Of a DNA stretch of 64,000 bases, positions 1 through 64,000 are shown piece by piece. The stretch is from the NCBI GenBank assembly GCA_002773535.1, contig PFAZ01000001.1, positions 154,806-218,805 on the forward strand. The letters are read 5' to 3'. Within the stretch, counting starts at the first letter, position 1. Each line of letters begins with the position of its first letter. Under the pieces are notes generated by a model, which saw only the letters and a list, made by a program, of their open reading frames with translations, had not been told where the DNA came from and made no database searches. A program made the translations under genes and the position numbers. The DNA comes from Candidatus Harrisonbacteria bacterium CG10_big_fil_rev_8_21_14_0_10_40_38. Its GTDB lineage: Bacteria > Patescibacteriota > Minisyncoccia > UBA6257 > 1-14-0-10-40-38.

Positions 1-432
1 TTGGTTTAATACCATGCACCGCAGATTTCACAATAAGAAAAGGCACATCAAACGCCCTACCATTGAATGTAACAAAGACATTTGCATGTTCTGCTATCTC
101 CCAAAACTTTTTTAAAATCTTCTCTTCGGTCATCGCCTCAAAAGTTATTCCATCCTCCTCAACTCTTTCATGTGGTTTTTCCGGCGACTGAAAATATACA
201 CCTCCTTTTTGAGAATCGATATCCATGACCCCCACAGCAACAACCTGTCCGGTAAGTGGCGAAAACCCTAATCCATCTTTTAAGTCACGGAGAAGTCTTT
301 CTTTATCAGACTCATCCCCATCATCCCTTACTAGTGAGTGAGTAAGTACATCTTTGGTAATTTCATCAATATTATCAAAATTTTCCCCTACGGTTTCGAT
401 ATCAAATGCGATTCTTTTCATAGTTGACATAT
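1..432 (-). CDS. RNase H-like 3'-5' exonuclease (PolB-exo/DEDD-like), 5' part of gene only; continues past window start
   Basis: Minus-strand translation from ATG near 430 gives MSTMKRIAFDIETVGENFD... with an FDIET exo-I-like motif. The ORF is open to the window edge and is absent from the ORF track, probably because it is truncated. Confidence 0.45.
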
Positions 433-531
433 GTGCTTAATTTTACTAGTATTTTAGGCAAATGTCACCAATATCATATCGGTGCGTTAAGACTTAGGTC
501 AATTAGAAATTAGGTTAATTTATTATTAGGT

Positions 532-816
532 ATGGCACATACAAAGTCAGGAGGATCTACAAAATTAGGTAGAGATTCGATATCAAAACGACTTGGCGTC
601 AAGGCAAATCACGGTGAAAAAGTAAACGCCGGAGAGATTATCATTCGTCAAAGAGGCACTCGCTACATCCCAGGAAAGAACGTCGGCAGAGGCGAAGATG
701 ACACCCTTTATGCTAAATCAGCTGGTACAGTAGAATTCCTCTCAAAAAAGAAAACAAAATTCGATGGCTCGAGAAGATATATAAAAGTTGTTACTGTTTT
801 GCCTCAACAGAAATAG
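532..816 (+). CDS. rpmA: 50S ribosomal protein L27
   Basis: [16 protein letters not shown]...; length and N-terminal motif are typical of L27. A TTGACA-17-TAGTAT promoter-like sequence lies at 424-452. Confidence 0.9.
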
Positions 817-1219
817 TAACCGACCCTGTAAGTCCCCGACCAAAATCAATGATCGCCCGATGGTTCCCCAAGGAACGTATCGGGCGTTCTAGTTTTACGC
901 TTCCACCCTCAAATCCTAGCTGTTCTAAAAGCTCTTCAACGTCTTTTGATTTTATAGAATCAAATATTTCCCCCTTAGACCCAACTGCAAGTTTCATGAC
1001 AATTGGCGAAGTTTCGAGACGAAGCATCTGCTCCTTTACTGTACTCACAAAACTCTCTTCATTGCTATCGCTCTGCTTTTTCAAAGCAGATGTTTGGGAA
1101 TTCAAAGGCGCAGCAAGTCCTTTTGGAAAAAGGAAATTTCTCGCATAACCATCTGAAACATCCCGAGTCTCCATCTTCCTACCAACTCCTTTCACATCTT
1201 TTAAAAGTAACACCTTCAT
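791..1219 (-). CDS. rplI: 50S ribosomal protein L9
   Basis: [36 protein letters not shown] matches the L9 N-domain consensus; 142 aa. Confidence 0.85.
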
Positions 1220-1222
1220 AAC

Positions 1223-2458
1223 CTACTTCTTTCCGCTTACAATCTCAATGGCTTTATCAAGTTGCGGATCAGTTCCGTCTTTAAGATTATCCTCAGTAAA
1301 AGGTACTTCGTAATCTGGTTTTAATCCATTTTTCTCGATAGCCTGTCCATTCGGCAAAAGCCAATTTGCAATCGTTATTTTCAGGTTTGAGCCATCGCTC
1401 AAAGGATCGAGCTCTTGAACAGTTCCTTTTCCAAAACTAGTCTCCCCTATAAGCTGAACACCTCTCTGGTCACGGAGAGCTCCGGCAAGTATTTCAGAAG
1501 CAGAAGCGGAACCACGATTAATAAGCACAACCATCGGAATGTCCTTAAGCGCACCGCTTCCAGTAGTTCGGAAAGTAAGCTCGGGATCAGAACGGAACTG
1601 CTCTTTCACCACAACAGAACCTTTCTCAAGGAACCACCCGGCAAGATCAATTGCTGTCTGCAAAAATCCTCCGGGGTTATTTCGAAGATCAAGGATTATT
1701 CCATTAACATGTTTTGATACAGCGAGATTGACCACATCGCGAAAATCTCTTGAGAGATTTCCATTAAATGTATAAATCGTAACGTAGAGCAAATTTCCAT
1801 CAATAATTTTCGAATCAATATTTGGTATCTTTATTTCCTCACGTTTTATAGAAATATCTTTTGGCCCGGGCCATCCGTCACGATAAATTTCGAGCACTAC
1901 AGCCTCACCCAGTGGGCCTCTTATCTTTTTTACCGCATCATTAACTGTAATTCCTCGTGTAAACTCCCCATCAATTTTTAGAATTTGATCCCCACTCTCA
2001 AGACCGGCTTTCTCTGCCGGAGATGCCTTAAGTGGCGCGACAATAACGATTTGATCGTTCCGAACACCAATCTCAGCGCCTATCCCGCCAAAATGACCAT
2101 TAATATCTTCGGAAAACTTTTCCGCCTCACCATTATCACCTCGTAGTAGAATCGTATTTTGATCTCCAAAAGAACCGGCTACTCCGGCAATAGCCCCATA
2201 GAGCATATCCTGTTCCGATACATTAGCTCCCTTGATATGAGTATCCTTCAGTTTTTTCCAAGCCTCCCAAAAAAGATTAAAATCAAGCGAACTTTCGTTA
2301 GCTGATGGGTTGCTGATACCCTCCAAAACAAGTTTTTCTGGGTATTGCCTCCCGACTTTATAACCAACAAAATAAGCGCCTCCTAAAAGCGCGACTGATA
2401 AAATAACGACTGAAAAAAGCTGGATAAAACGTCCTGAAAAAATGCGTTTAAAGTTCAT
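1223..2458 (-). CDS. C-terminal processing (S41) peptidase with PDZ domain
   Basis: N-terminal TM anchor, a PDZ-like segment (GGIGAEIG...GDQILKIDG) and the S41 catalytic region (LINRGSASASEILAGAL). Confidence 0.85.
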   Translation of the reverse strand: MNFKRIFSGRFIQLFSVVILSVALLGGAYFVGYKVGRQYPEKLVLEGISNPSANESSLDFNLFWEAWKKLKDTHIKGANVSEQDMLYGAIAGVAGSFGDQNTILLRGDNGEAEKFSEDINGHFGGIGAEIGVRNDQIVIVAPLKASPAEKAGLESGDQILKIDGEFTRGITVNDAVKKIRGPLGEAVVLEIYRDGWPGPKDISIKREEIKIPNIDSKIIDGNLLYVTIYTFNGNLSRDFRDVVNLAVSKHVNGIILDLRNNPGGFLQTAIDLAGWFLEKGSVVVKEQFRSDPELTFRTTGSGALKDIPMVVLINRGSASASEILAGALRDQRGVQLIGETSFGKGTVQELDPLSDGSNLKITIANWLLPNGQAIEKNGLKPDYEVPFTEDNLKDGTDPQLDKAIEIVSGKK

Positions 2459-2590
2459 GTGAAAAAAATAAGCATCTCAGACACTCTTAAGAATACTACA
2501 TGAAAATAACGAATGTAAAGCCATGAATAATCTTGTAGGAAAGAGTGCCAACTGATACCATTCAAGAGGACAAATGAAGAAATTTAAAGC

Positions 2591-2878
2591 ATGAAACCGT
2601 TTGAAAGAGAAGGAGAGGAATACTTTAAAACCCTTAAAGACCGAGGAAAAACATCAAAAGTCCATCGTTCTTATCAGCTTATAGGGCTGGAAATTGCGGA
2701 CATATTGAGTGACAGAGGCCATAAATCTCTATATATCAAAATGGCAAAAGAAATGGATCAAAATCGTCTTTTAGAAATCGCAAAAAGTGTTATAGAACGA
2801 AAAGATGTAAAAAATCCGGGAGCCTACTTCATGCGTCTTATTGAAATAGAAAAAAGTGGAAAAAACAAAAAAGTATGA
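2591..2878 (+). CDS. hypothetical small protein, start-stop overlap (ATGA) with def
   Basis: 95-aa ORF whose stop overlaps the def start by 4 bp; no recognisable domain. Confidence 0.4.
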   Translation: MKPFEREGEEYFKTLKDRGKTSKVHRSYQLIGLEIADILSDRGHKSLYIKMAKEMDQNRLLEIAKSVIERKDVKNPGAYFMRLIEIEKSGKNKKV

Positions 2879-3384
2879 GTGTTCTACCAATTTTAAAAAT
2901 TGATGACAAAAAAGAAGAATCTTTTTTACGAAAAAAAACCAAAACAGTTGACATAGACAACCTAAATAAAAAAGAGATGCGCGATTTAATAAAAAAAATG
3001 CGCGCCACAATGAGAGATGCTGACGGAGTTGGTCTTAGTGCAAATCAAATAGGGCTCGATATGAGTCTATTTATCGCCGAGCCGCCGATCGACGAAACTG
3101 GTACAAAGCCAAAATTTTACGTAATTATTAATCCTGAAATTGTAAAAAAATCAGGCGAGTTAGATGTAATGGATGAAGGGTGTCTAAGCGTCCCGGAAAG
3201 GTTCGGGCCAGTAGAAAGAGCCGACAAAATAACGATCTCCGGCTTTGACCAAAATGGTAAGAAAATAAAAATCAAAGCATGGGGTTTCCTAGCTCGCATA
3301 TTCCAGCACGAGATAGATCACCTAAACGGAAAACTTTTTATAGACCACGCAAAAAAAATACGCAAACGTGACAAAGATAAATAA
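2875..3384 (+). CDS. def: peptide deformylase
   Basis: EGCLSVPE and HEIDHLNG metal-binding motifs; 169 aa. Confidence 0.9.
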   Translation: MSVLPILKIDDKKEESFLRKKTKTVDIDNLNKKEMRDLIKKMRATMRDADGVGLSANQIGLDMSLFIAEPPIDETGTKPKFYVIINPEIVKKSGELDVMDEGCLSVPERFGPVERADKITISGFDQNGKKIKIKAWGFLARIFQHEIDHLNGKLFIDHAKKIRKRDKDK

Positions 3385-3403
3385 TTCAGAACTTGTTTAA
3401 TCC

Positions 3404-4261
3404 ATGATTCACGATCCAAAATTCATATTTTTCGGAACTCCCCGCTTCGCAGAACTGGTTCTAAAAGAACTTCTAGACGCAAACCTTCTACCAGGAGCTG
3501 TTATTTGTAATCCCGATCGTCCGGTAGGTAGAAAAAAAACTATAACCAAACCGGCAGTAAAAAGACTGATAATCGAAAAAGAATTCGAAAATAAAATAAA
3601 AATCCTTCAACCGGAAAACTCACAGGAAATTCTGACAATATTATCAGGCATTTCAAAACCCGATATCGCTATCGTAGCCGCTTATTCAAAAATCTTACCC
3701 GCAGACATCATAAACCTACCAAAATTAGGCACATTAGGAGTTCACCCCTCGCTTCTTCCGAAATATCGAGGCGCTTCACCTATCCAATCCGTCATTTTAA
3801 GCGGTGAAAAAGAAACCGGAGTAACAATATACAAACTCGATGAAAAAATGGATCACGGCCCGATACTAGCTCAAGAAAAACAAACACTAAATGGAGATGA
3901 AACTTATCTGGACCTTGAAGAAAAATTGGCAATTTTAGGCGGAAAACTTTTAGTAAAAACCATACAAGACTACACGTCAGGCAACTTCGAGTTAAAAGAA
4001 CAAGACCACAAAAATGCTACTTTTACCAAAAAAATATCAACCGACGACGCATTTATTGATGAAAGCGACTTAATGTCAGCCCAAAATGGAGAAAATGCAG
4101 AAGAAATATATAGAAAAATCAGAGGTTTCAACCCAGAACCGGGCGCATGGACTATCAAAAACGGCAAAAGAACAAAACTCCTCGAAGCAAAGATAATAGA
4201 CAAAAAGCTTGTCTTAACCCTCATTCAAGAGGAAGGTAAAAACCCTCAAAAACCCTTATAA
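3404..4261 (+). CDS. fmt: methionyl-tRNA formyltransferase
   Basis: IFFGTPRFA N-terminus and the HPSLLPKYRGASPIQ motif; in a def-fmt pair. Confidence 0.9.
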   Translation: MIHDPKFIFFGTPRFAELVLKELLDANLLPGAVICNPDRPVGRKKTITKPAVKRLIIEKEFENKIKILQPENSQEILTILSGISKPDIAIVAAYSKILPADIINLPKLGTLGVHPSLLPKYRGASPIQSVILSGEKETGVTIYKLDEKMDHGPILAQEKQTLNGDETYLDLEEKLAILGGKLLVKTIQDYTSGNFELKEQDHKNATFTKKISTDDAFIDESDLMSAQNGENAEEIYRKIRGFNPEPGAWTIKNGKRTKLLEAKIIDKKLVLTLIQEEGKNPQKPL

Positions 4262-4299
4262 AATATAGGTGTTTTACCACACCTATTGACAAACATTTT

Positions 4300-4535
4300 A
4301 AATAAAAGTACGATATACAGCGGAACATATAAATATAAGTGGCGCCCAATATAAGGAGAAACGCCTTCACCTAGCGCAAAACGCAAGAAGTCCTAGCGGC
4401 TTCTCGCAGGCAAGCCTAAGGTAATGAGCTCGCCTGCCGCATTAACCTTTACCTGCGCTTTCGCGCGCGTCAAAAGGAGGTGTGCCTTCGAATAGCACAG
4501 AAACAACCCCACCGACCCGTTCGGTGGGGCTCTTT
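4300..4535 (+). ncRNA. candidate small structured RNA ending in an intrinsic terminator (class undetermined)
   Basis: About 240 nt GC-elevated non-coding stretch downstream of fmt with multiple stems (e.g. GCAGGCAAGCC...GGCGAGC...CTGCC). It ends in the hairpin CCCCACCGACCCGTTCGGTGGGG followed by TTTTTTT. Confidence 0.25.
4497..4535 (+). terminator. rho-independent terminator
   Basis: CCCCACCGAcccgtTCGGTGGGG stem followed by CTCTTTTTTTATT. Confidence 0.6.
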
Positions 4536-4620
4536 TTTTATTTAAATAATTTTAAAAATCTTTAGTCATCAAGCTACCGTCGCTACCCACTAACTCACCT
4601 AATTTCTAGTGGCTTAAATC

Positions 4621-4799
4621 AGTTGTAAGTTGTCAGTCCGAGCGAATCGAGGTCACAAGTCGCACCGAAGAATTTCCTTCTCCCATTTAATCTTAAGTCA
4701 TAAGTTTTAGGCCATTAGGTCGTAAGTATTTGGAATTTATTTGTAATTTGGGATTTGGAATTTAATTAGGTCAATTAGAAATTAGATTAATTAGTAATC
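4621..4799. repeat. dispersed intergenic repeat, long copy A (related to 15296-15454)
   Basis: Shares AGTTGTAAGTTGTCAGTCCGAGCGAAtCGAGGTCacaAGTCGCACCGAAGaATTTCCTT and the downstream ...TTTGTAATTTGG..TTGGAATTTAATTA...ATTAGAAATTAG blocks with copy B. About 85-90% identity by eye, with a ~30 bp indel. Confidence 0.6.
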
Positions 4800-4859
4800 T
4801 TTTATTCCCATAATTCATTATTCTTAATTCATAATTCATATTTAAGGTATAATTAACTC

Positions 4860-6554
4860 GTGAAGAAAATTTTAAAAACATTCGCTTTTTTCCCCCTTTC
4901 CCTCATCGCTCTTCTCTTTTTTATCCTGAGCGTAATCGAAGGACCTCTCATCGCTCATGCCCATGGCTCTCCCTTTCTTGAATTTGCGCCGGATATTTCC
5001 GACCGACTCAAAGTTTCAGATGTAGCAACGCCTGCGCAGGAATTTCAGCCCAAAAACGACTTCTTAGGAGCATTCGATCTCTGGGTAGATAACGAAGGAT
5101 CAGCAGGTTCTGCAACCTTTGAAATCATTGACCAAAATGGATCCGTTGTTGCAAGAAAAACACAAACCATTCCCCACCTACCAGCTGTCTGGAGCGGAAA
5201 TCAAATTCACGTTGACCTCGACAATACCATTAGTATTTCAAGCGAAGAAACATACAGAGTCCGCATAGTAAGCGGCCCACCACAACTCTATTTATACTAC
5301 GCAGACAAAACCCAACTTCTACAACACAACACACTCTATTACTCAGAATATTTTATAAGATCCGCATGGCTTGGAAACACAGAACAAAATTTTGCATTTA
5401 AAATAATCATCTACGAAGTTGAAGACACCGCTCCGCCTATTATCACAAACGCAACCACAACGGAGGTAAATTACTACACAGAAAGAATAGAATTTAACGC
5501 AAACGAGCCAATTGATTTTAAAATAGATTACGCGCCAATAGACGGAGAGGAAAAATCTACAAGTTATACCGGAACATTTCGAGTATGCGAGCCAGTTGCC
5601 TGTGGCGCGAATCTCACAGTCGAACCAGGTAAAAAGACATATGCCTATACGATCACCGCAAAAGATGAATGGGGAAACGAAGGGACAAAGGTAGGCACGT
5701 TTATTAGCCCACCATCTCCACCTACCCCAACGCCAGACCCGTCAGCCTCACCAGACACAACACCCGGAGCCACAACCACACCAGAATCAACATATTCTCC
5801 ATCACCAGACCTAACTCCTCCAACAATCACAAATTCCCGCATCATCGACTTAACTTCAAACAGCGTACGCATAAGCTGGACAACAAACGAAGCCGCCACA
5901 AGCAAACTTTATATATACAAAGGAAATACTTTAATAACAACCGAAGAAGACGCAACTTACGAACTCGAACACTTACTTGGCACTTCAAATATACTAACGC
6001 CAAAAACTTCATATACCGCAAAACTCGAAAGCAAAGACTCGAGCGGAAACATTGGAGCAACCTCCTTCAGCTTTCTCACAGAAGAAGTTGATTCCGACAA
6101 TCAAAATAACAATAACAAAAAACAGCCCAACGAAGACGAAGATGTTTCGCTTTCTCCTGAAAATGGCGGCACGCTTACATGGAACACAAAAGAAGACCCA
6201 CCGGAAGGTTTTCGCATAGATATTTTTGACGAAAATAATCACTATATCGGACAAAGAATCCTTTCAAAAGACAGCCGAGGATGGGAACTCGATCTCCCAC
6301 CAGGAAATTACAAAATCGTTCTCTACAAAGATGAAGGCGAATATTATGAAAAAGTAGGCAAATTTCTCTCAATTAAAGTGAGCGGAAATATTTACGGAAA
6401 GTTTAAAAAACAAATATATTTTGGAATCGCTGGCATGTTGGTACTCACAGGTATAGCAAGTTATATTTGGAATAAAAAACGCTACCCAAAACCAAAAAAG
6501 AAAAAAATGGAGACAGAGAAAGACACAACCTACGAAGCCAACCGCCCATACTAG
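4860..6554 (+). CDS. large secreted/surface-anchored protein
   Basis: GTG start; signal peptide; Pro/Thr-rich linker PPSPPTPTPDPSASPDTTPGATTTPESTYSPSPDLTPP; beta-rich repeats; KKQIYFGIAGMLVLTGIASYIW TM helix plus a KKRYPKPKKKK stop-transfer at the C-terminus. Confidence 0.6.
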   Translation: MKKILKTFAFFPLSLIALLFFILSVIEGPLIAHAHGSPFLEFAPDISDRLKVSDVATPAQEFQPKNDFLGAFDLWVDNEGSAGSATFEIIDQNGSVVARKTQTIPHLPAVWSGNQIHVDLDNTISISSEETYRVRIVSGPPQLYLYYADKTQLLQHNTLYYSEYFIRSAWLGNTEQNFAFKIIIYEVEDTAPPIITNATTTEVNYYTERIEFNANEPIDFKIDYAPIDGEEKSTSYTGTFRVCEPVACGANLTVEPGKKTYAYTITAKDEWGNEGTKVGTFISPPSPPTPTPDPSASPDTTPGATTTPESTYSPSPDLTPPTITNSRIIDLTSNSVRISWTTNEAATSKLYIYKGNTLITTEEDATYELEHLLGTSNILTPKTSYTAKLESKDSSGNIGATSFSFLTEEVDSDNQNNNNKKQPNEDEDVSLSPENGGTLTWNTKEDPPEGFRIDIFDENNHYIGQRILSKDSRGWELDLPPGNYKIVLYKDEGEYYEKVGKFLSIKVSGNIYGKFKKQIYFGIAGMLVLTGIASYIWNKKRYPKPKKKKMETEKDTTYEANRPY

Positions 6555-6633
6555 TAATGCCAAATGTAAAAAGTAAAAAGCACACTGTTTAAATAATTAA
6601 AATCACATTTTACATGTCACATCAAACATATCG

Positions 6634-8121
6634 CTAATGTATCTCCTCCCACGAAATCGTCTCATATTCGTCAGAAGTGAGCGGAAATCCTGGCGGAGGC
6701 CCGAATAAAAGGTTTGCATCATATATCAGGTTTCTGTTTGCATATCCCGAACAATAAATCCCACCACATGACCAGCTAAACCCATACCTCTCATTTGTCC
6801 CAATCATTCCATAAAGTGTAATAGTGTCCCTATATGCTTCCTCGCCACAGTAATTTTGATTACCGCTTGGAGCTTTATAATAATATCTTCCAACACGTCC
6901 ATTCTTTGCGATAATAGCTCCGTCAATTCTTAAATCATCCTCGCTATAAAGACCAACATTTATGTCATTCTGCGCAATAAGGCCAATAACATCAGTGCCA
7001 TCATAATTTGTATAAAGCAGATCATGATTAACATTGATACTTGTCTGAGTCCCAGGATTTTCAGGAAATTTCGCGGATGCAACAGTAATTCTTTGTCCAT
7101 CAATCTGCCCGCTAACCCACAAAAAATCCTCAACAAAGATTAAACCATTATTCGGCATTGGATACGTTCCAACAGATGTCGTTGCATTAATACTCCAAAT
7201 CCCCCAGTCATTATCACTGATTTGGTCAGAGCATCCGTTTGGCTTACGCTTGAGATCTGTAGCTTTTGAAATAGTATATGTGTCATCAGGATGAAAAACT
7301 ATTTCATATCCGTGTGTACCAGAATCTGGGTAATAAGCCCCATTTGTTTGCGCATCAGTTTTAATCTGCGCAAGGTCAGCAGCAATACCAGTAAAATCAA
7401 TTGCGGGCACAGGAAAATCTCTTCCAGCCATAAACACATCCGGCCTATTTGGAACTGGCGAGGGTGGAAGAGGATCGGCAGGATCTACGTGAGTATGCAC
7501 GCCAAAATCATACTGCCCCGAGTGATCTGGGTCATTATAAGAAGCAACCGCGCTAGTAATAATATTGTGCGCAATACCGTCAAAGCGAATTCCCCCGTTT
7601 GAATGAATCGGCCCAAAAACTTCAGTTCCTTCGCCAAATCTCATTGTGTCATTTGCCGCAACAGCAAATTTTGCAAAAGAAGATATGCCGAGCTTAGCTT
7701 GTATAGTTCTCGATACAGACGCATCCGAATACAACCTTCCAGTCGAAGTAAGCGTAACAATAGTTGTACCAGAAAGCGGTTCAACAGAAAGCTCTATTTC
7801 CCCAATCTGTTCCCCATCCTTATCATAATAAGGCAAAGTATATGGCCCTGGCTGGCCCGTTCCATTTGTATAATCAGTCGGATCATGTGCAAGATGCCAC
7901 CTATAGTATTCAATCCCCGCCTCCGCTACTTGAAACGCCTGTTCAGAGTTATACGCTCGAAATGTAGAGTTTATGCTATAAAGCGCAAGGTTAATCAGAA
8001 CCGCAATAAAAACTACTGCCAATGCAGACAAAACAAGTGCTTGAATTAAAATCTGCCCACCCTGTCCACCATTAAAAGCAGTTTTTAGTTTTAAGTTTTT
8101 AGTTTTAAGTTTTATATTCAT
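6634..8121 (-). CDS. PilX-like minor pilin / pilus-associated protein
   Basis: N-terminal hydrophobic helix followed by ...AYNSEQAFQVAEAGIEYY, which resembles the PilX_N motif. Sits at the distal end of the pilB-pilC-pilin string. Confidence 0.5.
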   Translation of the reverse strand: MNIKLKTKNLKLKTAFNGGQGGQILIQALVLSALAVVFIAVLINLALYSINSTFRAYNSEQAFQVAEAGIEYYRWHLAHDPTDYTNGTGQPGPYTLPYYDKDGEQIGEIELSVEPLSGTTIVTLTSTGRLYSDASVSRTIQAKLGISSFAKFAVAANDTMRFGEGTEVFGPIHSNGGIRFDGIAHNIITSAVASYNDPDHSGQYDFGVHTHVDPADPLPPSPVPNRPDVFMAGRDFPVPAIDFTGIAADLAQIKTDAQTNGAYYPDSGTHGYEIVFHPDDTYTISKATDLKRKPNGCSDQISDNDWGIWSINATTSVGTYPMPNNGLIFVEDFLWVSGQIDGQRITVASAKFPENPGTQTSINVNHDLLYTNYDGTDVIGLIAQNDINVGLYSEDDLRIDGAIIAKNGRVGRYYYKAPSGNQNYCGEEAYRDTITLYGMIGTNERYGFSWSCGGIYCSGYANRNLIYDANLLFGPPPGFPLTSDEYETISWEEIH

Positions 8122-8738
8122 TCTCCTGTTCTTAAATTTCTCAAATTAATTTGACTGGAAACAGTTATAGGTGGCGGTGGAAGTAGCGGATTATCATCAA
8201 CAATTAAAGAGATCTTAACTAATCGAACATCTGAAGGAACGACTGGATCAGCAAGAGGCGTAGAAGTCCCTTTATAATCAGAACCAAAATACGAAAATAT
8301 CGGAGTCGAAGTAGCCGCAATATGTTTTAATATGGGTCGCAGAGATTCAGAAGCTGTCGAGGTGCTATACGTCAAAGGGTTACCTTCTGGCTTTATTATA
8401 CTCTGCATAAGAGTATCGCCCTGTAGAAAATAATGAACACGTTCACGATAAGAGTCAGAATCAACATTGCTATAAAAAGCAAATGAATTGGGTTCAGTTA
8501 TCTCGAGCGCAAACCCACCCACATTTGATTGCCCCGCAGATCTTACTTGTGGAGCAATTATTGTCATAGCAGATTGAGCATCTCTATAAGCAATAAACGA
8601 ATCATTTAGAAAACCATTTACAGAAAAAATATCCCTCTGAAGCGTTATAAGTACACCGGATAACACCGCCAAAATTGAAAGACTTATTAAAAGCTCGATT
8701 AAAGTAAATCCCTGCTTTGATTTAATAAATTTTTTCAT
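8118..8738 (-). CDS. type IV pilin / pseudopilin (prepilin-type N-terminal methylation domain)
   Basis: KQGFTLIELLISLSILAVLSGV: canonical G/FTLIE class III signal. Confidence 0.75.
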   Translation of the reverse strand: MKKFIKSKQGFTLIELLISLSILAVLSGVLITLQRDIFSVNGFLNDSFIAYRDAQSAMTIIAPQVRSAGQSNVGGFALEITEPNSFAFYSNVDSDSYRERVHYFLQGDTLMQSIIKPEGNPLTYSTSTASESLRPILKHIAATSTPIFSYFGSDYKGTSTPLADPVVPSDVRLVKISLIVDDNPLLPPPPITVSSQINLRNLRTGE

Positions 8739-8739
8739 A

Positions 8740-10566
8740 TTAAGAAGAAGGATCTAAAAATACCTCAATCTCCTCCCACGAAGAACCAACCGTAATTGTT
8801 TGAGAGTAAGAATCGTAACCGGAATGGGAAACGTCTAAAGTATAAGACCCCGAAGACAAACCGTGAAAAAACGCCTGCCCTGGTGGAACACATTCTGAAG
8901 CGTATGTTAAAGTCACATCAGAAACATTTGGCGTAAATGAAGTACTAGCTGTAGAAAGATAAATTTTATATTTAAAATACCTATCACCATTATGATCTGT
9001 ATTTATATCAGGTGATGTAGTTGTATAAAAAGTATTTGAAGTCCCATCAGGTCCCAAAAAATCCCAACTCAAAGGTGAACTAGTTGTAGCCGTTGCGATT
9101 TGGATTTTTAGCGGATCCGAGCCGGTATCAGGTGACTGATTTGTTGGGTTATAAGAAATAGTATAAAAAGTACTATCAGAACCCGTATCAAAAGTTGACG
9201 ATGTTAAAAATCCCGAACTTACATATGTAGTCGTCGAAACCTGATTTAAAGTAAGATCTCCAACAGGGTTGTCGACAGATATATTACCATCCTGACTCTC
9301 ATATCCTGTAAGATCTCCAAAGTCAGCCTGTCCTGACCCTCCCGACCAATCAGTCTGATTAAATGAACCGCGTCCTGTAGTTATTGTCTCATCGTACCCG
9401 CTTTTTGTGAGATTAACTACTGTATTTGCGATTGGGAGCAAAGTAACAGAATCCTTAACAGTTACAAGTAGTGCCTGCGGGTCTTTAGGCTGGACAACGA
9501 TTTTGAAATCCTGAGTCGAATTTGGTAAAAGGTTTAGCGGTATATTTGGTATTGTACCCGCTACATCATACGAAGAATTACTAAACGACATAGAGTACGC
9601 GTCCCACTCAAGATTTGAAACAGTTCTAGTTCCACCACTTCCTGTGGTAAAACCGTTTGAATATTTCAAAATATCTGGAGTGGTTCCAATAAGCTTTGCG
9701 CCAGAAAGAGTGAAGTTTATACTTCCCACCGGCGAACACGACTCCGTAAGACTCGAAACACCAAGAGTGCTTACACGATCGATAGCAAAAGTAACACTAG
9801 TAACTTGACCGGTAGCAACAGTAACCGGAAGTTTTACAGGGTTTGGTACCGAAACACTCGGCTCATATGTTTGATCCGTAGAATAACCCGTCTTTGAAAC
9901 AGTAATGTCATATGTCTGACTCCCTGGCGGAACATCAATGAGTTTCAGATACCCATCAGAATCTGTCTCATCCGTAAGATCAATTTGGGGCGTTGATGAC
10001 GCATTTACAACGTGAACCTTTGCACTCGGTATACCTATCCCATTTGCATCAATCGCTTGAATAAAAATCGCCCCGTTTGAACCAGTAGACTCAAGACTCC
10101 TCGGTGCAACCCGACCGGTAAAATTAAATATCTCTGGTCTATCACAGTTTGCGCAATTAAGTTCAAGTGAAACAAGTTTATAGTCTGCAGGCGAAGTATC
10201 GTTTGGCGCGCCACCAATAGTTCCATCAAACGGATCATCTACATTACGAATTGTAGTAGTGAGAGTAAAAGCATAATTATCCCTATAAAATATCTGAACA
10301 GGTGGCACAACTCCTGAAGGCACGCCGCCAACAACACCAACATCCGAATACGGCATGTTCCTCAAAACCTCTATCTGTTCATTTGCGATAGATGCCGCTG
10401 CAACTTTTTGCCTCGAACTCGTAAGAAGTGTGAGAACAACCGAAAAACCTTGATACAAAACAAGGCCAATAACAACTAAAAGCGCTACCCCAATAACCGT
10501 CTCGAGAAGTGATAATCCTTTGAGACGTTTTTTTTCAAGCAACGGCAAAACGGCATGCTTTCTCAT
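8740..10566 (-). CDS. very large prepilin-type protein (608 aa) with Ig-like beta-rich body
   Basis: KGLSLLETVIGVALLVVIGLVL prepilin N-terminus with Glu at +5; Thr/Ser-rich repeats. Confidence 0.7.
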   Translation of the reverse strand: MRKHAVLPLLEKKRLKGLSLLETVIGVALLVVIGLVLYQGFSVVLTLLTSSRQKVAAASIANEQIEVLRNMPYSDVGVVGGVPSGVVPPVQIFYRDNYAFTLTTTIRNVDDPFDGTIGGAPNDTSPADYKLVSLELNCANCDRPEIFNFTGRVAPRSLESTGSNGAIFIQAIDANGIGIPSAKVHVVNASSTPQIDLTDETDSDGYLKLIDVPPGSQTYDITVSKTGYSTDQTYEPSVSVPNPVKLPVTVATGQVTSVTFAIDRVSTLGVSSLTESCSPVGSINFTLSGAKLIGTTPDILKYSNGFTTGSGGTRTVSNLEWDAYSMSFSNSSYDVAGTIPNIPLNLLPNSTQDFKIVVQPKDPQALLVTVKDSVTLLPIANTVVNLTKSGYDETITTGRGSFNQTDWSGGSGQADFGDLTGYESQDGNISVDNPVGDLTLNQVSTTTYVSSGFLTSSTFDTGSDSTFYTISYNPTNQSPDTGSDPLKIQIATATTSSPLSWDFLGPDGTSNTFYTTTSPDINTDHNGDRYFKYKIYLSTASTSFTPNVSDVTLTYASECVPPGQAFFHGLSSGSYTLDVSHSGYDSYSQTITVGSSWEEIEVFLDPSS

Positions 10567-10682
10567 GCCTCTTAAGTTTAAAACGGATACGTAAAAAATG
10601 TAATGTGCATAGCTATTTCTAGTCGTCAGCTACCAGCTTTAGTCTTTAGTTATAAGTTTTTAGTCTTCAGTTGTAAGTCCGT

Positions 10683-11735
10683 CTACCTCACACTTCTCGT
10701 AAGTTCATATATCGGCGTAATAAACGAAAGCGCAATAAATCCTACAATACCACCCATAAATATAAGTAAAATCGGTTCAAGTATCCCAGATAGATTTTTT
10801 ACAAAATCATCCAGTTCGTTCTCGTAATATTCAGAAAGATAAAAAAGATTCTCTGTAAGGTTTCCGGTATTTTCACCAACCTCAATCATATTAACCAAAG
10901 TTGGAGGAAATCTTTTTGAGTCATGTTCAAGATATTTAGAGAGAAACTCCCCCTTTCTTACAGCCTCACCCGCTTTTTCAAGCTCTCTTTTATATACAAG
11001 GTTATTTAGAGACGCCCCTGAAACCGAAATCGCCTCGATTATCTTGACACCAGATTTTAGCAAAAGACCAAGAGTCCTCGCAAAGTTAGCCATATTGTAA
11101 TTAATTATGGAATGACCAAAAACCGGCACATAGAATAACATTTGATGATAAACATACCGAATCGCTTTAATGGATAGGGCAAAACGCACAATTATAAATA
11201 AAGTAATTGCTCCAACAAGTAACCAAATTCCCTGATTTGTAACCACGTCAGATACCGCAATAAGAATCCTCGTCGTAAGAGGCAACTCTGCGCCAAGAGA
11301 GTTAAATAGCGGAAGGATTTTAGGGAAAACAAAAAGTATCATAGAAGTCGCAATGACAACCGTTGCAAATAAAATGACCATCGGGTAAACCATCGCCCCC
11401 TTCACTCGCTTTCTAAGAGTGGCTTTCTTTTCAAGTTCAACACCAAGATAAAGAAGGTTTTCCGGTAAAGTTCCGCTTACCTCCGCAACCTTAATAATAT
11501 TTATAAAAAGATCTCCAAAAACTTTCGAATATTTTGCAAGACTAGCAGAAAGAAAAACACCCTTATTAGTGTCATCAATCAAAGTCTCAAGAATTTTTTT
11601 GAAATTCTTGTTTTTTGTCTGTTGTGCAAACATTTTAAGACCATTAACCAATGGCACCCCAGCTTTCAGAGTGAGTGAAAGGTTTTTTGTAAAAAGTATT
11701 TTTTCTTGTAAAGGAACTCCTGAAAACAATGACAT
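10683..11735 (-). CDS. pilC: type IV pilus / T2SS platform protein (GspF/PilC family)
   Basis: Polytopic membrane protein with GspF-type repeats, directly downstream of the pilB ATPase. Confidence 0.8.
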   Translation of the reverse strand: MSLFSGVPLQEKILFTKNLSLTLKAGVPLVNGLKMFAQQTKNKNFKKILETLIDDTNKGVFLSASLAKYSKVFGDLFINIIKVAEVSGTLPENLLYLGVELEKKATLRKRVKGAMVYPMVILFATVVIATSMILFVFPKILPLFNSLGAELPLTTRILIAVSDVVTNQGIWLLVGAITLFIIVRFALSIKAIRYVYHQMLFYVPVFGHSIINYNMANFARTLGLLLKSGVKIIEAISVSGASLNNLVYKRELEKAGEAVRKGEFLSKYLEHDSKRFPPTLVNMIEVGENTGNLTENLFYLSEYYENELDDFVKNLSGILEPILLIFMGGIVGFIALSFITPIYELTRSVR

Positions 11736-11770
11736 ACAAAGTAAAAGTTTTTAGTTTTAAGTTTTTTTAA

Positions 11771-13039
11771 TCACTCATGAAACACCCTCAACACCTCCTC
11801 AATTGTTGTAATACCCTGCTTTACCTTATCGAGTCCATCCTCAAGCATTGGTATCATCCCAGCTTTTATAGCTGCATCACGAATCACAGAAGCGTCAGCT
11901 CTTTTCATTATAAGCGATCTTGTCTCTTCGCTGATTTCCAAAACCTCATGTATTCCAACCCGACCTAAAAATCCCGTCTTACCACATTTATTACATCCCA
12001 ATCCAACAGAGAGATCCGGTAGGTTTTGCAAAAACGAGTCCGGCACAGTCCCTCTTAGTGATTCGATCTCCTCCGGTTTTAGTGTTCGCTCCGCCCTACA
12101 CTCATCACAGAGCTTACGCACCAAACGCTGACCAATAGCAACGTTAATGGTTGAAGCAATAAGGAACGGCTCAACGCCCATATCAAGAAGTCTCGGAAGT
12201 GTAGTCGCGGCGTCATTTGTGTGAAGTGTTGAAAGCAGTTGGTGACCTGTCATAGCTGCATTTACAGCAATAGACGCCGTCTCATTGTCACGAATCTCAC
12301 CCACCATGATGATATTCGGGTCTTGCCTCAAAATAAATCTAAGTCCCTCGGCAAAAGTTAATCCGGTTCTCGAATGAACCTGTACTTGATCAATACCCTC
12401 AATAGAATATTCAATCGGATCTTCGATTGTGATTATCGAAACATCTCTGGTATTTAATTGTCCAAGTATCGAATAAAGCGTAGTAGTTTTACCAGATCCA
12501 GTAGGCCCAGTGGCCAAAATCATTCCATAAGGCTTCTTCATTGCCTTTTTTATCTTCTCGAGATTCGATGGAGAAAAACCCAACCTATCAAGTGTAAATC
12601 CTTGCGATTTACCAGACAGTAAACGCATCACGCAGTTCTCTCCATAATAAGTTGGAGCAACCGAAACACGAACATCGACAAACTCCCCTTCCTTAACCTG
12701 TAACTTAAAACGACCATCCTGCGCCGCCTGATGCTCGTCAGTTCTCATACCGGAAATAATTTTTATACGGGTAATAATCTCTGACTGCAGTTCCTTTTTA
12801 AAATTGAAACTATCGTGAAGAACACCGTCGATTCTAAATCGCGCGATTATATTATGTTCAGCAGGATCAATGTGTATATCAGAAGCTCTTGCTTCATAAG
12901 CATTTAAAATAAGCGAATCAACAAGTCGTATTACCGAAACAGCCGTCTCCGGAACCGAGCCTTTTTCGCCTACACCAGCATTTGACGCCTGCCCTCCATG
13001 CTGTGAATTCTGATTTTCCTGTTTTTCACGAATAGCCAT
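11771..13039 (-). CDS. pilB: type IV pilus assembly ATPase (GspE/PilB family)
   Basis: Walker A ILATGPTGSGKTTTLYS, Asp/His boxes, and a C-terminal CxxC...CxxC tetracysteine. Confidence 0.9.
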   Translation of the reverse strand: MAIREKQENQNSQHGGQASNAGVGEKGSVPETAVSVIRLVDSLILNAYEARASDIHIDPAEHNIIARFRIDGVLHDSFNFKKELQSEIITRIKIISGMRTDEHQAAQDGRFKLQVKEGEFVDVRVSVAPTYYGENCVMRLLSGKSQGFTLDRLGFSPSNLEKIKKAMKKPYGMILATGPTGSGKTTTLYSILGQLNTRDVSIITIEDPIEYSIEGIDQVQVHSRTGLTFAEGLRFILRQDPNIIMVGEIRDNETASIAVNAAMTGHQLLSTLHTNDAATTLPRLLDMGVEPFLIASTINVAIGQRLVRKLCDECRAERTLKPEEIESLRGTVPDSFLQNLPDLSVGLGCNKCGKTGFLGRVGIHEVLEISEETRSLIMKRADASVIRDAAIKAGMIPMLEDGLDKVKQGITTIEEVLRVFHE

Positions 13040-13112
13040 AAGTTAATGCCCTAAGTATAGCAAGAAGTAGGTAAATTGGTAATAAGTCATATAGAATATA
13101 CGTATTACCTTT

Positions 13113-14441
13113 ATGAAAACACAAAAAATTCTCTGGAAAACATTCCTTCTTGCAAACTGGCTAATCATAGGCCTTTTTTGGTATCAGGGATCTGGTAACC
13201 TCTTTAAAACAGGAGATTCAGGCGGTATTTTTTTAGCGCTTGGACGACTAATGGGCTTGTCAGCCGTTTATATGATCCTACAGCAGTTCTTTTTTATGGG
13301 TCGTCTCCCATGGTTGGAAAAAGTTTTTGGTTTGGATAATCTTGTAAAACTTCATCATAAAAATGGAAAATGGGGACTCGTTTTTTTGTTATTACACCCA
13401 ATAGCCATTATCGAAGGATACAGACTGGGCTCGGGCTTGAGTTTTTTTAGCCAATTCGGAAGCTTTCTAACCAACTACGACGACATATTAAATGCATTTA
13501 TCGGTCTCTCACTTTTTGTTATTGTCGTTGGCCTTTCATTCACGATAGTACGTTCACGACTCCGATATGAAACATGGTATGGAGTACACCTACTCGCCTA
13601 TTTCGCGGTGTTTTTTTCGTTAGGGCATCAAATAAAGCTTGGACACGATCTTCTCGCAAGTAAAATATTCTACAGCTACTGGATAGCGCTCTACTCGACG
13701 GTATTCGGAATACATTTTATTTTCCGCTTTGCTCGCCCAATATGGCTCTTTAAAAAACACGAGTTCCGAGTAAGCCGTATTGAAAGAGAAGCTCCACACA
13801 CCGTATCGGTTTATATTAGTGGAAAAAATATGGATTCGTTCAAAATAAAATCAGGACAATTCATGATTTTCAGATTTCTCACAAAAAAATTCTGGTGGCA
13901 GGCACACCCATTCTCACTTTCCATGGTACCGAATGGAAAAGAAATCCGCATAACAGTAAAAGAACTCGGTGATTTTACTCGCCATGTAAAAGATCTCAAA
14001 ATCGGAACAAAAATTATCATCGATGGCCCATATGGCGTATTTACCAATCTATTTGCCGTACAAAATAAAGTTCTTATGATTGCAGGAGGTATAGGTATAA
14101 CACCCATTAGATCTCTTATGGAAGAAATGCTAGAAAAAGGAAAAGACGTTACACTTCTCTACGGCAACAGAACCGAAAACGACATTGTATTTAAAAAAGA
14201 ATTAGAAGAGTTAAGCAAAAAATACGGCGCCCGTATCACACATATAATAAGTCACGACGAATCACACGCAGGAGAAAAAGGAACCATAGACAAAGAAAAA
14301 ATCAGCCGCCTCGTACCCGACATAGCCTCAAGAGAAGTTTTTCTCTGCGGACCGGCACTCATGATGGAGTCCGTTATAAAACATCTCAAAGAACTCGGCA
14401 CCGAAAGCCAACTAATCCACTACGAAAAATTTGTGCTATAG
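13113..14441 (+). CDS. ferric reductase / NADPH-oxidase-family flavocytochrome (TM heme domain + FAD + NAD(P)H domains)
   Basis: Multi-TM N-terminus with conserved His residues; HPFSLS FAD motif; GGIGITP NAD(P)-binding motif. Confidence 0.75.
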   Translation: MKTQKILWKTFLLANWLIIGLFWYQGSGNLFKTGDSGGIFLALGRLMGLSAVYMILQQFFFMGRLPWLEKVFGLDNLVKLHHKNGKWGLVFLLLHPIAIIEGYRLGSGLSFFSQFGSFLTNYDDILNAFIGLSLFVIVVGLSFTIVRSRLRYETWYGVHLLAYFAVFFSLGHQIKLGHDLLASKIFYSYWIALYSTVFGIHFIFRFARPIWLFKKHEFRVSRIEREAPHTVSVYISGKNMDSFKIKSGQFMIFRFLTKKFWWQAHPFSLSMVPNGKEIRITVKELGDFTRHVKDLKIGTKIIIDGPYGVFTNLFAVQNKVLMIAGGIGITPIRSLMEEMLEKGKDVTLLYGNRTENDIVFKKELEELSKKYGARITHIISHDESHAGEKGTIDKEKISRLVPDIASREVFLCGPALMMESVIKHLKELGTESQLIHYEKFVL

Positions 14442-14492
14442 AAAAACCGCATCCCCTCCCCGGAATGCGGTAAAAAACAACCTATTCATCCA

Positions 14493-15158
14493 CTAATAAA
14501 GTCCATGCCCTCGCATTATATTTCTTATTAAACCAGGATGAAGAACTCCTTTATGTCTTGCTCGAACATCTTTCCAAAAGCCCGCTCCCAAAAACAAGAT
14601 TTCAGGATTCTGTCCAATCATCCTGATCATTACAACACGATCAATCCTACAGGTATTAATAAAAAAAGAAAAAGTCGACCCACTTTCATCCGCCTCTCTA
14701 AGAGCGGGTCTCCTTTGGTTTGACTCTACGAACGTTTGAGCTATTTTCAAAAGACTCGATTCAAGTTCTCCCGCTAGCTCCAAGTCCTGAGAAGCTTGAG
14801 TAAGAAAGCCTCTTTCCTTAAAAAGAAAAGCGACGCCAACCTTGTCACACTTCGTGCGTCGTAATTCTCTTATTTCATTAGACACCGCTGTAGTAAGTTG
14901 CAAAGGAATAGCCACATCCAATACATCGCCCCCAAAACATATCCAAAAATCAATCGCCAAAGCATCTGCAAGTGACAAGGTTTCGGTCCTATAGATTGCT
15001 TTTTTCCCAAGAGAAACACATTCCTCAAAAGAAGTCACATCATCCGCTCGTTCATACCCAAGACTCAAAAAAGAAGCTAGAAAATTCTCCTCCGCTTCCA
15101 TCCCAAGTTGCATCAGATATTCATGATCGCAGTCGTTTCTAGTTCCATCATACAACAC
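14493..15158 (-). CDS. hypothetical protein
   Basis: 221-aa ORF with no recognisable motif; flanked by the repeat element. Confidence 0.4.
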   Translation of the reverse strand: MLYDGTRNDCDHEYLMQLGMEAEENFLASFLSLGYERADDVTSFEECVSLGKKAIYRTETLSLADALAIDFWICFGGDVLDVAIPLQLTTAVSNEIRELRRTKCDKVGVAFLFKERGFLTQASQDLELAGELESSLLKIAQTFVESNQRRPALREADESGSTFSFFINTCRIDRVVMIRMIGQNPEILFLGAGFWKDVRARHKGVLHPGLIRNIMRGHGLY

Positions 15159-15295
15159 GGCAATCTCCCTTCACTTAAACATGTTATCAAGAGTTCAAAA
15201 CTTTATTCAGCATAAATAAAACAGACACAATTGTCAAACCAACCCGCACAAAAAGTCTTTAGTTGTTAGTCGTCGGTTATTAGGCTCCAGTCGTC

Positions 15296-15454
15296 AGTTG
15301 TAAGTTGTCAGTCCGAGCGAAGCGAGGTCCTGAGTCGCACCGAAGGATTTCCTTTTCCTATTAGGTCATTAGTATTTGGAGCTTGTTTGTAATTTGGTGC
15401 TTGGAATTTAATTAAAAATTAGATCAATTAGTAATTAGAAATTAGTTTTAAGTT
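15296..15454. repeat. dispersed intergenic repeat, long copy B (related to 4621-4799)
   Basis: See copy A. Embedded between AGTTGTAAGTT/TAGTCTTTAG short tracts at 15250-15485. Confidence 0.6.
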
Positions 15455-15485
15455 GTCAGTTGTAAGTTTTTAGTCTTTAGCTGTT

Positions 15486-16232
15486 TTACGCCTGTATCCT
15501 CGAAAAGAAATAACTTCCAATCCAGATAAATGCAAAAGCCACAATCCCCAACACAGCAAAATCAGTAGCCAAACCAAAATAAGAAAAGTTTATAAGCAAA
15601 TGCCTCAAAGCATCAATTCCATATGAAAGTGGGTCAAATCTTGCAACGGTAGTAAGCGCTGACGGTAAACCCTGAAGTGGAAATAGTGCGCCCGAAAGGA
15701 AGAACAGCGGCATTATAAGAAAATTCATAATAAGTTGAAACCCTTGCATATCTTCCAAAAGCGAAGCTATGGCAGTACCAAGCGCTGTAAATAAAAGAGC
15801 CGTAAGAAACATCACAAGAAACGCTACCGGTACAAGAGACCACGCAAACGGACTAAAGCCAAAAAGCAAAGCGATAAGAAAAACAATTATTCCCTGAATA
15901 GTCGCCACGGTTGCGCCTCCAAAAGTTCGTCCAAGCATTATATTAAACCGCGAAACAGGCGCAACAAGAGTTTCTTTTAAAAACCCAAACTGCCTATCCC
16001 AAATTATCTCAATGCCTGAAAATATCGCGGTAAAGATAATACTCATACCTATAATACCAGGCGCAAGAAACTGTATATAATCCCCCTGTCCGGCTTTTTC
16101 AAAAATTGGTCCAAATCCATACCCAAGAGATATAAGATACAAAACCGGCTGCCCAAGAGAGCCGATTATCCTGGATTTTGATCTCACATATCTCTTAATT
16201 TGCCTAAGCCACAAAATATAAATTGTTTTCAT
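15486..16232 (-). CDS. ABC-2 family transporter permease
   Basis: Six-TM permease immediately downstream of the ABC ATPase. Confidence 0.75.
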   Translation of the reverse strand: MKTIYILWLRQIKRYVRSKSRIIGSLGQPVLYLISLGYGFGPIFEKAGQGDYIQFLAPGIIGMSIIFTAIFSGIEIIWDRQFGFLKETLVAPVSRFNIMLGRTFGGATVATIQGIIVFLIALLFGFSPFAWSLVPVAFLVMFLTALLFTALGTAIASLLEDMQGFQLIMNFLIMPLFFLSGALFPLQGLPSALTTVARFDPLSYGIDALRHLLINFSYFGLATDFAVLGIVAFAFIWIGSYFFSRIQA

Positions 16233-16247
16233 AATTTAGAAAAAAAA

Positions 16248-17066
16248 TTATCTTCTCTTTCCTCCGCCCCACATACGCCGCGCCATACGCATGTTATCAA
16301 TTGATCCGGCTTCCTCATTGCGAATATTTTTCCCAGTAAGTTCCAAAAATGCTTCTTCTAGATTTGAAGCGTTTGTCTGCGATTTCAATTCAGCAGGAGT
16401 TCCAGATGCAACAATCTTTCCATGATCAATAACCGCTATCCTCTGTGCAATTCTGTCAGCCTCTTCCATGTAATGAGTTGTAAAGAAAATAGTAATCCCT
16501 TCTTTTGCATTAAGATCCTTAAGATAACTCCACATGTGATTTCTTGTCTGAGGATCAAGCCCAAGTGTCGGCTCATCCAAAAAAAGAATCTTTGGATGAT
16601 GTAAAAGCCCGCGAGCTATCTCAAGCCTCCTCTTCATTCCGCCAGAAAAAGTTTTTACAAAATCATCACGCCTGTCATGAAGATCAACAAACTGCAAAAG
16701 CTCATGGATCCTGTCTCTCCTTATATATTTTGGAACATCATACAAAACACCATGAAGTTCAAGGTTTTCATATGCTGTAAGTTCGTCATCAAGACTAGGA
16801 TCCTGAAAAACGATTCCAAATGAATGTCTCACGGCATCCGACTCCGTTAAAGGGTTGTGCCCCCCAAGAAGCATTTCCCCGCTTGTAGGACGAAGAAGCG
16901 TTGTCAGCATTTTTATAGTCGTAGATTTCCCTGCGCCGTTAGGACCAAGAAATGCAAATATTTCCCCAGGTTTAACCGAAAAAGAAACGCCTCTTACGGC
17001 GACTGTATCTCCAAACTCTTTAACTAAATTATTTACTTCAATGATATTCATAATATTGGGAAACAA
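16248..17066 (-). CDS. ABC transporter ATP-binding protein
   Basis: Walker A GPNGAGKSTTIKML, LSGGMKRR signature, Walker B LFLDEPT. Confidence 0.85.
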   Translation of the reverse strand: MFPNIMNIIEVNNLVKEFGDTVAVRGVSFSVKPGEIFAFLGPNGAGKSTTIKMLTTLLRPTSGEMLLGGHNPLTESDAVRHSFGIVFQDPSLDDELTAYENLELHGVLYDVPKYIRRDRIHELLQFVDLHDRRDDFVKTFSGGMKRRLEIARGLLHHPKILFLDEPTLGLDPQTRNHMWSYLKDLNAKEGITIFFTTHYMEEADRIAQRIAVIDHGKIVASGTPAELKSQTNASNLEEAFLELTGKNIRNEEAGSIDNMRMARRMWGGGKRR

Positions 17067-17073
17067 TAATATA

Positions 17074-17808
17074 TTAATTTTTATCTTTATTCAAAAACTC
17101 AAAGACTCCATCCGCAATACCACGCGCAGAAAGCTCCGGATTTGAAACAATAACTCGCTGATCAAACGGACTTGTTATAAATCCTGTTTCAATTATTACC
17201 GCAGGAGTAAACGGATCCACAGCGTTTTGATACTTCCTCCAGTTAAACGCATAATAATTTTTCATCGAGTCTGTTATATTCGGGTCTCTCCTAAGGCCCG
17301 TCGCCTTTTCATAAGAATCATAAATTGCATCTTCAAGTTCCGGCGACTTCTCTTCGATACCCCTCAAAGGTGCAGACAGTTTAAAACCGGAAACAACAAC
17401 GCTGGGATTACTATCAGCATGAATCGAAACAAACGCATCAGCTCTATAAAGCGGCGGTATTGTTGTAGGAAGCACATCAACAATCACCCCTTTTTCGCGA
17501 AGCATCTCCGCAGCAAGGCGTGCGATTTTAAGCACAACTTCCTGTTCTGTGGCTCCACCACCCCTCGCTCCAGTTCCATGACCATGAAGACCGGAGAGTT
17601 CTTCTGGCGCTTCATCACTTTTTAGGTGCCCCGCCTGAATTCCAACCCTAAAAGCCCCAACATGCCCTACTACATCTTGTGCGCCGCTATTATTTTCACT
17701 CATATTAAAAACAGTCCCCTGCACACCAAAAAGACCTACCCCAAGAGCAAAAGATGTAAATAAAAGAAGTGAATGTGGTTTCATAATTACCAATTTATCA
17801 CCTGTCAA
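17074..17808 (-). CDS. N-acetylmuramoyl-L-alanine amidase (Amidase_3 family)
   Basis: Signal peptide; the FVSIHADSN motif is typical of Amidase_3. Confidence 0.6.
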   Translation of the reverse strand: MTGDKLVIMKPHSLLLFTSFALGVGLFGVQGTVFNMSENNSGAQDVVGHVGAFRVGIQAGHLKSDEAPEELSGLHGHGTGARGGGATEQEVVLKIARLAAEMLREKGVIVDVLPTTIPPLYRADAFVSIHADSNPSVVVSGFKLSAPLRGIEEKSPELEDAIYDSYEKATGLRRDPNITDSMKNYYAFNWRKYQNAVDPFTPAVIIETGFITSPFDQRVIVSNPELSARGIADGVFEFLNKDKN

Positions 17809-17815
17809 AATTGTT

Positions 17816-19276
17816 CTACAACTCCCCTAAATCCAACGTCTGATCAATCTTTATCTCCTTAACAAACTCTTTCATGTGACTCACCAGTATCATAGCTCCT
17901 TCGTATCTATTGAGAGCTGAAGCTATAACGGGAAGATGTCTAAAGTTGATATGGTTAGTAGGCTCATCGAGTATCAAAAGTCCGGGTTTTTGTAGTACTA
18001 GATAAGCAAAAAGTAAAAGACCCTTTTGTCCTTCAGACAATAAACCGATTTTTGCCTTGAGTAAATCCGAAGTAAACAAAAATCCCGAAGCAAGAGATCT
18101 AAGAAATTCATCAGTCATCCCATCTCCCGCAATATCAGCAAGAGTCTTATAAACCGTCGCATTAAAATCAAGCGTAGAAAAATCCTGCCTGTAGTAACCA
18201 ATCTTCACGCCTGTAGCAATAACTGCGCCCTTGGCTTTACCACTTGCAAGTTGTTCAAGCAAAGTCGTCTTCCCGATTCCGTTAGGTCCGGTGAGGAGCA
18301 ACCTCTCCTTTTTTTTAAGCTCAACTTTTACCTTCTTGGCAGTAGGTTTATGATTTTTTATAACCGAAACCGAAGACAATGTGATTATCGAACCGATAAG
18401 ATCTTCTTGCGTGGGTATCTGAAAATTTCTTATTGTCCTGTCTTCTTGTCTTACATCTATAACATTCTCCTCCAGCTCGCCAATCTTTTCCTTCATCTTT
18501 CTCGCAACATCTCTCATATGACCTCCTTTTTGAGCAAAAAAGTTAGCCTTCTCTTTTCTTTCCTGTATCTCTTTTTGCAACCTCGCATTTTCCCTACGTT
18601 CACGCTCAAGTCTCGCAGAAATCTCACGAACCACATCAAAATAGTCACCTGAATATTGCTCAATCTTCTTTGTAAACACATCAAGATACAAAACGCCATG
18701 AGTAAAAGAATTCAAAAAGTCCGCATCGTGAGAGATAACAATACACGTCTTCTTATACTCAATTAAAAACTTTGTAAGATGTTCAATCCCTTCCTTATCT
18801 AAATTATTTGTCGGCTCATCAAGTAAAAGAATATCCGGGTTGGCGATAAGCGCCTGTGCAAGAAGAAGCCTCGCCTGTTGTCCACCGGAAAAAGTTTTTA
18901 ACTCTCTCTCATGCGGAGCAGAAAGATTCACCACTTCGAGAACCTTATCTATCCTCGGATCAATATCGTAAATTTTTTCATCAAAAGCTTTTTCAAAAAA
19001 TTCCCTCACTGTTAAATCCATCCAATCGCGGGGAATAACCTGTTTTGCGGTTGCCATTGAAAGATTATTATCAAAAGTCACAGACCCATCCTCCGGTTCA
19101 ATCTCTCTGGTTATAAGCTTAAAAATAGTACTCTTTCCGGCACCATTCTGTCCCATAAGAGTCACTTTTGATCCACGCCGCAAAGAAAAACTCGCCTCAT
19201 CTAAAATTGGCGCTTCGGGTCCGTACTCAAAAGAAACGGAATTAAATCTCAAAATTACTTCATTTCCATTAGCCAT
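17816..19276 (-). CDS. ABC-F family ATPase (tandem ABC domains, no TM domain)
   Basis: Two Walker A motifs (GQNGAGKST, GPNGIGKTT), two signature motifs and a Lys/Glu/Arg-rich inter-domain linker. Confidence 0.8.
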   Translation of the reverse strand: MANGNEVILRFNSVSFEYGPEAPILDEASFSLRRGSKVTLMGQNGAGKSTIFKLITREIEPEDGSVTFDNNLSMATAKQVIPRDWMDLTVREFFEKAFDEKIYDIDPRIDKVLEVVNLSAPHERELKTFSGGQQARLLLAQALIANPDILLLDEPTNNLDKEGIEHLTKFLIEYKKTCIVISHDADFLNSFTHGVLYLDVFTKKIEQYSGDYFDVVREISARLERERRENARLQKEIQERKEKANFFAQKGGHMRDVARKMKEKIGELEENVIDVRQEDRTIRNFQIPTQEDLIGSIITLSSVSVIKNHKPTAKKVKVELKKKERLLLTGPNGIGKTTLLEQLASGKAKGAVIATGVKIGYYRQDFSTLDFNATVYKTLADIAGDGMTDEFLRSLASGFLFTSDLLKAKIGLLSEGQKGLLLFAYLVLQKPGLLILDEPTNHINFRHLPVIASALNRYEGAMILVSHMKEFVKEIKIDQTLDLGEL

Positions 19277-19439
19277 TGAGAAACTAATATATCACCTTTT
19301 TGACTATTTGAAAAGACTTGCGCTTTCCAAATAAAAGGATATAAAATAAATACCAGTCCAGAAAGCGAAAGCGGGGTATTGGTTGTTCTCCAACTCGTAG
19401 CCTTTAGCTTTCTGGGCTCTTTAGCTCTTTAAATCAATG

Positions 19440-19518
19440 GCTTAGAGTAGGCAGTTCCCCCTTCCGTTCCTTCCCAAAGGACGAGAGATTCGCCATAACT
19501 GCCCTACTCTAAGCCACC
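19440..19518. promoter_or_regulatory. long hairpin (18-bp stem, ~40-nt loop) in a divergent intergenic region
   Basis: GGCTTAGAGTAGGCAGTT...AACTGCCCTACTCTAAGCC; followed by a GGAGGGG SD and the GTG start of the 19537 ORF; on the other strand it lies upstream of the ABC-F gene. Confidence 0.3.
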
Positions 19519-19536
19519 AACAGGAGGGGTTTACAA

Positions 19537-19800
19537 GTGCAGAAAACAACACGATATGAATACAAAATCACGCTTCCTAGATGCCAGACAACAACAGAAC
19601 TCTGGCGGAAAAAAATGGCTTTAAAGCGATGGATAAGATGGAATGACCATGAAGCTGAAGTATTTATAGAAGAAACAAACCATCCAGTCGTAATTGTTCG
19701 TGTAAATCAGGAACTCGTCGAAATGTTTGAGTCTGGGAAAAACCCAAACCCAAGACTCATAGCATCAATCGAGGAAAACACCGAACAAGTCGAAGACTGA
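19537..19800 (+). CDS. hypothetical small protein
   Basis: GTG start with a GGAGGGG SD; followed by a clean terminator. Confidence 0.4.
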   Translation: MQKTTRYEYKITLPRCQTTTELWRKKMALKRWIRWNDHEAEVFIEETNHPVVIVRVNQELVEMFESGKNPNPRLIASIEENTEQVED

Positions 19801-19825
19801 AAACAGCCCCCCCTTAAAAACCAAC

Positions 19826-19862
19826 GACACCCGACCTAATACAAGGCTCGGGTGTTTTTTAA
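19826..19862 (+). terminator. rho-independent terminator
   Basis: CACCCGAGCCttgtattaGGTCGGGTG-like stem (ACACCCGACC...GGCTCGGGTG) followed by TTTTTT. Confidence 0.6.
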
Positions 19863-19876
19863 AAACAAAAACCACT

Positions 19877-20143
19877 CTACTCTACATACATCTGGTGCAC
19901 ATAACACCACCTCCATTTTTCCGGAGAACCAAAAGACTCAATTATTGGATGGCTTGTTCCACTAAAATGCGCCGCCGCGTGTTTATTTTTTGAAGACTCA
20001 CAACAACCAACATGTCCGCAATGAAGACAAAGCCTTAGATTCATCCACCCGTCGCCCGAAACCAAACACTCCTCGCATCCATTAGGAGTTTTTGGTGATA
20101 CACTTTCCGCAATCTGCGAAAGATGAACGCACGTATCCGGCAT
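19877..20143 (-). CDS. stand-alone UBP-type zinc-finger (zf-UBP) protein
   Basis: 88 aa with a C/H arrangement (CEEC...WMNLRLCLHCGHVGCC...H...H...H) matching the zf-UBP pattern. Confidence 0.55.
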   Translation of the reverse strand: MPDTCVHLSQIAESVSPKTPNGCEECLVSGDGWMNLRLCLHCGHVGCCESSKNKHAAAHFSGTSHPIIESFGSPEKWRWCYVHQMYVE

Positions 20144-20146
20144 ATA

Positions 20147-20461
20147 TTATTTCTTCATCCAGACAGCGAGAAGATACAACCCAAGCACAACACCCAAGAT
20201 TACGAGCGGTACCGCATATGGCAGAAATACATTTGACCACGAAGCTCCGATAGCGATACCGATAGAAACGAGCGCCAGCTTCAGTAGACCTATCTGCCAC
20301 CACGTATAAGTTGACCGTTTAAAAATACTCATGTCTAAATTATAGAAGAAAAGAAAATTTAAAAGAAGTATCAACAGTGGAAAACTCTCTCTATTTACAA
20401 AACTAACCAAAAGGAGTATAATAAAAAAGGATTTATTTGGCACTTCGTCAAATAAAATCAC
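20147..20461 (-). CDS. small membrane protein
   Basis: 104 aa with three predicted TM helices. Confidence 0.4.
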   Translation of the reverse strand: MILFDEVPNKSFFIILLLVSFVNRESFPLLILLLNFLFFYNLDMSIFKRSTYTWWQIGLLKLALVSIGIAIGASWSNVFLPYAVPLVILGVVLGLYLLAVWMKK

Positions 20462-20760
20462 TGTTCTTTCGAAGGAGTCCCCCGTGGCTCATCAAAGGCG
20501 AGGGTACAGAGAGAGGAGAGAATCTCATCCGATGACCATAGTGATTATGGTCATAGGCGCGACACTCATTGTTCTTGCAGCACACTTCATTCACATTCAC
20601 TAAAAACGGAGAGAAAATGAAGCCAGAAACAGATGCTAAAGATCACCTGTCGATTTGTTTGATTTTCGCCATCATCGGTTTTCTGTACTACGTACTTTAG
20701 TACAAAAACCCCCACCAACGCCCTCCAACACGGAGGGCACGATACTTTAATAAGTCCCCT

Positions 20761-21468
20761 CTACTCCAGATTTCCAAAAGATTTTTCCAAAAGATGCTGA
20801 AAGATCCCATTCCTCTTTCGATGCATTCTTAAATAAAAATATCCAAAACCGGCAGAAAGAGCCGCTCCTAATGCGTCAACGATCAAATCCCACATCGTGT
20901 CATGGAGACCACTCTCCTGCATTGCAGTATGAAAAGTGCTATCAACAGAAAACTCAAATATCTCCCAAAGAGCGCCAATAGTAACCGCAAACGAAAAAGA
21001 AAATATTGCGATAAGCGCAATCGAGATGTTTAACCTCCCATCCCTGTAGAGCGCATATAGAACCAAAAAAGACACGATCCCCAGAGCCACGCCAGATCCT
21101 CCATGTACAATAGAGTCCCACCACCAAAGCCGCGCATAATACCCCTTTATCTCCCCAAGAAAAAGAGATGCATAAATAAAAAGCGTAATCATAAACTCAA
21201 TCTCAACAGGAACATAAATGTTATAATTCCTGCTTAAAATTTTCGGAAAGAACACCGCTATAAGAGCAACAGAGCTTGTAAACAAAACAAGCCACTCCTT
21301 TTCAATTATTGAAAAGAAAAACGCCTCAAAAAGAATCACTTTAAATATCCAGCTTATGATAAGCTGTAACCTTTCTATTTTTGAAAGAGGAGTCATACAT
21401 AAATAATACGATAATAAAATTTTTTCGCCAAAAAAATTACTAAATAAAAACAAATTGACAAAAACCAA
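20761..21468 (-). CDS. polytopic membrane protein (start probably at internal Met near 21396)
   Basis: Hydrophobic throughout, with HGGSG and WW motifs; family unclear. Confidence 0.45.
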   Translation of the reverse strand: MVFVNLFLFSNFFGEKILLSYYLCMTPLSKIERLQLIISWIFKVILFEAFFFSIIEKEWLVLFTSSVALIAVFFPKILSRNYNIYVPVEIEFMITLFIYASLFLGEIKGYYARLWWWDSIVHGGSGVALGIVSFLVLYALYRDGRLNISIALIAIFSFSFAVTIGALWEIFEFSVDSTFHTAMQESGLHDTMWDLIVDALGAALSAGFGYFYLRMHRKRNGIFQHLLEKSFGNLE

Positions 21469-21523
21469 ATCAAAAATTATCCTTTCGAATTAAAGACTAG
21501 TCCTTTACCAAAGCGAGGCACAC

Positions 21524-22060
21524 ATGAGCTCACCCGTACAAGAACTCTCTCTTGAAGCCTTATTACAAGAACAAGGTTGGACCGATGAAGACTTAAATGC
21601 TCTTCGGACAAACCCGAAGAAAGCGGCATTCTTTTTGAAGGTAGTAAAAGGAACCCACAAAGTAGTCAGCAAGCTTCTGGAAGTAATAGACTGCGATAAA
21701 ATACCGAAAATACCTGACGACTATCAAATTCACTCACATGTAAGACACGGACAAGTTATATGGAATACTGGATTCTTTTTCCTCTCAAGAGATCAAGCTG
21801 TCGGTGAAGCAACCACTAGCCTTTTTTATAGAAGTTGCATCCACAACCATGTGTTTTCAGTAAACGCATGCGTTCTAGATTTTCTACTTGAAGACACAAG
21901 TAGAATCCCCGAAAGTTGGGGCGACCACGACGGAACAAAAATCCTCTTCTGGGGAACTCAATACAAAGAAACAGGCTATGAAAAGAAAATCCTCATCCGC
22001 GGCATTGAGTTGAAAGATGGTGAGTGGCAAGAATTTCACAGCCTCTACAAAAACGATTAA
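21524..22060 (+). CDS. hypothetical protein
   Basis: 178-aa ORF; no motif recognised. Confidence 0.45.
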   Translation: MSSPVQELSLEALLQEQGWTDEDLNALRTNPKKAAFFLKVVKGTHKVVSKLLEVIDCDKIPKIPDDYQIHSHVRHGQVIWNTGFFFLSRDQAVGEATTSLFYRSCIHNHVFSVNACVLDFLLEDTSRIPESWGDHDGTKILFWGTQYKETGYEKKILIRGIELKDGEWQEFHSLYKND

Positions 22061-22110
22061 AAAACGGCCTCCGCAGCAAATGTGGGGGCCGAATTTCATT
22101 ATCACTATTA

Positions 22111-22548
22111 CTACTTCGCCAGATCTCCTTTGTAAAATCCTACAAGCAAATTTTCCTGTTTTTTATTGTGATCATGTTGATTTCTAAACGCCTCTGTGCC
22201 GTCTTTGCCACAAAGCGAAAGTATTGCTTGTTGTCCTCCAGGATGCTGACCAATCCATTCTGTAAGGTCATAAACTTTTCCATCGATTATCGTCCAGCAA
22301 CTTGTCTTGCTGTTGTGTTTTGCAACGTCTGCGCTCGAAATCCCTTCTTCCATAGCAGTTGGAGATTTCTCCATCATCGAGCCAGACTCCTCAGGTATTG
22401 CCGACATTGCAGGTGATGGAGAAGCGGTCTCCATAGAGTCATCTTCGCCGCCTAGATCAGGGCTACCTGTTTGAGACGATCCGTTAAGGAGATAAATCCC
22501 TCCACCGATTACTAATAATATAATGATACCTATAACAATTTTATTCAT
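22111..22548 (-). CDS. membrane-anchored cytochrome b5-like heme-binding protein
   Basis: N-terminal TM helix; C-terminal WTIIDGKVYDLTEWIGQHPGG...GKDGTEAF (cyt-b5 HPGG motif). Confidence 0.7.
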   Translation of the reverse strand: MNKIVIGIIILLVIGGGIYLLNGSSQTGSPDLGGEDDSMETASPSPAMSAIPEESGSMMEKSPTAMEEGISSADVAKHNSKTSCWTIIDGKVYDLTEWIGQHPGGQQAILSLCGKDGTEAFRNQHDHNKKQENLLVGFYKGDLAK

Positions 22549-22618
22549 ATTCTTGCTATTACATCTTTAATAAATAATTTATTTCAACACCTAATTCATA
22601 ATTCAATCTTCTTAATTC

Positions 22619-23014
22619 CTATTTTGCATTCGGATCTGGCTGATGTATTCCAAATATATTTCCTTCTGTATCCCTATAGTATGCCTGCCAAGCCATCTCG
22701 GGTATTGCAAACTTTTCCATCGCTATCTTGCCACCTTCTTTTAAAATCTTCTCAATCGTGTCATCAATATTCTCAACCTGCATAGTGCACACAAAACCAC
22801 TCACAGCTTCGCTGTCTTTTGGTTCCATGGAGTTTGGTCGTGGCATAAGCCCACCATTGACGCCCATCTCATCACTCCCTTTTGGCGCAGTCATCACCAT
22901 CCAATATTCCTGCTCACCCCATTTCTCAAAAGTCCACCCAAAGACCGACTTATAAAAAACTATGGCTCTTTCAGGATTTGATGCATATATCTCAAAGTGT
23001 ACTACTCTATTCAT
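22619..23014 (-). CDS. glyoxalase/bleomycin-resistance (VOC) family protein
   Basis: VHFEIYASNPERAIVFYKSVFGW start is typical of VOC proteins. Confidence 0.65.
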   Translation of the reverse strand: MNRVVHFEIYASNPERAIVFYKSVFGWTFEKWGEQEYWMVMTAPKGSDEMGVNGGLMPRPNSMEPKDSEAVSGFVCTMQVENIDDTIEKILKEGGKIAMEKFAIPEMAWQAYYRDTEGNIFGIHQPDPNAK

Positions 23015-23121
23015 CTTTTTTTACTTAATAATAATAGCCACAGTATACCAAAACCACAGAAACAAACCAATTTCAGTCGTAAGTCATTAGTTATTAGTTG
23101 TTAGTCTTTAGTTGCAAGTTA

Positions 23122-23724
23122 TTAGTCTTTAGTTTTTATTTGCACATCTCCTTCTCGTAAAACAATCACCTTTCCCCTCTTTACCTCAATGAGCGTCGAG
23201 GGTTTACTCGATGTTTTACCAGATACATAAAAATCAATTTTATCTCCAAAATATTTTTTTGCCTCTTGGATATTTCCCGCAGGCTTCTCCCCTTCAGGGT
23301 TTGCAGACGGCGCAACCAAAGGACTAATTTCAGAAACGAGAGAAATCAGTTTTTTATTTTTTGGCATTCGAAAAGCAAGCTTTTTTGTCCCCCTGTGAAG
23401 ATATTTAAAAATAGGATCTCCCGCAGGCAAAATCACACTCACCTTATCCGGCCAAATTTTTTTCAAAAACTCTAGAGTTTCAATGTTGAGTTTTATTTTG
23501 AAAAGTTCCAAGTCATTTATAGATGAAATCAAAATAATAAACGGCTTTTTGGGGTTTCGTCCTTTCGCTTCATAAATTCTCTCAACTGTTTTTGGTCGTA
23601 ATGCCTGCCCTAAAATCCCATATATAGTATCGGTAGCCAAAACCCCAACACCCCCATCCCTCAAAATTTTTTTATACGAAACTTTCATACAAAACCAAAT
23701 CTCACACTTTAAAATACCCATCAA
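23122..23724 (-). CDS. tsaC: L-threonylcarbamoyladenylate synthase (YrdC/TsaC family)
   Basis: The GGVGVLATDTIYGILGQA motif. Confidence 0.75.
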   Translation of the reverse strand: MMGILKCEIWFCMKVSYKKILRDGGVGVLATDTIYGILGQALRPKTVERIYEAKGRNPKKPFIILISSINDLELFKIKLNIETLEFLKKIWPDKVSVILPAGDPIFKYLHRGTKKLAFRMPKNKKLISLVSEISPLVAPSANPEGEKPAGNIQEAKKYFGDKIDFYVSGKTSSKPSTLIEVKRGKVIVLREGDVQIKTKD

Positions 23725-24310
23725 TTTCCGTCAGTATACCCGACACGCCATGAACAATAGCCACAGGATTACCTCTCTGCAACGTCTCTACAGGATGTAT
23801 CCCCCACGAGACACCGATAGCATTCACGCCGGTGTGTTCCGCTTCTCTCATATCACCAAGCGTGTCAGTTACAAAGATACAGTCACCAGAACCAACTCCA
23901 TATTCCGAAAAAACCATATTTATCTTTTCAACCTTGCTCTTATGAACATCTGAGCCAAACACCTTGTCAAAATACTGTAACAGATTAAATTTTGAAAGAT
24001 ACTCCTCAATCGAACTACTAATAGTCGAAGACACAACAACAAGTAAATATTTTTTATGAAGAGAACCTAGAACATCTTCAATTCCAGAAATCGGATAAGT
24101 TTCCATTAGACGAGGATTATATATTTTAAAAAAATCCTCATTTTCATCTTTCCTGTTTTTATGCTTCGGCCGATCATAAATACTCCCCTCAAACCAAGTT
24201 AAATATTCATTTTTTGAAAGCGTCGGTCTAAAACCATTACTTATTTCAAACGATAAATCACAGGTATCAACGATCACCCCATCAAAATCAAACAAAACAA
24301 TTTTTTTCAT
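23702..24310 (-). CDS. HAD-superfamily hydrolase
   Basis: VLFDFDGVIVDT motif I; the 3' end overlaps the tsaC start. Confidence 0.75.
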   Translation of the reverse strand: MKKIVLFDFDGVIVDTCDLSFEISNGFRPTLSKNEYLTWFEGSIYDRPKHKNRKDENEDFFKIYNPRLMETYPISGIEDVLGSLHKKYLLVVVSSTISSSIEEYLSKFNLLQYFDKVFGSDVHKSKVEKINMVFSEYGVGSGDCIFVTDTLGDMREAEHTGVNAIGVSWGIHPVETLQRGNPVAIVHGVSGILTEIDGYFKV

Positions 24311-24325
24311 ATTTCTACTCTAATC

Positions 24326-24973
24326 CTATAATTTCTCCACAATACTTCCAATCGACGACTGAAAATTATCATCACTTATTTCAAAATACGGAAAACCATA
24401 TTTTTCCGCTTCAGATTTAAAATACAAACTCATCTCTTTTATGAAACTAGCCATCGCTTCAATTCTTTCTTCGCTATAACCCAGAGCACTCATCCAATCT
24501 TTTCGGGGAAAATCCCTTACATGCTCCAACAACGACTTTAAATGATTTTCGCTGGTGTTTCCTACAAAAACTACATTTTCTGGCTTGTTTTTCATTCCAG
24601 CAACAAGAGATGAAATTATTGCAACTCCTTCTACAATATGAACAGTGTCGTCTTCGCAAAAACTATTACAAAAAGATTCAATAGATGACCACAATGCTTT
24701 TGATTCTCGATTTTGATATTCAACAATTTTTTTCGGATTGTTTAAATGGTTTTCAATCCATTCCTTTTCTGATACAGTCTCCGTTTTCTCAACAATAAAA
24801 AGATCGCCGTCTTTTTGAAAAGATGTTTTCCTTGCTGCATTTCTTATGGCATCAGTCGACACAACGTGTCCATGCACCTTATCGGCAAGCGCAAAAGCAA
24901 TAATTGATTTACCAACTCGTGGTGGCCCTCCTAAAAAATATGTACGCTGAAGCGCATTATTATCTGAATTCAT
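24326..24973 (-). CDS. P-loop NTPase / kinase-like protein
   Basis: GGPPRVGKSIIAFALA Walker A near the N-terminus. Confidence 0.5.
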   Translation of the reverse strand: MNSDNNALQRTYFLGGPPRVGKSIIAFALADKVHGHVVSTDAIRNAARKTSFQKDGDLFIVEKTETVSEKEWIENHLNNPKKIVEYQNRESKALWSSIESFCNSFCEDDTVHIVEGVAIISSLVAGMKNKPENVVFVGNTSENHLKSLLEHVRDFPRKDWMSALGYSEERIEAMASFIKEMSLYFKSEAEKYGFPYFEISDDNFQSSIGSIVEKL

Positions 24974-25078
24974 AGTTTTAAGTTTTTAGTTGTTTGTTTT
25001 TAGTCATTAGTTAGGTTAATTAGGTTAATTAGAAATTTGTTTTAAGTTATTAGTTGTAAGTTGTCAGTTGTAAGTCTC

Positions 25079-25489
25079 TCACACCAAATCCCCCAACTCC
25101 GGTTTTTTATAATTCGGTCCCTTGAGAAACTTTCCGTCTTCCCGATACATCGGCTTCCCATTTTCATCAAGTTTACTCATGTTTGACTCATGTACACGAA
25201 CAAATGCTTCACGAAAATTCCGAAGCTGTTTTATCGAAACCGCAGTTCCGGAAAGAACCACCTGAACATCCGCCATCTCTTTAAGCATGTTTTCAAAATT
25301 TGCCTTTTCAATTTTCTCTCCTTTCTCCAGTTTTTCAATAGCAAAGTCTAGTTCTTCAACTAACTCTCTAACTTCTTCTAAAATAAGTTTTTTGCGCAAA
25401 TTAAGAAGCTCCACGGTCGGCTCTCCAGAAATCACCAACCCGAAAGCTTTATTCAACTCCACTACATATTCCTCATTTGTTTTATCCAT
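25079..25489 (-). CDS. MazG-like nucleotide pyrophosphohydrolase (tentative)
   Basis: All-helical 136 aa with EEVRELVEE...EMADVQVV, reminiscent of MazG/NTP-PPase EExxE...D motifs. Confidence 0.4.
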   Translation of the reverse strand: MDKTNEEYVVELNKAFGLVISGEPTVELLNLRKKLILEEVRELVEELDFAIEKLEKGEKIEKANFENMLKEMADVQVVLSGTAVSIKQLRNFREAFVRVHESNMSKLDENGKPMYREDGKFLKGPNYKKPELGDLV

Positions 25490-25490
25490 T

Positions 25491-25563
25491 GCTGCGGGAC
25501 AGGGAATCGAACCCCAATTTCTTGGTTCAGAGCCAAGCGTCCTACCGTTAGACGATCCCGCAA
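25491..25563 (-). tRNA. tRNA-Gln (anticodon CTG)
   Basis: Cloverleaf drawn by hand: acceptor TGCGGGA/TCCCGCA, D arm GTCT-AACGGTA-GGAC, anticodon stem CTTGG/CCAAG with loop CTCTGAA, T arm TGGGG-TTCGATT-CCCTG. Confidence 0.7.
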
Positions 25564-25687
25564 AAATTACTTAACTAATTTACAGGGCGATCCTGCGAAA
25601 ACCATTTTTAAAGACTCCTTTTTATGGAGTCTTTAAATTCGGTGCTTTTATTCTACCTTTTCATTCAGGTTTTTCAACTATCTCCGA

Positions 25688-26911
25688 CTAATCAATGAAC
25701 GTAAGCGCTTGTCCTCTCTGACCGGCTCTTCCGGTTCTTCCAATACGATGAACATAGTCTTCGTAGCAATTTGGAACATCAAAGTTAATCACGTGTGAGA
25801 CATTTGGTATATCAAGTCCCCTTGCCGCCACGTCAGTAGCTACAAGAATCTTAACCTGATTTCTCTTAAAGGCAATAAGTGCCCTCTGCCTGTGAAACTG
25901 TGTTTTGTTTCCATGGATAGAAGCTGATCTAAAACCCTTAGAATCAAGAATTTTAGAAAGTTTTTCTACGCCATATTTTGTCCTTCCAAAGATAAGCACC
26001 TTATCAAATTCCGGTTTGGACAAAAGCTCGTACAACACATCAACTTTATTTTTTCCGGCTACCCTCACAACATCCTGATTAACGGTTTTTGCCGTATCTC
26101 CGGTCTTTACCGATACCCGAATAGGGTCAGAAAGAAAGTTTCCGATCAAAGCTTCGATTTCACGCGAAAGTGTCGCAGAAAAAAACAAAGTATGCCTCGG
26201 TTTCTTCACATGAGAAACGATAAATTTAATGTCACCGATAAATCCCATATCAAGCATCCTATCTGCCTCGTCCAAAACAAGTGTTCCAAAACGAGAAAGA
26301 TCGAGCGCTTTTCGATTTATCAAATCCTTTAATCTTCCGGGTGTGCCGATTACAAAATTAGGATTATATCGGAGCGCCCTCATTTGCGGATTTATATTTG
26401 CTCCACCAACAAGGATTACAGAGTTAAGTCTTGAATCGCGAGAAAATCCACGAAACTCTTCATCGATCTGTATCGCAAGTTCGCGAGTCGGTACGACAAT
26501 CAAAACTCTTTCATTTCTAGACTTCATCACTTTATTTAAAAGTGGAATCAAAAATGCTCCGGTTTTTCCTGTTCCGGTATTTGCAATACCAACAATATCT
26601 TTACCTGACAAAATCGCAGGAATAGATTGATCCTGAATAGGTGTCGGTGTTTTATAGCCCTTTTTCTCGATATTTCTCTTTATAAGAGAATCTATTTCAA
26701 AATCAGCAAAGCTGTATTTTGGTTCGTATGCCACGACTTCTTCAGCCGGTTGAGCTTTATTGATGAATCGAGAAACATCAATCCCCGCTCCTGTATTTCT
26801 TTTCGAACTACGCCTAGGCCCACGATATGGAGCTCGGCTAAAATTACCCCTATCGCGTGTAAAAGGTCTTCGCACGGAAGACGCGCTGTTATTTTTATAA
26901 TAAGTTTTCAT
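25688..26911 (-). CDS. DEAD-box ATP-dependent RNA helicase
   Basis: Q motif, GTGKTGAF Walker A, VLDEADRMLD, SAT, HRIGRTGRAG. Confidence 0.9.
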   Translation of the reverse strand: MKTYYKNNSASSVRRPFTRDRGNFSRAPYRGPRRSSKRNTGAGIDVSRFINKAQPAEEVVAYEPKYSFADFEIDSLIKRNIEKKGYKTPTPIQDQSIPAILSGKDIVGIANTGTGKTGAFLIPLLNKVMKSRNERVLIVVPTRELAIQIDEEFRGFSRDSRLNSVILVGGANINPQMRALRYNPNFVIGTPGRLKDLINRKALDLSRFGTLVLDEADRMLDMGFIGDIKFIVSHVKKPRHTLFFSATLSREIEALIGNFLSDPIRVSVKTGDTAKTVNQDVVRVAGKNKVDVLYELLSKPEFDKVLIFGRTKYGVEKLSKILDSKGFRSASIHGNKTQFHRQRALIAFKRNQVKILVATDVAARGLDIPNVSHVINFDVPNCYEDYVHRIGRTGRAGQRGQALTFID

Positions 26912-27091
26912 AATGTAGGTCAGACAGACTCGAAAGAGGTTCAGATAAAAAGTAATTGATTAATGATACGAACGACCTCGGGAAACTCCCAAGGCCGGTT
27001 AAACCTATACAATTGAGAAAGTTAGACAAGAACATTGTAGCAAATGACACTCAACTTGTCAATACAACTCAAAAAACACATATTTTATATA

Positions 27092-27127
27092 AAAAAGAGC
27101 CCTGTTCCGAAAGATCGGAACAGGGCT
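27092..27127 (-). terminator. rho-independent terminator for the GC-rich gene
   Basis: GCCCTGTTCCGatctttCGGAACAGGGC 11-bp stem followed on the minus strand by TCTTTTTTA. Confidence 0.55.
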
Positions 27128-27338
27128 AAGCCTGCCTGTCGGCAGACAGGTCCCGAGAGTCTTAGGATTGAGAACCGACTTGCGACGCGACGAACGCGAA
27201 CCCGCTACCATGACCCCACCCGTCGAAAGACCGCCCGTTGCACGCATGGAGCCAGCGACCACCGTCGTGACGGCTAGAGCGCAGCAAGACCGGACCGCCG
27301 CCGGAGTCATTGATGGGTTCGTGCATTGCGACGATCCA

Positions 27339-27803
27339 TCAGAGACCCATGGCTTTGATCTCCTTGTCTGCGAACTTCTCACGAATGAGGCAGGCCAATT
27401 CGGCATTCGGTTTTGGCAACTTGCGCTTGGCGGCCTCGGCGCGAATCTTCTTCGTGACCCGATTGTTGTACTTAAAGAGACAGCCCAGAAGAACGGCGAC
27501 TTCGGTCGTGAGGCCCTTGGTTGGCTTGAAGCCCGACGAACGGAGCACCTGCTTGGCGGAGTCACCTATGCGGAAGCCGTTGCCTTCCAGACGCTTGATC
27601 CAGTCCTCGCCGGTCGTGCCGTCCGAGGTGACCGAGAAGTAGATGACACTGTCTTCCTTGCGCCATTTTCGTTTTTGTTCAGAAACCACAAGATCACCAC
27701 GAAGGAGTTGATCAACTCCTTCCTCGCCACCGAGAATGTTCCACACGGCCTGAATGCGATCCACGGTTCTGTTGTTCTTTGCCACTTTGTCCTCCTTGCT
27801 CAT
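27339..27803 (-). CDS. hypothetical protein encoded in a high-GC insert
   Basis: About 154 codons with strongly G/C-biased third positions, e.g. GGC GAG GAC TGG ATC AAG CGT CTG, unlike the host genes. Opposite-strand shadow ORFs in the ORF track are the usual artefact of high-GC DNA. Confidence 0.5.
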   Translation of the reverse strand: MSKEDKVAKNNRTVDRIQAVWNILGGEEGVDQLLRGDLVVSEQKRKWRKEDSVIYFSVTSDGTTGEDWIKRLEGNGFRIGDSAKQVLRSSGFKPTKGLTTEVAVLLGCLFKYNNRVTKKIRAEAAKRKLPKPNAELACLIREKFADKEIKAMGL

Positions 27804-28066
27804 ATAGAGCACTTAGGTTAAGTCTCTGCTCGTATAGAGCAGAGACACTGGACAGGTTTAGTCACAGCCAGAAAATGCTAAATTTCAAAGTCGCAAGTAA
27901 GCACCATTTGGCTGTGACTAAATATTTCTCAAGTTTTTTAAAGTACTAAAGTACACACAAAAGAATATAATAATAATTCATATCTGTCAAATTAATCCAC
28001 AAATTTGACTTAACAAAATCATGCTTGCATAGTACTCAAACTAGTCATATCATCAATAGACATACT

Positions 28067-28627
28067 ATGAAAAAACTGGTTTTATTACTCGTTTTAGGCG
28101 CTTTATTCTATATAGGTATACGATGGGCCCAAAATGTCCACGAAGAGGCCTCATTTTGCACCCTGGATGGCAAAATATGCCCAAATGGCGCAGTAGTAGG
28201 CAGAATCCCTCCAACTTGTGAATTTGCTCCGTGTGATACCCAAAAATGGAAAACAAAACGTGAAGGCATGGTTGAATTTCAATACCCTGACAGTTTGGAA
28301 ACAACCTATATAGGCGCCCATGAATGGCCGCCCCAGATAACCATAGAAGCCCAACAAAAGGCATGCACCGGTTCAACTCGTAAAATGAACGGCAAAACTT
28401 ATTGCATAAACAGCGAAGTCGGCGCCGCCGCAGGAAGCACATACATTACCTACACATACGAAACAGCACGCGGAGGCAACACCGTCCGAGCAGTATTCAC
28501 TCTTCGCTACCCACAATGTGGTAACTACGCAGAAGGCCCCGAACAAAAGAAGTGCGAGGACGAACAAAACTCATTTAACCTCGACGCCCTTATAGACGGC
28601 ATCATCCGAACCGTCAGAGTTTTCTAA
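28067..28627 (+). CDS. secreted Cys-rich protein
   Basis: MKKLVLLLVLGALFYIGIRWAQN signal/anchor followed by 10 Cys; GC moderately elevated. Confidence 0.5.
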   Translation: MKKLVLLLVLGALFYIGIRWAQNVHEEASFCTLDGKICPNGAVVGRIPPTCEFAPCDTQKWKTKREGMVEFQYPDSLETTYIGAHEWPPQITIEAQQKACTGSTRKMNGKTYCINSEVGAAAGSTYITYTYETARGGNTVRAVFTLRYPQCGNYAEGPEQKKCEDEQNSFNLDALIDGIIRTVRVF

Positions 28628-28689
28628 AACAAAAAAACCGCGAGGCGGATCGGTTTTACCGATCACATTCCTCGCGGCTGTACCACTCG

Positions 28690-29346
28690 TCAATCGACGA
28701 ACGGTATCGTCACGCATATTCCCAAGTATCCATCAGAATCATCTTCATCCCAAGAATCAATAACCCAGCCATCATTCTCGTTGTCCCCGATATATATCGG
28801 TTTCCACCCTTCACTCCAAGTAGCAGACCAGTGAGAATTGTCATTGAGCAAGATCTCTCCACGTAGGTGACGAAAAGACACAAGTGCCTGCGCCACATGA
28901 GCGAGCTCCGCTCGATATAGAATTCGCGATTCATTTCTCCGCAGGTTTTCTTGAACGTCCCAAGAATATCCTACAAACCTTGGCGCAAAATCAATCAACT
29001 TGTATCCAGACGGTGGCTCAGAAATAGCCCAACTGTCAGAAGTTGGTTGATTTATGAAATATGGCAATCTCGCAGTCGGCAAATTTGGCTGAAAACTTCT
29101 TGCGTTTGAAATAAGAACCCTCACAGAAAATGGAAGACAGTACACAACCCTCCAGTCACACCCATTCTCTTCATTCTCTCTTGCGCACGCCTCCATGAGT
29201 CTGATGTTATTAGGTCCGGTAGGGGGCTTAAAAAGCCCGTAATCACCCTCTTGCCCGTAGACAGAAGCGACTTCATTAGCCGAGAGATAACGCTCACTGC
29301 CGAAGATTCTCAGAGCATCGCTTCGTCGTCTACCCAACAAATTCAT
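28690..29346 (-). CDS. hypothetical protein
   Basis: 218-aa ORF; GC moderately elevated; no motif recognised. Confidence 0.45.
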   Translation of the reverse strand: MNLLGRRRSDALRIFGSERYLSANEVASVYGQEGDYGLFKPPTGPNNIRLMEACARENEENGCDWRVVYCLPFSVRVLISNARSFQPNLPTARLPYFINQPTSDSWAISEPPSGYKLIDFAPRFVGYSWDVQENLRRNESRILYRAELAHVAQALVSFRHLRGEILLNDNSHWSATWSEGWKPIYIGDNENDGWVIDSWDEDDSDGYLGICVTIPFVD

Positions 29347-29429
29347 TCCGCACCTCCAAATTGTAAACGTTCCGCCGAACCCCGAATTGGGTTTAGATAT
29401 AATTACACAAAAAAACTATATGGTCAAAC

Positions 29430-30338
29430 CTATGTCTTCAGATATCTCCTTATCGCCACACTCGCAGAAATCACCCCAAGTCCTACTCCAAACAAAATCT
29501 GATACGCAAAAAGTTGAAAGATATGAGAATAAAAGTAGCCGGTAAGATTCATCTCCGGCACAAACGCCTGAACATAAGGCGTGCTAAATGAAATAAACGG
29601 AAGCATCAAAAGCAGGCTCAAAACCGTTGCGATTACTCCAAAAATAACCGCCTCGATAACATAAGGTCCATTTATAAAAAAGTTCGAAGCCCCTACAAGG
29701 CGCATGATATTTATCTCTTCTCTGTTTGAATAAATCGCCAAACGGATTGTGTTAAAAATAATAAGCGCAGCCGTAACAGCAGAAAAAACAATGAGTACCA
29801 AACCAACTTTTTCAATAGTATTTATAAAATCATTAAATCGCGCAATCGCCTTACTCGTTTGCGCAAAAGTCACTTTTTCGATCTGCTCGGTAAAAGATTC
29901 GTTATTTAGAAAAGAAGCTATGAGCGGATAATCTTCTGAATCATTTGCTTTTACATTCAAAGACGCAAGAAGTGGGTTATCGCCGAGTTCCTCGAGAGCT
30001 TTCGCTACAACGGGGTCATCGATGTGCTTCTCGTTAAAAAGCTCCAATGCTTTATCCCTCGACACATAAGTCACCGACTTTACCTCTGCGACAGCCTCAA
30101 GCGAATCTTTCATACGGAGAATATCGTCTTCCGGAACATTCGTTTTAAAATAAACTCCGATATCGATTTTATCCTGAAGTGAAGCGATAGATGCATCAGT
30201 AAGAGCGCTAAACAAGATAAGCCCAGCAAGCACAACAAGAGTCAAAATCATTACATTAACCGTTGCAAACGAAAGTAGCCTGTTTCTCCAAAAGCTTTGG
30301 AATCCATATTTAACTATTCTAAAAAATGTTGTAACCAT
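29430..30338 (-). CDS. ftsX: cell-division ABC transporter permease FtsX
   Basis: FtsX topology: TM1, a large extracytoplasmic loop, then three C-terminal TMs. Directly downstream of ftsE. Confidence 0.8.
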   Translation of the reverse strand: MVTTFFRIVKYGFQSFWRNRLLSFATVNVMILTLVVLAGLILFSALTDASIASLQDKIDIGVYFKTNVPEDDILRMKDSLEAVAEVKSVTYVSRDKALELFNEKHIDDPVVAKALEELGDNPLLASLNVKANDSEDYPLIASFLNNESFTEQIEKVTFAQTSKAIARFNDFINTIEKVGLVLIVFSAVTAALIIFNTIRLAIYSNREEINIMRLVGASNFFINGPYVIEAVIFGVIATVLSLLLMLPFISFSTPYVQAFVPEMNLTGYFYSHIFQLFAYQILFGVGLGVISASVAIRRYLKT

Positions 30339-30343
30339 TTAAT

Positions 30344-31027
30344 TTAGCTTAACTTATATTTACTCTTTTGTTCATCTCTCACAATCCTTCCATCAACAAG
30401 CGTCACCACTCTTTTTCTAACAACATCAACGATTTCCTTGTTATGCGTTGCAAGGATAACAGTTGTGCCCAGTTCGTTTATTTTTGAAATGAGACGAATA
30501 ATATCAATTGTATTTTCCTCATCGAGGTTTCCTGTCGGCTCATCCGCCAAAAGCACAGATGGTCTGTGAACCATAGCGCGCGCTATGGCAATACGCTGTT
30601 TTTCCCCACCGGAAAGTTCATGTGGAAAATTAAACTCCTTATCTTCAAGTCCAACCATATCAAGTACCTGTGGAACAATCTCTTCAATTTCAGCTTGAGG
30701 CCTACCCTTCACTTCTAGTGAGAACGCAACATTTTCATAAGCATTCTTTCGTGGCAAAAGTTTAAAATCCTGAAACACTATCCCCATCTGTCGTCTTACC
30801 TCTGGCATATCTTTTGGCAAAAGCTTGCTAAGTTCATACGAACCAAAAACAACCCTTCCCTTCGTGGGCTTCTCCTCACCAATCAAAAGTTTAATGAGTG
30901 TCGATTTTCCTGCGCCAGAACGCCCAACCAGTGAAACAAACTCACCGGGCTCAATAGAAAGATCTACATCTTGAAGCGCAGCATAGTCTTTACCATAAAC
31001 TTTGCTGACGTTGTGAAATCGTATCAT
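30344..31027 (-). CDS. ftsE: cell-division ABC transporter ATP-binding protein FtsE
   Basis: GRSGAGKSTLIKLL Walker A, LSGGEKQR signature, LLADEPTGNLD Walker B. Confidence 0.9.
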   Translation of the reverse strand: MIRFHNVSKVYGKDYAALQDVDLSIEPGEFVSLVGRSGAGKSTLIKLLIGEEKPTKGRVVFGSYELSKLLPKDMPEVRRQMGIVFQDFKLLPRKNAYENVAFSLEVKGRPQAEIEEIVPQVLDMVGLEDKEFNFPHELSGGEKQRIAIARAMVHRPSVLLADEPTGNLDEENTIDIIRLISKINELGTTVILATHNKEIVDVVRKRVVTLVDGRIVRDEQKSKYKLS

Positions 31028-31130
31028 AAGAAAAAAATGAGCTCCGACACCGCAAAAAACTTACCAAAAAACAAATTTACCGCTCGCAAAGAAGTATACC
31101 AGAATAACGGATAATGCCAACAGTGGAAAA

Positions 31131-31919
31131 TTATTGCGCAAGTTCTGCAAGTATGAACTTATCCAAATCACCATCTAAAACTTTTTCAGGGTCATGAACC
31201 TCAACTTTTGTCCGGTGATCCTTCACTTGCTTGTATGGGTGTAATACATAAGAACGAATCTGGCTTCCCCACTCCGGTTTTGCTTTTGAGCGAAGATTCG
31301 ACAGTTCCTGTTCCTGGTGTTGCTCCATTAGGTGCAAAAGTTTTGACTTTAAAAGCGCCATCGCCTTATCTCTGTTTTGTTGTTGACTTCGCTCTGCCCT
31401 CGCAGCAACAACAATACCCGTTGGTTTGTGAACGATGCGAACTGCAGTTTCAACTTTATTTACATTCTGCCCTCCGGGCCCCCCTGCGCGCGAAAAAGTT
31501 ATCTCCAAGTCTTCAGGCGGGATATCAAGTTTTTTGTGTTCAATGTCCGGCAAAACCGGCACGACCTCAACTAATGCAAAAGATGTGTGTCGAAGTTTTT
31601 TTGCTGAAAACGGAGAAATCCTTACAAGCCTATGAACTCCCATTTCTTTTTTTAAATTTCCATAAGCATACTCACCTTTTATTTCGAGCGCTCTATCATC
31701 GGTTTGAATAGCCTTCCAACCTCTTCTCTCCGCATAACGCAAATACATACGAAAAAGCATATCTGCCCAATCTTTTGCATCATCACCCCCAACACCGGGA
31801 TGAATAGAAAGATGAGCAGAAAAGGCATCGTATTTTCCCGTAAGAGGCTTTAGCGGCAAATCATTTATTTCAGTCATAAATACGAAGCTAAGCATATCAA
31901 ACCGCGCACAAATTGACAA
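31131..31919 (-). CDS. prfB: peptide chain release factor 2-type protein lacking the N-terminal domain 1
   Basis: SPF stop-codon recognition tripeptide ([11 protein letters not shown]) and GGQ ([10 protein letters not shown]). Aligns to E. coli RF2 from about residue 118 onward. The region upstream is occupied by a plus-strand gene, so there is no room for domain 1 or a frameshift site. Confidence 0.7.
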
Positions 31920-31978
31920 ATATAAAAATAAATTTTACTCTTTTAAAACCAGCTCATTCCAAAACGAGGAATCAAAAG

Positions 31979-32440
31979 ATGGCAAACAAAAACAGAATCC
32001 CTCCAATGCCCATCGACCTGAACTCTGAAAATGTCGTAAACGCTGTACCAAAAGCAGGCACCATGCTTTACTTCAACATCAGCGATAAACCCAAGAAAGA
32101 AGGATATTGCAGAGTCGAACTTGTAATTAAAAATGGCGAAAAGAAAATCATTACATCCTTCGAAGACATGGAGTTAAATCGCGAAGATAGCAATGCAGCA
32201 GAAAAAGAAGCAATAAAATTTGAAGGCGAGCGCGAGCCAAATCCGCAATTTATTATTGAATGCACGTACAGAATAATTGCAAATTATCTTGCCAGAGACT
32301 CAACAGTATCAATCATGAGAGATACTCAAACAAGAACTCTCGACATCAATATAATCACCGCAGGAGCAAGATACGTTTCCCTGCGATCCATCCCATGGAT
32401 CAATGTTCTGGATTTCTTCGACGAAAAAAAAGATGAGTAG
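31979..32440 (+). CDS. hypothetical protein
   Basis: ATG at 31979 is preceded by a GAGGA SD; 153 aa. Confidence 0.4.
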   Translation: MANKNRIPPMPIDLNSENVVNAVPKAGTMLYFNISDKPKKEGYCRVELVIKNGEKKIITSFEDMELNREDSNAAEKEAIKFEGEREPNPQFIIECTYRIIANYLARDSTVSIMRDTQTRTLDINIITAGARYVSLRSIPWINVLDFFDEKKDE

Positions 32441-32467
32441 GTTCAAAAACCGAAAAAAGCCCCTGTC

Positions 32468-32492
32468 CGCAAAACAGGGGCATTAAATTTTT
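32468..32492. terminator. bidirectional intrinsic terminator
   Basis: GCCCCTGTccgcaaaACAGGGGC hairpin flanked by A-run upstream and T-run downstream, between convergent genes. Confidence 0.5.
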
Positions 32493-33248
32493 TTATAGAT
32501 AATCAAGCAACCTGTCGTAATCCAAAAACTCAAATATTTTATAAAAGAAAGTTATCCAAAGACCAAAACCATCAGTAACTAAAAGAATCCCAAGGAAAAT
32601 CAAAAACACTCCACCAACCACAGAAATAACATTTAGATATTTAGTTATTTTTGAAATATAAAACGAAGCCGAACCAATAAGTAAAGCTATTACAAGAAAC
32701 GGTAAAGCGAGACCCAAAGAAAAAACTCCTAAAAGAAACCCTCCTTTAAAAACCGTTGCAGAAGCCGCCGCCAGTGTTAAAATCGATCCCAAAATCGGGC
32801 CGACACATGGAGTCCATCCAAAACCAAAAGTTGCTCCAAAAATCAAAGAACTCACAGGATTTCCCGGTTTCAAAAATTTCACACCACCTATACGTTTTTC
32901 AACATTTAAAAATGGCAGTTTAAAAATCCCAATCATAAATAATCCAAAAAATATCACAAATATCCCCCCTATTCGAGATAGCCAAAGTCGATATTTTATA
33001 AGAACAGCCCCACCAAGACCAAAAAGACTTCCAAGTAATATAAAAACAAAGCTAAATCCAATAACAAACAAAAGTCCGTTCAAAAACACTTTTTTTCTAG
33101 AAGATTTTGATTTGTCGGGATCTCGCAAATCTTGCGATGAAACACCGCTTACAAAACCCAAATAACCGGGCACAAGTGGAAGCGTGCACGGAGCGAGAAA
33201 AGTCAAAAGTCCTGCAATGAACGCAGGAACAACAAGCGCGAGATCCAT
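32493..33248 (-). CDS. ccdA: cytochrome c biogenesis/thiol-disulfide transporter CcdA (DsbD family)
   Basis: LAPCTLPLVPGY motif and the six-TM DsbD core. Confidence 0.7.
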   Translation of the reverse strand: MDLALVVPAFIAGLLTFLAPCTLPLVPGYLGFVSGVSSQDLRDPDKSKSSRKKVFLNGLLFVIGFSFVFILLGSLFGLGGAVLIKYRLWLSRIGGIFVIFFGLFMIGIFKLPFLNVEKRIGGVKFLKPGNPVSSLIFGATFGFGWTPCVGPILGSILTLAAASATVFKGGFLLGVFSLGLALPFLVIALLIGSASFYISKITKYLNVISVVGGVFLIFLGILLVTDGFGLWITFFYKIFEFLDYDRLLDYL

Positions 33249-33274
33249 AACCTAATTATAACAAATTATTTAAG

Positions 33275-33346
33275 AGCCAGCGGTGGGAATTGAACCCACG
33301 ACCTTTGCTTTACGAAAGCACTGCTCTGCCTCTGAGCTACGCTGGC
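33275..33346 (-). tRNA. tRNA-Thr (anticodon CGT)
   Basis: GCCAGCG acceptor / CGCTGGC + T discriminator; D arm GCTC-AGAGGCA-GAGC; anticodon loop TTCGTAA; T arm GTGGG-TTCAATT-CCCAC. Confidence 0.75.
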
Positions 33347-33587
33347 AAAATTTATCAAACCCTTGCTTGAAACCTGTCCGCCTTTGGCGAAAAAGCACTG
33401 CTCTGACTCCGCCAGTTGGCGGATGGCGAAGGTAGGGAGTTAAACGGGTGACAAGCCAACACTTTTACATTTTACTCGCCAGAAGCGATTGTACAAAAAT
33501 AACAAGAAAACCGCAATTACAAAAAACGAAATCCCCCGCCTGGTAAAACCAAAACGGGGGTTGGTAGAGAAGGAAGATGGGCGCGTG

Positions 33588-33758
33588 CTAACGAATCCCC
33601 AATTCCGCCAGTCGCGCACGAGCAGCCAAACCTTGACTCCTCACGAGAGACTCGGCATGCCACCTGTCGTAAGATTCGCTAGAAGTGAGAGTTTTTTCCT
33701 CGACTTTCTCTTCTTTGTTTTCTTTCTTTTCTTCTTTCTTTTTTGGATCAGCCGCCAT
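33588..33758 (-). CDS. small Lys/Glu-rich protein (tentative)
   Basis: ATG preceded by a GGAGGGCGAGAG SD; MAADPKKKEEKKENKEEKVEEK...; the 3' half is GC-rich. Confidence 0.3.
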   Translation of the reverse strand: MAADPKKKEEKKENKEEKVEEKTLTSSESYDRWHAESLVRSQGLAARARLAELGIR

Positions 33759-33864
33759 CTCTCGCCCTCCAAAAAAAACACTATCAAGAACTACCAATAT
33801 ACTATCACAATAAAACCCCATTTGTCAATATATCAAAACCCTCGCAAAATAAGGCGAAAAAACA

Positions 33865-34794
33865 CTAAACTCCACATCCGCTTCCACTTTTTTGTGTTGG
33901 AGAAGAAACCTGGCTCACAATATTGCGATATCCCGAACCGCTTGAATATCCTGAGTCAAGAATCGCTCTTGGATCCGCATCCTTCCATGCGATACCCTTC
34001 GAATCGAGATAAGTCGCGATTGTTGTATATGCATCCGGAAACCAGTACGAATTAACCCTAAGCGCAATTTTATACATCTCATCTTCAGAAAGGCCCTGCG
34101 AAGCCATAAGCTCAAGAAGTCCAAGCATAGCCATGCCATGATTACAATCCGGAAAGTGAGTTGGGTTATTACAACACGGACGGAAAATATGTTTACTCAT
34201 TTCCTCAACCATTCCCTGTTCATCTGCAGTAAGAGAAATAAGACGATGCATACTATAGTGATCCATGACATTACCACGCGCAAGAGTCCAACCCCCTGTA
34301 GAAGCAAAGTTTTCAGCCCCTCCATATTGCGGGTCAACCATCGGGCCTGAATCAAGAATTTCGTTTTTTGTCGCAAGTCCCAAAGCCCAGAAAAGATTTA
34401 AAAGAAAACCGGAATTTAAAGAATTCATGGCTATAGAGTCGTTATTCGGGTTATTGATCAGATCCCACTCCCTGTCAGTGATACCACCTCTTCTTTCGTA
34501 TAAAGCGGAAAACTTTTCCTTGTCAATAACACCAAGTTCAGTAAGACGCACTCCAAGATCTCCCCACTCAACAGGAAGTATAAAATCTTTTGCTGGTATA
34601 ACAGCGTCTTCAATTAATTCCGCTTTTGAAATTTCGGAATTGCCAACTTTATCTGTTGCGACCGAATTACGCTCATTTATATATATGAACGTCCCGGCAA
34701 TAATCATCGAAGAAATAATTATGCTACGCGAAAATAATCGAAAAGCGCTTTCCCGAGATAAATTTGATTCTTGCATATATTTATTTTTCATCAC
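33865..34794 (-). CDS. membrane-anchored secreted protein with CC...C...C cluster
   Basis: N-terminal TM anchor; PCCNNPTHFPDCNHG and a C-terminal GSGCGV; no family assigned. Confidence 0.5.
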   Translation of the reverse strand: MMKNKYMQESNLSRESAFRLFSRSIIISSMIIAGTFIYINERNSVATDKVGNSEISKAELIEDAVIPAKDFILPVEWGDLGVRLTELGVIDKEKFSALYERRGGITDREWDLINNPNNDSIAMNSLNSGFLLNLFWALGLATKNEILDSGPMVDPQYGGAENFASTGGWTLARGNVMDHYSMHRLISLTADEQGMVEEMSKHIFRPCCNNPTHFPDCNHGMAMLGLLELMASQGLSEDEMYKIALRVNSYWFPDAYTTIATYLDSKGIAWKDADPRAILDSGYSSGSGYRNIVSQVSSPTQKSGSGCGV

Positions 34795-35317
34795 AACAAT
34801 CGACGAGTTTACTAATTAAGTCTTCAAAATCCCAAGGGTTTTTATTATTTACATCACCAGCCTTAGAGTCATCAATATGAGGAATAGAGACGAGTTTCAG
34901 ACGTACCGCCCAAAAAAGTGAATATGTGCGATAAGCACGATCAAACATATTTTTAGCTTTTTCTTTCAATCCATCAGACTGCAATTTTGTTCCAACCTCA
35001 ATAAGTCTCATCGTCGCCGCAAGAAGATGTTTGGAAATACACCACGTCTCTCCTTCATGAGCGCTGATCATTGTACCAAGAAGATCCTTTCTCAAAGACC
35101 TTACCTCATTTAGCAAGTCAAAGTATTCCGGCTTATGTGTTTTTACACCCGTAAAAAAGAAGTGTTCCTCAAGACTGATAAGGTTCATAACAGCGAGGCT
35201 CAAGTCTTCCTCAGTAGAAAGATCAACCCCACTATTTTTTTGAGCCTCTTTAACATTCTCAAGCAGTTTCTTAAATCGCTCATCATGTACATGAGCAGAA
35301 GAATTTTTTGTTGTCAT
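34781..35317 (-). CDS. hypothetical protein (ends ...VDCCDEK), overlaps downstream gene by 14 bp
   Basis: 178-aa helical protein; translationally coupled to the 33865 gene. Confidence 0.45.
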   Translation of the reverse strand: MTTKNSSAHVHDERFKKLLENVKEAQKNSGVDLSTEEDLSLAVMNLISLEEHFFFTGVKTHKPEYFDLLNEVRSLRKDLLGTMISAHEGETWCISKHLLAATMRLIEVGTKLQSDGLKEKAKNMFDRAYRTYSLFWAVRLKLVSIPHIDDSKAGDVNNKNPWDFEDLISKLVDCCDEK

Positions 35318-35323
35318 TTTAGT

Positions 35324-36106
35324 TTAAAAGAGAAAAATAATAATTCCGAGCAAAACCATTGCAAGACCACTCCATAGTTTCATAGCCAAAGTATTGCTCT
35401 TTTTCCAAGTTTGGATTCGTTCAACAAACTTTGCATTACTGGCAATCAGCAAAATAATAACTAGCGGCAAAACAAAAATCGCATTATACAGAAACAGATA
35501 CCCTAAACCCACGGTATATGTAGTGCTGTCATGAAGCAGACCCAAAACCATCAAGTATGGCCCTCCTGTACAGGGAAATTCGCACAGACCAACAAGTAAA
35601 CCTAAAAGAAACGCGGTTGGTATAGAAGCGTGCTCCATAAGACGCGCCATTGCTGAATGCGCCGCATGAGGAATGCGAAACCTAATAGGAAAAGATGGAA
35701 AAACTCCTGCAAGAAAATTAAACATTCCAAGAACAACCAAAAGCAAAGCTCCCACCTTGGCCATAAAATGTGGTGTATTAAAGAAATGAAGAGCGTGAAC
35801 AATCCCAAGCCCAATCAAAAAATACACAACAAAAAGACCTAAAATATACACGGCTCCGATTTTCAGAATGCCAGAACGCATTTTTCCGAGCGAAAGTAGA
35901 AAAGCGATAGTTAGAAGAAGAATTCCAAATGCGCAAGGATTAATGCTGTCTATAAGAGCGGCGATACTAACAAGTGGCAAAAGCCACGTTCCACCACGAC
36001 TAACATCCCAGATAAACGCTGAACTGGATGGCACAGATTTTAGAACTATAACCGATCCAAAAATAAAAACTCCAACAATAATCGAGATAAGTAATGTTTT
36101 ATTCAT
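35324..36106 (-). CDS. DsbD/CcdA-like polytopic membrane thiol-disulfide protein
   Basis: INPCAFG and CEFPCTGGP Cys motifs within TM helices; about seven TMs. Confidence 0.5.
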   Translation of the reverse strand: MNKTLLISIIVGVFIFGSVIVLKSVPSSSAFIWDVSRGGTWLLPLVSIAALIDSINPCAFGILLLTIAFLLSLGKMRSGILKIGAVYILGLFVVYFLIGLGIVHALHFFNTPHFMAKVGALLLVVLGMFNFLAGVFPSFPIRFRIPHAAHSAMARLMEHASIPTAFLLGLLVGLCEFPCTGGPYLMVLGLLHDSTTYTVGLGYLFLYNAIFVLPLVIILLIASNAKFVERIQTWKKSNTLAMKLWSGLAMVLLGIIIFLF

Positions 36107-36111
36107 ACAAA

Positions 36112-36609
36112 TTAGGGCGTAACTATTGCATGAAATTTAAGTTCAACAGGGTTATTCGCATCATTCTCAATCGTCACAACCCTGTTTACCTGCCCGACAC
36201 CAGCAGGACCATGGGCAGCAGGATCAAAGACAACATCAACTATCGCTTCATCACCTAAATCAAGAGTTTGATCTACTCGGGGAATTATCCCGTGACCACG
36301 CATTCCAAAAGGACCAAATCTCTCACCAGCAATCTGAAGAGTCGCAGAAGTGCACATACACGATGTATAAAACTTTCTAATAACAACAGGCGAAGCTCCA
36401 ACATTTTTTAACACGAATTTATGCGACACCACACCACTACTCATTGATATCGTGCCAAAATCAAAGTAATTAGAATCAACAACCGTAAGAGAACCAGTGC
36501 CATTTTGAGATGAGCCAGACGACACTCCGCTCACATCACCGCCGGCAAGCAAAAGAACAATTCCCAACGCCGCAGCGCCAAGAAAAATTCCTATAATATT
36601 TTTTTGCAT
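36112..36609 (-). CDS. DUF1573-family secreted protein
   Basis: Signal peptide; the TSCMCT motif within a beta-rich ~120-aa domain is typical of DUF1573. Confidence 0.6.
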   Translation of the reverse strand: MQKNIIGIFLGAAALGIVLLLAGGDVSGVSSGSSQNGTGSLTVVDSNYFDFGTISMSSGVVSHKFVLKNVGASPVVIRKFYTSCMCTSATLQIAGERFGPFGMRGHGIIPRVDQTLDLGDEAIVDVVFDPAAHGPAGVGQVNRVVTIENDANNPVELKFHAIVTP

Positions 36610-36723
36610 TTTTTAGATAAATAAAGATAAAAAGTCCCCAAAAAAAGGAGAAGAAATACTCGCGCGTAAAAAATGATTTCGATCGACTTATCCGCTAAAA
36701 AAGCGAAAAAAAGGAAACCGGAT

Positions 36724-37122
36724 TTAGGCGCGTAAAAAATACGGCGGACTGGTTTTATAAAAAGAGAGCCACAAAATAAAATCACAAAAGAAAACTATAA
36801 TACTCGAAAATACAATTCGTAAAAAATAAAAAGCTTTTGCGGAAAAAAACAAAATAATAAACCAAAGCAAAAAAGAAAGAGTTAGCAAAACAGATAAATT
36901 TATAAAAATTAGAAAAGGCTGCACCAATAAAATCTGCGCGAAACTTTTAAATACTCCTAAATGAAATTTAAGATAACTAAAAACATTTCCCTCGGGACAA
37001 TCAACTCCATTCATAGACGCTGCAATGCAATCACTATGATTCATGACACCATGAAAAAAAGGAGAGAATGTAGACAAAAAGATAAAGCTATAAAAAAGTA
37101 AAATTGATAAAAAATATTTCAT
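36724..37122 (-). CDS. small membrane protein with Cys/His/Met cluster (tentative)
   Basis: HGVMNHSDCIAASMNGVDCPEGN between TM helices; immediately downstream of the Cu-ATPase; AT-rich, so coding status is uncertain. Confidence 0.3.
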   Translation of the reverse strand: MKYFLSILLFYSFIFLSTFSPFFHGVMNHSDCIAASMNGVDCPEGNVFSYLKFHLGVFKSFAQILLVQPFLIFINLSVLLTLSFLLWFIILFFSAKAFYFLRIVFSSIIVFFCDFILWLSFYKTSPPYFLRA

Positions 37123-37126
37123 AAAA

Positions 37127-39160
37127 CTAATATGTTAGTTCAACTCGTTTCAATAAAAGCGCATTAAAAACAACGATCGCGGTAGACACACTCATAAGCA
37201 ACGCCCCAATTTCCGGACGCAAAAAGAAACCAAAAGAGGCAAACACTCCTGCAGCGGCGGGGATCGCGACCACATTATATCCAAGCGCCCAGAAAAGATT
37301 TTCGATCATCTTCTGATACACCCGTCTTGCAAGCACAACCAGACGCACAACATCTTGCGGATTGTTTCGCATAAGAACAACATCCCCCGCTTCGACAGCG
37401 ACATCCGTACCCGCGCCAATAGCTATACCAACATCAGCTTGCGTAAGAGCAGGCGCATCATTGATACCATCTCCAACCATCAGAACCACATGGCCTTTAC
37501 CCTGAAGCGATTTTACATGAGAATATTTTTCTTCCGGCAAAACATGCGAAAAATAAGTATCGATACCAAGTTCATTCGACACGTTTTTTGCCACAATCTC
37601 GTTATCCCCCGTAAGCAAAGCAACTTTTACACCAAGCGAATGCAAAGCTGTAACCGCTTCATAAGATTCGGCTTTTATAGTATCAGCAAGGGCAATAACT
37701 CCTATTATCTTTTTCTTATCAGAAACAAATACAACCGTATGACCTTTTGATGAAAAAGCATTTGCCTGCTGCATAGCTTCATCAGTCGAAATTCCCAAAT
37801 CACTCATAAGAGAAGAATTTCCAACAGAATATTTTGAACCTAAAATATTTCCCCAAATTCCCTTTCCGGAAAAATTATGAAATTCATCAACGTCATCAAT
37901 ATTTATACCCTTATCCTTTGCATGCCTCGCGATAGACTGCGCAATAACGTGCGAGGAATTGGTTTCAAGCGAAGCCGCGATACGCAATATATCTTCACCA
38001 TTAACTTCATCGCCAAATGACACAACACCCGAAACACCAAATTCCCCCTTCGTCAGAGTTCCTGTTTTATCAAACACAACATAATCAGCTTTTTTTATCA
38101 CTTCAAGTTTTGCAAGATTTTTTATAAAAAGTCCGTTCTTTACCGCAAGAGATGTCGCAATCGTGGTAACAGTAGGTATCGCAAGGCCGAGGGCATGCGG
38201 ACACGCTATCACAAGCACCGTTATAGCAAGAGTCAGCGCAAATACAAAAGGCTTCCCAATGACAAACAACCATATAACAATAGTCAGCAATGAAACCCCC
38301 AGAGCGGTAAAAGTGAGAACACGCGAAGCTTTATCAGCTAGTTTTTGTGATCTCGGTTTTGTAGCCTGCGCTTTTGCGATTAGCGTCTGAATTTGACCCA
38401 CGGTTGAATGCTCACCAACTTTAGTAAGTTGTATCGTAAGTGATCCATCTAAAACAGACGATCCCGCAGTAGCGCTGTCCCCTGCATTTTTTGAAATAGG
38501 CGTTGACTCCCCACTTATGAGAGACTCATCAACGCTTGAAGTTCCTTTCAGAACAACACCATCGGCAGGTATCTTTTCCCCCGATTTTACCAAAACAACG
38601 TCCCCCTCTCTTAGTTCAGAAACAGAAACATCCTCCGTCACATTTCCCGAGATTCTATGTGCAGCTTTAGGTAAAAGTCTTGCCACCTCGGAAAGAGAAT
38701 TCCCCGCCGCCACGCTGGATTTTGCCTCCAAATAATGTCCAAAAAGTAGCACCCAAATAAGAGTTCCTATCTCAAGATAAAACACAACACCGAGAGCGGG
38801 AATAAGTGTAGAAGCAACTGAAAATAAAAACCCAGACCCAACAGCAAGCGACACAAGCGTCATCATGCCAAACGATCGCATCATTATTTCATGTCTTGCA
38901 TGCTTAAAGAAGACAAGAGAAAACCAAAAAATAACTGTTGCAATAGCAAGCTGAATCCATTTATTTAAACTTAAAACCGGTACACCCAAAAAATCCGCAA
39001 AACCTTGTTTAGCAAGAACCAAGGGAATGAGAAGTAAGGTTACTATCCAAAACCTACGCAAAAAATCACTCGCCGAGCCATGAGATATAGCACCGGCATA
39101 TGACACATTAGCATGCGACATTGCATGAGCATGTGACGAATTATGATGCATATGCTCCAT
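37127..39160 (-). CDS. copB: heavy-metal P1B-type ATPase, CopB-like (His-rich N-terminus, CPH motif)
   Basis: N-terminal MEHMHHNSSHAHAMSHA; TM CPHALGL; DKTGTLT; GDGINDAP. Confidence 0.85.
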   Translation of the reverse strand: MEHMHHNSSHAHAMSHANVSYAGAISHGSASDFLRRFWIVTLLLIPLVLAKQGFADFLGVPVLSLNKWIQLAIATVIFWFSLVFFKHARHEIMMRSFGMMTLVSLAVGSGFLFSVASTLIPALGVVFYLEIGTLIWVLLFGHYLEAKSSVAAGNSLSEVARLLPKAAHRISGNVTEDVSVSELREGDVVLVKSGEKIPADGVVLKGTSSVDESLISGESTPISKNAGDSATAGSSVLDGSLTIQLTKVGEHSTVGQIQTLIAKAQATKPRSQKLADKASRVLTFTALGVSLLTIVIWLFVIGKPFVFALTLAITVLVIACPHALGLAIPTVTTIATSLAVKNGLFIKNLAKLEVIKKADYVVFDKTGTLTKGEFGVSGVVSFGDEVNGEDILRIAASLETNSSHVIAQSIARHAKDKGINIDDVDEFHNFSGKGIWGNILGSKYSVGNSSLMSDLGISTDEAMQQANAFSSKGHTVVFVSDKKKIIGVIALADTIKAESYEAVTALHSLGVKVALLTGDNEIVAKNVSNELGIDTYFSHVLPEEKYSHVKSLQGKGHVVLMVGDGINDAPALTQADVGIAIGAGTDVAVEAGDVVLMRNNPQDVVRLVVLARRVYQKMIENLFWALGYNVVAIPAAAGVFASFGFFLRPEIGALLMSVSTAIVVFNALLLKRVELTY

Positions 39161-39163
39161 AAA

Positions 39164-39631
39164 CTATTTTTTTAGTAGAAACTTAACTAACGCAAAAATC
39201 GACAGGATAAGAAATATCCATACAAGCCCAAACGTAACCGTAAAATAGGCTGAATTCCACCCAGAATTGGCATAATTACCCATGCCATAAGGCGACATCA
39301 TAGACATCATCGGCATTGTATAAGGAGTGCCGGAATAACCGGACCAGCATCCAAGATATGATCGCCCCATATTGATATGCGCCAACCTTAGGCTTTCAGA
39401 CCCCTCACCACCCATCATATTATCCATTGCCTCATGTTGATCCTCATCAGGAATCATAACCCTCATATAAGCATCACCTAAAAACTCAAACTGATCATCG
39501 GTAACCTTCTTACAATCAACATCATCGAGGCTTGAAATGTTCTGAAAAGCGTAAATAGATTCTAAAGCTTCATTTAATTCAGCGCTTTGAACATTTCCAA
39601 TATAACTATTATATCCACCCATCATGCCCAT
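39164..39631 (-). CDS. Met-rich membrane-anchored protein, putative Cu(I)-binding
   Basis: MGMMGGY...MDNMMGGEG...YTMPMMSMMSPYGMG plus a C-terminal TM; position between csoR and copB. Confidence 0.5.
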   Translation of the reverse strand: MGMMGGYNSYIGNVQSAELNEALESIYAFQNISSLDDVDCKKVTDDQFEFLGDAYMRVMIPDEDQHEAMDNMMGGEGSESLRLAHINMGRSYLGCWSGYSGTPYTMPMMSMMSPYGMGNYANSGWNSAYFTVTFGLVWIFLILSIFALVKFLLKK

Positions 39632-39701
39632 CTGAGCAAATGCCGTACCTGAAAAGAAAAATAAACCAACGACAAACAGTGAAAAAAATATCTTTTTTAT
39701 A

Positions 39702-39974
39702 TTATTTATTAGATAAATTATAAACCTTTATAAGTTCCTTAACCGCCTTTTCATTTTCCTTTTTATTTGTCATCTGCTCAGCAACATGAGTACGCAAATG
39801 ATTTTCTAAAAGAAATGAATCAAGGCTTTTAAGCGACCTTTGAATCGAACGGGATTGTTCAAGTAATTCCGGGCAATAAACTTCATTTTCTATCGATTTA
39901 ATAAGTCCATCTATCTGACCCTTAAGTATTTTAGCTCTATGCAGAGCCCTTTTTTTAAGTAATTGATCTACCAT
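39702..39974 (-). CDS. csoR: CsoR/RcnR-family metal-sensing repressor
   Basis: C-terminal 90 aa match the DUF156 helical bundle (ALHRAKILKGQIDGL...YCPELLEQSRSIQRSL). Start moved to the internal ATG at 39974 because the ORF-track N-terminus is read through tRNA-Gly. Confidence 0.7.
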   Translation of the reverse strand: MVDQLLKKRALHRAKILKGQIDGLIKSIENEVYCPELLEQSRSIQRSLKSLDSFLLENHLRTHVAEQMTNKKENEKAVKELIKVYNLSNK

Positions 39975-40030
39975 ACATAAATAGCATATACCCCTATACC
40001 CTATTTGACAATATAAACATGTGGATAATC

Positions 40031-40104
40031 TTGGAGCGGGTAACGGGAATCGGACCCGTGTCTCAACCTTGGGAAGGTCGCGTACTGCCACTGTACTATA
40101 CCCG
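40031..40104 (-). tRNA. tRNA-Gly (anticodon CCC), CCA encoded
   Basis: GCGGGTA/TACCCGC acceptor; D arm GTAC-AGTGGCA-GTAC; anticodon loop TTCCCAA; T arm ACGGG-TCCGATT-CCCGT; ends TCCA. Confidence 0.75.
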
Positions 40105-40412
40105 CATACCAATCTTTATATCACCACTTTCACTTACATTTCAACACAAAAAACTAGCTCTGTTCTATTTGATTTTATAAATCAAATAGAACTACCTTAA
40201 GTCCAACTACGCTAAAAACGCACAATGAAAATGAATTACACAAAACACCTCTGTATATTATTTTTCGAAACTCCGCAGGTAATTCGGCTTGGTTCCCCGC
40301 ATTACGGGGACGAATTACCGAGGACAAGCAAGTGAGCCGCTGGAGCGAACGCAGCGTGTTGAGAAAAGTAATATGGAGAGGTGTTTAATTCAAAAAATAA
40401 AACCACCAATTT

Positions 40413-41000
40413 TCATTGTGCGTTTCTCAACACCACCTTCTCTCCATCCCAATTCAAGTCTCTTGCAAAAACAAATACCCTTGCCTTCTTCCTCGCCTCT
40501 AAAGACCAGTCAGAAAACTCCGATTCATCGGTTTTTATCTGTTCCTCAAGTATTTCAGCTCGCGCTTTTGGTTCAAGTATTAAAGCCTTAAACCTATCCA
40601 CCGACAATCCATAAAGCGCGGTAACCCCTTCCCTAAATTCTTTACTTGAAACATTAAGCGGTTCAAATTTCTTCTCCACAAGATTTTCAACATTACCACC
40701 CACCCGCTTACTAAGTTCATCTTCTATCAAAACATTTTCAATCATCTGCTCAAGCATCAATCTCCTCAACTCCGCAGAACTCGAAGGAATAGCTTCTGAA
40801 ATAGAATCATTTGGATAAGAATCAATCAGTTTTGTGTAATAGTGTTCAGCTGATAACAAAGACTCCCTATAAGAAAATTCTGAAATAATATGAGAGTTAA
40901 CAATCGCTACCGGATAATAACCAAGCTGAATTGTATAAAAACCCAAAAGTCCTAAAATCATTAAAGCCAAAAATATTAAATAAGGTTTTTTTATATTCAT
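40413..41000 (-). CDS. membrane-anchored hypothetical protein (SurA-N-like helical region)
   Basis: N-terminal TM followed by a helical domain; 195 aa. Confidence 0.45.
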   Translation of the reverse strand: MNIKKPYLIFLALMILGLLGFYTIQLGYYPVAIVNSHIISEFSYRESLLSAEHYYTKLIDSYPNDSISEAIPSSSAELRRLMLEQMIENVLIEDELSKRVGGNVENLVEKKFEPLNVSSKEFREGVTALYGLSVDRFKALILEPKARAEILEEQIKTDESEFSDWSLEARKKARVFVFARDLNWDGEKVVLRNAQ

Positions 41001-41003
41001 AAA

Positions 41004-41273
41004 TTAATTTGAGGATGGCACGATTATATATAATTCCTCCCCAGGGATTACAAAATTAAACAAAGATTTAAATTCCTTTGCGATATTATGTTCATCCGAA
41101 AAATACTCCACATCACCGGAAAGCGCTTCATTTTCAGAAGCTAAAGCGCTAACATCACTCTCTAAAACAGAAAGCCTCTCGGCTAAATCCCCCTGTTGGG
41201 TATAAAGCCTATAAAGCTGAACCCCTATAGCCAAAGCCAACGCAATAAGCCCAATATGTACAAAAACCCTCAT
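41004..41273 (-). CDS. FtsB/DivIC-like septum formation initiator (tentative)
   Basis: TM helix followed by a coiled coil (DLAERLSVLESDVSALASENEALSGDVEY); 89 aa. Confidence 0.45.
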   Translation of the reverse strand: MRVFVHIGLIALALAIGVQLYRLYTQQGDLAERLSVLESDVSALASENEALSGDVEYFSDEHNIAKEFKSLFNFVIPGEELYIIVPSSN

Positions 41274-41275
41274 AA

Positions 41276-41989
41276 CTAAGATCTATCTACGCACTGACCT
41301 TGTTCTTCAAGTGTTTTATTCTTTCCATCAGAATAAACAGTCTCGTCATGTGGGTATGAGCCGTCTAAATCAACATTTGGCAAACCGTTTCCAACCTCAA
41401 ATCTATAAGCACAATCCCCACCATCGTTTTCCATAAGTTCATCATCAGCCTCAAGTCTAGCCGTGATTACATATCTTTGACGATCAAATGAAAGATGATA
41501 CCAATAGGAGTAAACCCCACAAGAATCATCTCTAACATTACCAGGCGTACACATAGAATCAAATAGCGGATCATTATAAAATTTACCCGGCTGACTACTC
41601 AAAAAACCTTCAGTAAAAATTCCTTTATATGGCGGATCTGGGCAATATGTTTCATATCCCTGCCCTCCTGTGGGTGGATCGTTGTCTTCGTCCCTCCCAT
41701 CCAAAAACGGCAAACTACCGGATCCATCCAAAGCGCCTATCTTTGATGGACTTCCATAGGTAATGGCATAATCTCCACACGGATAAACTCCATACTTATC
41801 ATAAAAAAGTCCTAAAGCTATCTCGTACTGTCTCAAATCCTGCTTACGCCTCGCGTCCCTGCCTTTTGCTAAAAAATTCTGAGGGTTTATAACGAGCACA
41901 ACAATCAGAAATAAAACAACCAAAACCCCTAAAACAAGCAGGAGTTCTAAAAGCGTAAAACCGCGATTAGTCTTTTTCCCAAACCGCAT
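41276..41989 (-). CDS. prepilin-type (pseudopilin-like) protein
   Basis: RGFTLLELLLVLGVLVV class III signal. Confidence 0.7.
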   Translation of the reverse strand: MRFGKKTNRGFTLLELLLVLGVLVVLFLIVVLVINPQNFLAKGRDARRKQDLRQYEIALGLFYDKYGVYPCGDYAITYGSPSKIGALDGSGSLPFLDGRDEDNDPPTGGQGYETYCPDPPYKGIFTEGFLSSQPGKFYNDPLFDSMCTPGNVRDDSCGVYSYWYHLSFDRQRYVITARLEADDELMENDGGDCAYRFEVGNGLPNVDLDGSYPHDETVYSDGKNKTLEEQGQCVDRS

Positions 41990-42014
41990 ACAAAAAAATT
42001 ATAACACAAAAAAA

Positions 42015-43814
42015 CTACCTCTTTATCAATTCTTTAAATACCGAGGCCGGTATTTTTACCGTCTGTTTTTCCGCAAATTCCTTAAGTTTTTTCTTTCCCG
42101 CCTGCTGTTTCTTCCATAGTTTCATTTTTCTCGTTCTGTCTCCCCCATATAAATACCCCGTCACATCTTTTCTCAATGCTGGTATTGTCTCCCTCGCTAT
42201 GATTTTGCTCCCAACTCTTGCCTGAAGCGCCTGCGTAAATTGCGCCCTTGGTAAAAGATTTCGAAGCTTCTCAACCGTCGCCCTACCCTCACGCTCCAAA
42301 AGTTCTTTTGGCAATATTCTAGTAAGCCCCGGCACAGGCGAACCTGCCACTAAAATTTCAAGCACATCGACAGATGCCTTTTCCCAATCCCCCGGTTCAT
42401 ATGAAAGCGAAGCAAATCCTTCCGAAAGAGATTTTATTTTATCATCCAAATCACTCACAAGATCCGCGAGCGGAAGCTTTGCTGTAATTCTCGTTTTTAT
42501 TCCGGTAGTCCCGATTTCAACCTGAGAAAATCTAAAAAAATCCTGCAAAGAAAGAAGCGCTCCTAAAAATCTCGGCGGAGTAAGAATCTCAACTTGTGTA
42601 AAAAGTTCCAGAGCCTCATTTGCATCACGTGGGAAATCTTTTGGGTTTGTAACAGTTATCCATTCACCGGCCCTCATAACTTTGTATGCAACAGAAGGAA
42701 AACTATGCACAGTAGGTACATTAAATTCCCTAGCCAATCTATCAGCGGTAATTTCAAAATGAAGCTGACCCAAAAAACCGACTTTAAATCCTCTTCCCAA
42801 AACTTCGCTGGTGTCAGGTTCAAAATTCAACGACGCATCATTTAGTTTTAGATACCCAAATGCCTGACGTAATTTATCATAGTCATCACTCTCTTCAGGA
42901 TAAAAAGACACGAAAACAACTGGCTTTGGTTCATCATAACCAGGCAGTGGAACACATCCAGACTTTGAAGAATTAGAAATCATTATCGTGTCTCCAATCC
43001 TTACCTTCCCCGGATCCTTTATGCCGGTAGCAATATAACCAACCTCTCCGTTTTGAAGCGATAAACTACTTCTGAAAGACGGAGCAAAATAACCAATGTC
43101 TTTTGCCAAAAAATCAGCTCCCGTAGCGCAAAGAGTCATTCTAGCATTCGGTAAAAACTGCCCATCAAAAACACGCACAAAAGCGATAACACCCTTATGC
43201 TCATCATACAAAGAATCAAATATAAGAGCTCTGGAACAAGACTCCACCTCAAGTTTCTTAGGCGGAGGCACGCGTGAAACGATAGTCGAAAGAAGTTCGG
43301 GAACCCCTTCACCTGATTTCCCCGAAACCTTAAAAACCTCATCAGGAGGAATTCCTAAAAGCTCACTAACCTCTGAAACCGCATCTTCAACCTGCGACTC
43401 GCTGGCAACATCAATTTTATTAACTACGCCCAAAACTGTAAGATTTGCTTTCCTTGCGCCATCAAGATTAGAAAGAGTTTGTGCCTGAACTCCCTGTGTC
43501 GCATCAACAAGTAACACCGCCCCCTCAACAGCCATGAGCGCCCTCGAAACTTCATATTTAAAATCGGAGTGCCCGGGAGTATCAATAAGATTTAAAATAT
43601 AATCATTTTTTGACGTATCCTGCCAAGCCATTCTCACGGGCGTCATTTTTATCGTAATACCACGCTCTCTCTCAAGATCAAGTTGATCAAGATATTGCGG
43701 TTTCATAGACCTCATTTCAATAGTCCGCGTTATCTCAAGCATCCTGTCAGCAAGAGTAGATTTACCGTGATCCACGTGAGCAGTAATAAGAAAATTTCGA
43801 ATATTTTGGTTCAT
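42015..43814 (-). CDS. lepA: translation elongation factor 4
   Basis: NFLITAHVDHGKSTLADR G1 motif; 599 aa; LepA-specific C-terminal domain. Confidence 0.92.
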   Translation of the reverse strand: MNQNIRNFLITAHVDHGKSTLADRMLEITRTIEMRSMKPQYLDQLDLERERGITIKMTPVRMAWQDTSKNDYILNLIDTPGHSDFKYEVSRALMAVEGAVLLVDATQGVQAQTLSNLDGARKANLTVLGVVNKIDVASESQVEDAVSEVSELLGIPPDEVFKVSGKSGEGVPELLSTIVSRVPPPKKLEVESCSRALIFDSLYDEHKGVIAFVRVFDGQFLPNARMTLCATGADFLAKDIGYFAPSFRSSLSLQNGEVGYIATGIKDPGKVRIGDTIMISNSSKSGCVPLPGYDEPKPVVFVSFYPEESDDYDKLRQAFGYLKLNDASLNFEPDTSEVLGRGFKVGFLGQLHFEITADRLAREFNVPTVHSFPSVAYKVMRAGEWITVTNPKDFPRDANEALELFTQVEILTPPRFLGALLSLQDFFRFSQVEIGTTGIKTRITAKLPLADLVSDLDDKIKSLSEGFASLSYEPGDWEKASVDVLEILVAGSPVPGLTRILPKELLEREGRATVEKLRNLLPRAQFTQALQARVGSKIIARETIPALRKDVTGYLYGGDRTRKMKLWKKQQAGKKKLKEFAEKQTVKIPASVFKELIKR

Positions 43815-43849
43815 TTTATAAGCATTAACAAAAGCTACTCTAACTCAAA

Positions 43850-44350
43850 AAAAATAAAAGGTACAGCTAATCATATTTAAAAAACATCCGTCGGTATGAC
43901 AGATGTTCTTTGAAATCCCGCCTAAGTTCCCGGCTATTTCCAGGTGGGTGCCCTCAATCAAGTCCCACAGGATTTGATACTTTTGAGCTCCCGTAACTTA
44001 ATTATTTTGATCCGGAACTTTGAGCGGGACACCTACAGTATACCAAAAAAACAAAATATCAAAAGTGAATAAGAAAAGGCCCGAGCGAGCAGATGTACAA
44101 TCTGCAGCCCGGGCCTGTGTTCAAGTACAAAGGAAACGTCAGAGGGAGATGAAAAAAAGGAGAAACAAGCAGATATAACGCACGTCGAACCTTGTACTTA
44201 AACAGACGACTTTCAATCAGACTGGCTAAGAATTTCATAAACCCACCCCGTCGAGAGGGGTTTGGTGAAACGCCAAAGCCAGTCCGATCAAAAGATCAAT
44301 CCAGAATACCAATGAACCATCCCTAGTATAGGGTTATAGCCAAATTCTTG
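43850..44350. ncRNA. long GC-elevated intergenic region, candidate structured RNA (RNase P RNA/tmRNA/other, unresolved)
   Basis: About 550 bp without convincing ORFs between lepA and ndk. GC is visibly higher than the flanks. Many stems (e.g. CACCCCGTCGAGAGGGGTTTGGTG, GGCCCGAGCGAGCAGATGTACAATCTGCAGCCCGGGCC). Confidence 0.2.
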
Positions 44351-44361
44351 TCAATACCCCA

Positions 44362-44955
44362 TTAAAAAAGTATCTCTTCATCAGCCCTTTCGAAAGGAAA
44401 AAGCTCATTTGAGAGAAACCAGAGGTTAACCTCCTGCACTGCCTCCTCTAAAGTTCCGGAAGCATGAATAAGGTTTTTTACCGATCTCTTTTTTGCATTA
44501 GCAAGCGAAGACGAGTCAGCAGAAAAATCACCTCTTATTGTTCCGGGCGCCGCCTGCTCGGGCATCGTGCTCCCAACAATCTTTCTTACGGTTGAAACTG
44601 CATGAAGTCCCTCAACCGCCATTTTCACAATAGGACCGGAAGTCATAAAATCCATAAGCCATCCCCTAACCTGCCTACCAATAGCAAGCGGATCATCAGT
44701 GCCCATTTCTTTTGCAGGATCCATTTCAAACTTCTTATAAGTCTCAAGCGTCTTCCCGCCAATGATTCGTAAAAAATCATCACTGCCGGGATAATGTTTA
44801 TTAAAATGTTCAACAGTTGGCTTCGTCATCTGCATCCCAACAATTTTTAATCCAACTCTTTCAATACGACTTATCACTTCTCCGATAAGCCCTCGTTTAA
44901 CCGCATCCGGCTTTATTAGGACCAATGTCCTTTCTCTCTGTAAATCGTGTGTCAT
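44362..44955 (-). CDS. ndk: nucleoside-diphosphate kinase (long form)
   Basis: ERTLVLIKPDAVKRGLIGEVISRIE and the NLIHAS active-site His region. Confidence 0.8.
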   Translation of the reverse strand: MTHDLQRERTLVLIKPDAVKRGLIGEVISRIERVGLKIVGMQMTKPTVEHFNKHYPGSDDFLRIIGGKTLETYKKFEMDPAKEMGTDDPLAIGRQVRGWLMDFMTSGPIVKMAVEGLHAVSTVRKIVGSTMPEQAAPGTIRGDFSADSSSLANAKKRSVKNLIHASGTLEEAVQEVNLWFLSNELFPFERADEEILF

Positions 44956-44964
44956 GTTTGTATG

Positions 44965-46410
44965 TTATATATTTTTCTTTTTTTTCTCAATAGCTATCCC
45001 AAGCTCCTTAAGTTGTTCGGGGTAAATATCCGAAGGCGCATCCATCACAGACGTCCTGCCGGAACTGGTCTGCGGGAAAGCTTGAACTTCACGCAAGTAT
45101 TTTTCACCGGTTAAAGTCATCAGCAACCTCTCAACTCCATGAGCAATACCACCATGAGGAGGAGCTCCTTGAGACAAGGCATCAACCATATGCCCAAACT
45201 GTTCATTTGTCTCCTTATCAGAATACCCAAGTACTTTAAATGTAGCTTTTAGTATCTCTGGTCTGTGCGCGCGAACACTTCCACCACCAACCTCAAATCC
45301 ATTACAAACCAAATCATATTGAGATGTTAAAATCTCACCAATATTTTTCCCAGAAACCAACCAATCAATATGTTCAGGAATTGGCATAGAAAAAGGATTA
45401 TGAGTAAATGTCCACTCCGAGCGAGAGGATTTTCCCTTTTCATTTTTCTCCCCGCCAGAGGAGAATCCTTCTCCGGAGGAGAAAAATGGAAAATCAACCA
45501 CCCACGCAAACGCAAGCACTCCATTTTCTTTATCACTCTCATCGCGCAAATCAAACTTATCTGCTCCATGTTTTTTCATAGCATCAGCGTAAGAAATAAT
45601 CGGAAATGGTTTTTCTTTTATTTTATAACCCAATGATTCACAAACTGAAGTTATCATCGCTTCATCCAAAGCCATAAATTCTTCTCTAGTGGTAAAACTC
45701 ACCTCCATATCAATCTGCGTATGTTCAAAGCCCCTATCGGCGCGCAAATCTTCGTCTCTTATACACCTCGCAATTTGGAAATATCTCTCAAAGCCACCAA
45801 CCATTAGTAATTGCTTATATTGCTGTGGACTCTGTGGTAAAGCAAAAAACTTCCCTGGGTGTAATCTCGAAGGCACTACAAAATCCCGCGAACCCTCCGG
45901 TGTTGACTTGGTGAGCATCGGTGTCTCTATTTCAACAAAATCATTTTTAAAAAGAAATTGTCTAACCCTATCTACAAACTGTGACCTCAACCTGATTATC
46001 TTCTGCATACGCTCCCTTCTCAAATCAACATAGCGATATTTTAGTCGTACTTCTTCATCAATTTCTCTACCATCTGTTTCAAGTGGAAATGGAGGAGTAA
46101 TCGACTCATTAAGGATCTCCATACTCTCTGCAAGCAACTCAAACTTACCGGTAGCAATATCCGGGTTTATCATATTCTCTGGCCTCTTATTTACAGTGCC
46201 TTTTATTTTAACTACCCACTCAGGTCTAAGCGTATTTGCCAAAGAATAAAGCTCCTTATCTTTAGCGATAAAAACAACCTGAACTATCCCAGTCCTATCT
46301 CTAAGATCAATAAAAATAATTTTACCGTGATCTCTCCGAACAGAAACCCATCCGGAAAGCTCAACTAATTCACCTTCTTTACTAATAATTTCCTTAGTTA
46401 AAATTCTCAT
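44965..46410 (-). CDS. aspS: aspartyl-tRNA synthetase, compact (no GAD domain) type
   Basis: Class II motifs; FEVGGGSVRAHR and GAPPHGGIAHGVERL are typical of AspRS; 481 aa. Confidence 0.8.
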   Translation of the reverse strand: MRILTKEIISKEGELVELSGWVSVRRDHGKIIFIDLRDRTGIVQVVFIAKDKELYSLANTLRPEWVVKIKGTVNKRPENMINPDIATGKFELLAESMEILNESITPPFPLETDGREIDEEVRLKYRYVDLRRERMQKIIRLRSQFVDRVRQFLFKNDFVEIETPMLTKSTPEGSRDFVVPSRLHPGKFFALPQSPQQYKQLLMVGGFERYFQIARCIRDEDLRADRGFEHTQIDMEVSFTTREEFMALDEAMITSVCESLGYKIKEKPFPIISYADAMKKHGADKFDLRDESDKENGVLAFAWVVDFPFFSSGEGFSSGGEKNEKGKSSRSEWTFTHNPFSMPIPEHIDWLVSGKNIGEILTSQYDLVCNGFEVGGGSVRAHRPEILKATFKVLGYSDKETNEQFGHMVDALSQGAPPHGGIAHGVERLLMTLTGEKYLREVQAFPQTSSGRTSVMDAPSDIYPEQLKELGIAIEKKKKNI

Positions 46411-46525
46411 ATGAATAGCTAAACTCTAGCAAAAAACCATTAACCAAGGAAAGGTACTTGCCATAAATTACAAAAAAGTATATACTCCAAAATAGTTCAA
46501 TTCCCAAGTCTATATGGAGCATGTC

Positions 46526-46666
46526 ATGGCAAGCGAAACAGAAACCAAAAAGACCATCCGAGAAAGAGTACAAGAAAAGCGAAAAAAAGGCAGGTCAAGC
46601 AATGGACGAATCATCTTCATCGTGGCTGTTTTCGTAATCTTTCTCCTTTATCTCATCACAAGATGA
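46526..46666 (+). CDS. small basic + single-TM protein (tentative)
   Basis: GGAG SD; MASETETKKTIRERVQEKRKKGRSSNGRIIFIVAVFVIFLLYLITR. Confidence 0.3.
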   Translation: MASETETKKTIRERVQEKRKKGRSSNGRIIFIVAVFVIFLLYLITR

Positions 46667-46735
46667 AGATGCGTACCCACAAGCCCGACGCGCGAACATC
46701 GGGTTTCCCTAACTTAAAAAAAGGAAGGGCTCCTC

Positions 46736-46921
46736 ATGTCACACAAAGACCTAAAACTTGGCCACGCCTCTGAACCACTCCCTAAAGAACTCATAGACAT
46801 ACTCAAAAAGAGAGGAAAGAAAGAAAAGAGAAAGAGATTAATAAAAATCGTTGCCGATATTGTCATCCTGGCTGTACTCATAGTTCTCCTCATAATCACA
46901 CTGAAAGGATACATCCTTTAA
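46736..46921 (+). CDS. small basic + single-TM protein (tentative), same architecture as 46526
   Basis: ...KKRGKKEKRKRLIKIVADIVILAVLIVLLIITL. Confidence 0.3.
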   Translation: MSHKDLKLGHASEPLPKELIDILKKRGKKEKRKRLIKIVADIVILAVLIVLLIITLKGYIL

Positions 46922-47053
46922 TCCAACAGTCTTTTCAACTAACCCCGATACACCGGCCTGCCATGCGCAGGCCCTTGTTTTTATCACTTATTACAAAACA
47001 ATAATTCTCTAAACAATCACTATAGTCGCCTTTTAACTCAAAGACCAACCACT

Positions 47054-47085
47054 TAGCAAATTTTGACGATCGTCAAAATTTGCTA
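47054..47085. repeat. 32-bp perfect palindrome TAGCAAATTTTGACGATCGTCAAAATTTGCTA (copy 1 of 3)
   Basis: Read directly; identical to the copy at 59966-59999; core TTTTGACGATCGTCAAAA shared with 59192-59235. Confidence 0.6.
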
Positions 47086-47219
47086 TGTAAAAACATTTTA
47101 AAAGAATAATCATCTTAGCACCCCGCTAAAACCGTTTTTTTCACATTTCACTATACCAACTTAAAAAAAGCCAGACATCTCAAGATGTCTGGTAACCACT
47201 CTAAGAAAAATTGCCTTAT

Positions 47220-47458
47220 TTATCCATTAGCGTCTCCACCTCGTTGATGATCAATATATTGCCGCAGATATTGGTAAATAGCTTCAAAGCCCACTTTTCT
47301 CCCCTTCGGTGTCGCTATTTCCGGCGGCCCAGAAATTCTAAATGTAAAAACATCAAGTTCGCCCCAATAATCTGGCGTGCAAAACATTCCAACGCTTCAC
47401 ACTCTTTCAACTGATAAAGGTAGAGGCTGTGTGTCAACTGTTGTTGATAGTCACTCAT
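47220..47458 (-). other. small-ORF region with two overlapping frames (possible frameshifted HicB/UPF0150-like gene) followed by a terminator
   Basis: Frame 1 is MSDYQQQLTHSLYLYQLKECEALEC... with a strong SD. Frame 2 is MFCTPDYWGELDVFTFRISGPPEIATPKGRKVGFEAIYQYLRQYIDHQRGGDANG. Terminator CCAGACATCTTGAGATGTCTGG+T8 on the minus strand at 47172-47200. Confidence 0.25.
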
Positions 47459-47717
47459 CAAAACTTTCCTCCAATAAGGTTAATATATTAAGTACCGATC
47501 AAAAATATAACACGTAACCCAAAAACTAGTCTACTGGACATTTTTCATTCATCTTTCATTCATTCTAACCACAAAAGCAATACAAAAATATTTTAAGAAG
47601 GTCTCGGATACATTCCGTTTAATCCAACAACATATTTCCTTCCTTTTTAGGTTTTAGTGAAATTCGATTAGAAATCAATTCATTGAACGAAAATTTCTTG
47701 TCGCAAATTTTATGGCC

Positions 47718-47748
47718 GGAAAACTCCCGCAAGGCGGGAGGTAAACGG
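47718..47748 (-). terminator. rho-independent terminator downstream of fusA
   Basis: On the minus strand: CTCCCGCCttgCGGGAG followed by TTTTCC. Confidence 0.5.
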
Positions 47749-47834
47749 GAGCCGGAAAATTTGCCAAGAAATTAAGAGAGATGAATATGATTTCTGAGAA
47801 TAGAACGTTTCCTAAAAAGGAACGAAATATACGC

Positions 47835-49976
47835 CTACTTCTTTCCTTCCTTAATAAGCTCTGCAATATTTGCAGGAACTGGATCATAGTGAGAAAACTC
47901 CATAGTAAAGTTTCCTCTTCCCTGTGTCATGGATCTAAGTTTTGTAGCGTATCCAAACATTTCAGATAACGGAACAGAGCACTCGACAACTTTAAGACCA
48001 CCTATCCTATCTTCGAGAGATTCGATTTGCCCCCTCTTTGAAGATATGTCTCCTGTAATATCACCTAAAAATTCCTGTGGCATAGTAACCTGAATTTTCA
48101 TGATTGGCTCAAGCACAACCGGCTTTGCAAGTCTTGCAGCTTCCTGAAGAGCCATAGAACCGGCAACTTTGAATGCCATTTCGGACGAGTCAACTTCGTG
48201 ATAAGAACCGTCGTAAAGCGTAACTTTAACGTCGGTAAGCGGATAGCCCGCAACTACACCTTTTCCGAGAGCTTCTTTCACACCTTTTTCTACAGCAGGA
48301 ATAAATTCATTTGGAATAGAACCGCTTTTAATTTCATTCACAAATTCAAATCCAGTACCACGTTCAAGTGGATCAATCTTAATCTTTGCGTGACCATACT
48401 GACCACGTCCTCCTGACTGCTTGATGTATTTTCCTTCAGACTCGGCATGCTCACGAACAGTTTCTTTATAAGCAACCTGTGGTCTGCCGACATTCGCCTC
48501 AACAGAAAATTCTCTCTTCATACGATCAACAAGAACTTCAAGTTGGAGCTCTCCCATACCGGCGATAATTGTCTCACCCGTATCAGCATCACCACTAACC
48601 CTAAACGTAGGATCTTCTTCAGAAAGTCTCTTAAGAGCAATACCCATTTTCTCTTGGTCGGCTTTCGTCTTAGGTTCAATACGCATAGCGATAACCGGTT
48701 CTGGGAAAGTAATTTTTTCCAAAATAATTCCTTCATCAGGATCGCAAAGAGTATCACCGGTTGTAGTACCCTTAAGTCCTACTATTGCGCCGATATCCCC
48801 TGATGGAATCCTCTCCACCTCCTCACGCTTATTGGCATGAAGTCGCACCATACGCCCAACTCTTTCCTGAACATTTTTTGTAGAGTTCAAAATATAACTT
48901 CCTTTTTTAATAACACCCGAATAAACCCTAAAGAATGTAAGTGACCCCACAAACGGATCAGTCGCAACTTTAAAGGCGAGAGCAGAAAATGGCTCTTCGT
49001 CATTTGGGTGTCTCTCAACAGGAGCATTCGTTGAAACATCAAAACCTTTTACAGGTGGAAGATCTGCAGGAGAAGGAAGGTAGTCAACAACAGCATCGAG
49101 AACCTGTTGAACACCTTTATTCTTTAATGCAGAACCCGTAAGTACAGGAATTATCTGCAACGATATAGTTGCATTTCGTAGAGCTTTCTTTAAATCCTCT
49201 AAAGCTGGTTCTTTACCTTCAAGATAACCGCTCAAAAGCGCATCGTCTGTTTCAACAATTTTTTCGATAAGCTCTTTTCGCCTTGTTTCGTACTCCGCTT
49301 TTACAGATTCAGGAATCTCTTTTTCTACAATAGTCTCACCATGATCTCCTTCAAAACCATAAGCAACACCCGCAAGAAGATCAACAATTCCTTCGAGATT
49401 ACTCTCTGAACCGATTGGAATCTGAATCGGAATAGCGTTTGGGTTTAATCTTGTCTGAATCGATTTCAAACTGTTTTCAAAGCTTGCGCCCATTCGATCA
49501 AGTTTATTTATAAAACAAATACGCGGAACATGAAATTCATCAGCGTACCTCCAGTTCGTTTCGCTTTGCGGCTCAACACCTGCAACGCCATCAAAAACAA
49601 CAACCGCGCCATCTAAAACACGGAGTGATCTTTTTACCTCAACGGTAAAATCAATGTGACCCGGAGTATCAATAAGGTTCACGCGATACTCGTGCTGTTT
49701 CTTAAGTTCATCTGGAGAAATTTCTGAATTTATTCTTCTTATATAATTAGGAATCCAAAAACATGTCGTAGCAGCAGCGGTGATTGTGATACCACGTTCA
49801 CGCTCCTGTTCCATCCAGTCCATAACGGTGTCGCCGGTATGAACCTCACCGATTTTATGAGACATTCCTGTATAAAAAAGAATACGCTCAGAAACAGTCG
49901 TTTTACCTGCGTCTATGTGCGCAATAACACCGATGTCTCTAACTCTTTCAATTGGATATTTTCTATCTACAGACAT
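47835..49976 (-). CDS. fusA: translation elongation factor G
   Basis: [10 protein letters not shown]1; 713 aa; in the str operon. Confidence 0.95.
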
Positions 49977-50039
49977 AAAATAAATTTAAAATAAAACCGC
50001 CACGCACAATTTACATGCCACATTCAACATTTCACACGT

Positions 50040-50507
50040 TTACCACGAGAAGTGCGCAAAAGCTCTGTTTGCCTCCGCCATTCTGTGAGTATCTTGTTTT
50101 TTCTTGATGGCCGATCCTTCGTTTTTTGCCGCAAGAATTATTTCTTCTGCGAGTTTCTCTGCCATTGGCTTACCTTTTCTATTCCGAGCTGCAGCAATTA
50201 TCCAACGCACAGAGAGCATAAACCGCCTCTCGGGTCTTACCTCACGAGGAACTTGGTAGTTCGCGCCACCAACTCTCCTTGAAGCCACTTCTACCGCAGG
50301 AGCGGCATTTTCAAGAGCTTTTTCAAATAATGACAACGGCTGTTCATTTGTTTCTTTTTGAATTAATTCAAAAGCATCATACAAAACTTTTCTTGCAACC
50401 GCTTTCTTTCCATCTTCCATTAAATAATTTACAAAACGCGAAACAGCCACACTTTGATAAGTAAGGTCTGATTCAAAATCTCTCTTATAATTTCTTTTCT
50501 TTCGCAT
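50040..50507 (-). CDS. rpsG: 30S ribosomal protein S7
   Basis: MRKKRNYKRDFESDLTYQS...; 155 aa. Confidence 0.95.
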   Translation of the reverse strand: MRKKRNYKRDFESDLTYQSVAVSRFVNYLMEDGKKAVARKVLYDAFELIQKETNEQPLSLFEKALENAAPAVEVASRRVGGANYQVPREVRPERRFMLSVRWIIAAARNRKGKPMAEKLAEEIILAAKNEGSAIKKKQDTHRMAEANRAFAHFSW

Positions 50508-50519
50508 ATCTTGAGTTTA

Positions 50520-50930
50520 TTATTTTGGCTTTTTGGCTCCGTATTTTGATCGCTTCTGTCTCCTTGCCTCTACTCCGGCAGTATCGAGAACACCACGAAC
50601 GATGTGATACCTTACACCCGGAAGATCTTTCACTCTTCCGCCTCGTAGCAATACCACAGAGTGCTCCTGAAGATTATGTCCTTCACCGGGGATATAAGCT
50701 GTTACCTCATAACCATTTGTTAATCGAACTCTCGCAATCTTTCGAAGCGCAGAGTTTGGCTTTTTTGGTGTCTGAATTTTTACCTGAAGGCAAACACCTC
50801 TCTTAAGCGGAGAAGAAGAATCAACCGGCTTATTCAAAATTGTATTGTAATAACGCCGAAGCGCTGGAGCTTTCGGTTTTACGATCGTTCGTTTCCGGCC
50901 CTTCCGGATTAACTGCCTGATTGTTGCCAT
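50520..50930 (-). CDS. rpsL: 30S ribosomal protein S12
   Basis: [13 protein letters not shown]...KPNSALRK...; 136 aa. Confidence 0.95.
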
Positions 50931-50997
50931 AAATCAAATAAAAAGCGACCCAATGTCGTGAAAAGATGATAACAAATAACCGAAAACACTGTCAACC

Positions 50998-51627
50998 TCA
51001 AAAAGGAGCCCCTACGATAAGAGCGTATATCCAAAAAATTACAGGCGCTATAAAGTTAAAACCGGTCACAAAAAGCAGGAAAATGATAATAAAAAAGCCA
51101 TACTGGGAAAGAAATGCCTCGATGTGAGAATAACCTGGCGGTAGAATAGCAAAAAAAACCTTAGAGCCATCGAGTGGCGGGATGGGTATCAGGTTAAAAA
51201 CTGCAAGAGCGATATTCACTAAAACTATATGAGTGAAAGCAGTGAAGATAAAAGAATCAAAAGCTAAAAAATCTGTAGCAGAAAGAATTCTTAAAAAAGC
51301 CCCAAAAACCAGCGCCAAAGAAATATTACTAAGAGGCCCTGCCACGCTTATCAAAGCCGCCCCTTTTTTAGGATCCCTAAGGTTGTAAGGATTATACGGA
51401 ACCGGTTTTGCCCAACCGATAATCGGCGCGTGTGATATTGCAAGAATAAGTGGCAAAAGAAAAGAACCTATAGGATCAAGATGTTTCAATGGATTTAGCG
51501 TAAGCCGCCCCATATCGCGAGCAGTTGTGTCCCCAAGTCGCAAAGCAACAACCCCATGAGATACCTCATGGATCATAACGGAAAATATTAAAACTATTAG
51601 CTCAAATGCAAGGAAAGTATATTCCAT
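50998..51627 (-). CDS. M50-family (site-2 protease-like) membrane metalloprotease
   Basis: HEVSHG HExxH within TM1; four TMs; 209 aa. Confidence 0.7.
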   Translation of the reverse strand: MEYTFLAFELIVLIFSVMIHEVSHGVVALRLGDTTARDMGRLTLNPLKHLDPIGSFLLPLILAISHAPIIGWAKPVPYNPYNLRDPKKGAALISVAGPLSNISLALVFGAFLRILSATDFLAFDSFIFTAFTHIVLVNIALAVFNLIPIPPLDGSKVFFAILPPGYSHIEAFLSQYGFFIIIFLLFVTGFNFIAPVIFWIYALIVGAPF

Positions 51628-51712
51628 ACTTGTTTATCCACAACGCCCAAACTAGGCAATGTTACAATACACTCTATCATATAAATACAAACTCATTAAC
51701 CTTTATAAACCT

Positions 51713-52063
51713 ATGGAAATACAAGAAGTCTTTTCGAGAATGCATGATAAAAACAAAGAGCTAAGAGAATTAAAAAAGATATACAAAGACACATTAGCCT
51801 CAAATTCAAATTATCAAGAACTACTAGAAAAACTAAAAGAAATAAAGGAGCAAAAGAAAAGAACTGAAACAATTGTCTCTAATGAACTAGCCACTGAAGT
51901 TGAAAAAATCGAAACCCTTAAACGCGGCATTGCGGATGACAAACAGCTTCTCTCCGATATGTCATGGAACTCTATCGTCAAAGGTGAATCAATCTCTGTA
52001 GTGGGACCCGATGAACACCCCTACGACCCAATCTTTGCTGTCCGCTTCCAGAAAAGAAAATAA
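51713..52063 (+). CDS. hypothetical coiled-coil protein
   Basis: Internal ATG at 51713 chosen; Lys/Glu-rich helical. Confidence 0.4.
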   Translation: MEIQEVFSRMHDKNKELRELKKIYKDTLASNSNYQELLEKLKEIKEQKKRTETIVSNELATEVEKIETLKRGIADDKQLLSDMSWNSIVKGESISVVGPDEHPYDPIFAVRFQKRK

Positions 52064-52081
52064 AACCATTCACCGCAGTCG

Positions 52082-52900
52082 TTACAAAGGGCTCTTAATA
52101 TTTTTTAATCGTGGGTTTGTTACCTGCGCATATACTTGAGTTGTCCTTATACTGCTATGTCCAAGTAGCTCCTGTACATACCGAACATCTGTCCCATTTT
52201 CCAACAAATGAGTAGCAAAAGAGTGTCGTAAAGAATGAAACGTTGCGGGTTTGATAACTTTTGCCCCCACCAAACTTTTACGAAACATTTTTTGTAAAGA
52301 TGTAGCTGTTAGTTTACCGCCACGATTAGAGGAAAAAATAAAATCATCGGCACGTTTTCCCGCAATGATATTACGGAGGGAATCTTGCAGTTTTTCCGAC
52401 ATAACGCTGATCCGGTCTTTTTTACCTTTTGCTCCTTTGATATACACGGTGAATTCGTCAATACTTAGATCGGCGACTTTTAACTGCACAACTTCGCTTA
52501 CCCGCAGTCCGGACGCGTAACTCAAGGCGATCATTATCCGATATTTTGCGTTTTCGGTGGCGTTGATAATTTTCTCAATTTCTGCCCGCGACAACACGAT
52601 TGGTAGTTTTTTATTTTTTTTTGCAAATTTTAGGTCAATCTTCTGCGGATCTTTTAAAACTTCTGCATATAAAAATTTTACCGCGTTAAGTGCAAGGTTG
52701 ATTGTCTGCGGAGATTGTCCACGTTTGTGTTTATCAAGTAAAAATTCCTCAATTGCTTTTTGTTTGTCTTTGACTCCTTCTCTCTTAGAAAAGCTGATAT
52801 ACTCCTTTATGTAGAGCATGTATGCGTTGCGGGTCTTTAGGGAGTAGTTGCGGAGCCTCAAAACCCGCTCGGTCTTATCCAAAATATTCTCCATAAACAA
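52082..52900 (-). CDS. tyrosine recombinase (XerC/XerD/phage-integrase family)
   Basis: C-terminal catalytic box HSLRHSFATHLLENGTDVRYVQELLGHSSIRTTQVYAQV (R...HxxR...Y). Confidence 0.85.
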   Translation of the reverse strand: MFMENILDKTERVLRLRNYSLKTRNAYMLYIKEYISFSKREGVKDKQKAIEEFLLDKHKRGQSPQTINLALNAVKFLYAEVLKDPQKIDLKFAKKNKKLPIVLSRAEIEKIINATENAKYRIMIALSYASGLRVSEVVQLKVADLSIDEFTVYIKGAKGKKDRISVMSEKLQDSLRNIIAGKRADDFIFSSNRGGKLTATSLQKMFRKSLVGAKVIKPATFHSLRHSFATHLLENGTDVRYVQELLGHSSIRTTQVYAQVTNPRLKNIKSPL

Positions 52901-53093
52901 AGAATAGCAAAAGTTTGCATAACAAACAAGATATTGTTACAAAATAGGTTTGTAGTTCGGATAAAAACCAGTTGTACGAAATTCCGACTAGTAAATGAAG
53001 TGGTTTGAAAGTTTGTGCAAACAAAAAAGCACGTCTTTGAAACAAACTTCTATTAGTAACCCGTCGGAACTGTCGTACAACACTGTGTATCTG

Positions 53094-53633
53094 GTTCCAC
53101 AAATGAGAAATTCTTGATTATTTTTTTACATTTTGATTGGGCTTTTTACAATTTTTGCTCTCAAAAAGAAAAAGGCCACCGATGTTACTCGATGGCCTTG
53201 GGTTGGGATCTGCTCGTGGCGGGCGGGCGGCTCACCACATCTCGTCCATCTCCCGCTGGGCGAGCCTGTTCGCGGGGATGAGTCCCCACTCCTCGGGCAT
53301 GTCGTCTCCGACGTCCAGCCCGGGGCAGTCGGGCTTCTCGACAAAGATGTGTTTGCCATTGACCTCGCGAACGAGGCCGCCACCTTGGGTTCCCCAGACG
53401 GGGTAGCTGTAGGTACGATCCGTGCTCATGTCGATCCTCCTCGAGGGTTTGTGAAAGAGCAGATCCCGCCAACAGCGAGAGTCTGACCTTTCGGGTGAAA
53501 AGTAGCTTCATGCACTGTTGAACTCTAAATAATAGCATTTTTGAGAGCGTCTGTCAATAGTCCAGCAACACAAAAATTGCAAAAAGCCCTAAATTAAGGT
53601 AAAATAATCAAGAATTTCTCATTTGTTTCACCC
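53094..53633. mobile_element. TIR-bounded ~540-bp cassette with high-GC core (MITE-like passenger element or recombinase-associated invertible segment)
   Basis: Left end 53094-53157 and the reverse complement of right end 53571-53633 share ACAAATGAGAAATTCTTGATTATTTT (26/26) and GGGCTTTTT(A/G)CAATTTTTG. The interior, about 53160-53560, is strikingly GC-rich relative to the flanks. Confidence 0.45.
53232..53429 (-). CDS. 65-aa protein encoded in the high-GC core
   Basis: ATG preceded by a GAGGAGGATCGAC SD. Codons are almost all G/C-ending (MSTDRTYSYPVWGTQGGGLVREVNGKHIFVEKPDCPGLDVGDDMPEEWGLIPANRLAQREMDEMW). Confidence 0.5.
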   Translation of the reverse strand: MSTDRTYSYPVWGTQGGGLVREVNGKHIFVEKPDCPGLDVGDDMPEEWGLIPANRLAQREMDEMW

Positions 53634-53709
53634 AAATTTTGCTTCGTTTCACTCCGCAAAACTTCAGATACACAGGAACGTTATGCAAAATTCAGCTAAC
53701 CACGCAAAC

Positions 53710-54351
53710 CTAAACCTCAAAACTTTCTCCCACCTCCGGCACTAAAAACTCAACCCCCTTCTCTCTCAAAAGTTTTTCTGCCGTTCTATAAAACGGCTCC
53801 GGTCTCAAAAGAATCGCGTCATGAATGGGAAAACACTTTTTTGGCGCGACAGATCTCGCAAATTCAACCACCTCCGAAATCTTCGCCCACGGCGCCGCAA
53901 TCGGTAAAGCTAAAACCGAAACCGGCTTTTTTGGCGCTAAAAAAACATCACCGGGAAAATACAATTTTTCCGCAACAAGAAAACCAATATTTTTTACCAA
54001 AGGGATTTCAGGATGAATCTCGGCATGCACCTCTCCAAATCCTTCAACTAAAACATCGGCAATTTTTATACTCTCGCCAGAACCGGAAACCGAACAAGGT
54101 ATACCCTCTTCAGTAAGAATTTTACAAACAGACTCATTTGAAAAAATTTTAACCTCCGAATTTTTCAATACAATCCCTTTTACAAAAGGAATATTTATGT
54201 GATCAGCATGCTCATGAGAGATAAGAACTGCTGAAATATTTGAAACTTCTTCAAACCCTTCCGTAAATACACCAGGGTCGGTTATGATCCTTGCCGCACC
54301 TTCCTCGATAAGCAGGCACGAATGACCAAGTTTTGTAACTTTCATACTCAA
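53710..54351 (-). CDS. MBL-fold metallo-hydrolase
   Basis: ISHEHADHINIP HxHxDH motif. Confidence 0.75.
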   Translation of the reverse strand: MSMKVTKLGHSCLLIEEGAARIITDPGVFTEGFEEVSNISAVLISHEHADHINIPFVKGIVLKNSEVKIFSNESVCKILTEEGIPCSVSGSGESIKIADVLVEGFGEVHAEIHPEIPLVKNIGFLVAEKLYFPGDVFLAPKKPVSVLALPIAAPWAKISEVVEFARSVAPKKCFPIHDAILLRPEPFYRTAEKLLREKGVEFLVPEVGESFEV

Positions 54352-54557
54352 ATAATATCACGCACAGCACAAACCCTCAAAAACCCTTGTTTTCTAAATC
54401 AAATCCCAAAAACGAGAAACTTCACTTGACAATACATCAGATACTATAATAGTATATGACCAAGCTTTTGGATCGCCCGAAAGCAAGTATAGTTCTTTCG
54501 AAGGAGAACCACTCATATGAACGCCGCGAAGAGCTACTAGATTTTTGAGGTCACATC

Positions 54558-54608
54558 GGCCTGACCCCTTACGTCATCACTGCAGAGTGAAACGTAAGGG
54601 GTCTTTTT
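54558..54608 (+). terminator. intrinsic terminator-like hairpin
   Basis: GACCCCTTACGT...ACGTAAGGGGTC followed by TTTTTTT; followed by a TTGACA...TATAAT-like promoter at about 54618-54650. Confidence 0.45.
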
Positions 54609-54681
54609 TTCAAAAATTTGACAAAAAATTAAAAGTATATAGAATATAATCAGCCCTGAAAACAAACTCAACTGAGGTAAA

Positions 54682-54840
54682 AATGTTATTAGTAAAAAGA
54701 AAAAAAACCGATGAATTATCGGGTCGATCAAAAAATTGGATCACCGATCACGTAATTGTTTTTTTCACCCTATTATTCATTTCAATAACTACAATCACTA
54801 CATTGTTTTTTGGCATAACGTTTATATTCTCCAAAATATA
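54682..54840 (+). CDS. small membrane protein (tentative)
   Basis: GAGGT SD; MLLVKRKKTDELSGRSKNWITDHVIVFFTLLFISITTITTLFFGITFIFSKI. Confidence 0.35.
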
Positions 54841-54857
54841 AAAATACCCCAAAACCA

Positions 54858-54890
54858 AAACCCCGTCTTCACAAGAAGTCGGGGTTTTTA
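54858..54890 (+). terminator. rho-independent terminator
   Basis: AAAACCCCGTCTTCACAAGAAGTCGGGGTTTTTA. Confidence 0.6.
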
Positions 54891-54945
54891 GCTATCAGTT
54901 ATTAGTTTTCGGTTTTCAGTTGTAAGTTGTAAGTCTTAAGTTATC

Positions 54946-55902
54946 TTATGGCTGCAAAATATCCTCTATTCTTCCATCAATCGAAATCACAACACTGTTT
55001 ACAGTTGAAAACTGTTTCAAAGTTTCCGTGATCTGCGAACGAATTGCAGCTACGCGACATGAACCACCAACCTGCGAATCAAGTTGTGAGTTAAGATCAA
55101 CTTTTGCAACTCCATTTGAAATACTAAGTGACTGGACTACAACACCAGGATTGATTGCCGTTTCATATCCTGCCGCCGTTTCAGATGCTGAAGGCCCTTT
55201 AAACAATTCCTCAAGAGCGGCTTTACCAACTCCAGAAGTCTTTGGGATGGCACGTGTTACAGAAAAGACTTTTTCGCATGTAGTATCCTGTGGCGCAAGT
55301 TTCGAATTTGTAAAGTATGCAACAACACTCATCGTCGAAGTCGCAGCAGAAACAGTTGGCTTCGGTGAAGATGTTTGTTGCTGAACTGGTGTTCCTTTTG
55401 GAGACTCTCCCATTGCTTCCTCACCGATTACTAGCGGTATTCGAAGTTCGTCATCGTTCTCAGGAAGTCCGGACGGATTATCCTTCTGAAGAACTAGCGT
55501 TGCATCACCCGTATATGATTCATCAAATTCCAGCGTAGCTGTAAATGGAACAAAATCTTCTGTCATCCATTCACCTTGTGCTTCCGCTGGTGTCACCGCA
55601 AGCTCGTTTCCATCCGAGTCAAGAAGTTTTACAGGGAAAGATGCCTCAAAATACCAAGTGCCCCTAGCTTCACCATCAACAGTAAGCGGACTGGAAACAG
55701 TTGCTCCTGATTCCGGCGACGTTACACGAATAAGATCAGACTTATCCGTGTCCGGAGAAGAATTGAATAATAGATATCCAAGGCCAATGAAAACAATAAG
55801 ACCTCCGATAACATATAAAGTACTCTTTGTGTTTTGGTTCATATGCCTTTTGTTAATGATTAATTCCCCTCTAATGTGCCTCACATCAACCCTTCCTGTC
55901 AA
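54946..55902 (-). CDS. membrane-anchored secreted protein (Ser/Thr-rich linker)
   Basis: TM anchor STLYVIGGLIVFIGLGYLLF followed by a beta-rich ectodomain; 318 aa. Confidence 0.5.
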   Translation of the reverse strand: MTGRVDVRHIRGELIINKRHMNQNTKSTLYVIGGLIVFIGLGYLLFNSSPDTDKSDLIRVTSPESGATVSSPLTVDGEARGTWYFEASFPVKLLDSDGNELAVTPAEAQGEWMTEDFVPFTATLEFDESYTGDATLVLQKDNPSGLPENDDELRIPLVIGEEAMGESPKGTPVQQQTSSPKPTVSAATSTMSVVAYFTNSKLAPQDTTCEKVFSVTRAIPKTSGVGKAALEELFKGPSASETAAGYETAINPGVVVQSLSISNGVAKVDLNSQLDSQVGGSCRVAAIRSQITETLKQFSTVNSVVISIDGRIEDILQP

Positions 55903-55976
55903 ACCTTGAAAAATATCTCAAATGTTTCATAAAATAACACCCTCACAAATAAAAATAAACTTCAAAACATAAATAT

Positions 55977-56210
55977 TTATTCAGATACTTCGTCTTCCAG
56001 CTCTTTTTTGATTTCTTCAAACTCATTTTGGACTTCTTCCATTTCAGTCCTCAAAGCTTTCACAAGCTCAGCGCCTGTCTTTGCTTTTTCAAGACCTGCT
56101 TCAAGATCAACATCATCACTGTCCTCAAACCAAGAAACAATATCCTCAAGTTTTTTTAAATTATTTAAAAGTTCTTCACGTTTCTTTTTCATAAGATTTT
56201 TTTTCATCAA
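55977..56210 (-). CDS. xseB: exodeoxyribonuclease VII small subunit
   Basis: 77-aa helical acidic protein with the LEDIVSWFEDSDDVDLEAGLEKAKTGAELVKAL pattern; overlaps the xseA end. Confidence 0.7.
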   Translation of the reverse strand: MMKKNLMKKKREELLNNLKKLEDIVSWFEDSDDVDLEAGLEKAKTGAELVKALRTEMEEVQNEFEEIKKELEDEVSE

Positions 56211-57321
56211 TATTTAAAACCGACGCCGAAAATTCTCCCCTATGAAGTTTTACCAAAACTTCATCTTGCGCTTTCAAAGCATTTGCCTGTTTCAAAATTT
56301 TACCAAATTGAAAAACGAGGCTATATCCACGTTTCAGATTTTCTTCCGGATTTACCGCTTTCAGATATGCCTCTTTTGCATCCAGTCTTTCTTTCAAAAG
56401 AAGAACTTTATTCTCAAATCCCGAAATTATCGTGTCAGATGATCTGTTTATTTTCAGAAGCACAGAATCAACAACATAGCCAATTGCTCCCGATAATCTC
56501 TCGGCATATCTGGGAAACATGGACAAGACTCTCTCCCAGCTCTGATTTACAAGATGAGCCGCTGCGGTAGGAGTAGAGACAGAAACGTCAGCCACAAAAG
56601 ACGCAATAGGAACATCAACGTGGTGCCCTATAGCGGCTATAGTCGGTATCTTCGACGCAAACACAGCGCGCGCAGTAACTTCGTTATCAAATGCTTGCAA
56701 ACTCTCAAGACTCCCGCCACCACGCATTATTATTAGCGCATCAATATCTTTTCTTTGTGAATTAAACCAATTTATTCCCGAGACAATCTGTCCCATCGCC
56801 TCCCTTCCTTCAACTCGAGCATCATAAAGATAAACCTTTATTCCAAGAGCTCTTAGATTATGCGCAAAATCTTTTGAAACAACACCACCTAAAGAAGTTA
56901 TTATGCCGACACTTGATATGCACTCCGGAAGTTCTCGCTTTTGTTCAAACAATCCCTCTTTTTTGAGTTGACGTTTTAAAAGCTCATAAGCTTGTCTAAG
57001 AGATCCCTCGCCAATAGGTTCGATAGAGCTAACAAAAAAACCAAAATTCCCGCTTCGTTTTGTTATATGTGGCCGTCCCCCAACTTTCACAACCATCCCC
57101 TCAGAAAGCGCCACTCCGATCCTATTAAAAACCGCTGATGACAAAAAACACGAAAGCGTCCCATCCCCCTCCTGATCCCTTAGAGTCAACGAAACCCACT
57201 GCCCACTCTGTCTAAAAGAAGAAATTTCACCTACGACAAATATCCCCGAAAATTCCCGCAGAAGTTCCGAAACACGATCAAGAAAAACCCCTACAGAATA
57301 AGTTCGAAAATCGTCATTCAT
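56176..57321 (-). CDS. xseA: exodeoxyribonuclease VII large subunit
   Basis: N-terminal OB-fold (FVVGEISSF) and central catalytic region; 381 aa. Confidence 0.8.
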   Translation of the reverse strand: MNDDFRTYSVGVFLDRVSELLREFSGIFVVGEISSFRQSGQWVSLTLRDQEGDGTLSCFLSSAVFNRIGVALSEGMVVKVGGRPHITKRSGNFGFFVSSIEPIGEGSLRQAYELLKRQLKKEGLFEQKRELPECISSVGIITSLGGVVSKDFAHNLRALGIKVYLYDARVEGREAMGQIVSGINWFNSQRKDIDALIIMRGGGSLESLQAFDNEVTARAVFASKIPTIAAIGHHVDVPIASFVADVSVSTPTAAAHLVNQSWERVLSMFPRYAERLSGAIGYVVDSVLLKINRSSDTIISGFENKVLLLKERLDAKEAYLKAVNPEENLKRGYSLVFQFGKILKQANALKAQDEVLVKLHRGEFSASVLNIDEKKSYEKET

Positions 57322-57327
57322 AAAATA

Positions 57328-57582
57328 TTAGTTTTGCCCTTCTTCTGTTTTTTCTTCCTCTTCGATTGGGGAAACACGAACCCTCTCACCGGGTTTTGGT
57401 TTTTCAGGTATAACAAAGACAAGTAAAATATACGCGAGTATCCCTGGAAAAACTCCGGTTATTATGCTCAAAAATACATACCCCGCTCTAATCAAAATAG
57501 GATCAACCCCAAAGTATTCTCCAATGCCACCCATGACACCTGAAAAAACTTTATTGTCCTTGCTTTTATATAACTTTTTCAT
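57328..57582 (-). CDS. PspC-domain membrane protein
   Basis: VFSGVMGGIGEYFGVDPILIRAGYVFLSI matches the PspC motif. Confidence 0.65.
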   Translation of the reverse strand: MKKLYKSKDNKVFSGVMGGIGEYFGVDPILIRAGYVFLSIITGVFPGILAYILLVFVIPEKPKPGERVRVSPIEEEEKTEEGQN

Positions 57583-57700
57583 AGTTTTAGTTTTTATTTT
57601 TCAGATTTAAGTCATCATTTAGATCTATTAACAATTTCCAATATAACCCATAATTTATGTTTTTAGTTGTAAGTTATAGGTTGTAAGTTATTCCACCATT

Positions 57701-58432
57701 CTATGCTCCAATGCTATGCGAGGCAAGAAAAGACACGATAATCGAAGCAGTTTCCGCTCTTAAAGTAAGTTCTCCTAAACTAACAAAAAAAAGTTTCCCA
57801 GGTGTCCTCGATGTATAAGATTTAGCAACCACAACCTCATTTGAAGACCACCCTCCCTCGGGACCCACGAAGACACCTATATTTTTTTTATTTCTTAAAA
57901 TTTTCTTAGAAAAAAAATCTTCCACAGAAACATCAAAAAAAAGATTTATATCATGCCGCGAAGACATCTGCAGAGCATGGGGCAAAGACATTGTCGGTAA
58001 AAGTTTTGGCACATACGCTCTCCCAGATTGCTCGGCTGCCTCCTGGATAATCTTTTGAATCCTCTCCTCCTTAAATCTTAATTTTTCTGTCCGGTCACTA
58101 AGTATGGGCACAATCTCAGCTACACCACATTCAACCGCTTTCTGAACTGCAAACTCAAAATGATCATGCTTAATAAGCGACGCATAAAGAGTAATAAGCC
58201 GCTCCGTCTCACGATCAACATTTTCATGAGAGAGCGCAACAAGCTCAACACCATCTCTAAGAAATGATGTGATCCTTGCAGTCACTTCAACTCTTGTATT
58301 GTGAGCAAGTACGAGGCTATCTCCTTCGCGAAGTCTCAACACGTCTTTTACTTGATGACGAAAAGAATCATCGGTTATTTTTATAACCGACTGTGATAAA
58401 TCAAACTCAGCAAAAAACCTATGCAGTCTCAT
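57701..58432 (-). CDS. rsmE: 16S rRNA (uracil1498-N3)-methyltransferase
   Basis: MRLHRFF start, PUA-like N-terminus and C-terminal SPOUT fold; 243 aa. Confidence 0.75.
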   Translation of the reverse strand: MRLHRFFAEFDLSQSVIKITDDSFRHQVKDVLRLREGDSLVLAHNTRVEVTARITSFLRDGVELVALSHENVDRETERLITLYASLIKHDHFEFAVQKAVECGVAEIVPILSDRTEKLRFKEERIQKIIQEAAEQSGRAYVPKLLPTMSLPHALQMSSRHDINLFFDVSVEDFFSKKILRNKKNIGVFVGPEGGWSSNEVVVAKSYTSRTPGKLFFVSLGELTLRAETASIIVSFLASHSIGA

Positions 58433-58454
58433 AAAACCGCTTTACTAAGAAAAA

Positions 58455-58694
58455 TCACTTTTCTCCGACGTGAAGCAACCTCGAAAGCTCTGCTTGATCA
58501 AAACCAACAACTATATTGCCATCAACATCGATAACTGGCACACCAAGCTGACCTGATTTATTTATCATCTCATCACGCGCTTTTTCATCAATCGCAACAT
58601 CTTTCTCTTCATATTTCACTTCGTTTTTCTTAAAAAACTCTTTTGCCATCTTGCAATATGCGCAAGTTGGAGTTGTGTAAATTGTAACGCTCAT
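58455..58694 (-). CDS. glutaredoxin-like protein (NrdH/YruB type)
   Basis: TPTCAYCKMAKEFF CxxC; 79 aa. Confidence 0.8.
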   Translation of the reverse strand: MSVTIYTTPTCAYCKMAKEFFKKNEVKYEEKDVAIDEKARDEMINKSGQLGVPVIDVDGNIVVGFDQAELSRLLHVGEK

Positions 58695-58767
58695 AAATTT
58701 AAATTTAATTGGAAAAATAAAACGACCTTTCCCAAATCAAGATAATTTTAATACAAAATGAAAAAAA

Positions 58768-59058
58768 TCAAAACCCAAACTTTTCCTTTGGCTGTTCCGC
58801 CGCAGTAACTGGCCCAAACTTTTCTTCATATATCTTCATGTTTTCAGAAAGAGCATGAAGCATCCTTTTTACATGTGCTGGGTTCATAACAACACGTGAA
58901 GCAAGAACTCCTTGGTTTCCCACTACGTTAAAAAAATCCATTACAAACTCTTCACCTGTATGCATCACCTGCATAATGTTTGAATACACACCTTTAAGGT
59001 CTGCATCCGTCGCTCTGATTTGAATATTGTGATTATGTTGTTGTTTATTTTGTTCCAT
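58768..59058 (-). CDS. DUF3467-family protein
   Basis: Internal ATG at 59058; the ...NIMQVMHTGEEFVMDFFNV... pattern. Confidence 0.55.
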   Translation of the reverse strand: MEQNKQQHNHNIQIRATDADLKGVYSNIMQVMHTGEEFVMDFFNVVGNQGVLASRVVMNPAHVKRMLHALSENMKIYEEKFGPVTAAEQPKEKFGF

Positions 59059-59191
59059 AAGAAAAACATTACACGAAAACAGGGGAAATTTAAACAAAAA
59101 AAATCAAATCCAAAATTCCCAAAAAATTCCAAATCCAACACCTCAAAAAAACAAACAAAAATAACCAAACCATCACCCACCTCACACACAA

Positions 59192-59235
59192 CCCACCTAA
59201 CAGTTTTTGACGATCGTCAAAAACTGTTAGGTGGG
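59192..59235. repeat. 44-bp perfect palindrome CCCACCTAACAGTTTTTGACGATCGTCAAAAACTGTTAGGTGGG + TTTT (copy 3, variant flanks)
   Basis: Read directly. Shares the TTTTGACGATCGTCAAAA core with the other two copies, but the arms differ and are still self-complementary. Confidence 0.6.
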
Positions 59236-59270
59236 TTTTCCTCAACTATAAATCTCGCCCCTTCCTTTTT

Positions 59271-59825
59271 TCAAGCACTGCTTTCCCTGCCCTCTTTCAA
59301 AAGTTCTGTAAATCTATCTTTGAGTTTCTTTAGTTTTGGGCTTATTACAACCTGACAATAGGGTTTAGAAGAATTGTTTTTATAATACTCCTGATGATAC
59401 CCCTCTGCTTTATAAAAATGATCCAATGGCCTTACTTCTGTAACCACGTCTCCCTCTTCTTCTTTTGAAGCGTCTAATTCCTCAATAAACTTCTCGGCTT
59501 CTTCTTTTTGACTCTCGGTTGTGTAAAAAATAGCTGACCTGTATTGAGTGCCCACATCAGCCCCTTGTTGATTCAACGTCGTTGGGTCATGCGTAGCAAA
59601 AAATACAGTCAGCAAATCCCTATAAGAAATCACTGCCGGATCATACTCAATCCGTATCACTTCGGCATGCCCCGTCTTACCGCTCGAAACTTCCTCATAA
59701 GTCGGGTTTTCTGTATGCCCACCGGCATATCCACTCGTAACAGAATGCACCCCTTTCAGTTCCCCAAAAACTGCTTCAGTACACCAAAAACATCCACCTC
59801 CAAAAATTGCAATTTCTAAATTCAT
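59271..59825 (-). CDS. msrA: peptide methionine sulfoxide reductase MsrA
   Basis: GGGCFWCTEAVF active-site motif; ends with TGA at the expected length. Confidence 0.9.
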   Translation of the reverse strand: MNLEIAIFGGGCFWCTEAVFGELKGVHSVTSGYAGGHTENPTYEEVSSGKTGHAEVIRIEYDPAVISYRDLLTVFFATHDPTTLNQQGADVGTQYRSAIFYTTESQKEEAEKFIEELDASKEEEGDVVTEVRPLDHFYKAEGYHQEYYKNNSSKPYCQVVISPKLKKLKDRFTELLKEGRESSA

Positions 59826-59965
59826 ATAAAAAATATAACTCGAAACAAAAAAACAAAAAAGAGGATGAAAGTAAGAGCAAAAATAAATAAAGCAAAATCA
59901 AACAAAACGACCAAAAGCTTAAAGCAAAAAATCTTAAACACCAAAACTCACCAGAAAAACCCTAC

Positions 59966-59999
59966 CTAGCAAATTTTGACGATCGTCAAAATTTGCTAG
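59966..59999. repeat. 34-bp perfect palindrome CTAGCAAATTTTGACGATCGTCAAAATTTGCTAG (copy 2)
   Basis: Read directly; between the end of the lexA operon and the msrA start. Confidence 0.6.
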
Positions 60000-60061
60000 A
60001 TAAAACCATCAGAAACAAACAGATCATGTCACCCACTAAATTAAAACTATTAAGACTTCAC

Positions 60062-60880
60062 TCAAGAAACTTTTCTTATTATATTTCCATCCACATCTGT
60101 TCTATAAAGATAAGTTCTACCAGCATAAGAAAAAGCAACAGCATACCCGGGTGTCAAAACCGCAGTGCACATTTCCCCTTCCTCCGGCAGACCCAAACAA
60201 CCATCAGGCCAAGTCCGCTCGGACACAGAAACCACTTCAATGTCTTCCACTCTCACTGACAAATCCCCTGCCAACATAGCCCTTGCGCGCATAACAGCAT
60301 TAGAAAAGAAAGAAGCTGAAGGCGAAGCCGATACCAAAGGAGACGTAGTAGGCAAGCAAATCTGTTCAAGCTTACCATCGTTAAACAAATAATATTGCGT
60401 CTTTATGTCCAGCGAATATGAGGGTTTGTTTGATATAGAAAAGTTTTCTTCAGGGTTAACAACGAGTAAACGACTCCCTATCTCATAACTTAAACCAAAA
60501 GAGGAAGGCACGTTATAAGCCAAAATATCTCCCGTCTTCGCGCTAACAATTGCAGAAGACTGACACGAAGTACCACATCCCCACGTAACCACTGTATAAG
60601 CGCCGGCAAAATTAGGACCGTGACTCGCTCCTTCTCTTATTACAGTCCTAAAAAGCTCTGCATCCGGCTTGCTTGAAAAATCAACTTCTACAGGAACACC
60701 ACTAAATGTTTCCGTAGAAGGACTTTTCCGAAACTCCGGTGGGCAAGAAAGTGAAGAAGGCGCCGGAGATTGAGTCGCGGAAGGAGTAGGCGTAACTTGA
60801 AGAGGCGAAAAATTAAAAATCCAAAAAGCCGCAAATATCACGCCCAAACCTAAAACAAAATAAACAAGAAATGAATTCAT
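60062..60880 (-). CDS. membrane-anchored secreted protein co-transcribed with lexA
   Basis: N-terminal TM, Pro/Ser/Thr linker and six Cys; 4-bp gap to lexA. Confidence 0.5.
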   Translation of the reverse strand: MNSFLVYFVLGLGVIFAAFWIFNFSPLQVTPTPSATQSPAPSSLSCPPEFRKSPSTETFSGVPVEVDFSSKPDAELFRTVIREGASHGPNFAGAYTVVTWGCGTSCQSSAIVSAKTGDILAYNVPSSFGLSYEIGSRLLVVNPEENFSISNKPSYSLDIKTQYYLFNDGKLEQICLPTTSPLVSASPSASFFSNAVMRARAMLAGDLSVRVEDIEVVSVSERTWPDGCLGLPEEGEMCTAVLTPGYAVAFSYAGRTYLYRTDVDGNIIRKVS

Positions 60881-60883
60881 AAT

Positions 60884-61555
60884 TTAATAACTTGAATAAA
60901 GCGGCACTATATCGAGATCACCTTTCTGTGGCATACGAATCACATCGATAACTCTACCAAATATTCTATAATCGCGCTGAAGTATGATTGGTTTATATTG
61001 TGGATCCGAAGAAACCGGATGTAAAACTATTGCATTATTAGCAAACTGTATTTTTTTGATAACTGCGCAGTGATCAACGATAGTAACGACAAGATCATTA
61101 TCAGAAACTGCCTGTGTAAGCTCAACAAGAACATAGTCGCTATCACACACACCGGCATCAACCATCGAGTCTCCTATCGCCTTAATACTAACAACATCAT
61201 CACGCCTTTTGCCACACAATAAGTCACTTGCAACACAAATAAAATCTCCAAAATTTCTCTCGGCAAGAACAGACACATTATCACAACCAGCAGAAGCAAT
61301 TACGGGAATATTTACAGTCTCAACTGCATCCGCATATTCTCGTAGTCGAATCCCACGAGCCGCATGCTTCTCACGAAATATAAGACCTTTCTTTTCTAAT
61401 ACAGACAAATATTGCGTCACAGCCCTCGGAGAAGATAAGTTCATGCAGGCCATGAGTTCATTAGTCGTCGGCGACTCACCGGTCTCGATAATGTGTTTTC
61501 TAAGCGACTCATAAAATCTTCTTTGTTTTTGCGTAAGTTGCGCGACTAATGACAT
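60884..61555 (-). CDS. lexA: LexA repressor (S24 peptidase)
   Basis: N-terminal wHTH; Ala-Gly cleavage site (SAGCDN); GDSM Ser and a C-terminal Lys. Confidence 0.85.
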   Translation of the reverse strand: MSLVAQLTQKQRRFYESLRKHIIETGESPTTNELMACMNLSSPRAVTQYLSVLEKKGLIFREKHAARGIRLREYADAVETVNIPVIASAGCDNVSVLAERNFGDFICVASDLLCGKRRDDVVSIKAIGDSMVDAGVCDSDYVLVELTQAVSDNDLVVTIVDHCAVIKKIQFANNAIVLHPVSSDPQYKPIILQRDYRIFGRVIDVIRMPQKGDLDIVPLYSSY

Positions 61556-61565
61556 AAATTTTAAT

Positions 61566-61597
61566 AAATATATAAATAAGCGACTATTTATATATTT
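61566..61597. promoter_or_regulatory. candidate LexA operator: AAATATATAAAT-N8-ATTTATATATTT
   Basis: 12-bp perfect inverted repeat 10-40 bp upstream of the lexA start. Confidence 0.35.
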
Positions 61598-61649
61598 ATA
61601 ATATCAAAATATATAAAACATATACATGTGAATAACTTAAATAAATGAC

Positions 61650-62250
61650 GTCCTCCCCGCACTCCCCTTCGGGATCGTGCGGGGTTTCCTTTAGGCTCCG
61701 CCACTCATGAGAATTCACCAGTTATCTCTTTTCCTCTATCAGCTATGTTTTGACGTTCAATATAGCGACGTATGGTTTCTTCGTTCAAGCCAACGGTAGA
61801 TACAAAGTATCCAGTACTCCACATATTTCCTTTTTCATATATCTGATCAATGAATTTGTACCGCTTCTTGAGTTCATGACTTGAGTATTGTTTTAACTTC
61901 TGTACGACTGAGGAAATGGCATATTTGGGTGGTATTTTCATGAGAATATGCACATGGTCATCACCTGTATTGATTTCATGAAAATACCAGTCTGGGTGGT
62001 AACGTCCTGTGCGGTACAAATTCTTGATCAGATCCGTACGAACATAGTGTTTGAGTATTTTTCTACGATATTTGGTCCCTCAGACTATATGATACTGAAT
62101 CTGATAAACACTGTGGTTTAACTGGCGAATTCTCATGCTAACAGCGTAGCACGCACCTGCGTGCTACGCTCATTCATCCCCGCACTGCGCTCTCTCATTT
62201 CAATAGATGTCTGTACCCTTGGTCGCGACGAGCTTGTGCGGGGTTTCCTG
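61650..62250 (-). mobile_element. IS200/IS605-family insertion sequence (tnpA only) with terminal hairpins
   Basis: Left hairpin CCCCGCAC...GTGCGGGG (61654-61682); 12-bp-stem hairpin AGCGTAGCACGC-acct-GCGTGCTACGCT (62143-62170); repeated GTGCGGGGTTTCCT at 61675 and 62236. Confidence 0.7.
61705..62136 (-). pseudogene. tnpA: IS200-type Y1 (HUH) transposase TnpA with an in-frame TGA replacing the conserved Trp
   Basis: Continuous frame from ATG 62136: MRIRQLNHSVYQIQYHIV-TGA-GTKYRRKILKHYV...GDDHVHILMKIPPKY...WSTGYFVSTVG...IRRYIERQ. The HUH motif and catalytic Tyr are intact. TGA lies at 62079-62081. Confidence 0.7.
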
Positions 62251-62269
62251 AGAGGAAGTAAAAAGCGGC

Positions 62270-62638
62270 TCAAGATTGAGCCGCATCTACCACAGTCATT
62301 GCCTCTTTATGCTTGCAGGCAACAAAAGACCTTATTTTATCAAAAACACTTGGACTATCAGTTGGAGCACCTGTGTCGTCATCTACTGATCTTTCATTCA
62401 AAAAAACAAAAGCGAACTTAATAGGTTTCTCAGTTACCCCAACAACGACTTTCCCAGTAATTTCCTCATTTATATCACCCAGAATATTTCGACGCCAATA
62501 AAGAACATCAATCGAAGAACTACTGAGACGCAAATGGTTCTTTCCTTTAGTCTCTGCAAGACTAAGATCACCCAAAGTTTCAAGTAAATACAAAACCCTA
62601 TCAGCAAGTTCACGAGTCTCTTTACTAGCACAAAGCAT
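62270..62638 (-). CDS. hypothetical protein
   Basis: 122 aa with no motif recognised; abuts the IS end. Confidence 0.4.
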   Translation of the reverse strand: MLCASKETRELADRVLYLLETLGDLSLAETKGKNHLRLSSSSIDVLYWRRNILGDINEEITGKVVVGVTEKPIKFAFVFLNERSVDDDTGAPTDSPSVFDKIRSFVACKHKEAMTVVDAAQS

Positions 62639-62815
62639 TCCCTCTCCTCCAGTCAGGTGTAGTCTCCAAAAGAGTTAGTACTCTTCTGAACACTGCAACC
62701 AACCAAAAACCAGATTTTTAACGATCAAAGCTATATATTTATAGCACAACAAATTAATATCTGTCAATAGACAAAATAATACAAAAATCAAACAAGTCCT
62801 GATAGAATATATTTA

Positions 62816-63778
62816 ATGAAAAACCCAAAAACAGTTCTCGTAACTGGAATCGCAGGTTTTATCGGGTCAAACTTTGTAAAACAATATCAAAAAGAATATC
62901 CAGACGCTGAAATAGTAGGGATAGATGACTTTTCAACTGGCAGAAAAGATGCGGTCAATAGCAATATAATTTTTTATGAGGGATCAGTAGCAGATCTGAT
63001 TTTGCTAGAAAAAATTTTTAGCATGCACAAACCAGAATACATTTTTCACTTCGCAGCATATCCAATGGTTTCGTATACAGTAGAACACCCCACCATAACA
63101 ACGACAGCAAATATAACGGGAACAGTTGCCCTATTAGAAAAAGCGAGAGATTACAAATCAAAAAGATTCGTATTATCTTCATCATGTGCTGTATACGGAA
63201 ATACAAAAACACTCCCCGTAAGTGAGGTAAAAAACCACCCCGCACCCCTGTCGCCATATGGCCTCCAAAAACAGGTTGATGAAATGTTCTGCAAGCTCTT
63301 CAGTGATTTATTTGATATAGACACAGTTTGTTTACGATATTTCAATGTATATGGCCCAGGACAATACGGTGGTTCTGCATATGCGACAGTCATATGTAAT
63401 TGGCTTGAAAATCTTTTTATAAACACATCTAAAAAACCATACATAGAAGGCGACGGCACTCAATCAAGAGATTTTTGCTATGTAGAAGATGTTGTTAATG
63501 CAAATATATTAGCTATGGAAAAAGATAGGGTTTTTAATGGTGAAATTTTTAATATCGGAAGCAGTCAAAGAATAAGCCTTATCGAAATAAAAAATCTTAT
63601 TGAAAAACACTCACAAAAAAAGCTTGAACTCGAAAACCGACCACCTAGATTAGGAGATGTTAAAGACATTTATGCAGATATCAGCAAAGCAAAGGAACAA
63701 CTTGGATACATCCCTAAAACAAGTTTTGAAAAAGGATTACAAGAAACAATTAACTGGTTTAAAACCAGAACTAAATAA
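62816..63778 (+). CDS. NAD-dependent sugar epimerase/dehydratase (SDR family)
   Basis: VLVTGIAGFIGSNF Rossmann motif; SPYGLQK YxxxK active site. Confidence 0.85.
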   Translation: MKNPKTVLVTGIAGFIGSNFVKQYQKEYPDAEIVGIDDFSTGRKDAVNSNIIFYEGSVADLILLEKIFSMHKPEYIFHFAAYPMVSYTVEHPTITTTANITGTVALLEKARDYKSKRFVLSSSCAVYGNTKTLPVSEVKNHPAPLSPYGLQKQVDEMFCKLFSDLFDIDTVCLRYFNVYGPGQYGGSAYATVICNWLENLFINTSKKPYIEGDGTQSRDFCYVEDVVNANILAMEKDRVFNGEIFNIGSSQRISLIEIKNLIEKHSQKKLELENRPPRLGDVKDIYADISKAKEQLGYIPKTSFEKGLQETINWFKTRTK

Positions 63779-63965
63779 CTTTATTACCCACCATCCTTCG
63801 ATAAACCAGATACGAATAAACAGCTGTTGTTATAACAATCGCCACAATAAGAGAAATAAGTATTACAAATGAAGCCTTTCCGTCTTTAAAAAATACTCCC
63901 AGTAAAGAAATAACCGCCGCTGCTCTAAAAAGATTCCCGCCCAAAACATGCGTCTTCTCCCACAC
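63771..63965 (-). CDS. small membrane protein (tentative, near window end)
   Basis: Two predicted TM helices; overlaps the epimerase stop. Confidence 0.25.
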   Translation of the reverse strand: MWEKTHVLGGNLFRAAAVISLLGVFFKDGKASFVILISLIVAIVITTAVYSYLVYRRMVGNKVI

Positions 63966-64000
63966 AAAATCATTACTTAAAGTCCAAGGCGTCCTTATCC

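Follow-up and report, generated by a model that had tools for sequence, protein, structure and literature searches.

The locus described here is best explained as the minimal form of an integron-like platform for gene capture in a bacterium of the Patescibacteria (CPR), a reading to which we assign a probability of about 0.6. The window, i.e., the whole 64-kb stretch of DNA that was analyzed, contains a tyrosine recombinase gene and, about 200 bp away, a segment that is framed by perfect inverted repeats of 26 bp (Table 1). In the proposed model, the recombinase would head a one-cassette array whose start, a fixed attI-like junction (CCA|GTT, 52970/52971), precedes the start codon of the recombinase gene by about 77 nt. 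By the integron convention, the cassette would extend from about 52972 to 53680 and would consist of a hairpin body devoid of an ORF, followed by a site of the order R''-L''-hairpin 1-TCACCCAAATT-hairpin 2-L'-R'. The inverted repeats would form the stem of hairpin 1, and a 65-aa gene would sit in that hairpin.

Table 1. Positions in the window of the recombinase gene, the putative cassette and the neighboring features.
Feature	Position	Strand	Description
Tyrosine recombinase gene	52082-52900	minus	272 aa from TTG 52900; 270 aa from ATG 52894 (public gene calls)
Conserved upstream region of the recombinase gene	52901-52970	minus	Probable promoter and attI-like end
Putative cassette body H, no ORF	52971-53081	plus	GTTGTACGA-AA-TTCCGAC ... 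GTCGGAA-CTG-TCGTACAAC
Structured inter-cassette site, attC-like	53073-53688	plus	R''-L''-hairpin 1-unpaired motif-hairpin 2-L'-R'
R''	53073-53081	plus	TCGTACAAC, then A 53082
L''	53083-53093	plus	CTGTGTATCTG, then GTTC 53094-53097
Variable hairpin 1	53099-53626	plus	Repeat arms and 65-aa gene
Left arm	53099-53157		Outer 26 nt (53099-53124) perfect; one side of the hairpin 1 stem
GC-rich expression module	53172-53557	minus	Self-contained: promoter, 5' UTR, GAGGAGG, ORF and terminator, all in the loop
Terminator	53199-53172	minus	11-bp hairpin and T-tract; inside the repeats
65-aa ORF	53429-53232	minus	Between the arms
Ribosome-binding site	53442-53436	minus	GAGGAGG, precedes the 65-aa ORF
Promoter	53557-53529	minus	TTGACA-17-TGnTATTAT; inside the repeats
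Right arm	53571-53626		Outer 26 nt (53601-53626) perfect
Unpaired motif	53627-53638	plus	TTCACCCAAATT, between hairpin 1 and hairpin 2
Hairpin 2	53639-53659	plus	Then AACTT 53660-53664
L'	53665-53675	plus	CAGATACACAG, then GAAC 53676-53679
R'	53680-53688	plus	GTTATGCAA, last box of the site
Distal array end	53680-53700	plus	R' box GTTATGC, then AAAATTCAGCTAAC; read by eye
Metallo-beta-lactamase-fold gene	53710-54351	minus	3' end abuts the distal array end

A preliminary description of this DNA had pointed to a recombinase gene beside a repeat-bounded segment of about 540 bp that contains a gene with its own Shine-Dalgarno sequence. This agrees with our results, as the outer edges of the repeats are 528 bp apart and the 65-aa ORF is preceded by GAGGAGG. 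The outer 26 nt of the two arms are 100% complementary, are present nowhere else in the 64-kb window and were found in 0 of 100 shuffles; with one indel, the repeat grows to the full length of the arms (up to ∼59 bp). The GC content between the arms is 0.60-0.67 vs. about 0.38 in the flanks. A structured RNA gene was rejected as an explanation of the GC-rich core, because the ORF is conserved as a protein, with aligned start codons and third codon positions as the most variable ones, and because Rfam gave only a sub-threshold chance match. In 24 genomes no recombinase was found within 6 kb of the homologues of the 65-aa gene, and a general link between the recombinase and this protein family was therefore rejected. 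Four IMG/VR contigs carry homologues of the 65-aa protein; no phage signal was observed among the neighbors of these homologues, and the arms of the window had no match in viral contigs. The nested GC-rich genes are conserved, lack a recognized family and have relatives in common with contigs classed as viral. A second GC-rich island of the window (27100-27810) shows neither a flanking inverted repeat nor a structured site.

A tyrosine recombinase beside DNA bounded by inverted repeats is also found in fim-type and Bacteroides-type invertible promoters and in shufflons, and an invertible switch, in which the recombinase would flip the 528-bp segment to vary expression, had been suggested for this locus. 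The 26-59 bp inverted repeats indeed adjoin the recombinase gene, and NCBIfam models of tyrosine-type DNA invertases match the protein weakly (2e-15, 57 bits vs. a cut-off of 221). However, the locus is 100% identical on seven assembled contigs from six metagenome samples, found via look-ups of the 65-aa protein and the neighboring lactamase-fold protein, and all seven carry it in a single orientation. Source metagenomes of the locus include JGI 3300004208-3300004210 and 3300025850 as well as ENA ERZ27293400 and ERZ27293414. Neither an empty site nor an alternative allele was present in the population of the window among these contigs; three contigs end within or close to the arms or the site, apparently because the repeat affects assembly. 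Likewise, ten related elements with window-type arms share the same cargo polarity relative to their asymmetric ends, an outcome with a chance of about 2^-9 under random orientation. In contrast to the known switches, promoter, gene and terminator are located together in the segment and, since the promoter, the ribosome-binding site and the terminator all lie inside the repeats, inversion would not change expression. Furthermore, the repeat sequences differ between lineages, while the conserved junction of the recombinase lies elsewhere. The 24 genomes in which homologues of the 65-aa gene have no recombinase within 6 kb speak against a switch as well. A flip-switch is therefore extremely improbable, and from the suggested partnership we retain that a single system of site-specific recombination probably comprises both the recombinase and the repeat-bounded DNA: the site is located 5' of the gene, beyond a nucleotide-exact junction, and has the same orientation in ten other loci.

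On 13 metagenome contigs with unrelated cores, the arms of the window are conserved at 85-96%, and at least six unrelated cargo genes have replaced one another between window-type arms. In L011, a locus of a Buchananbacteria genome, a homologue of the 65-aa gene occupies the same hairpin of such a site between unrelated arms. Terminal repeats around a passenger, without a transposase and with the same ends enclosing different passengers, are also known from mobile insertion cassettes (PMC3913671) and MITEs. The segment could accordingly be a non-autonomous transposon that landed near the recombinase gene by chance and whose transposase is encoded elsewhere. Its 26-bp perfect terminal repeats enclose no transposase, the gene neighborhoods as well as the passengers differ among the 13 contigs, and the window contains a fragment of an IS200-type Y1 transposase (61705-61953). 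Nevertheless, we consider this reading unlikely, given that the arms are always found at one position of a larger site, between GGTTC and TCACCCAAATT, and that conservation extends well past them to the AAC and GTT boxes; the similarity of related elements runs outward to ...CACAG(G/A)AAC GTTA and then ends. The segment is present as a single copy in the 64 kb, and neither a cognate insertion sequence nor any other element combining these ends with a transposase gene was detected among the loci compared. No variable target-site duplication was seen: the flanking AAC is invariant, but as part of the conserved site it is uninformative on target duplication.

The larger site was characterized in a comparison set of about 80 related loci, where the same architecture was detected at about 20 distinct sites with a usual span of 88-147 nt. 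Hairpin 1 usually measures 16-70 nt, and the version in the window would be expanded to 528 bp. In the relatives, the structured palindromes that separate cassettes measure 90-135 nt and show strong covariation. In 12 sites, some of which were chosen by complementarity, 98.5% of cells are paired and compensatory changes occur in 9 of 11 pairs, as compared to 17-55% paired cells in a slid-partner control. To offset this choice, a second count was anchored on the unpaired 11-nt motif alone: in the 605 kb searched, L'' and L' are complementary at at least 9 of 11 positions in 23 of 41 motif occurrences, with 13 different L sequences. Only one structured site of this kind is present in the window, and the predicted DNA fold of the 636-nt stretch (-131 kcal/mol, z = -9.5) has both L''/L' and the arms paired.

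The unit preceding this site, H, is a 111-nt imperfect hairpin between complementary GTTRRRY-like and RYYYAAC-like boxes, with a perfect terminal inverted repeat of 9 nt and a predicted DNA fold of -26.2 kcal/mol (z = -5.8). A canonical-integron reading, in which H itself is the attC site, was rejected as the box order is reversed (GTT...AAC), and a cassette body is the better interpretation of H. This unit was found after four unrelated left neighbors, the similarity beginning exactly at GTTGTACGA. In the window as well as in L033, L036 and L038, the H body precedes a site of the same type, and a gene for a 221-aa HD protein precedes the same site in L034 and L039, with differing neighbors in both cases. 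A cassette body and its downstream site travel as a pair. Genes in the relatives are enclosed by complementary GTTRRRY...RYYYAAC boxes; perfect 9-nt repeats (GTTRRRYGM...KCRYYYAAC) enclose whole genes in 12 loci, in many cases clearly more often than expected from shuffling (3 vs. 0.25 in L038, 2 vs. 0.35 in L034). The start box of a cassette pairs with its end box, which agrees with the prediction of the integron excision model. The distal array end of the window may be interpreted as a cassette that has collapsed or survives as a remnant (GTTRRRY...TCAGCTAAC); cassettes in L034, L037, L039 and L052 have TCAGCTAAC as their 3' box.

At its other end, the array of the window abuts a conserved block of ∼77 nt located 5' of the recombinase gene, which in the relatives ends at a precise AAC|GTT junction. 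Block and break point were found in all family members examined (the window and the L039, P0189, P0191, P0124 and P0138 loci). The region upstream of the gene in the window reads ...TCGTACAAC|TGGTTTTTATCCGAAC...GTTATGCAAACTTTTGCTATTCTTTGTTTATG on the recombinase strand, and the recombination junction, with the putative cleavage position, was placed between A52970 and G52971. Ten contigs of the P0189 population are 99.94-99.96% identical over the recombinase gene and 4.8 kb downstream, while their similarity ends exactly at AAC|TGG, 73-79 nt ahead of the start codon. At least four different first cassettes are found among them, and two contigs with a common first cassette part ways at the next AAC|GTT. 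Whole-cassette content therefore varies between these strains, whereas no such variation was seen among the seven identical contigs of the window population. The break points have the properties of an attI-like site, namely a junction beside the recombinase gene and putative insertion at G|TTRRRY. In addition, motif-bearing sites are located exclusively 5' of the recombinase gene (about 9-11 upstream, 0 downstream) and in one relative orientation, to which the window conforms. We infer that the recombinase cuts at G|TT and moves the cassettes.

Alternatively, the palindromes could act passively or at the RNA level, as intergenic terminators or mRNA stabilizers like REP/BIME elements, with the proximity of the recombinase being coincidental. 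They are intergenic, rich in hairpins and covarying, and the cargo genes of L005 and L009 each have a 5' UTR that pairs with the terminator tail of the same gene. We regard this explanation as very improbable, as the strain break points lie exactly at AAC|GTT and abut the conserved block upstream of the recombinase gene, the sites are one-sided with a fixed orientation relative to that gene, and no Rfam family matches them.

The recombinase itself matches the Pfam families Phage_integrase (8e-41) and Phage_int_SAM_4 (2.3e-14) and contains the catalytic-residue motifs GLR (131-133), HSLRH (222-226), GHS (247-249) and VYAQV (256-260). An exact look-up of the 272-aa ORF gave no match in public gene calls, because these start at ATG 52894. 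The top NCBIfam model is the integron integrase TIGR02249 (209 bits, cut-off 265); with 140 bits for NF011946 (cut-off 435), both curated integron-integrase thresholds are unreached. The XerA_Arch model scores 196 bits, XerC 177.5 bits (cut-off 335) and XerD 177.7 bits (cut-off 330). The top PDB match is VchIntIA (2a3v), an integron integrase that aligns in two pieces (query 12-206/IntI 11-210 and query 197-272/IntI 242-317), leaving ∼31 IntI residues (about 211-241) without a counterpart; in this alignment, the IntI-specific insertion near patch III is absent from the recombinase. This domain is credited with reading the extrahelical bases of attC. Judged by sequence, the recombinase is related to IntI and XerA and is devoid of the IntI-specific insertion. 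The fallback offered in the preliminary description, that it is simply the chromosomal XerC/D, finds no support, as the XerC and XerD scores fall far below their cut-offs and both the top model and the top structure are integron integrases. More than 6000 homologues were found at E<=1e-40. The best 120 of them are 77-83% identical to the query, mostly 270 aa long (266-301), and the named lineages among these are almost all Patescibacteria. Such identity across many named lineages is unusual and could reflect either constraint on a housekeeping enzyme or frequent horizontal transfer.

A related explanation is that the recombinase serves as the housekeeping dimer resolvase of a single-Xer system and that the junction is a dif-like site, where, as well as at secondary sites, the cassettes would be Xer-exploiting modules read as duplex DNA. 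The dif sites of XerS and XerH are located near their genes. In line with this, the family is very large and of near-uniform length, as expected for a core gene, the XerA, XerD and XerC models score nearly as high as the IntI model, and the IntI-specific domain is missing. Core genes flank the recombinase gene on its 3' side, and no second recombinase gene was found in the 64-kb window or in ∼200 kb of related DNA. Inverted boxes flank each module, as in the pdif modules of Acinetobacter plasmids, which, like IMEX elements, are bounded by inverted recombinase sites and moved by the host Xer proteins. Such elements share with the locus discrete gene modules in varied contexts and a recombinase encoded outside the module. 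However, the sites described here are structured palindromes of ∼100 nt (88-147 nt) with variable, covarying stems rather than dif-like sites of 28 bp, or 28-31 bp with conserved arms, and the arrays begin at a fixed junction beside the recombinase gene. The 13 different L sequences suggest that structure is recognized, not sequence. Moreover, the curated XerC and XerD cut-offs are missed by a wide margin, and the identity of the best 120 homologues, from many named lineages, to the query is unusually high for Xer proteins. Taken together, we consider the Xer/dif explanation rather unlikely and favor the integron-like platform.

Integrons are defined by IntI, attI and attC, and clusters of attC sites without an integrase are termed CALINs (PMC4889954). 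The locus and its relatives resemble them in several respects: the tyrosine recombinase belongs to the IntI/Xer branch and has an N-terminal domain of the SAM_4 type, the fixed junction beside its gene ends in G|TT, and most ordinary cassette genes are directed away from the recombinase. In addition, cassette ends fit the GTTRRRY/RYYYAAC consensus, the palindromic inter-cassette sites are set by R/L pairing rather than by sequence, and the cassette content varies between near-identical strains. attC sites are imperfect palindromes of the form R''(RYYYAAC)-L''...L'-R'(GTTRRRY) that are conserved in structure and measure 57-141 nt (PMC4889954). The likeness of our sites to them is based on box consensus, box order, covariation and usual size. 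In contrast to attC, the sites have a fully paired L stem of 11 bp, the conserved unpaired TCACCCAAATT and two internal hairpins, and their R-box complementarity extends over at least 9 nt plus a second box. The recombinase differs from IntI by its score below the TIGR02249 cut-off and by the lack of the insertion near patch III, an additional IntI-specific domain on which the intI_Cterm profile of IntegronFinder is built (PMC4889954). Integron cassettes are mostly promoterless and driven from Pc, whereas the sole gene-bearing unit of the window has its own strong promoter and terminator, and a gene can here occupy the hairpin of a site, antisense to the array. The genomes of the hosts are very small, and complete integrons are reported to be absent from genomes of this class (PMC4889954).

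Several observations count against the platform. The recombinase lacks the IntI insertion and scores below the curated cut-off, and the structure of the sites is more elaborate than that of canonical attC. In many cases, sites and repeat-bounded elements are located >6 kb from any recombinase gene (L031, L037, L005, L011); site clusters at such a distance resemble CALINs. The platform model also does not account for the exchange of cargo between conserved arms. As the window has one cassette and the seven contigs show no polymorphism, the mobility of its own cassette is deduced from the relatives. By analogy with integron attC, the sites may act as folded single strands. Upon strand folding or extrusion, the long stem would hold both site halves close to each other even with the insert present, and the arms would in this way preserve the geometry of the site, while the 65-aa gene would be a complete, self-expressed unit antisense to the usual cassette direction. 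The model predicts a circular-cassette junction ...CAGATACACAGGAACG|TTGTACGAAATTCC and an empty junction GGATAAAAACCAG|TTATGCAAAATTCAGC; neither was seen in the contigs.

With somewhat less than even confidence, we further suggest that the locus represents a widespread and previously undescribed integron-like gene-capture system of Patescibacteria (CPR), composed of an IntI-related family (>6000 members) without the signature domain and a new, structure-defined class of sites, in which the hairpin of a site can host a foreign, self-expressed GC-rich gene. Among the papers covered by our literature search, none describes integron-like arrays in CPR/Patescibacteria, which is no proof of novelty. 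If this interpretation is correct, integron-type recombination would be widened to an enzyme without the IntI-specific domain, and the system would escape tools that look for the IntI insertion and the canonical attC model. It would also explain why assemblies break consistently beside the recombinase gene and would provide a compact recombinase-and-site pair for experiments. As a defined set, the nested GC-rich genes are candidates for functions in the symbiont-host interaction or in relation to phages. To our knowledge, CPR bacteria are usually described as having little mobile DNA except for phages. The system would give these symbionts with tiny genomes a dedicated route for swapping accessory genes and would change our understanding of gene flux in a large part of bacterial diversity.

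In agreement with the preliminary description, a tyrosine recombinase gene lies beside a segment bounded by inverted repeats, and this segment holds a 65-aa ORF with its own Shine-Dalgarno (SD) sequence, promoter and terminator between the two repeat arms (Table). The arms had no further copies in the 64 kb and none in shuffled sequence, and the repeat grows to ~59 nt if one indel is allowed. GC content is 0.60-0.67 between the arms vs ~0.38 outside. The wider window is Patescibacteria-like in gene content and base composition (~40% GC), with rpsL, rpsG and fusA nearby.

The further proposal that the segment is an invertible switch was rejected. Seven contigs of the locus from six samples, 100% identical, all carry one orientation; promoter, ribosome-binding site and terminator all lie inside the segment, so that a flip would switch nothing; and no recombinase was found within 6 kb of the homologues of the 65-aa gene in 24 genomes. 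Three of the seven contigs end in or close to the arms or the site described below. As the simplest explanation, we consider it probable (about 0.6) that the locus is an integron-like platform consisting of a recombinase, an attI-like junction and cassettes made up of a body and a structured site.

Table. Positions of features in the window and, where a locus (L) is named, in related loci used for comparison
Feature	Position	Strand	Remarks
Tyrosine recombinase ORF	52082-52900	minus	Pfam Phage_integrase 8e-41; SAM_4-type N-terminal domain 2.3e-14
Cassette body without ORF	52971-53081		111-nt hairpin
Structured site	53073-53688		the only one in the window
Inverted-repeat arms	53099-53124 and 53601-53626		26 nt, perfectly complementary; ~200 bp from recombinase start
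65-aa ORF in core	53232-53429	minus	GAGGAGG ahead of ORF
Promoter of 65-aa gene	53557-53529		near-consensus extended -10; between arms
Terminator of 65-aa gene	53199-53172		11-bp hairpin; between arms
157-aa ORF, second GC-rich island	27339-27812	minus	Pfam, NCBIfam, PHROGs, PADLOC: no match
Terminator, second GC-rich island	27098-27127		perfect 13-bp hairpin
LexA gene	60884-61555	minus	adjoins Y1 transposase fragment
IS200-type Y1 transposase, C-terminal fragment	61705-61953	minus	Pfam 1.3e-18, profile positions 53-121 of 121
5' UTR / terminator tail, L005	5945-5975 / 6255-6285		
5' UTR / terminator tail, L009	5957-5972 / 6254-6269		

The recombinase has the motifs with the catalytic residues (GLR 131-133, HSLRH 222-226, GHS 247-249 and VYAQV 256-260). 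Its top curated model is the integron integrase, with 209 bits and hence below the cut-off of 265, followed by XerA (196 bits) and XerD and XerC (~178 bits). The closest solved structure is that of the integron integrase (IntI) VchIntIA, in an alignment that leaves out ~31 IntI residues, namely the IntI-specific insertion. At E<=1e-40 the family counts more than 6000 members. The best 120 of these are 77-83% identical to the window protein and mostly 270 aa long (266-301), and the named ones among them come nearly all from several Patescibacteria lineages, which is unusually strong conservation for a recombinase. Many of the 120 lie on ~1 kb contigs, and assemblies repeatedly break around the gene. 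The window also holds a LexA gene and a transposase fragment (Table); many integron integrases are under LexA control.

Upstream of the recombinase, every family member examined has a conserved block of ~77 nt ending in ...RYYYAAC|TGGTTTTTATC. On the recombinase strand of the window this junction reads TCGTACAAC|TGGTTTTTATCCGAAC, placing it at 52970/52971. The clearest case of turnover is the P0189 group, contigs that share one identical recombinase protein: ten of them are 99.94-99.96% identical across the recombinase gene and 4.8 kb downstream, while all similarity ends precisely at the conserved junction, which lies 73-79 nt ahead of the start codon. At least four different first cassettes follow, and two contigs with a common first cassette part at the next AAC|GTT. 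A role of the palindromes in RNA only is very improbable, since it leaves break points adjoining the upstream block of the recombinase unaccounted for.

In 12 loci, whole genes lie within 9-nt perfect inverted boxes, GTTRRRYGM...KCRYYYAAC, among them genes for an HD-domain protein, a cytidine deaminase, a LysE-like protein, a HIT protein and methyltransferases. The start box of each body pairs with its end box, as would follow in the integron model from the cutting of a circular cassette at G|TT. Bodies can also consist of a hairpin: the type next to the window recombinase (Table) was found after four unrelated left neighbours, with similarity beginning exactly at GTTGTACGA. Among eight elements, similarity stops on the right at ...AAC GTTA. 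Body and downstream site remain linked in different contexts.

The sites, which occupy the 83-134-nt gaps separating cassette bodies, share one architecture: KC-RYYY-AAC, A-N, L'' (11 nt, variable), GTTC and hairpin 1 (variable, usually 16-70 nt), followed by TCACCCAAATT, hairpin 2, AAC(T/A)T, L' (the complement of L''), (G/A/T)AAC and GTT-RRR-YGA. In the window, hairpin 1 is the repeat-bounded segment. In a census of 605 kb anchored solely on the unpaired 11-nt motif, at least 9 of the 11 positions of L'' and L' were complementary in 23 of 41 occurrences (all 11 in 16), and these 23 sites use 13 different L sequences. Across 12 sites, a sample partly picked for complementarity, 98.5% of cells were paired vs 17-55% with a slid partner, and double changes occurred at 9 of the 11 pairs. 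As single-stranded DNA, the window site is predicted to pair both L''/L' and the arms (z = -9.5). Motif-bearing sites were found exclusively 5' of the recombinase and in constant relative orientation, also in the window. Ordinary cassette genes are directed away from the recombinase and genes nested in hairpin 1 in all cases the opposite way. An Xer/dif module with the same parts, in which the enzyme is the housekeeping resolvase, seems unlikely given that the sites are long and defined by structure and that the XerC/D scores are poor. Site anatomy, covariation, break points and turnover between strains are shown by the sequences; on the integron-like reading, this enzyme would carry out the cassette exchange, and the sites would act as folded strands. 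In two sites of locus L038 (208-334 and 712-866) the L'' and L' boxes do not fit each other. Both look like hybrids of two different sites, perhaps left by recombination or deletion within sites.

An exact 24-mer of the arm was found on 13 metagenome contigs, where the AT-rich arms and 70-130 bp of flanking sequence are 85-96% identical to the window, while nothing between the arms matches it. The conserved arms enclose six or more unrelated ORFs, GC-rich and 56-113 aa long, none of a recognisable family and all with identical polarity with respect to the asymmetric ends. Every one is equipped with a GGAGG, a TTGACA/extended -10 promoter by the right arm and, by the left arm, a terminator rich in GC. 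A MITE or mobile insertion cassette would account for the arms, but it leaves their fixed place within a larger conserved site unexplained and is quite unlikely. By eye, unrelated cargo genes in L030, L036 and L040 have the 5' UTR motif CAGAATTnACATTCTGAGCCCCAGCCnnGAGGGC in common, perhaps as a shared leader or a regulatory element. Also by eye, the cassette array of L032 was seen to include (620-2110) a GC-rich gene for a cysteine-rich product of 279 aa, which has a promoter and terminator of its own and is flanked by another inverted repeat of ~70 nt; long repeats around GC-rich expression modules thus extend beyond one arm family. In all loci with the 65-aa family (L005-L028) and for all cargo genes, the GC content of the nested or cargo gene is above that of the host genome (0.47-0.66 vs 0.32-0.51), with GC3 up to 0.84; this could reflect recent transfer, a common mobile pool or a structural constraint. 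A second GC-rich island in the window (27100-27810, ~0.60 vs 0.40) has, unlike the segment at 53099-53626, neither flanking inverted repeats nor a nearby structured site.

The GC-rich core is a genuine protein gene. At least 134 related proteins (53-81% identity) have aligned start codons and the invariant core GTQGGGL...KP.CPGLDVGD...W; codon position 3 is the most variable (0.64 vs 0.40 differences per site), with a GC3 of 0.82 in the window copy. Rfam returned nothing credible for the core as an RNA family. Annotated hosts are Uhr-, Vogel-, Taylor-, Zambryski-, Buchanan-, Woese- and Yanofskybacteria. Every family library searched failed to recognise the protein, and its confidently predicted fold (pLDDT 88), a small beta-barrel with a C-terminal helix, had no significant structural neighbour. 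In a Buchananbacteria genome a homologue lies within the corresponding hairpin of a site of this type, with unrelated arms, and in an Uhrbacteria genome inside a cassette body adjoining a site. Homologues were also seen on four viral-classed IMG/VR contigs (L073-L076, 25-341 kb), with GC near the local level, no inverted-repeat arms around them and no PHROG support for phage in the adjoining genes. In L005 and L009 the 5' UTR is complementary to the gene's own terminator tail (TTTTGACAAAGAAAAG / CTTTTCTTTGTCAAAA; Table), which suggests, from sequence, that the two mRNA ends may pair.

Taken together, the window would hold a one-cassette array (~52972-53680), after which come a remnant (53680-53700) and core genes, and the inverted repeats would form the stem of hairpin 1 of the site, which has grown to take in a gene with its own expression signals. 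The part of the literature on CPR/Patescibacteria integrons that was accessible yielded no description of such arrays.

Follow-up and report, generated by a model that had tools for sequence, protein, structure and literature searches.

The GC-rich unit bracketed by long inverted repeats in the window, the 64-kb stretch of DNA analysed here, probably makes up the interior of an integron-like gene cassette, with its gene situated within the P2 hairpin of a recombination site. Integrons, the textbook systems of bacterial gene capture and shuffling, take their definition from attC hairpins and from an integrase that carries a special domain. In the proposed arrangement, a candidate recombinase (52082-52894, minus strand) would be transcribed away from a conserved putative attachment site (52895-52971), at whose G|TT a 709-bp cassette (52972-53680) would have been inserted. 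The cassette would end in an attC-like site predicted to fold as a three-way junction, in which the inverted repeats would pair with each other as a P2 stem of unusual length, with a 65-codon gene occupying the P2 loop. The unit had been placed at 53094-53633 in the preliminary description of this DNA; the sequence shared between its copies extends further, which moves the limits to 52972-53680.

The inverted repeats are exact over 26 positions, 53099-53124 being complementary to 53601-53626, and pairing continues imperfectly past this 26-mer over 38 nt (79%) to 53157/53571 and, with gaps allowed, to 53167/53538 by way of GCTCTCAAAAA, giving a repeat of about 58-69 nt. The arm 26-mer occurs at these two places only in the 64-kb window, and 100 shuffles yielded no matches. 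The GC content is 0.665 at 53200-53399 as against 0.35-0.40 in the flanks, while the GC3 of the 65-codon ORF within the unit is 0.82, compared to a mean of 0.34 (sd 0.06) for the 45 long ORFs of the window. These values, recomputed here, bear out the preliminary description of inverted ~63-bp segments with a 26/26 match, an interior GC far above the host background and a 65-codon ORF with G/C-ending codons and a strong Shine-Dalgarno sequence, the last represented by GAGGAGGA (53435-53442, minus strand). High-expression codon bias was rejected as the cause of the high GC, as EF-G, S7 and S12 have a GC3 of 0.30-0.37. The abrupt jump in GC would also be expected if the assembly were chimeric or carried contaminating DNA from an organism of high GC, and a chimeric contig had been raised as a possibility in the preliminary description. 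The locus is, however, 99.97-100% identical in four contigs from different samples (source samples JGI 3300004210, 3300004209 and 3300025850; ENA ERZ27293414), and is not an assembly artefact, since these four assemblies agree across the arrangement. The AT-rich promoter, terminator and arms furthermore grade into the GC-rich ORF and the 65-aa gene family is present in many CPR genomes, so that chimerism or contamination can be given next to no credence.

Judged from its sequence relatives, the 65-codon ORF (53232-53429, minus strand) is a real protein-coding gene, since it has 134 relatives (58-80% identity) and codon position 3 takes 74% of the pairwise nucleotide differences. The relatives share a conserved core, YPVWGTQGGGLVR..IFVEKPDCPGLDVGD.MPEEWG.IPAN, and their indels are in frame. 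A structured RNA miscalled as an ORF was considered for the GC-rich core and rejected on the basis of the third-position differences, the in-frame indels and the lack of an Rfam match. The AF2 model of the 65-aa protein has a pLDDT of 89.7, and a fold search with this model gave no significant match. The gene is preceded by a 5' UTR of ~95 nt and a promoter of the form TTGACA-N17-TATTAT with a TG extension (53529-53557, minus strand; 11/12 consensus matches), and is followed by a predicted intrinsic hairpin terminator (53172-53199, minus strand). Neither the near-consensus promoter nor the hairpin terminator figured in the preliminary description. The gene would lie in antisense direction relative to the array and has a strong promoter, a Shine-Dalgarno sequence and a terminator to itself, so that it should be expressed wherever in the array it stands. 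The foreign gene of the preliminary description, taken as one from a high-GC donor, is not supported by the relatives: the few that are labelled all bear CPR names (Uhr-, Vogel-, Taylor- and Zambryskibacteria), almost all of the genome loci with homologues of the gene belong to CPR-type MAGs, and every copy exceeds its host in GC.

The search for further copies of the repeats with different cargo, suggested in the preliminary description, was made with a 20-mer from the arm and bore fruit. Eighteen metagenomic loci were recovered, three of which (L028, L042 and L044) are chance or degenerate matches, while the other 15 are true relatives. All 15 also carry an outer scaffold made up of P1, P3 and the ...AAC/GTT... 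boxes, and the similarity among them runs ~20 nt beyond the left arm and ~65 nt beyond the right arm, to ...TAACA and GAACGTTA, respectively. Their interiors are unrelated and comprise seven small-gene families with GC3 values of 0.62-0.95, each gene having its own TTGACA promoter, GGAGG and terminator and lying on one strand relative to the arms, antisense to the array. The copies occur in different genomic contexts, and two are found on a single 3-kb contig (L036). Adjacency of arm-type cassettes to a recombinase is seen only in the window and in L041, the other contigs with arms being too short. Neither the arms nor the attachment-site motif are present in viral contigs.

Long inverted repeats around different cargo in 15 copies, and the remnant of an IS200-type tnpA 8 kb away, could be taken to indicate a MITE- or MIC-like non-autonomous transposon with 58-nt terminal inverted repeats, which is served by a transposase in trans and has captured a gene. 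Such an element is very improbable here, given that the similarity between copies continues past the arms to the ...AAC and GTT... boxes, that no target-site duplication adjoins the arms, the AAC of the boxes being the only repeat at the true ends, and that the arms are never seen without the same P1/P3 scaffold. The helices, moreover, covary rather than keep a fixed transposase-binding sequence, and viral contigs yielded no copies. Neither the window nor the 57 fetched loci nor the viral contigs yielded a transposase that shares these ends. The IS200-type tnpA itself (61.7-62.1 kb) was rejected as a mobiliser, as the family is without terminal inverted repeats and this copy has an in-frame stop. 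The preliminary description of a small cassette without a mobility gene of its own is supported, and its statement that there is no transposase has to be qualified, because a candidate tyrosine recombinase immediately adjoins the cassette. The MITE-like terminal repeats of that description are better seen as an internal helix, P2, within a constant scaffold whose real ends are the G|TT junctions. The repeats adjoin this tyrosine recombinase, which could conceivably flip the repeat-bounded segment as a phase-variation switch. This is extremely improbable, as the orientation of the loop gene with respect to the outer flanks is the same in all ten fully visible copies and in the four assemblies of the window locus, and flipping would change little because the segment holds a complete promoter-gene-terminator unit. 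The integron logic favoured here is drawn instead from the G|TT boundaries at a conserved site beside the tyrosine recombinase.

The putative primary, attI-like attachment site (52895-52971, plus strand), which contains TTTGCATAAC (52914-52923) and has its crossover G at 52971, is conserved in 13 loci, namely the window, L041 and eleven further loci with orthologous recombinases. The region upstream of the recombinase is kept in these loci as far as ...AAAAAC(C/G)A-G|TT, beyond which they part, the continuations after G|TT including TTGTACGA, TTAGCTGA, TTATATTC, TTATACGC, TTGTGCAA, TTGTGCGA, TTAGGCGA and TTATATGA. The window and L041, for example, are common up to ...GATAAAAAC(C/G)A-G|TT, after which the window continues with TTGTACGAAAT... 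and L041 with TTAGCTGAAAT... and an HD-domain ORF. Similarly, L051, L052 and L053 share an identical recombinase protein and the same downstream genes, and differ in their first cassettes.

The cassette of the window (709 bp; 52972-53680, plus strand) extends from TTGTACGAAAT... to ...GAACG, with GAAC and the crossover G (53676-53680, plus strand) placed at its end by comparison of the copies. Its body (52972-53072, plus strand) is without an ORF, contains a hairpin GTTGTACGAAATTCCGAC...GTCGGAACTGTCGTACAAC, and is 83-92% identical in L033, L038 and L040, where it stands beside different loop genes. The right junction reads G|TTATGCAAA, and TTATGCAAAAT (53681-53691, plus strand) would represent the distal half of a split attachment site by virtue of its complementarity to TTTGCATAAC. 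The decamer GTTATGCAAA (53680-53689) is complementary to TTTGCATAAC beside the recombinase at 10/10 positions, and because the two junctions of the window complement one another in this way, they point to one site split by the insertion of the cassette. At the far end of the three-cassette array of L048, the equivalent split-site pair matches at 9/10 positions.

Every cassette opens with TTRNNN(GA)AAT, and has its own complementary ...N'N'N'YAAC box downstream. In the window, the cassette start TTGTACGA is complementary at 8/8 positions to its own R'' TCGTACAA (53073-53080), and in ~20 cassettes the first 8-9 nt complement their own R'' (8-9/9) across distances of 13 to ~1700 nt, as against 0-3/6 matches for spurious regex pairs that served as a control. 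Such complementarity is what circularisation of the cassettes and their recombination at G|TT would be expected to leave behind. Three or four cassettes, with one ORF and one site each, form arrays in L041, L039, L046 and L048, and their ORFs include those for HD-domain, deaminase-like, hydrolase, SRPBCC-like, MazG and HicA-like proteins. One cassette directly follows the attachment site in L055, and in L038 it stands behind another cassette. Comparison of the loci thus makes apparent the anatomy of the system, exact breaks at G|TT, complementarity between start and R'', varied cassettes at one site and one cassette in different positions. At the junctions GTT alone is common, which makes a classical two-strand exchange with an identical overlap of 6-8 bp unlikely; the economical reading would be that, by analogy with integrons, single strands are exchanged on a folded site.

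The scaffold of the attachment sites reads ...ACATC NNN YAAC, A, P1 (12 nt), TTC, the P2 hairpin, T and CACCCAAATT, the P3 hairpin, AACTT, P1', RAAC and GTTR NNN GAAAT... Along its plus strand, the site at the end of the cassette in the window presents, in order, the R'' box (...YAAC), A, P1, GGTTC, P2, TCACCCAAATT, P3, AACTT, P1', RAAC and G|TT. The AAC and GTT are nearly invariant at the site boxes, many of which fit RYYYAAC/GTTRRRY (GCCTAAC/GTTAGGC, GTCTAAC/GTTAGAC), while other core boxes fit only GTTRNNY (GTTATAC, GTTGTAC). In the window, the R''-like box TCGTACAAC, or inverse core, was identified from the sequence and an alignment of 13 sites (53073-53081, plus strand), and is followed by the 5' strand of P1, CTGTGTATCTGG (53083-53094, plus strand), which pairs with the 3' strand TCAGATACACAG at 53664-53675 (plus strand), itself delimited by covariation. 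The left repeat corresponds to the 5' arm of P2 (53099-53167, plus strand), at the position of the short P2 hairpin in cargo-less sites, and the 3' arm (53538-53626, plus strand) consists of the right repeat (53571-53626) and an inner extension (53538-53548). The conserved junction strand TTCACCCAAATTT (53627-53639, plus strand) recurs in 23 right-end motif matches among the fetched loci. It leads into the P3 side hairpin (53640-53659, plus strand), whose stems vary in sequence between sites and still form in MFE folds.

Cargo-less sites, of 85-150 nt, share this architecture, with the MFE three-way junction clear in seven of ten and weaker in the three shortest. In P1, 98-99% of the cells are paired and 9-10 of the 12 pairs have changed on either side; across the 13 aligned sites, the figures are 98% and 9 of 12, and the P1 covariation score of 0.76, as against 0.19 for shuffles, was reached by none of 500 shuffles. 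At the base of P2 all six pairs covary, with observed values likewise reached by 0/500 shuffles; these counts leave out one truncated alignment row in which the 3' side is gapped, and the P3 stems were misplaced by the MAFFT alignment. The alignment therefore attests P1 and P2 as covarying helices of a three-helix junction. In the window, the arms begin 1 nt after GGTTC and stop 2 nt before CACCC, which is the P2 position of the small sites, and because they sit exactly there they would constitute an unusually long P2 stem with the gene in its loop. The minimum for 53073-53689 as a single strand of DNA is -130 kcal/mol, compared to -78 (sd 4.9) in shuffled sequences (z = -10.7), and this fold contains P1, P2 and P3. 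The spacer of the site is asymmetric (1 nt/4 nt) and its junction strands are conserved, and no extrahelical bases were identified in it.

Covarying helices and conserved junction strands are also features to be expected if the three-helix element acted as RNA, for instance as a small RNA, a ribozyme-like element or a repeat that stabilises mRNA, with the repeats as RNA stems. The innermost P1 pair is moreover G-T in 12 of the 13 sites, and so pairs on one strand only. The transcript of the loop gene, however, would exclude P1, P3 and most of P2, because its promoter and terminator lie inside the arms, and no Rfam family was matched by the site, be it in its small or in its large form. Since an RNA would also leave the G|TT break points and the complementarity between start and R'' unexplained, a function of this kind is quite improbable, and a folded DNA recombination site is preferred.

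The recombinase next to the attachment site (52082-52894, minus strand; 270 aa, with its ATG at 52894) is a tyrosine recombinase of IntI/XerA-like type according to its Pfam, NCBIfam and PDB matches. It contains the Pfam domains Phage_integrase and Phage_int_SAM_4, and its best NCBIfam match is the integron integrase TIGR02249, at 209 bits and below the cutoff of 265. Its best PDB match is VchIntIA (2A3V, E 5.7e-45), followed by archaeal XerA and XerD. The alignment with VchIntIA falls into two pieces, 12-206/11-210 and 197-272/242-317, which skip approximately residues 211-241, and by this alignment the recombinase is without the IntI-specific insert of about 30 residues. This insert defines integron integrases and, according to a paper citing Messier and Roy (2001), is reported to be necessary for activity. 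The orthologue in L041 shows 80% amino acid identity, and the family, of which >4345 relatives reach E <= 1e-60, maintains 77-83% identity in many classes of CPR. A housekeeping Xer role could be envisaged for an enzyme so strongly conserved across CPR classes. The recombinase would then be the only housekeeping resolvase of chromosome dimers in the cell, the adjoining site dif-like, and the cassettes IMEX-like exploiters piling up at it. The break points predicted would be the same as for an integron-like system, with a difference in nature and origin. Besides the wide conservation of the family and the lack of the IntI insert, such a role would fit the resemblance to archaeal XerA (4A8E, 143 bits), the location of the gene among housekeeping genes as the sole tyrosine recombinase found in the 64-kb window, and the conservation of the adjacent site across lineages, as is the case for dif sites. 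By inspection, however, no dif-like 11-6-11 (28-bp) dyad occurs around G|TT, at the attachment site or at the cassette ends, and the site has an R''...R' hairpin layout. The inserted units mostly consist of a single ORF and a structured site and are arranged in arrays, unlike a phage or island, and the recombinase scores higher against IntI than against XerC, XerD or XerA. A Xer/dif system thus seems unlikely, if still worth serious consideration.

Under the integron-like interpretation, the adjacent recombinase would excise and insert cassettes as circles, with strand exchange on the folded single-stranded site as for integron integrases. All mobility and strand folding are here deduced from comparative anatomy, which makes the following junctions predictions; neither an excised circle nor, for this strain, an empty attachment site was seen. 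The circle junction would read ...CACAGGAACG|TTGTACGAAAT..., i.e. ...CAGATACACAGGAACG|TTGTACGAAATTCC..., and the restored empty site would read ...AAAAACCAG|TTATGCAAAAT..., i.e. ...GGATAAAAACCAG|TTATGCAAAATTC... Wherever such a gene lies, in P2 or in the cassette body, long arms would form a helix of the folded cassette that encloses it, and may thereby keep the site foldable, in the window despite a loop of ~400 nt.

The system in the window would work like a sedentary chromosomal integron and falls outside the formal definition in respect of the integrase insert, its sites also differing from canonical attC. As in the Vibrio superintegron with its VCR-type attC sites, the recombinase gene points away from an attachment site and an array of cassettes that mostly hold one ORF each. 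Crossover would take place at G|TT, the sites are bounded by ...AAC/GTT... and the cassette start complements its own inverse core. Near-identical recombination sites accompany unrelated genes within a population, and toxin-antitoxin cassettes are present, here in the form of the HicA-like gene in L046. Unlike those integrons, the recombinase of the window is without the IntI-specific insert, the sites are three-way junctions with the strands GGTTC, CACCCAAATT and AACTT and a 12-bp P1, an R''...R' layout extends to the primary attachment site, the hairpin loop of a site may house genes, and the host belongs to the CPR/Patescibacteria. The attC sites of integrons, of 57-141 nt, comprise an R box, an unpaired spacer, an L box with extrahelical bases and a variable terminal structure; the R box and P1 described here are analogous, but the fold is a three-way junction. 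A gene within the hairpin loop of an integron attC site is not known to have been described.

Other mobile elements share single traits with the cassettes. IMEX such as the CTX phage likewise rely on a Xer-type enzyme without the IntI insert and on a conserved chromosomal site, adjacent to this enzyme or employed by it, at which they accumulate in tandem, and a folded single-strand hairpin is the substrate in the case of the CTX phage. The cassettes described here, in contrast, lack a dif-like 28-bp core and are units of 0.1-1.7 kb with a structured site. MICs and MITEs (MIC231, Correia elements) are also small, non-autonomous and bounded by inverted repeats, and sometimes carry passenger genes or promoters, but have IS-type terminal repeats, target duplications and a DDE transposase, whereas the repeats here are internal and the junctions are site-specific at G|TT. 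The pdif modules of Acinetobacter are similarly small gene modules between inverted recombinase sites and without a transposase of their own, but are flanked by 28-bp XerC/XerD sites, of which there are none here. Foreign DNA is also lodged inside attC sites by IS1111-attC elements and group IIC-attC introns, which are autonomous and have their own enzyme, in contrast to the plain promoter-gene-terminator insert in the window. Archaeal integrons (Ghaly et al. 2022, PMC9668308), with which MAGs likewise opened up a further and largely uncultured branch of the tree to integrons, possess attC sites of canonical fold and an IntI with the additional domain, neither of which is seen in canonical form here.

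It is a real possibility, if one towards which we lean slightly less than away from, that CPR bacteria harbour a widespread and unrecognised integron-type capture system, with a highly conserved IntI-like enzyme without the "essential" domain, three-way-junction sites and GC-rich, self-expressed antisense genes housed in loops. Such a system would be either a missing link between Xer and IntI or an independent invention of the integron principle. Descriptions of integrons or attC-like sites in CPR were not found in the searchable full-text literature. In a 2026 study, 97% of the metagenomic contigs with "integron-type" recombinases had no detectable attC (PMC13323075). Standard attC models may miss three-way-junction sites, and a new structural class of recombination site, if true, could help to explain these attC-less recombinases. 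Such a capture system would further mean that symbionts with reduced genomes own a cassette system through which accessory genes are exchanged, and that the IntI domain held to be "essential" is dispensable for integron-style recombination, with a bearing on how integrons arose from Xer-like enzymes. A gene placed inside the hairpin of a recombination site is, in addition, a compact natural design of possible use in synthetic biology.

Not all genes associated with the cassettes follow the pattern of the window. The P2 loop of L048 holds a DpnI-like gene of ordinary composition and in forward direction. As to the high GC of the loop genes, selection for a compact loop is weakly indicated, the interior by itself folding at z = -2.2, and biased gene conversion at a hotspot of recombination may also be considered. 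The 23 genome loci with homologues of the 65-aa gene show no conserved neighbours and no recombinase within 4 kb, a result which at first spoke against a link with the recombinase, this link being revealed by the arm copies alone. A strict scaffold pattern search around these homologues (L001-L023) gave no match, and a diverged scaffold can be made out by eye in L007. In L001, L054 and L056, antisense genes flanked by inverted repeats are located in the cassette body rather than in P2, because of which the arm-gene-arm module may lead a life of its own; the body genes of L054 and L056 are GC-richer and have their own promoters.

In a Kerfeldbacteria array (L048, reverse complement, 1392-1981; L057), one cassette site has a 145-aa DpnI-like gene inside its P2 loop. 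This gene, which is bounded by 14-bp arms, has an ordinary GC content and runs in the same direction as the array, and hairpin-loop genes are thus not restricted to GC-rich antisense ones. Small genes flanked by inverted repeats, with arms of 30-45 nt, also occur in two further loci, L054 (reverse complement, 80-620) and L056 (reverse complement, 80-575), where they code for products of 89 aa (DUF7352) and 98 aa. These genes are antisense, self-promoted and GC-richer, and are situated not in P2 but within the first cassette's body. In L032, a Cys-rich and GC-rich (about 0.6) 279-aa ORF (940-1779) without a Pfam match has its own consensus promoter and terminator and takes an ordinary cassette position (start TTATGTGA; inverse core box R'' TCACATAAC).

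Within the loop of the window cassette, which carries the 65-aa gene, two further nested inverted repeats are found, at 53157-53167/53538-53548 (GCTCTCAAAAA) and 53207-53217/53460-53470 (GGGATCTGCTC). Through the latter, the 5'UTR of the loop-gene mRNA would pair with its 3'UTR. Taken by itself, the loop interior folds slightly better than shuffled sequences (z = -2.2). Loop genes with unrelated ORFs in L030, L038 and L043 share a common 5'UTR, in which a CAGAATT..ATTCTG hairpin precedes a GC stem, and this leader may represent a separate module, either exchangeable or regulatory.

The body of the window cassette (52972-53072) forms a hairpin of roughly 100 nt without an ORF, possibly a small RNA or else a remnant. 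It is 83-92% identical to sequences in three other contigs (L033, L038 and L040), the loop genes of which differ. In the adjacent attachment site, a weak promoter-like pair directed into the cassettes (52938-52966; TTACAA-N17-GATAAA), recognised by eye only and failing the rules of the scanner, may correspond to the Pc promoter of integrons; in other lineages TATAAA replaces GATAAA, likewise as judged by eye. One independent assembly, the JGI 3300004209 contig L027, ends at the equivalent of window position 53067, inside the cassette body and just before R'', and this break may reflect strain variation at the cassette locus. Many contigs bearing the recombinase or a member of the 65-aa family, among L001-L023 and the listed protein relatives, are very short or end near the gene, a pattern that fits assemblies being broken by repeats or by arrays that vary between strains.

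A second GC-rich island is present in the window at 27090-27990. It contains a 157-aa ORF on the minus strand (27339-27812; GC3 0.68), for which Pfam and PADLOC yielded no matches. The ORF has a TTGACA-N17 promoter of its own near 27988; its 5'UTR is long and structured, and a terminator hairpin lies at 27093-27127. No ...AAC/GTT... boxes were seen surrounding this island. Elsewhere in the window, an IS200-type Y1 transposase gene (61705-62100, minus strand), flanked by GC hairpins, has an in-frame TGA at the expected position of a conserved Trp (YHIV*GTKYRRK), and is either a pseudogene or a case of recoding. The integrase of classical integrons is under LexA control. A gene on the minus strand coding for a LexA-like repressor with LexA_DNA_bind and Peptidase_S24 domains (60884-61555) directly adjoins the IS200 remnant.

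Follow-up and report, generated by a model that had tools for sequence, protein, structure and literature searches.

A lone in-frame TGA at the conserved tryptophan of an IS200-group transposase gene in Candidatus Harrisonbacteria: probably a young pseudogene

What does an in-frame TGA signify when it falls exactly on the conserved tryptophan codon of a transposase gene? The question is raised by a tnpA gene on the minus strand of a 64,000-nucleotide stretch of DNA (the window) from a Candidatus Harrisonbacteria metagenome-assembled genome (MAG). An earlier note on this DNA had left two readings side by side, a very recent single-hit pseudogene and an import from a relative that reassigns UGA, and had held that both bear on horizontal gene transfer (HGT) in the lineage. 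Our analysis favours a recent TGG>TGA change in a single-copy, tnpA-only IS200-group element of a standard-code host, making the gene a young pseudogene, and we give this reading a probability of about 0.82.

We determined the limits of the element from a three-way DNA alignment with its two nearest relatives, L003 and L011, whose transposases are 90% and 83% identical in amino acids to that of the window, respectively, and whose flanks are unrelated. Homology between the three loci starts directly after a host hairpin followed by TTTTTA(C/A) and ends at ...GGACGTCATTTA. The whole IS200-group element is therefore 616 bp long and runs from position 62257 to position 61642 of the window, on the minus strand. 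The sequence GTGCGGGGTTTCC is found once at either end of the element and nowhere else in the window, and the termini, TTCCTCTC... and ...GTCATTTA, do not form inverted repeats. Both ends contain a subterminal hairpin on the minus strand. That of the left end (CCCCGCAC...GTGCGGGG, 62178-62243) folds as single-stranded DNA with -31.9 kcal/mol (z=-4.4), and its foot is kept in 15 relatives, with an A-U pair replaced by C-G in 5 of the 15, a covariation. That of the right end (CCCCGCAC GATCCCGAAGGGGA GTGCGGGG, 61655-61684) folds with -15.3 kcal/mol (z=-2.9) and is near-identical in L003 and L011.

A perfect 13-bp hairpin is located in the 5' leader (62143-62170, minus strand), 6 nt upstream of the ATG of tnpA, and is also present in relatives, where the sequences of its arms have changed. 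By analogy with the IS200 leader, this hairpin may limit translation of tnpA; for the leader structures of IS200, a passage of PMC13548323 cites Beuzon et al. 1999. Contigs L001 and L002, which carry the same locus from other samples, both begin at window position 62159, in the loop of this palindrome, and their shared break is probably an effect of the palindrome on the assembler. Neither tnpB nor iscB was found in the 616 bp of the element, whose other ORFs are short and unsupported, and an Rfam scan of positions 61300-62700 returned only a chance miRNA match (E=0.14) and no known RNA family on the element. The combination of a Y1 HUH transposase, subterminal palindromes and tnpA as the only gene makes this an element of the IS200 group of the IS200/IS605 family. 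It is present in one copy in the window, and a scan of JGI metagenomes for further copies returned only the same locus (L094); the host genome is not among the GTDB matches listed.

The tnpA gene (61705-62136, minus strand) reads from an ATG at 62136-62134 to a terminal TGA at 61707-61705, and the continuous frame of 144 codons described in the earlier note was recovered as 143 sense codons plus the stop, with no frameshift. Its translation is MRIRQLNHSVYQIQYHIV, interrupted by a stop and followed by GTKYRRK...GEFS and the terminal stop; the only internal stop is the TGA of codon 19 (62082-62080, TCA on the plus strand). The longest ORF remaining in tnpA is 104 aa long and lacks the YHIVW strand. 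An autonomous element is one with an uninterrupted transposase ORF, and here that ORF is interrupted at codon 19.

When the tryptophan was restored, TnpA matched the Pfam family Y1_Tnp (PF01797) over positions 1-121 of 121, with an E-value of 3e-32 and 111.6 bits against a cutoff of 23, and it matched the PDB structures of the S. tokodaii, IS608 and ISDra2 proteins with E-values of about 3e-17 to 5e-14. The internal stop does stand where the earlier note had placed it, at the conserved W or F of YHIVW-PKYRR (YHIVWGTKYRR in this element): of the 119 closest homologues, 113 have W at position 19, five have F and one has C, and W is also found there in the TnpA of IS608 (YHIVWCPKYRRK) and in S. 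tokodaii 2ec2.

The residues of the active site are unbroken. H61, H63, Y125 and Q129 align with H64, H66, Y127 and Q131 of IS608 and are invariant in the alignment of homologues; Q129, as the counterpart of Q131, is presumably a metal ligand. The HUH motif that had been recognised as DHVHIL is thus kept, its codons for H61-V62-H63 (61948-61956, minus strand) aligning with the HIH of IS608 (residues 64-66). The assignment of the catalytic tyrosine to STGYFVSTVG has to be corrected, as this tyrosine aligns with Cys111 of IS608, while the true one is Y125 of RRYIERQ (TAT, 61762-61764, minus strand), which is intact and aligns with Y127, given as the catalytic residue of IS608 TnpA in a passage of PMC3597680. 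No frameshift and no second internal stop were found in tnpA. The description of the gene as intact except for the TGA consequently holds for its frame and its active-site residues; it does not hold at codon 67, where a private GAA>AAA substitution (E67K, 61936-61938, minus strand) has replaced, four residues past the HUH motif, a glutamate present in all 119 of the closest homologues and encoded by GAA or GAG in L003 and L011. This second G>A change may itself harm the enzyme; with H61, H63, Y125 and Q129 kept in a gene that is otherwise clean, some leftover function is conceivable.

The same locus was found in four other public contigs (L001, L002, L092 and L093) from four samples (JGI 3300004208 and 3300025850; ENA ERZ27293412 and ERZ27293414), and these were 100% identical to the window, the TGA included. 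L001, L002, L092 and L093/L094 represent the same locus and are not independent copies. As the TGA is identical in four other contigs from four samples, it is not an assembly error. All of the database ORF calls for the locus are truncated (78-117 aa), as in NCBI PIR89507.1 (COU07_01235), and the best full-length match among 5.8 billion protein clusters was only 90% identical.

Comparison of codon 19 across related loci showed that it is TGG in all nine of the closest relatives (L003-L011). It is mostly TGG in the 80 GTDB loci among the matches listed, the others encoding F, V, I, C or L and none having TGA. The 19 loci of JGI metagenomes, counted without the host locus L094, have TGG in 18 cases, TTT in one and TGA in none, and the 42 loci on IMG/VR viral contigs encode F, W, I or L, again with no TGA. 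Tryptophan, as TGG, was present at codon 19 in 71 of 93 alignments of relatives (the listed GTDB loci included) and in 18 of the 20 JGI alignments that cover this position. The TGA at codon 19 is therefore private to one locus against about 150 related loci among the matches listed. Lone lesions elsewhere in such transposase genes are common among relatives: single lesions were present in 6 of the 80 listed GTDB loci, of which two, from one genome, have a TGA at R24, three (each from a different genome) have a TAG, and one has a frameshift.

The two copies with a TGA at R24 belong to the Ca. Staskawiczbacteria MAG MFD01223.bin.2.87. They are related IS copies, 99.7% identical, at different loci (L023:2893-3487 and L035:2893-3488), and they share an in-frame TGA at Arg24 of KYRR (CGA>TGA), with a one-base homopolymer difference in L035. 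A copy with the stop was thus propagated, be it through mobilisation in trans, through gene conversion or through readthrough, so that carrying a stop does not necessarily make a copy immobile.

The genetic code of the host was assessed on the window itself. With translation table 11, 79 ORFs without overlap were predicted, covering 86% of the window, and TGA ends 18 of these 79 predicted genes (23%). Five of the eight TGA-ended genes that we checked match Pfam families, with domains that are complete or in their expected position; complete domains were seen in four of them (PMSR 2-153/153, T2SSE 7-370/370, Peptidase_M50 3-221/221 and HAD_2 1-178/178). The PMSR domain is that of the msrA-like ORF (59271-59825), which ends in TGA, as the earlier note had said in support of TGA as a stop elsewhere in the window. 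A search among adjacent ORF pairs of the 79 for other genes split by a lone in-frame TGA found none. Together, the 18 TGA ends, the full domains and the lack of TGA-split genes establish that the host reads UGA as a stop and uses the standard code. The tRNAs of the window are Gln(CTG), Thr(CGT) and Gly(CCC), with no suppressor tRNA among the three. In a code with reassigned UGA, TGA is rare as a terminator and frequent at Trp or Gly positions, and neither the host window nor tnpA has this pattern. The internal stop itself stands in the context TGA-G, the commonest context of the genuine TGA stops of the host (7 of 18).

Relative to L003 and L011, codon 19 differs by one G>A transition (TGG>TGA), and the other two tryptophan codons of tnpA, W50 and W106, are TGG. 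When changes were polarised with L011 as the outgroup, 11 were placed on the branch of the window copy; 10 are synonymous and nine are GC>AT transitions, TGG>TGA included, so that the lesion fits a drift from GC to AT along this branch. The GC3 of the window copy is 0.375, compared with 0.33 in host genes, 0.43 in L003 and 0.535 in L011. Since this value is near that of the host and below those of the relatives, the copy was already drifting to host composition.

The dN/dS ratio between the window copy and L003 is 0.108 (dS 0.46), and those of the other two pairs are 0.07-0.08. These low ratios indicate purifying selection over nearly all of the separate history of tnpA, and the small excess of dN would leave, on a rough estimate, at most a few percent of the branch to neutral evolution. 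A check for accelerated protein change along the branch of the window copy found replacements about balanced between this branch and that of L003, with E67K as the sole outlier. Inactivation would accordingly be placed late on the branch. A very recent single-hit pseudogene, as the earlier note had proposed, agrees with the one G>A change, the lack of a second inactivating lesion, the dN/dS of 0.11 and the fact that no other copy is known.

The position of the element in the host genome follows a pattern of its clade. In independent copies, the left flanks end in TTTTTAC, TTTTTAA or TTTTTAT, and there is no flanking direct repeat. We compared the 60 nt upstream of the GGAAACCCCGC motif at 14 left ends of the IS200 clade (the window, at 62258-62284, and L003, L011, L014, L017, L018, L023, L025, L026, L027, L031, L035, L109 and L112), and 13 of the 14 lie directly after a GC-rich host hairpin with a T-run, an arrangement found at 4.7% of 426 random control positions. 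No sequence similarity links these hairpins to one another, not even those before the near-identical copies L023 and L035, and the T-tracts of terminators therefore appear to be what the element targets. A general excess of terminators upstream of elements of the IS200/IS605 family has already been published (PMC13548323).

In the window, a terminator scan identified the hairpin as the intrinsic terminator (62258-62284, minus strand; stem-loop 62284-62265, then TTTTTAC) of the upstream gene of 122 aa, and the IS begins immediately after it. This gene (62270-62638, minus strand) is an ORFan, with only a self match in the 5.8 billion protein clusters and no Pfam match, and a search for an empty, IS-free site by way of its protein recovered none, as the protein matches only itself. 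On the other side, the IS stands about 90 bp upstream of a LexA-like gene (60884-61555) in the same orientation. A perfect inverted repeat of 15 nt, made of A and T only (ATAAATATATAAATA / TATTTATATATTTAT, 61564-61599), lies between the right end of the IS and this gene and may be a promoter or an operator. Two other genomes contain head-to-tail tandem pairs of identical tnpA genes about 540-610 bp apart (L032:3001-4039 and L061:3001-3948), which is consistent with a right end (…ATTTA) that recreates the target for a second insertion.

The second reading of the earlier note, a recent import from a lineage in which UGA encodes an amino acid (Trp in code 4, Gly in code 25) or from a recoded phage, with the TGA as a leftover sense codon, is highly improbable. 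It would account for a TGA exactly at the conserved Trp, and some Patescibacteria, the Gracilibacteria and Absconditabacteria, do reassign UGA. However, the code of those lineages is code 25, in which UGA is read as Gly and not as Trp. Only one of the three Trp codons of tnpA is TGA, the closest relatives carry TGG, and an in-frame TGA at a Trp position occurs in none of the roughly 150 related loci among the matches listed. The host-like GC3 of tnpA also speaks against this reading, and the distance to the nearest relative, a dS of 0.46, does not point to a recent transfer. The named GTDB sources listed are Parcubacteria-type Patescibacteria, Saccharibacteria, Proteobacteria, Nitrospira and Omnitrophota, and no record of Gracilibacteria, Absconditabacteria or Mollicutes is among them; likewise, none of the listed loci comes from a record named as a code-4 or code-25 genome. 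A donor among recoded phages was considered and rejected, as identity to the IMG/VR relatives does not exceed 40%, two short fragments apart, and none of these relatives has TGA at codon 19. Since a donor with a reassigned code is unsupported, the locus bears only weakly on HGT in the lineage. An artefact of sequencing or assembly, with TGG as the true codon, would likewise surprise us greatly: single-base errors are known in MAGs, with nothing specific pointing to one here, but the base is identical in the contigs from the four other samples, and the truncated ORF calls of NCBI and Logan imply the same base.

Decoding of a leaky UGA by the near-cognate tRNA-Trp(CCA) would give a little wild-type TnpA, the stop acting as a throttle on an element that remains weakly autonomous. 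Readthrough of UGA by this tRNA is documented in bacteria, where variants with a 4-bp anticodon stem raise its level (PMC13092985), and UGA is the leakiest of the stops; insertion of Trp at codon 19 would restore the native TnpA (for background, see PMC13092985). The lack of another disabling lesion in the ORF also favours it, as does the related IS that has an in-frame TGA in place of R24 and occupies two loci of one genome. We nevertheless consider it unlikely. Programmed readthrough is marked by a conserved stop and by a stimulatory context or structure, and codon 19 has none of these: the stop is absent from all the listed relatives, no local structure surrounds it (fold z=+0.8), and TGA-G is the most frequent genuine stop context of the host. 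There is no sign of recent transposition, with one copy in the window and no near-identical copy in the databases, and the replacement of an invariant residue by E67K suggests that the gene is already under relaxed constraint. As for the Staskawiczbacteria copies, insertion of Trp would not restore Arg24, so mobilisation in trans or gene conversion fits that case better. Among the papers searched, none was found that combines IS200 tnpA with UGA readthrough. That the UGA at Trp19 is a reversible throttle, by which traces of wild-type TnpA enable an IS200 of low copy number to survive in a very small CPR genome, seems to us quite improbable; were it true, the TGA-bearing IS at two Staskawiczbacteria loci would be a second hint of mobile stop-bearing copies. 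Decoding as selenocysteine was tried as an explanation and rejected, as no hairpin lies downstream of the UGA and nothing points to Sec machinery.

We thus return to the young pseudogene as the preferred reading. The element directly follows a host terminator and precedes lexA, and its Y1/HUH transposase gene was under purifying selection, probably until recently. One G>A change, in keeping with AT-biased mutation, then converted TGG to TGA at Trp19, in the first beta-strand of the protein. The data show this lesion, its restriction to one locus, the code of the host and the earlier constraint, whereas the loss of function and its recent date are inferred. Translation would stop after 18 residues, so that no active TnpA would be made and the element would be stranded.

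Among known elements, this one is most like IS200 of Salmonella and E. coli and the IS200 group, in that it belongs to the 600-700 bp size range, encodes a Y1 HUH transposase (about 145 aa) and nothing else, and has subterminal hairpins, no terminal inverted repeats and a structured leader before the start codon. A terminator immediately upstream and a low copy number are further likenesses. Unlike in IS200, the upstream terminator is here host DNA, outside the element, and the ORF of the transposase contains a nonsense codon. We take its amino acid identity to characterised members of the IS200 group to be about 30-40%. TnpA also shares the fold family of IS608 TnpA (PDB 2A6M/2VJV) and ISDra2 TnpA (2XM3), with an E-value of 1e-15 and with the YHIVW-PKYRR strand and the HUH motif alignable, while IS608 and ISDra2 carry tnpB, which is missing from the element of the window. 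As its target, this element appears to use a T-run with TTTTA(C/T/A) at its end, compared with TTAC or TTGAT for IS608 and ISDra2. A UGA at a Trp position is shared with code 4, code 25 and the systems with a 4-bp anticodon stem in tRNA-Trp. In contrast to systems of reassignment or readthrough, it affects one codon of one gene, is not conserved, and occurs in a host that ends 23% of its genes at TGA.

These results remove a false lead on UGA recoding and recent HGT in this lineage. In annotation, the locus fits an IS200-family pseudogene rather than a 'hypothetical protein' of 78-117 aa. If readthrough of the UGA were true here, it would be a mode of transposase control. On the reading that we prefer, that of a young pseudogene, the locus offers a clean case in which a single GC>AT transition would have disabled an IS that is present only once in a Patescibacteria genome of reduced size.
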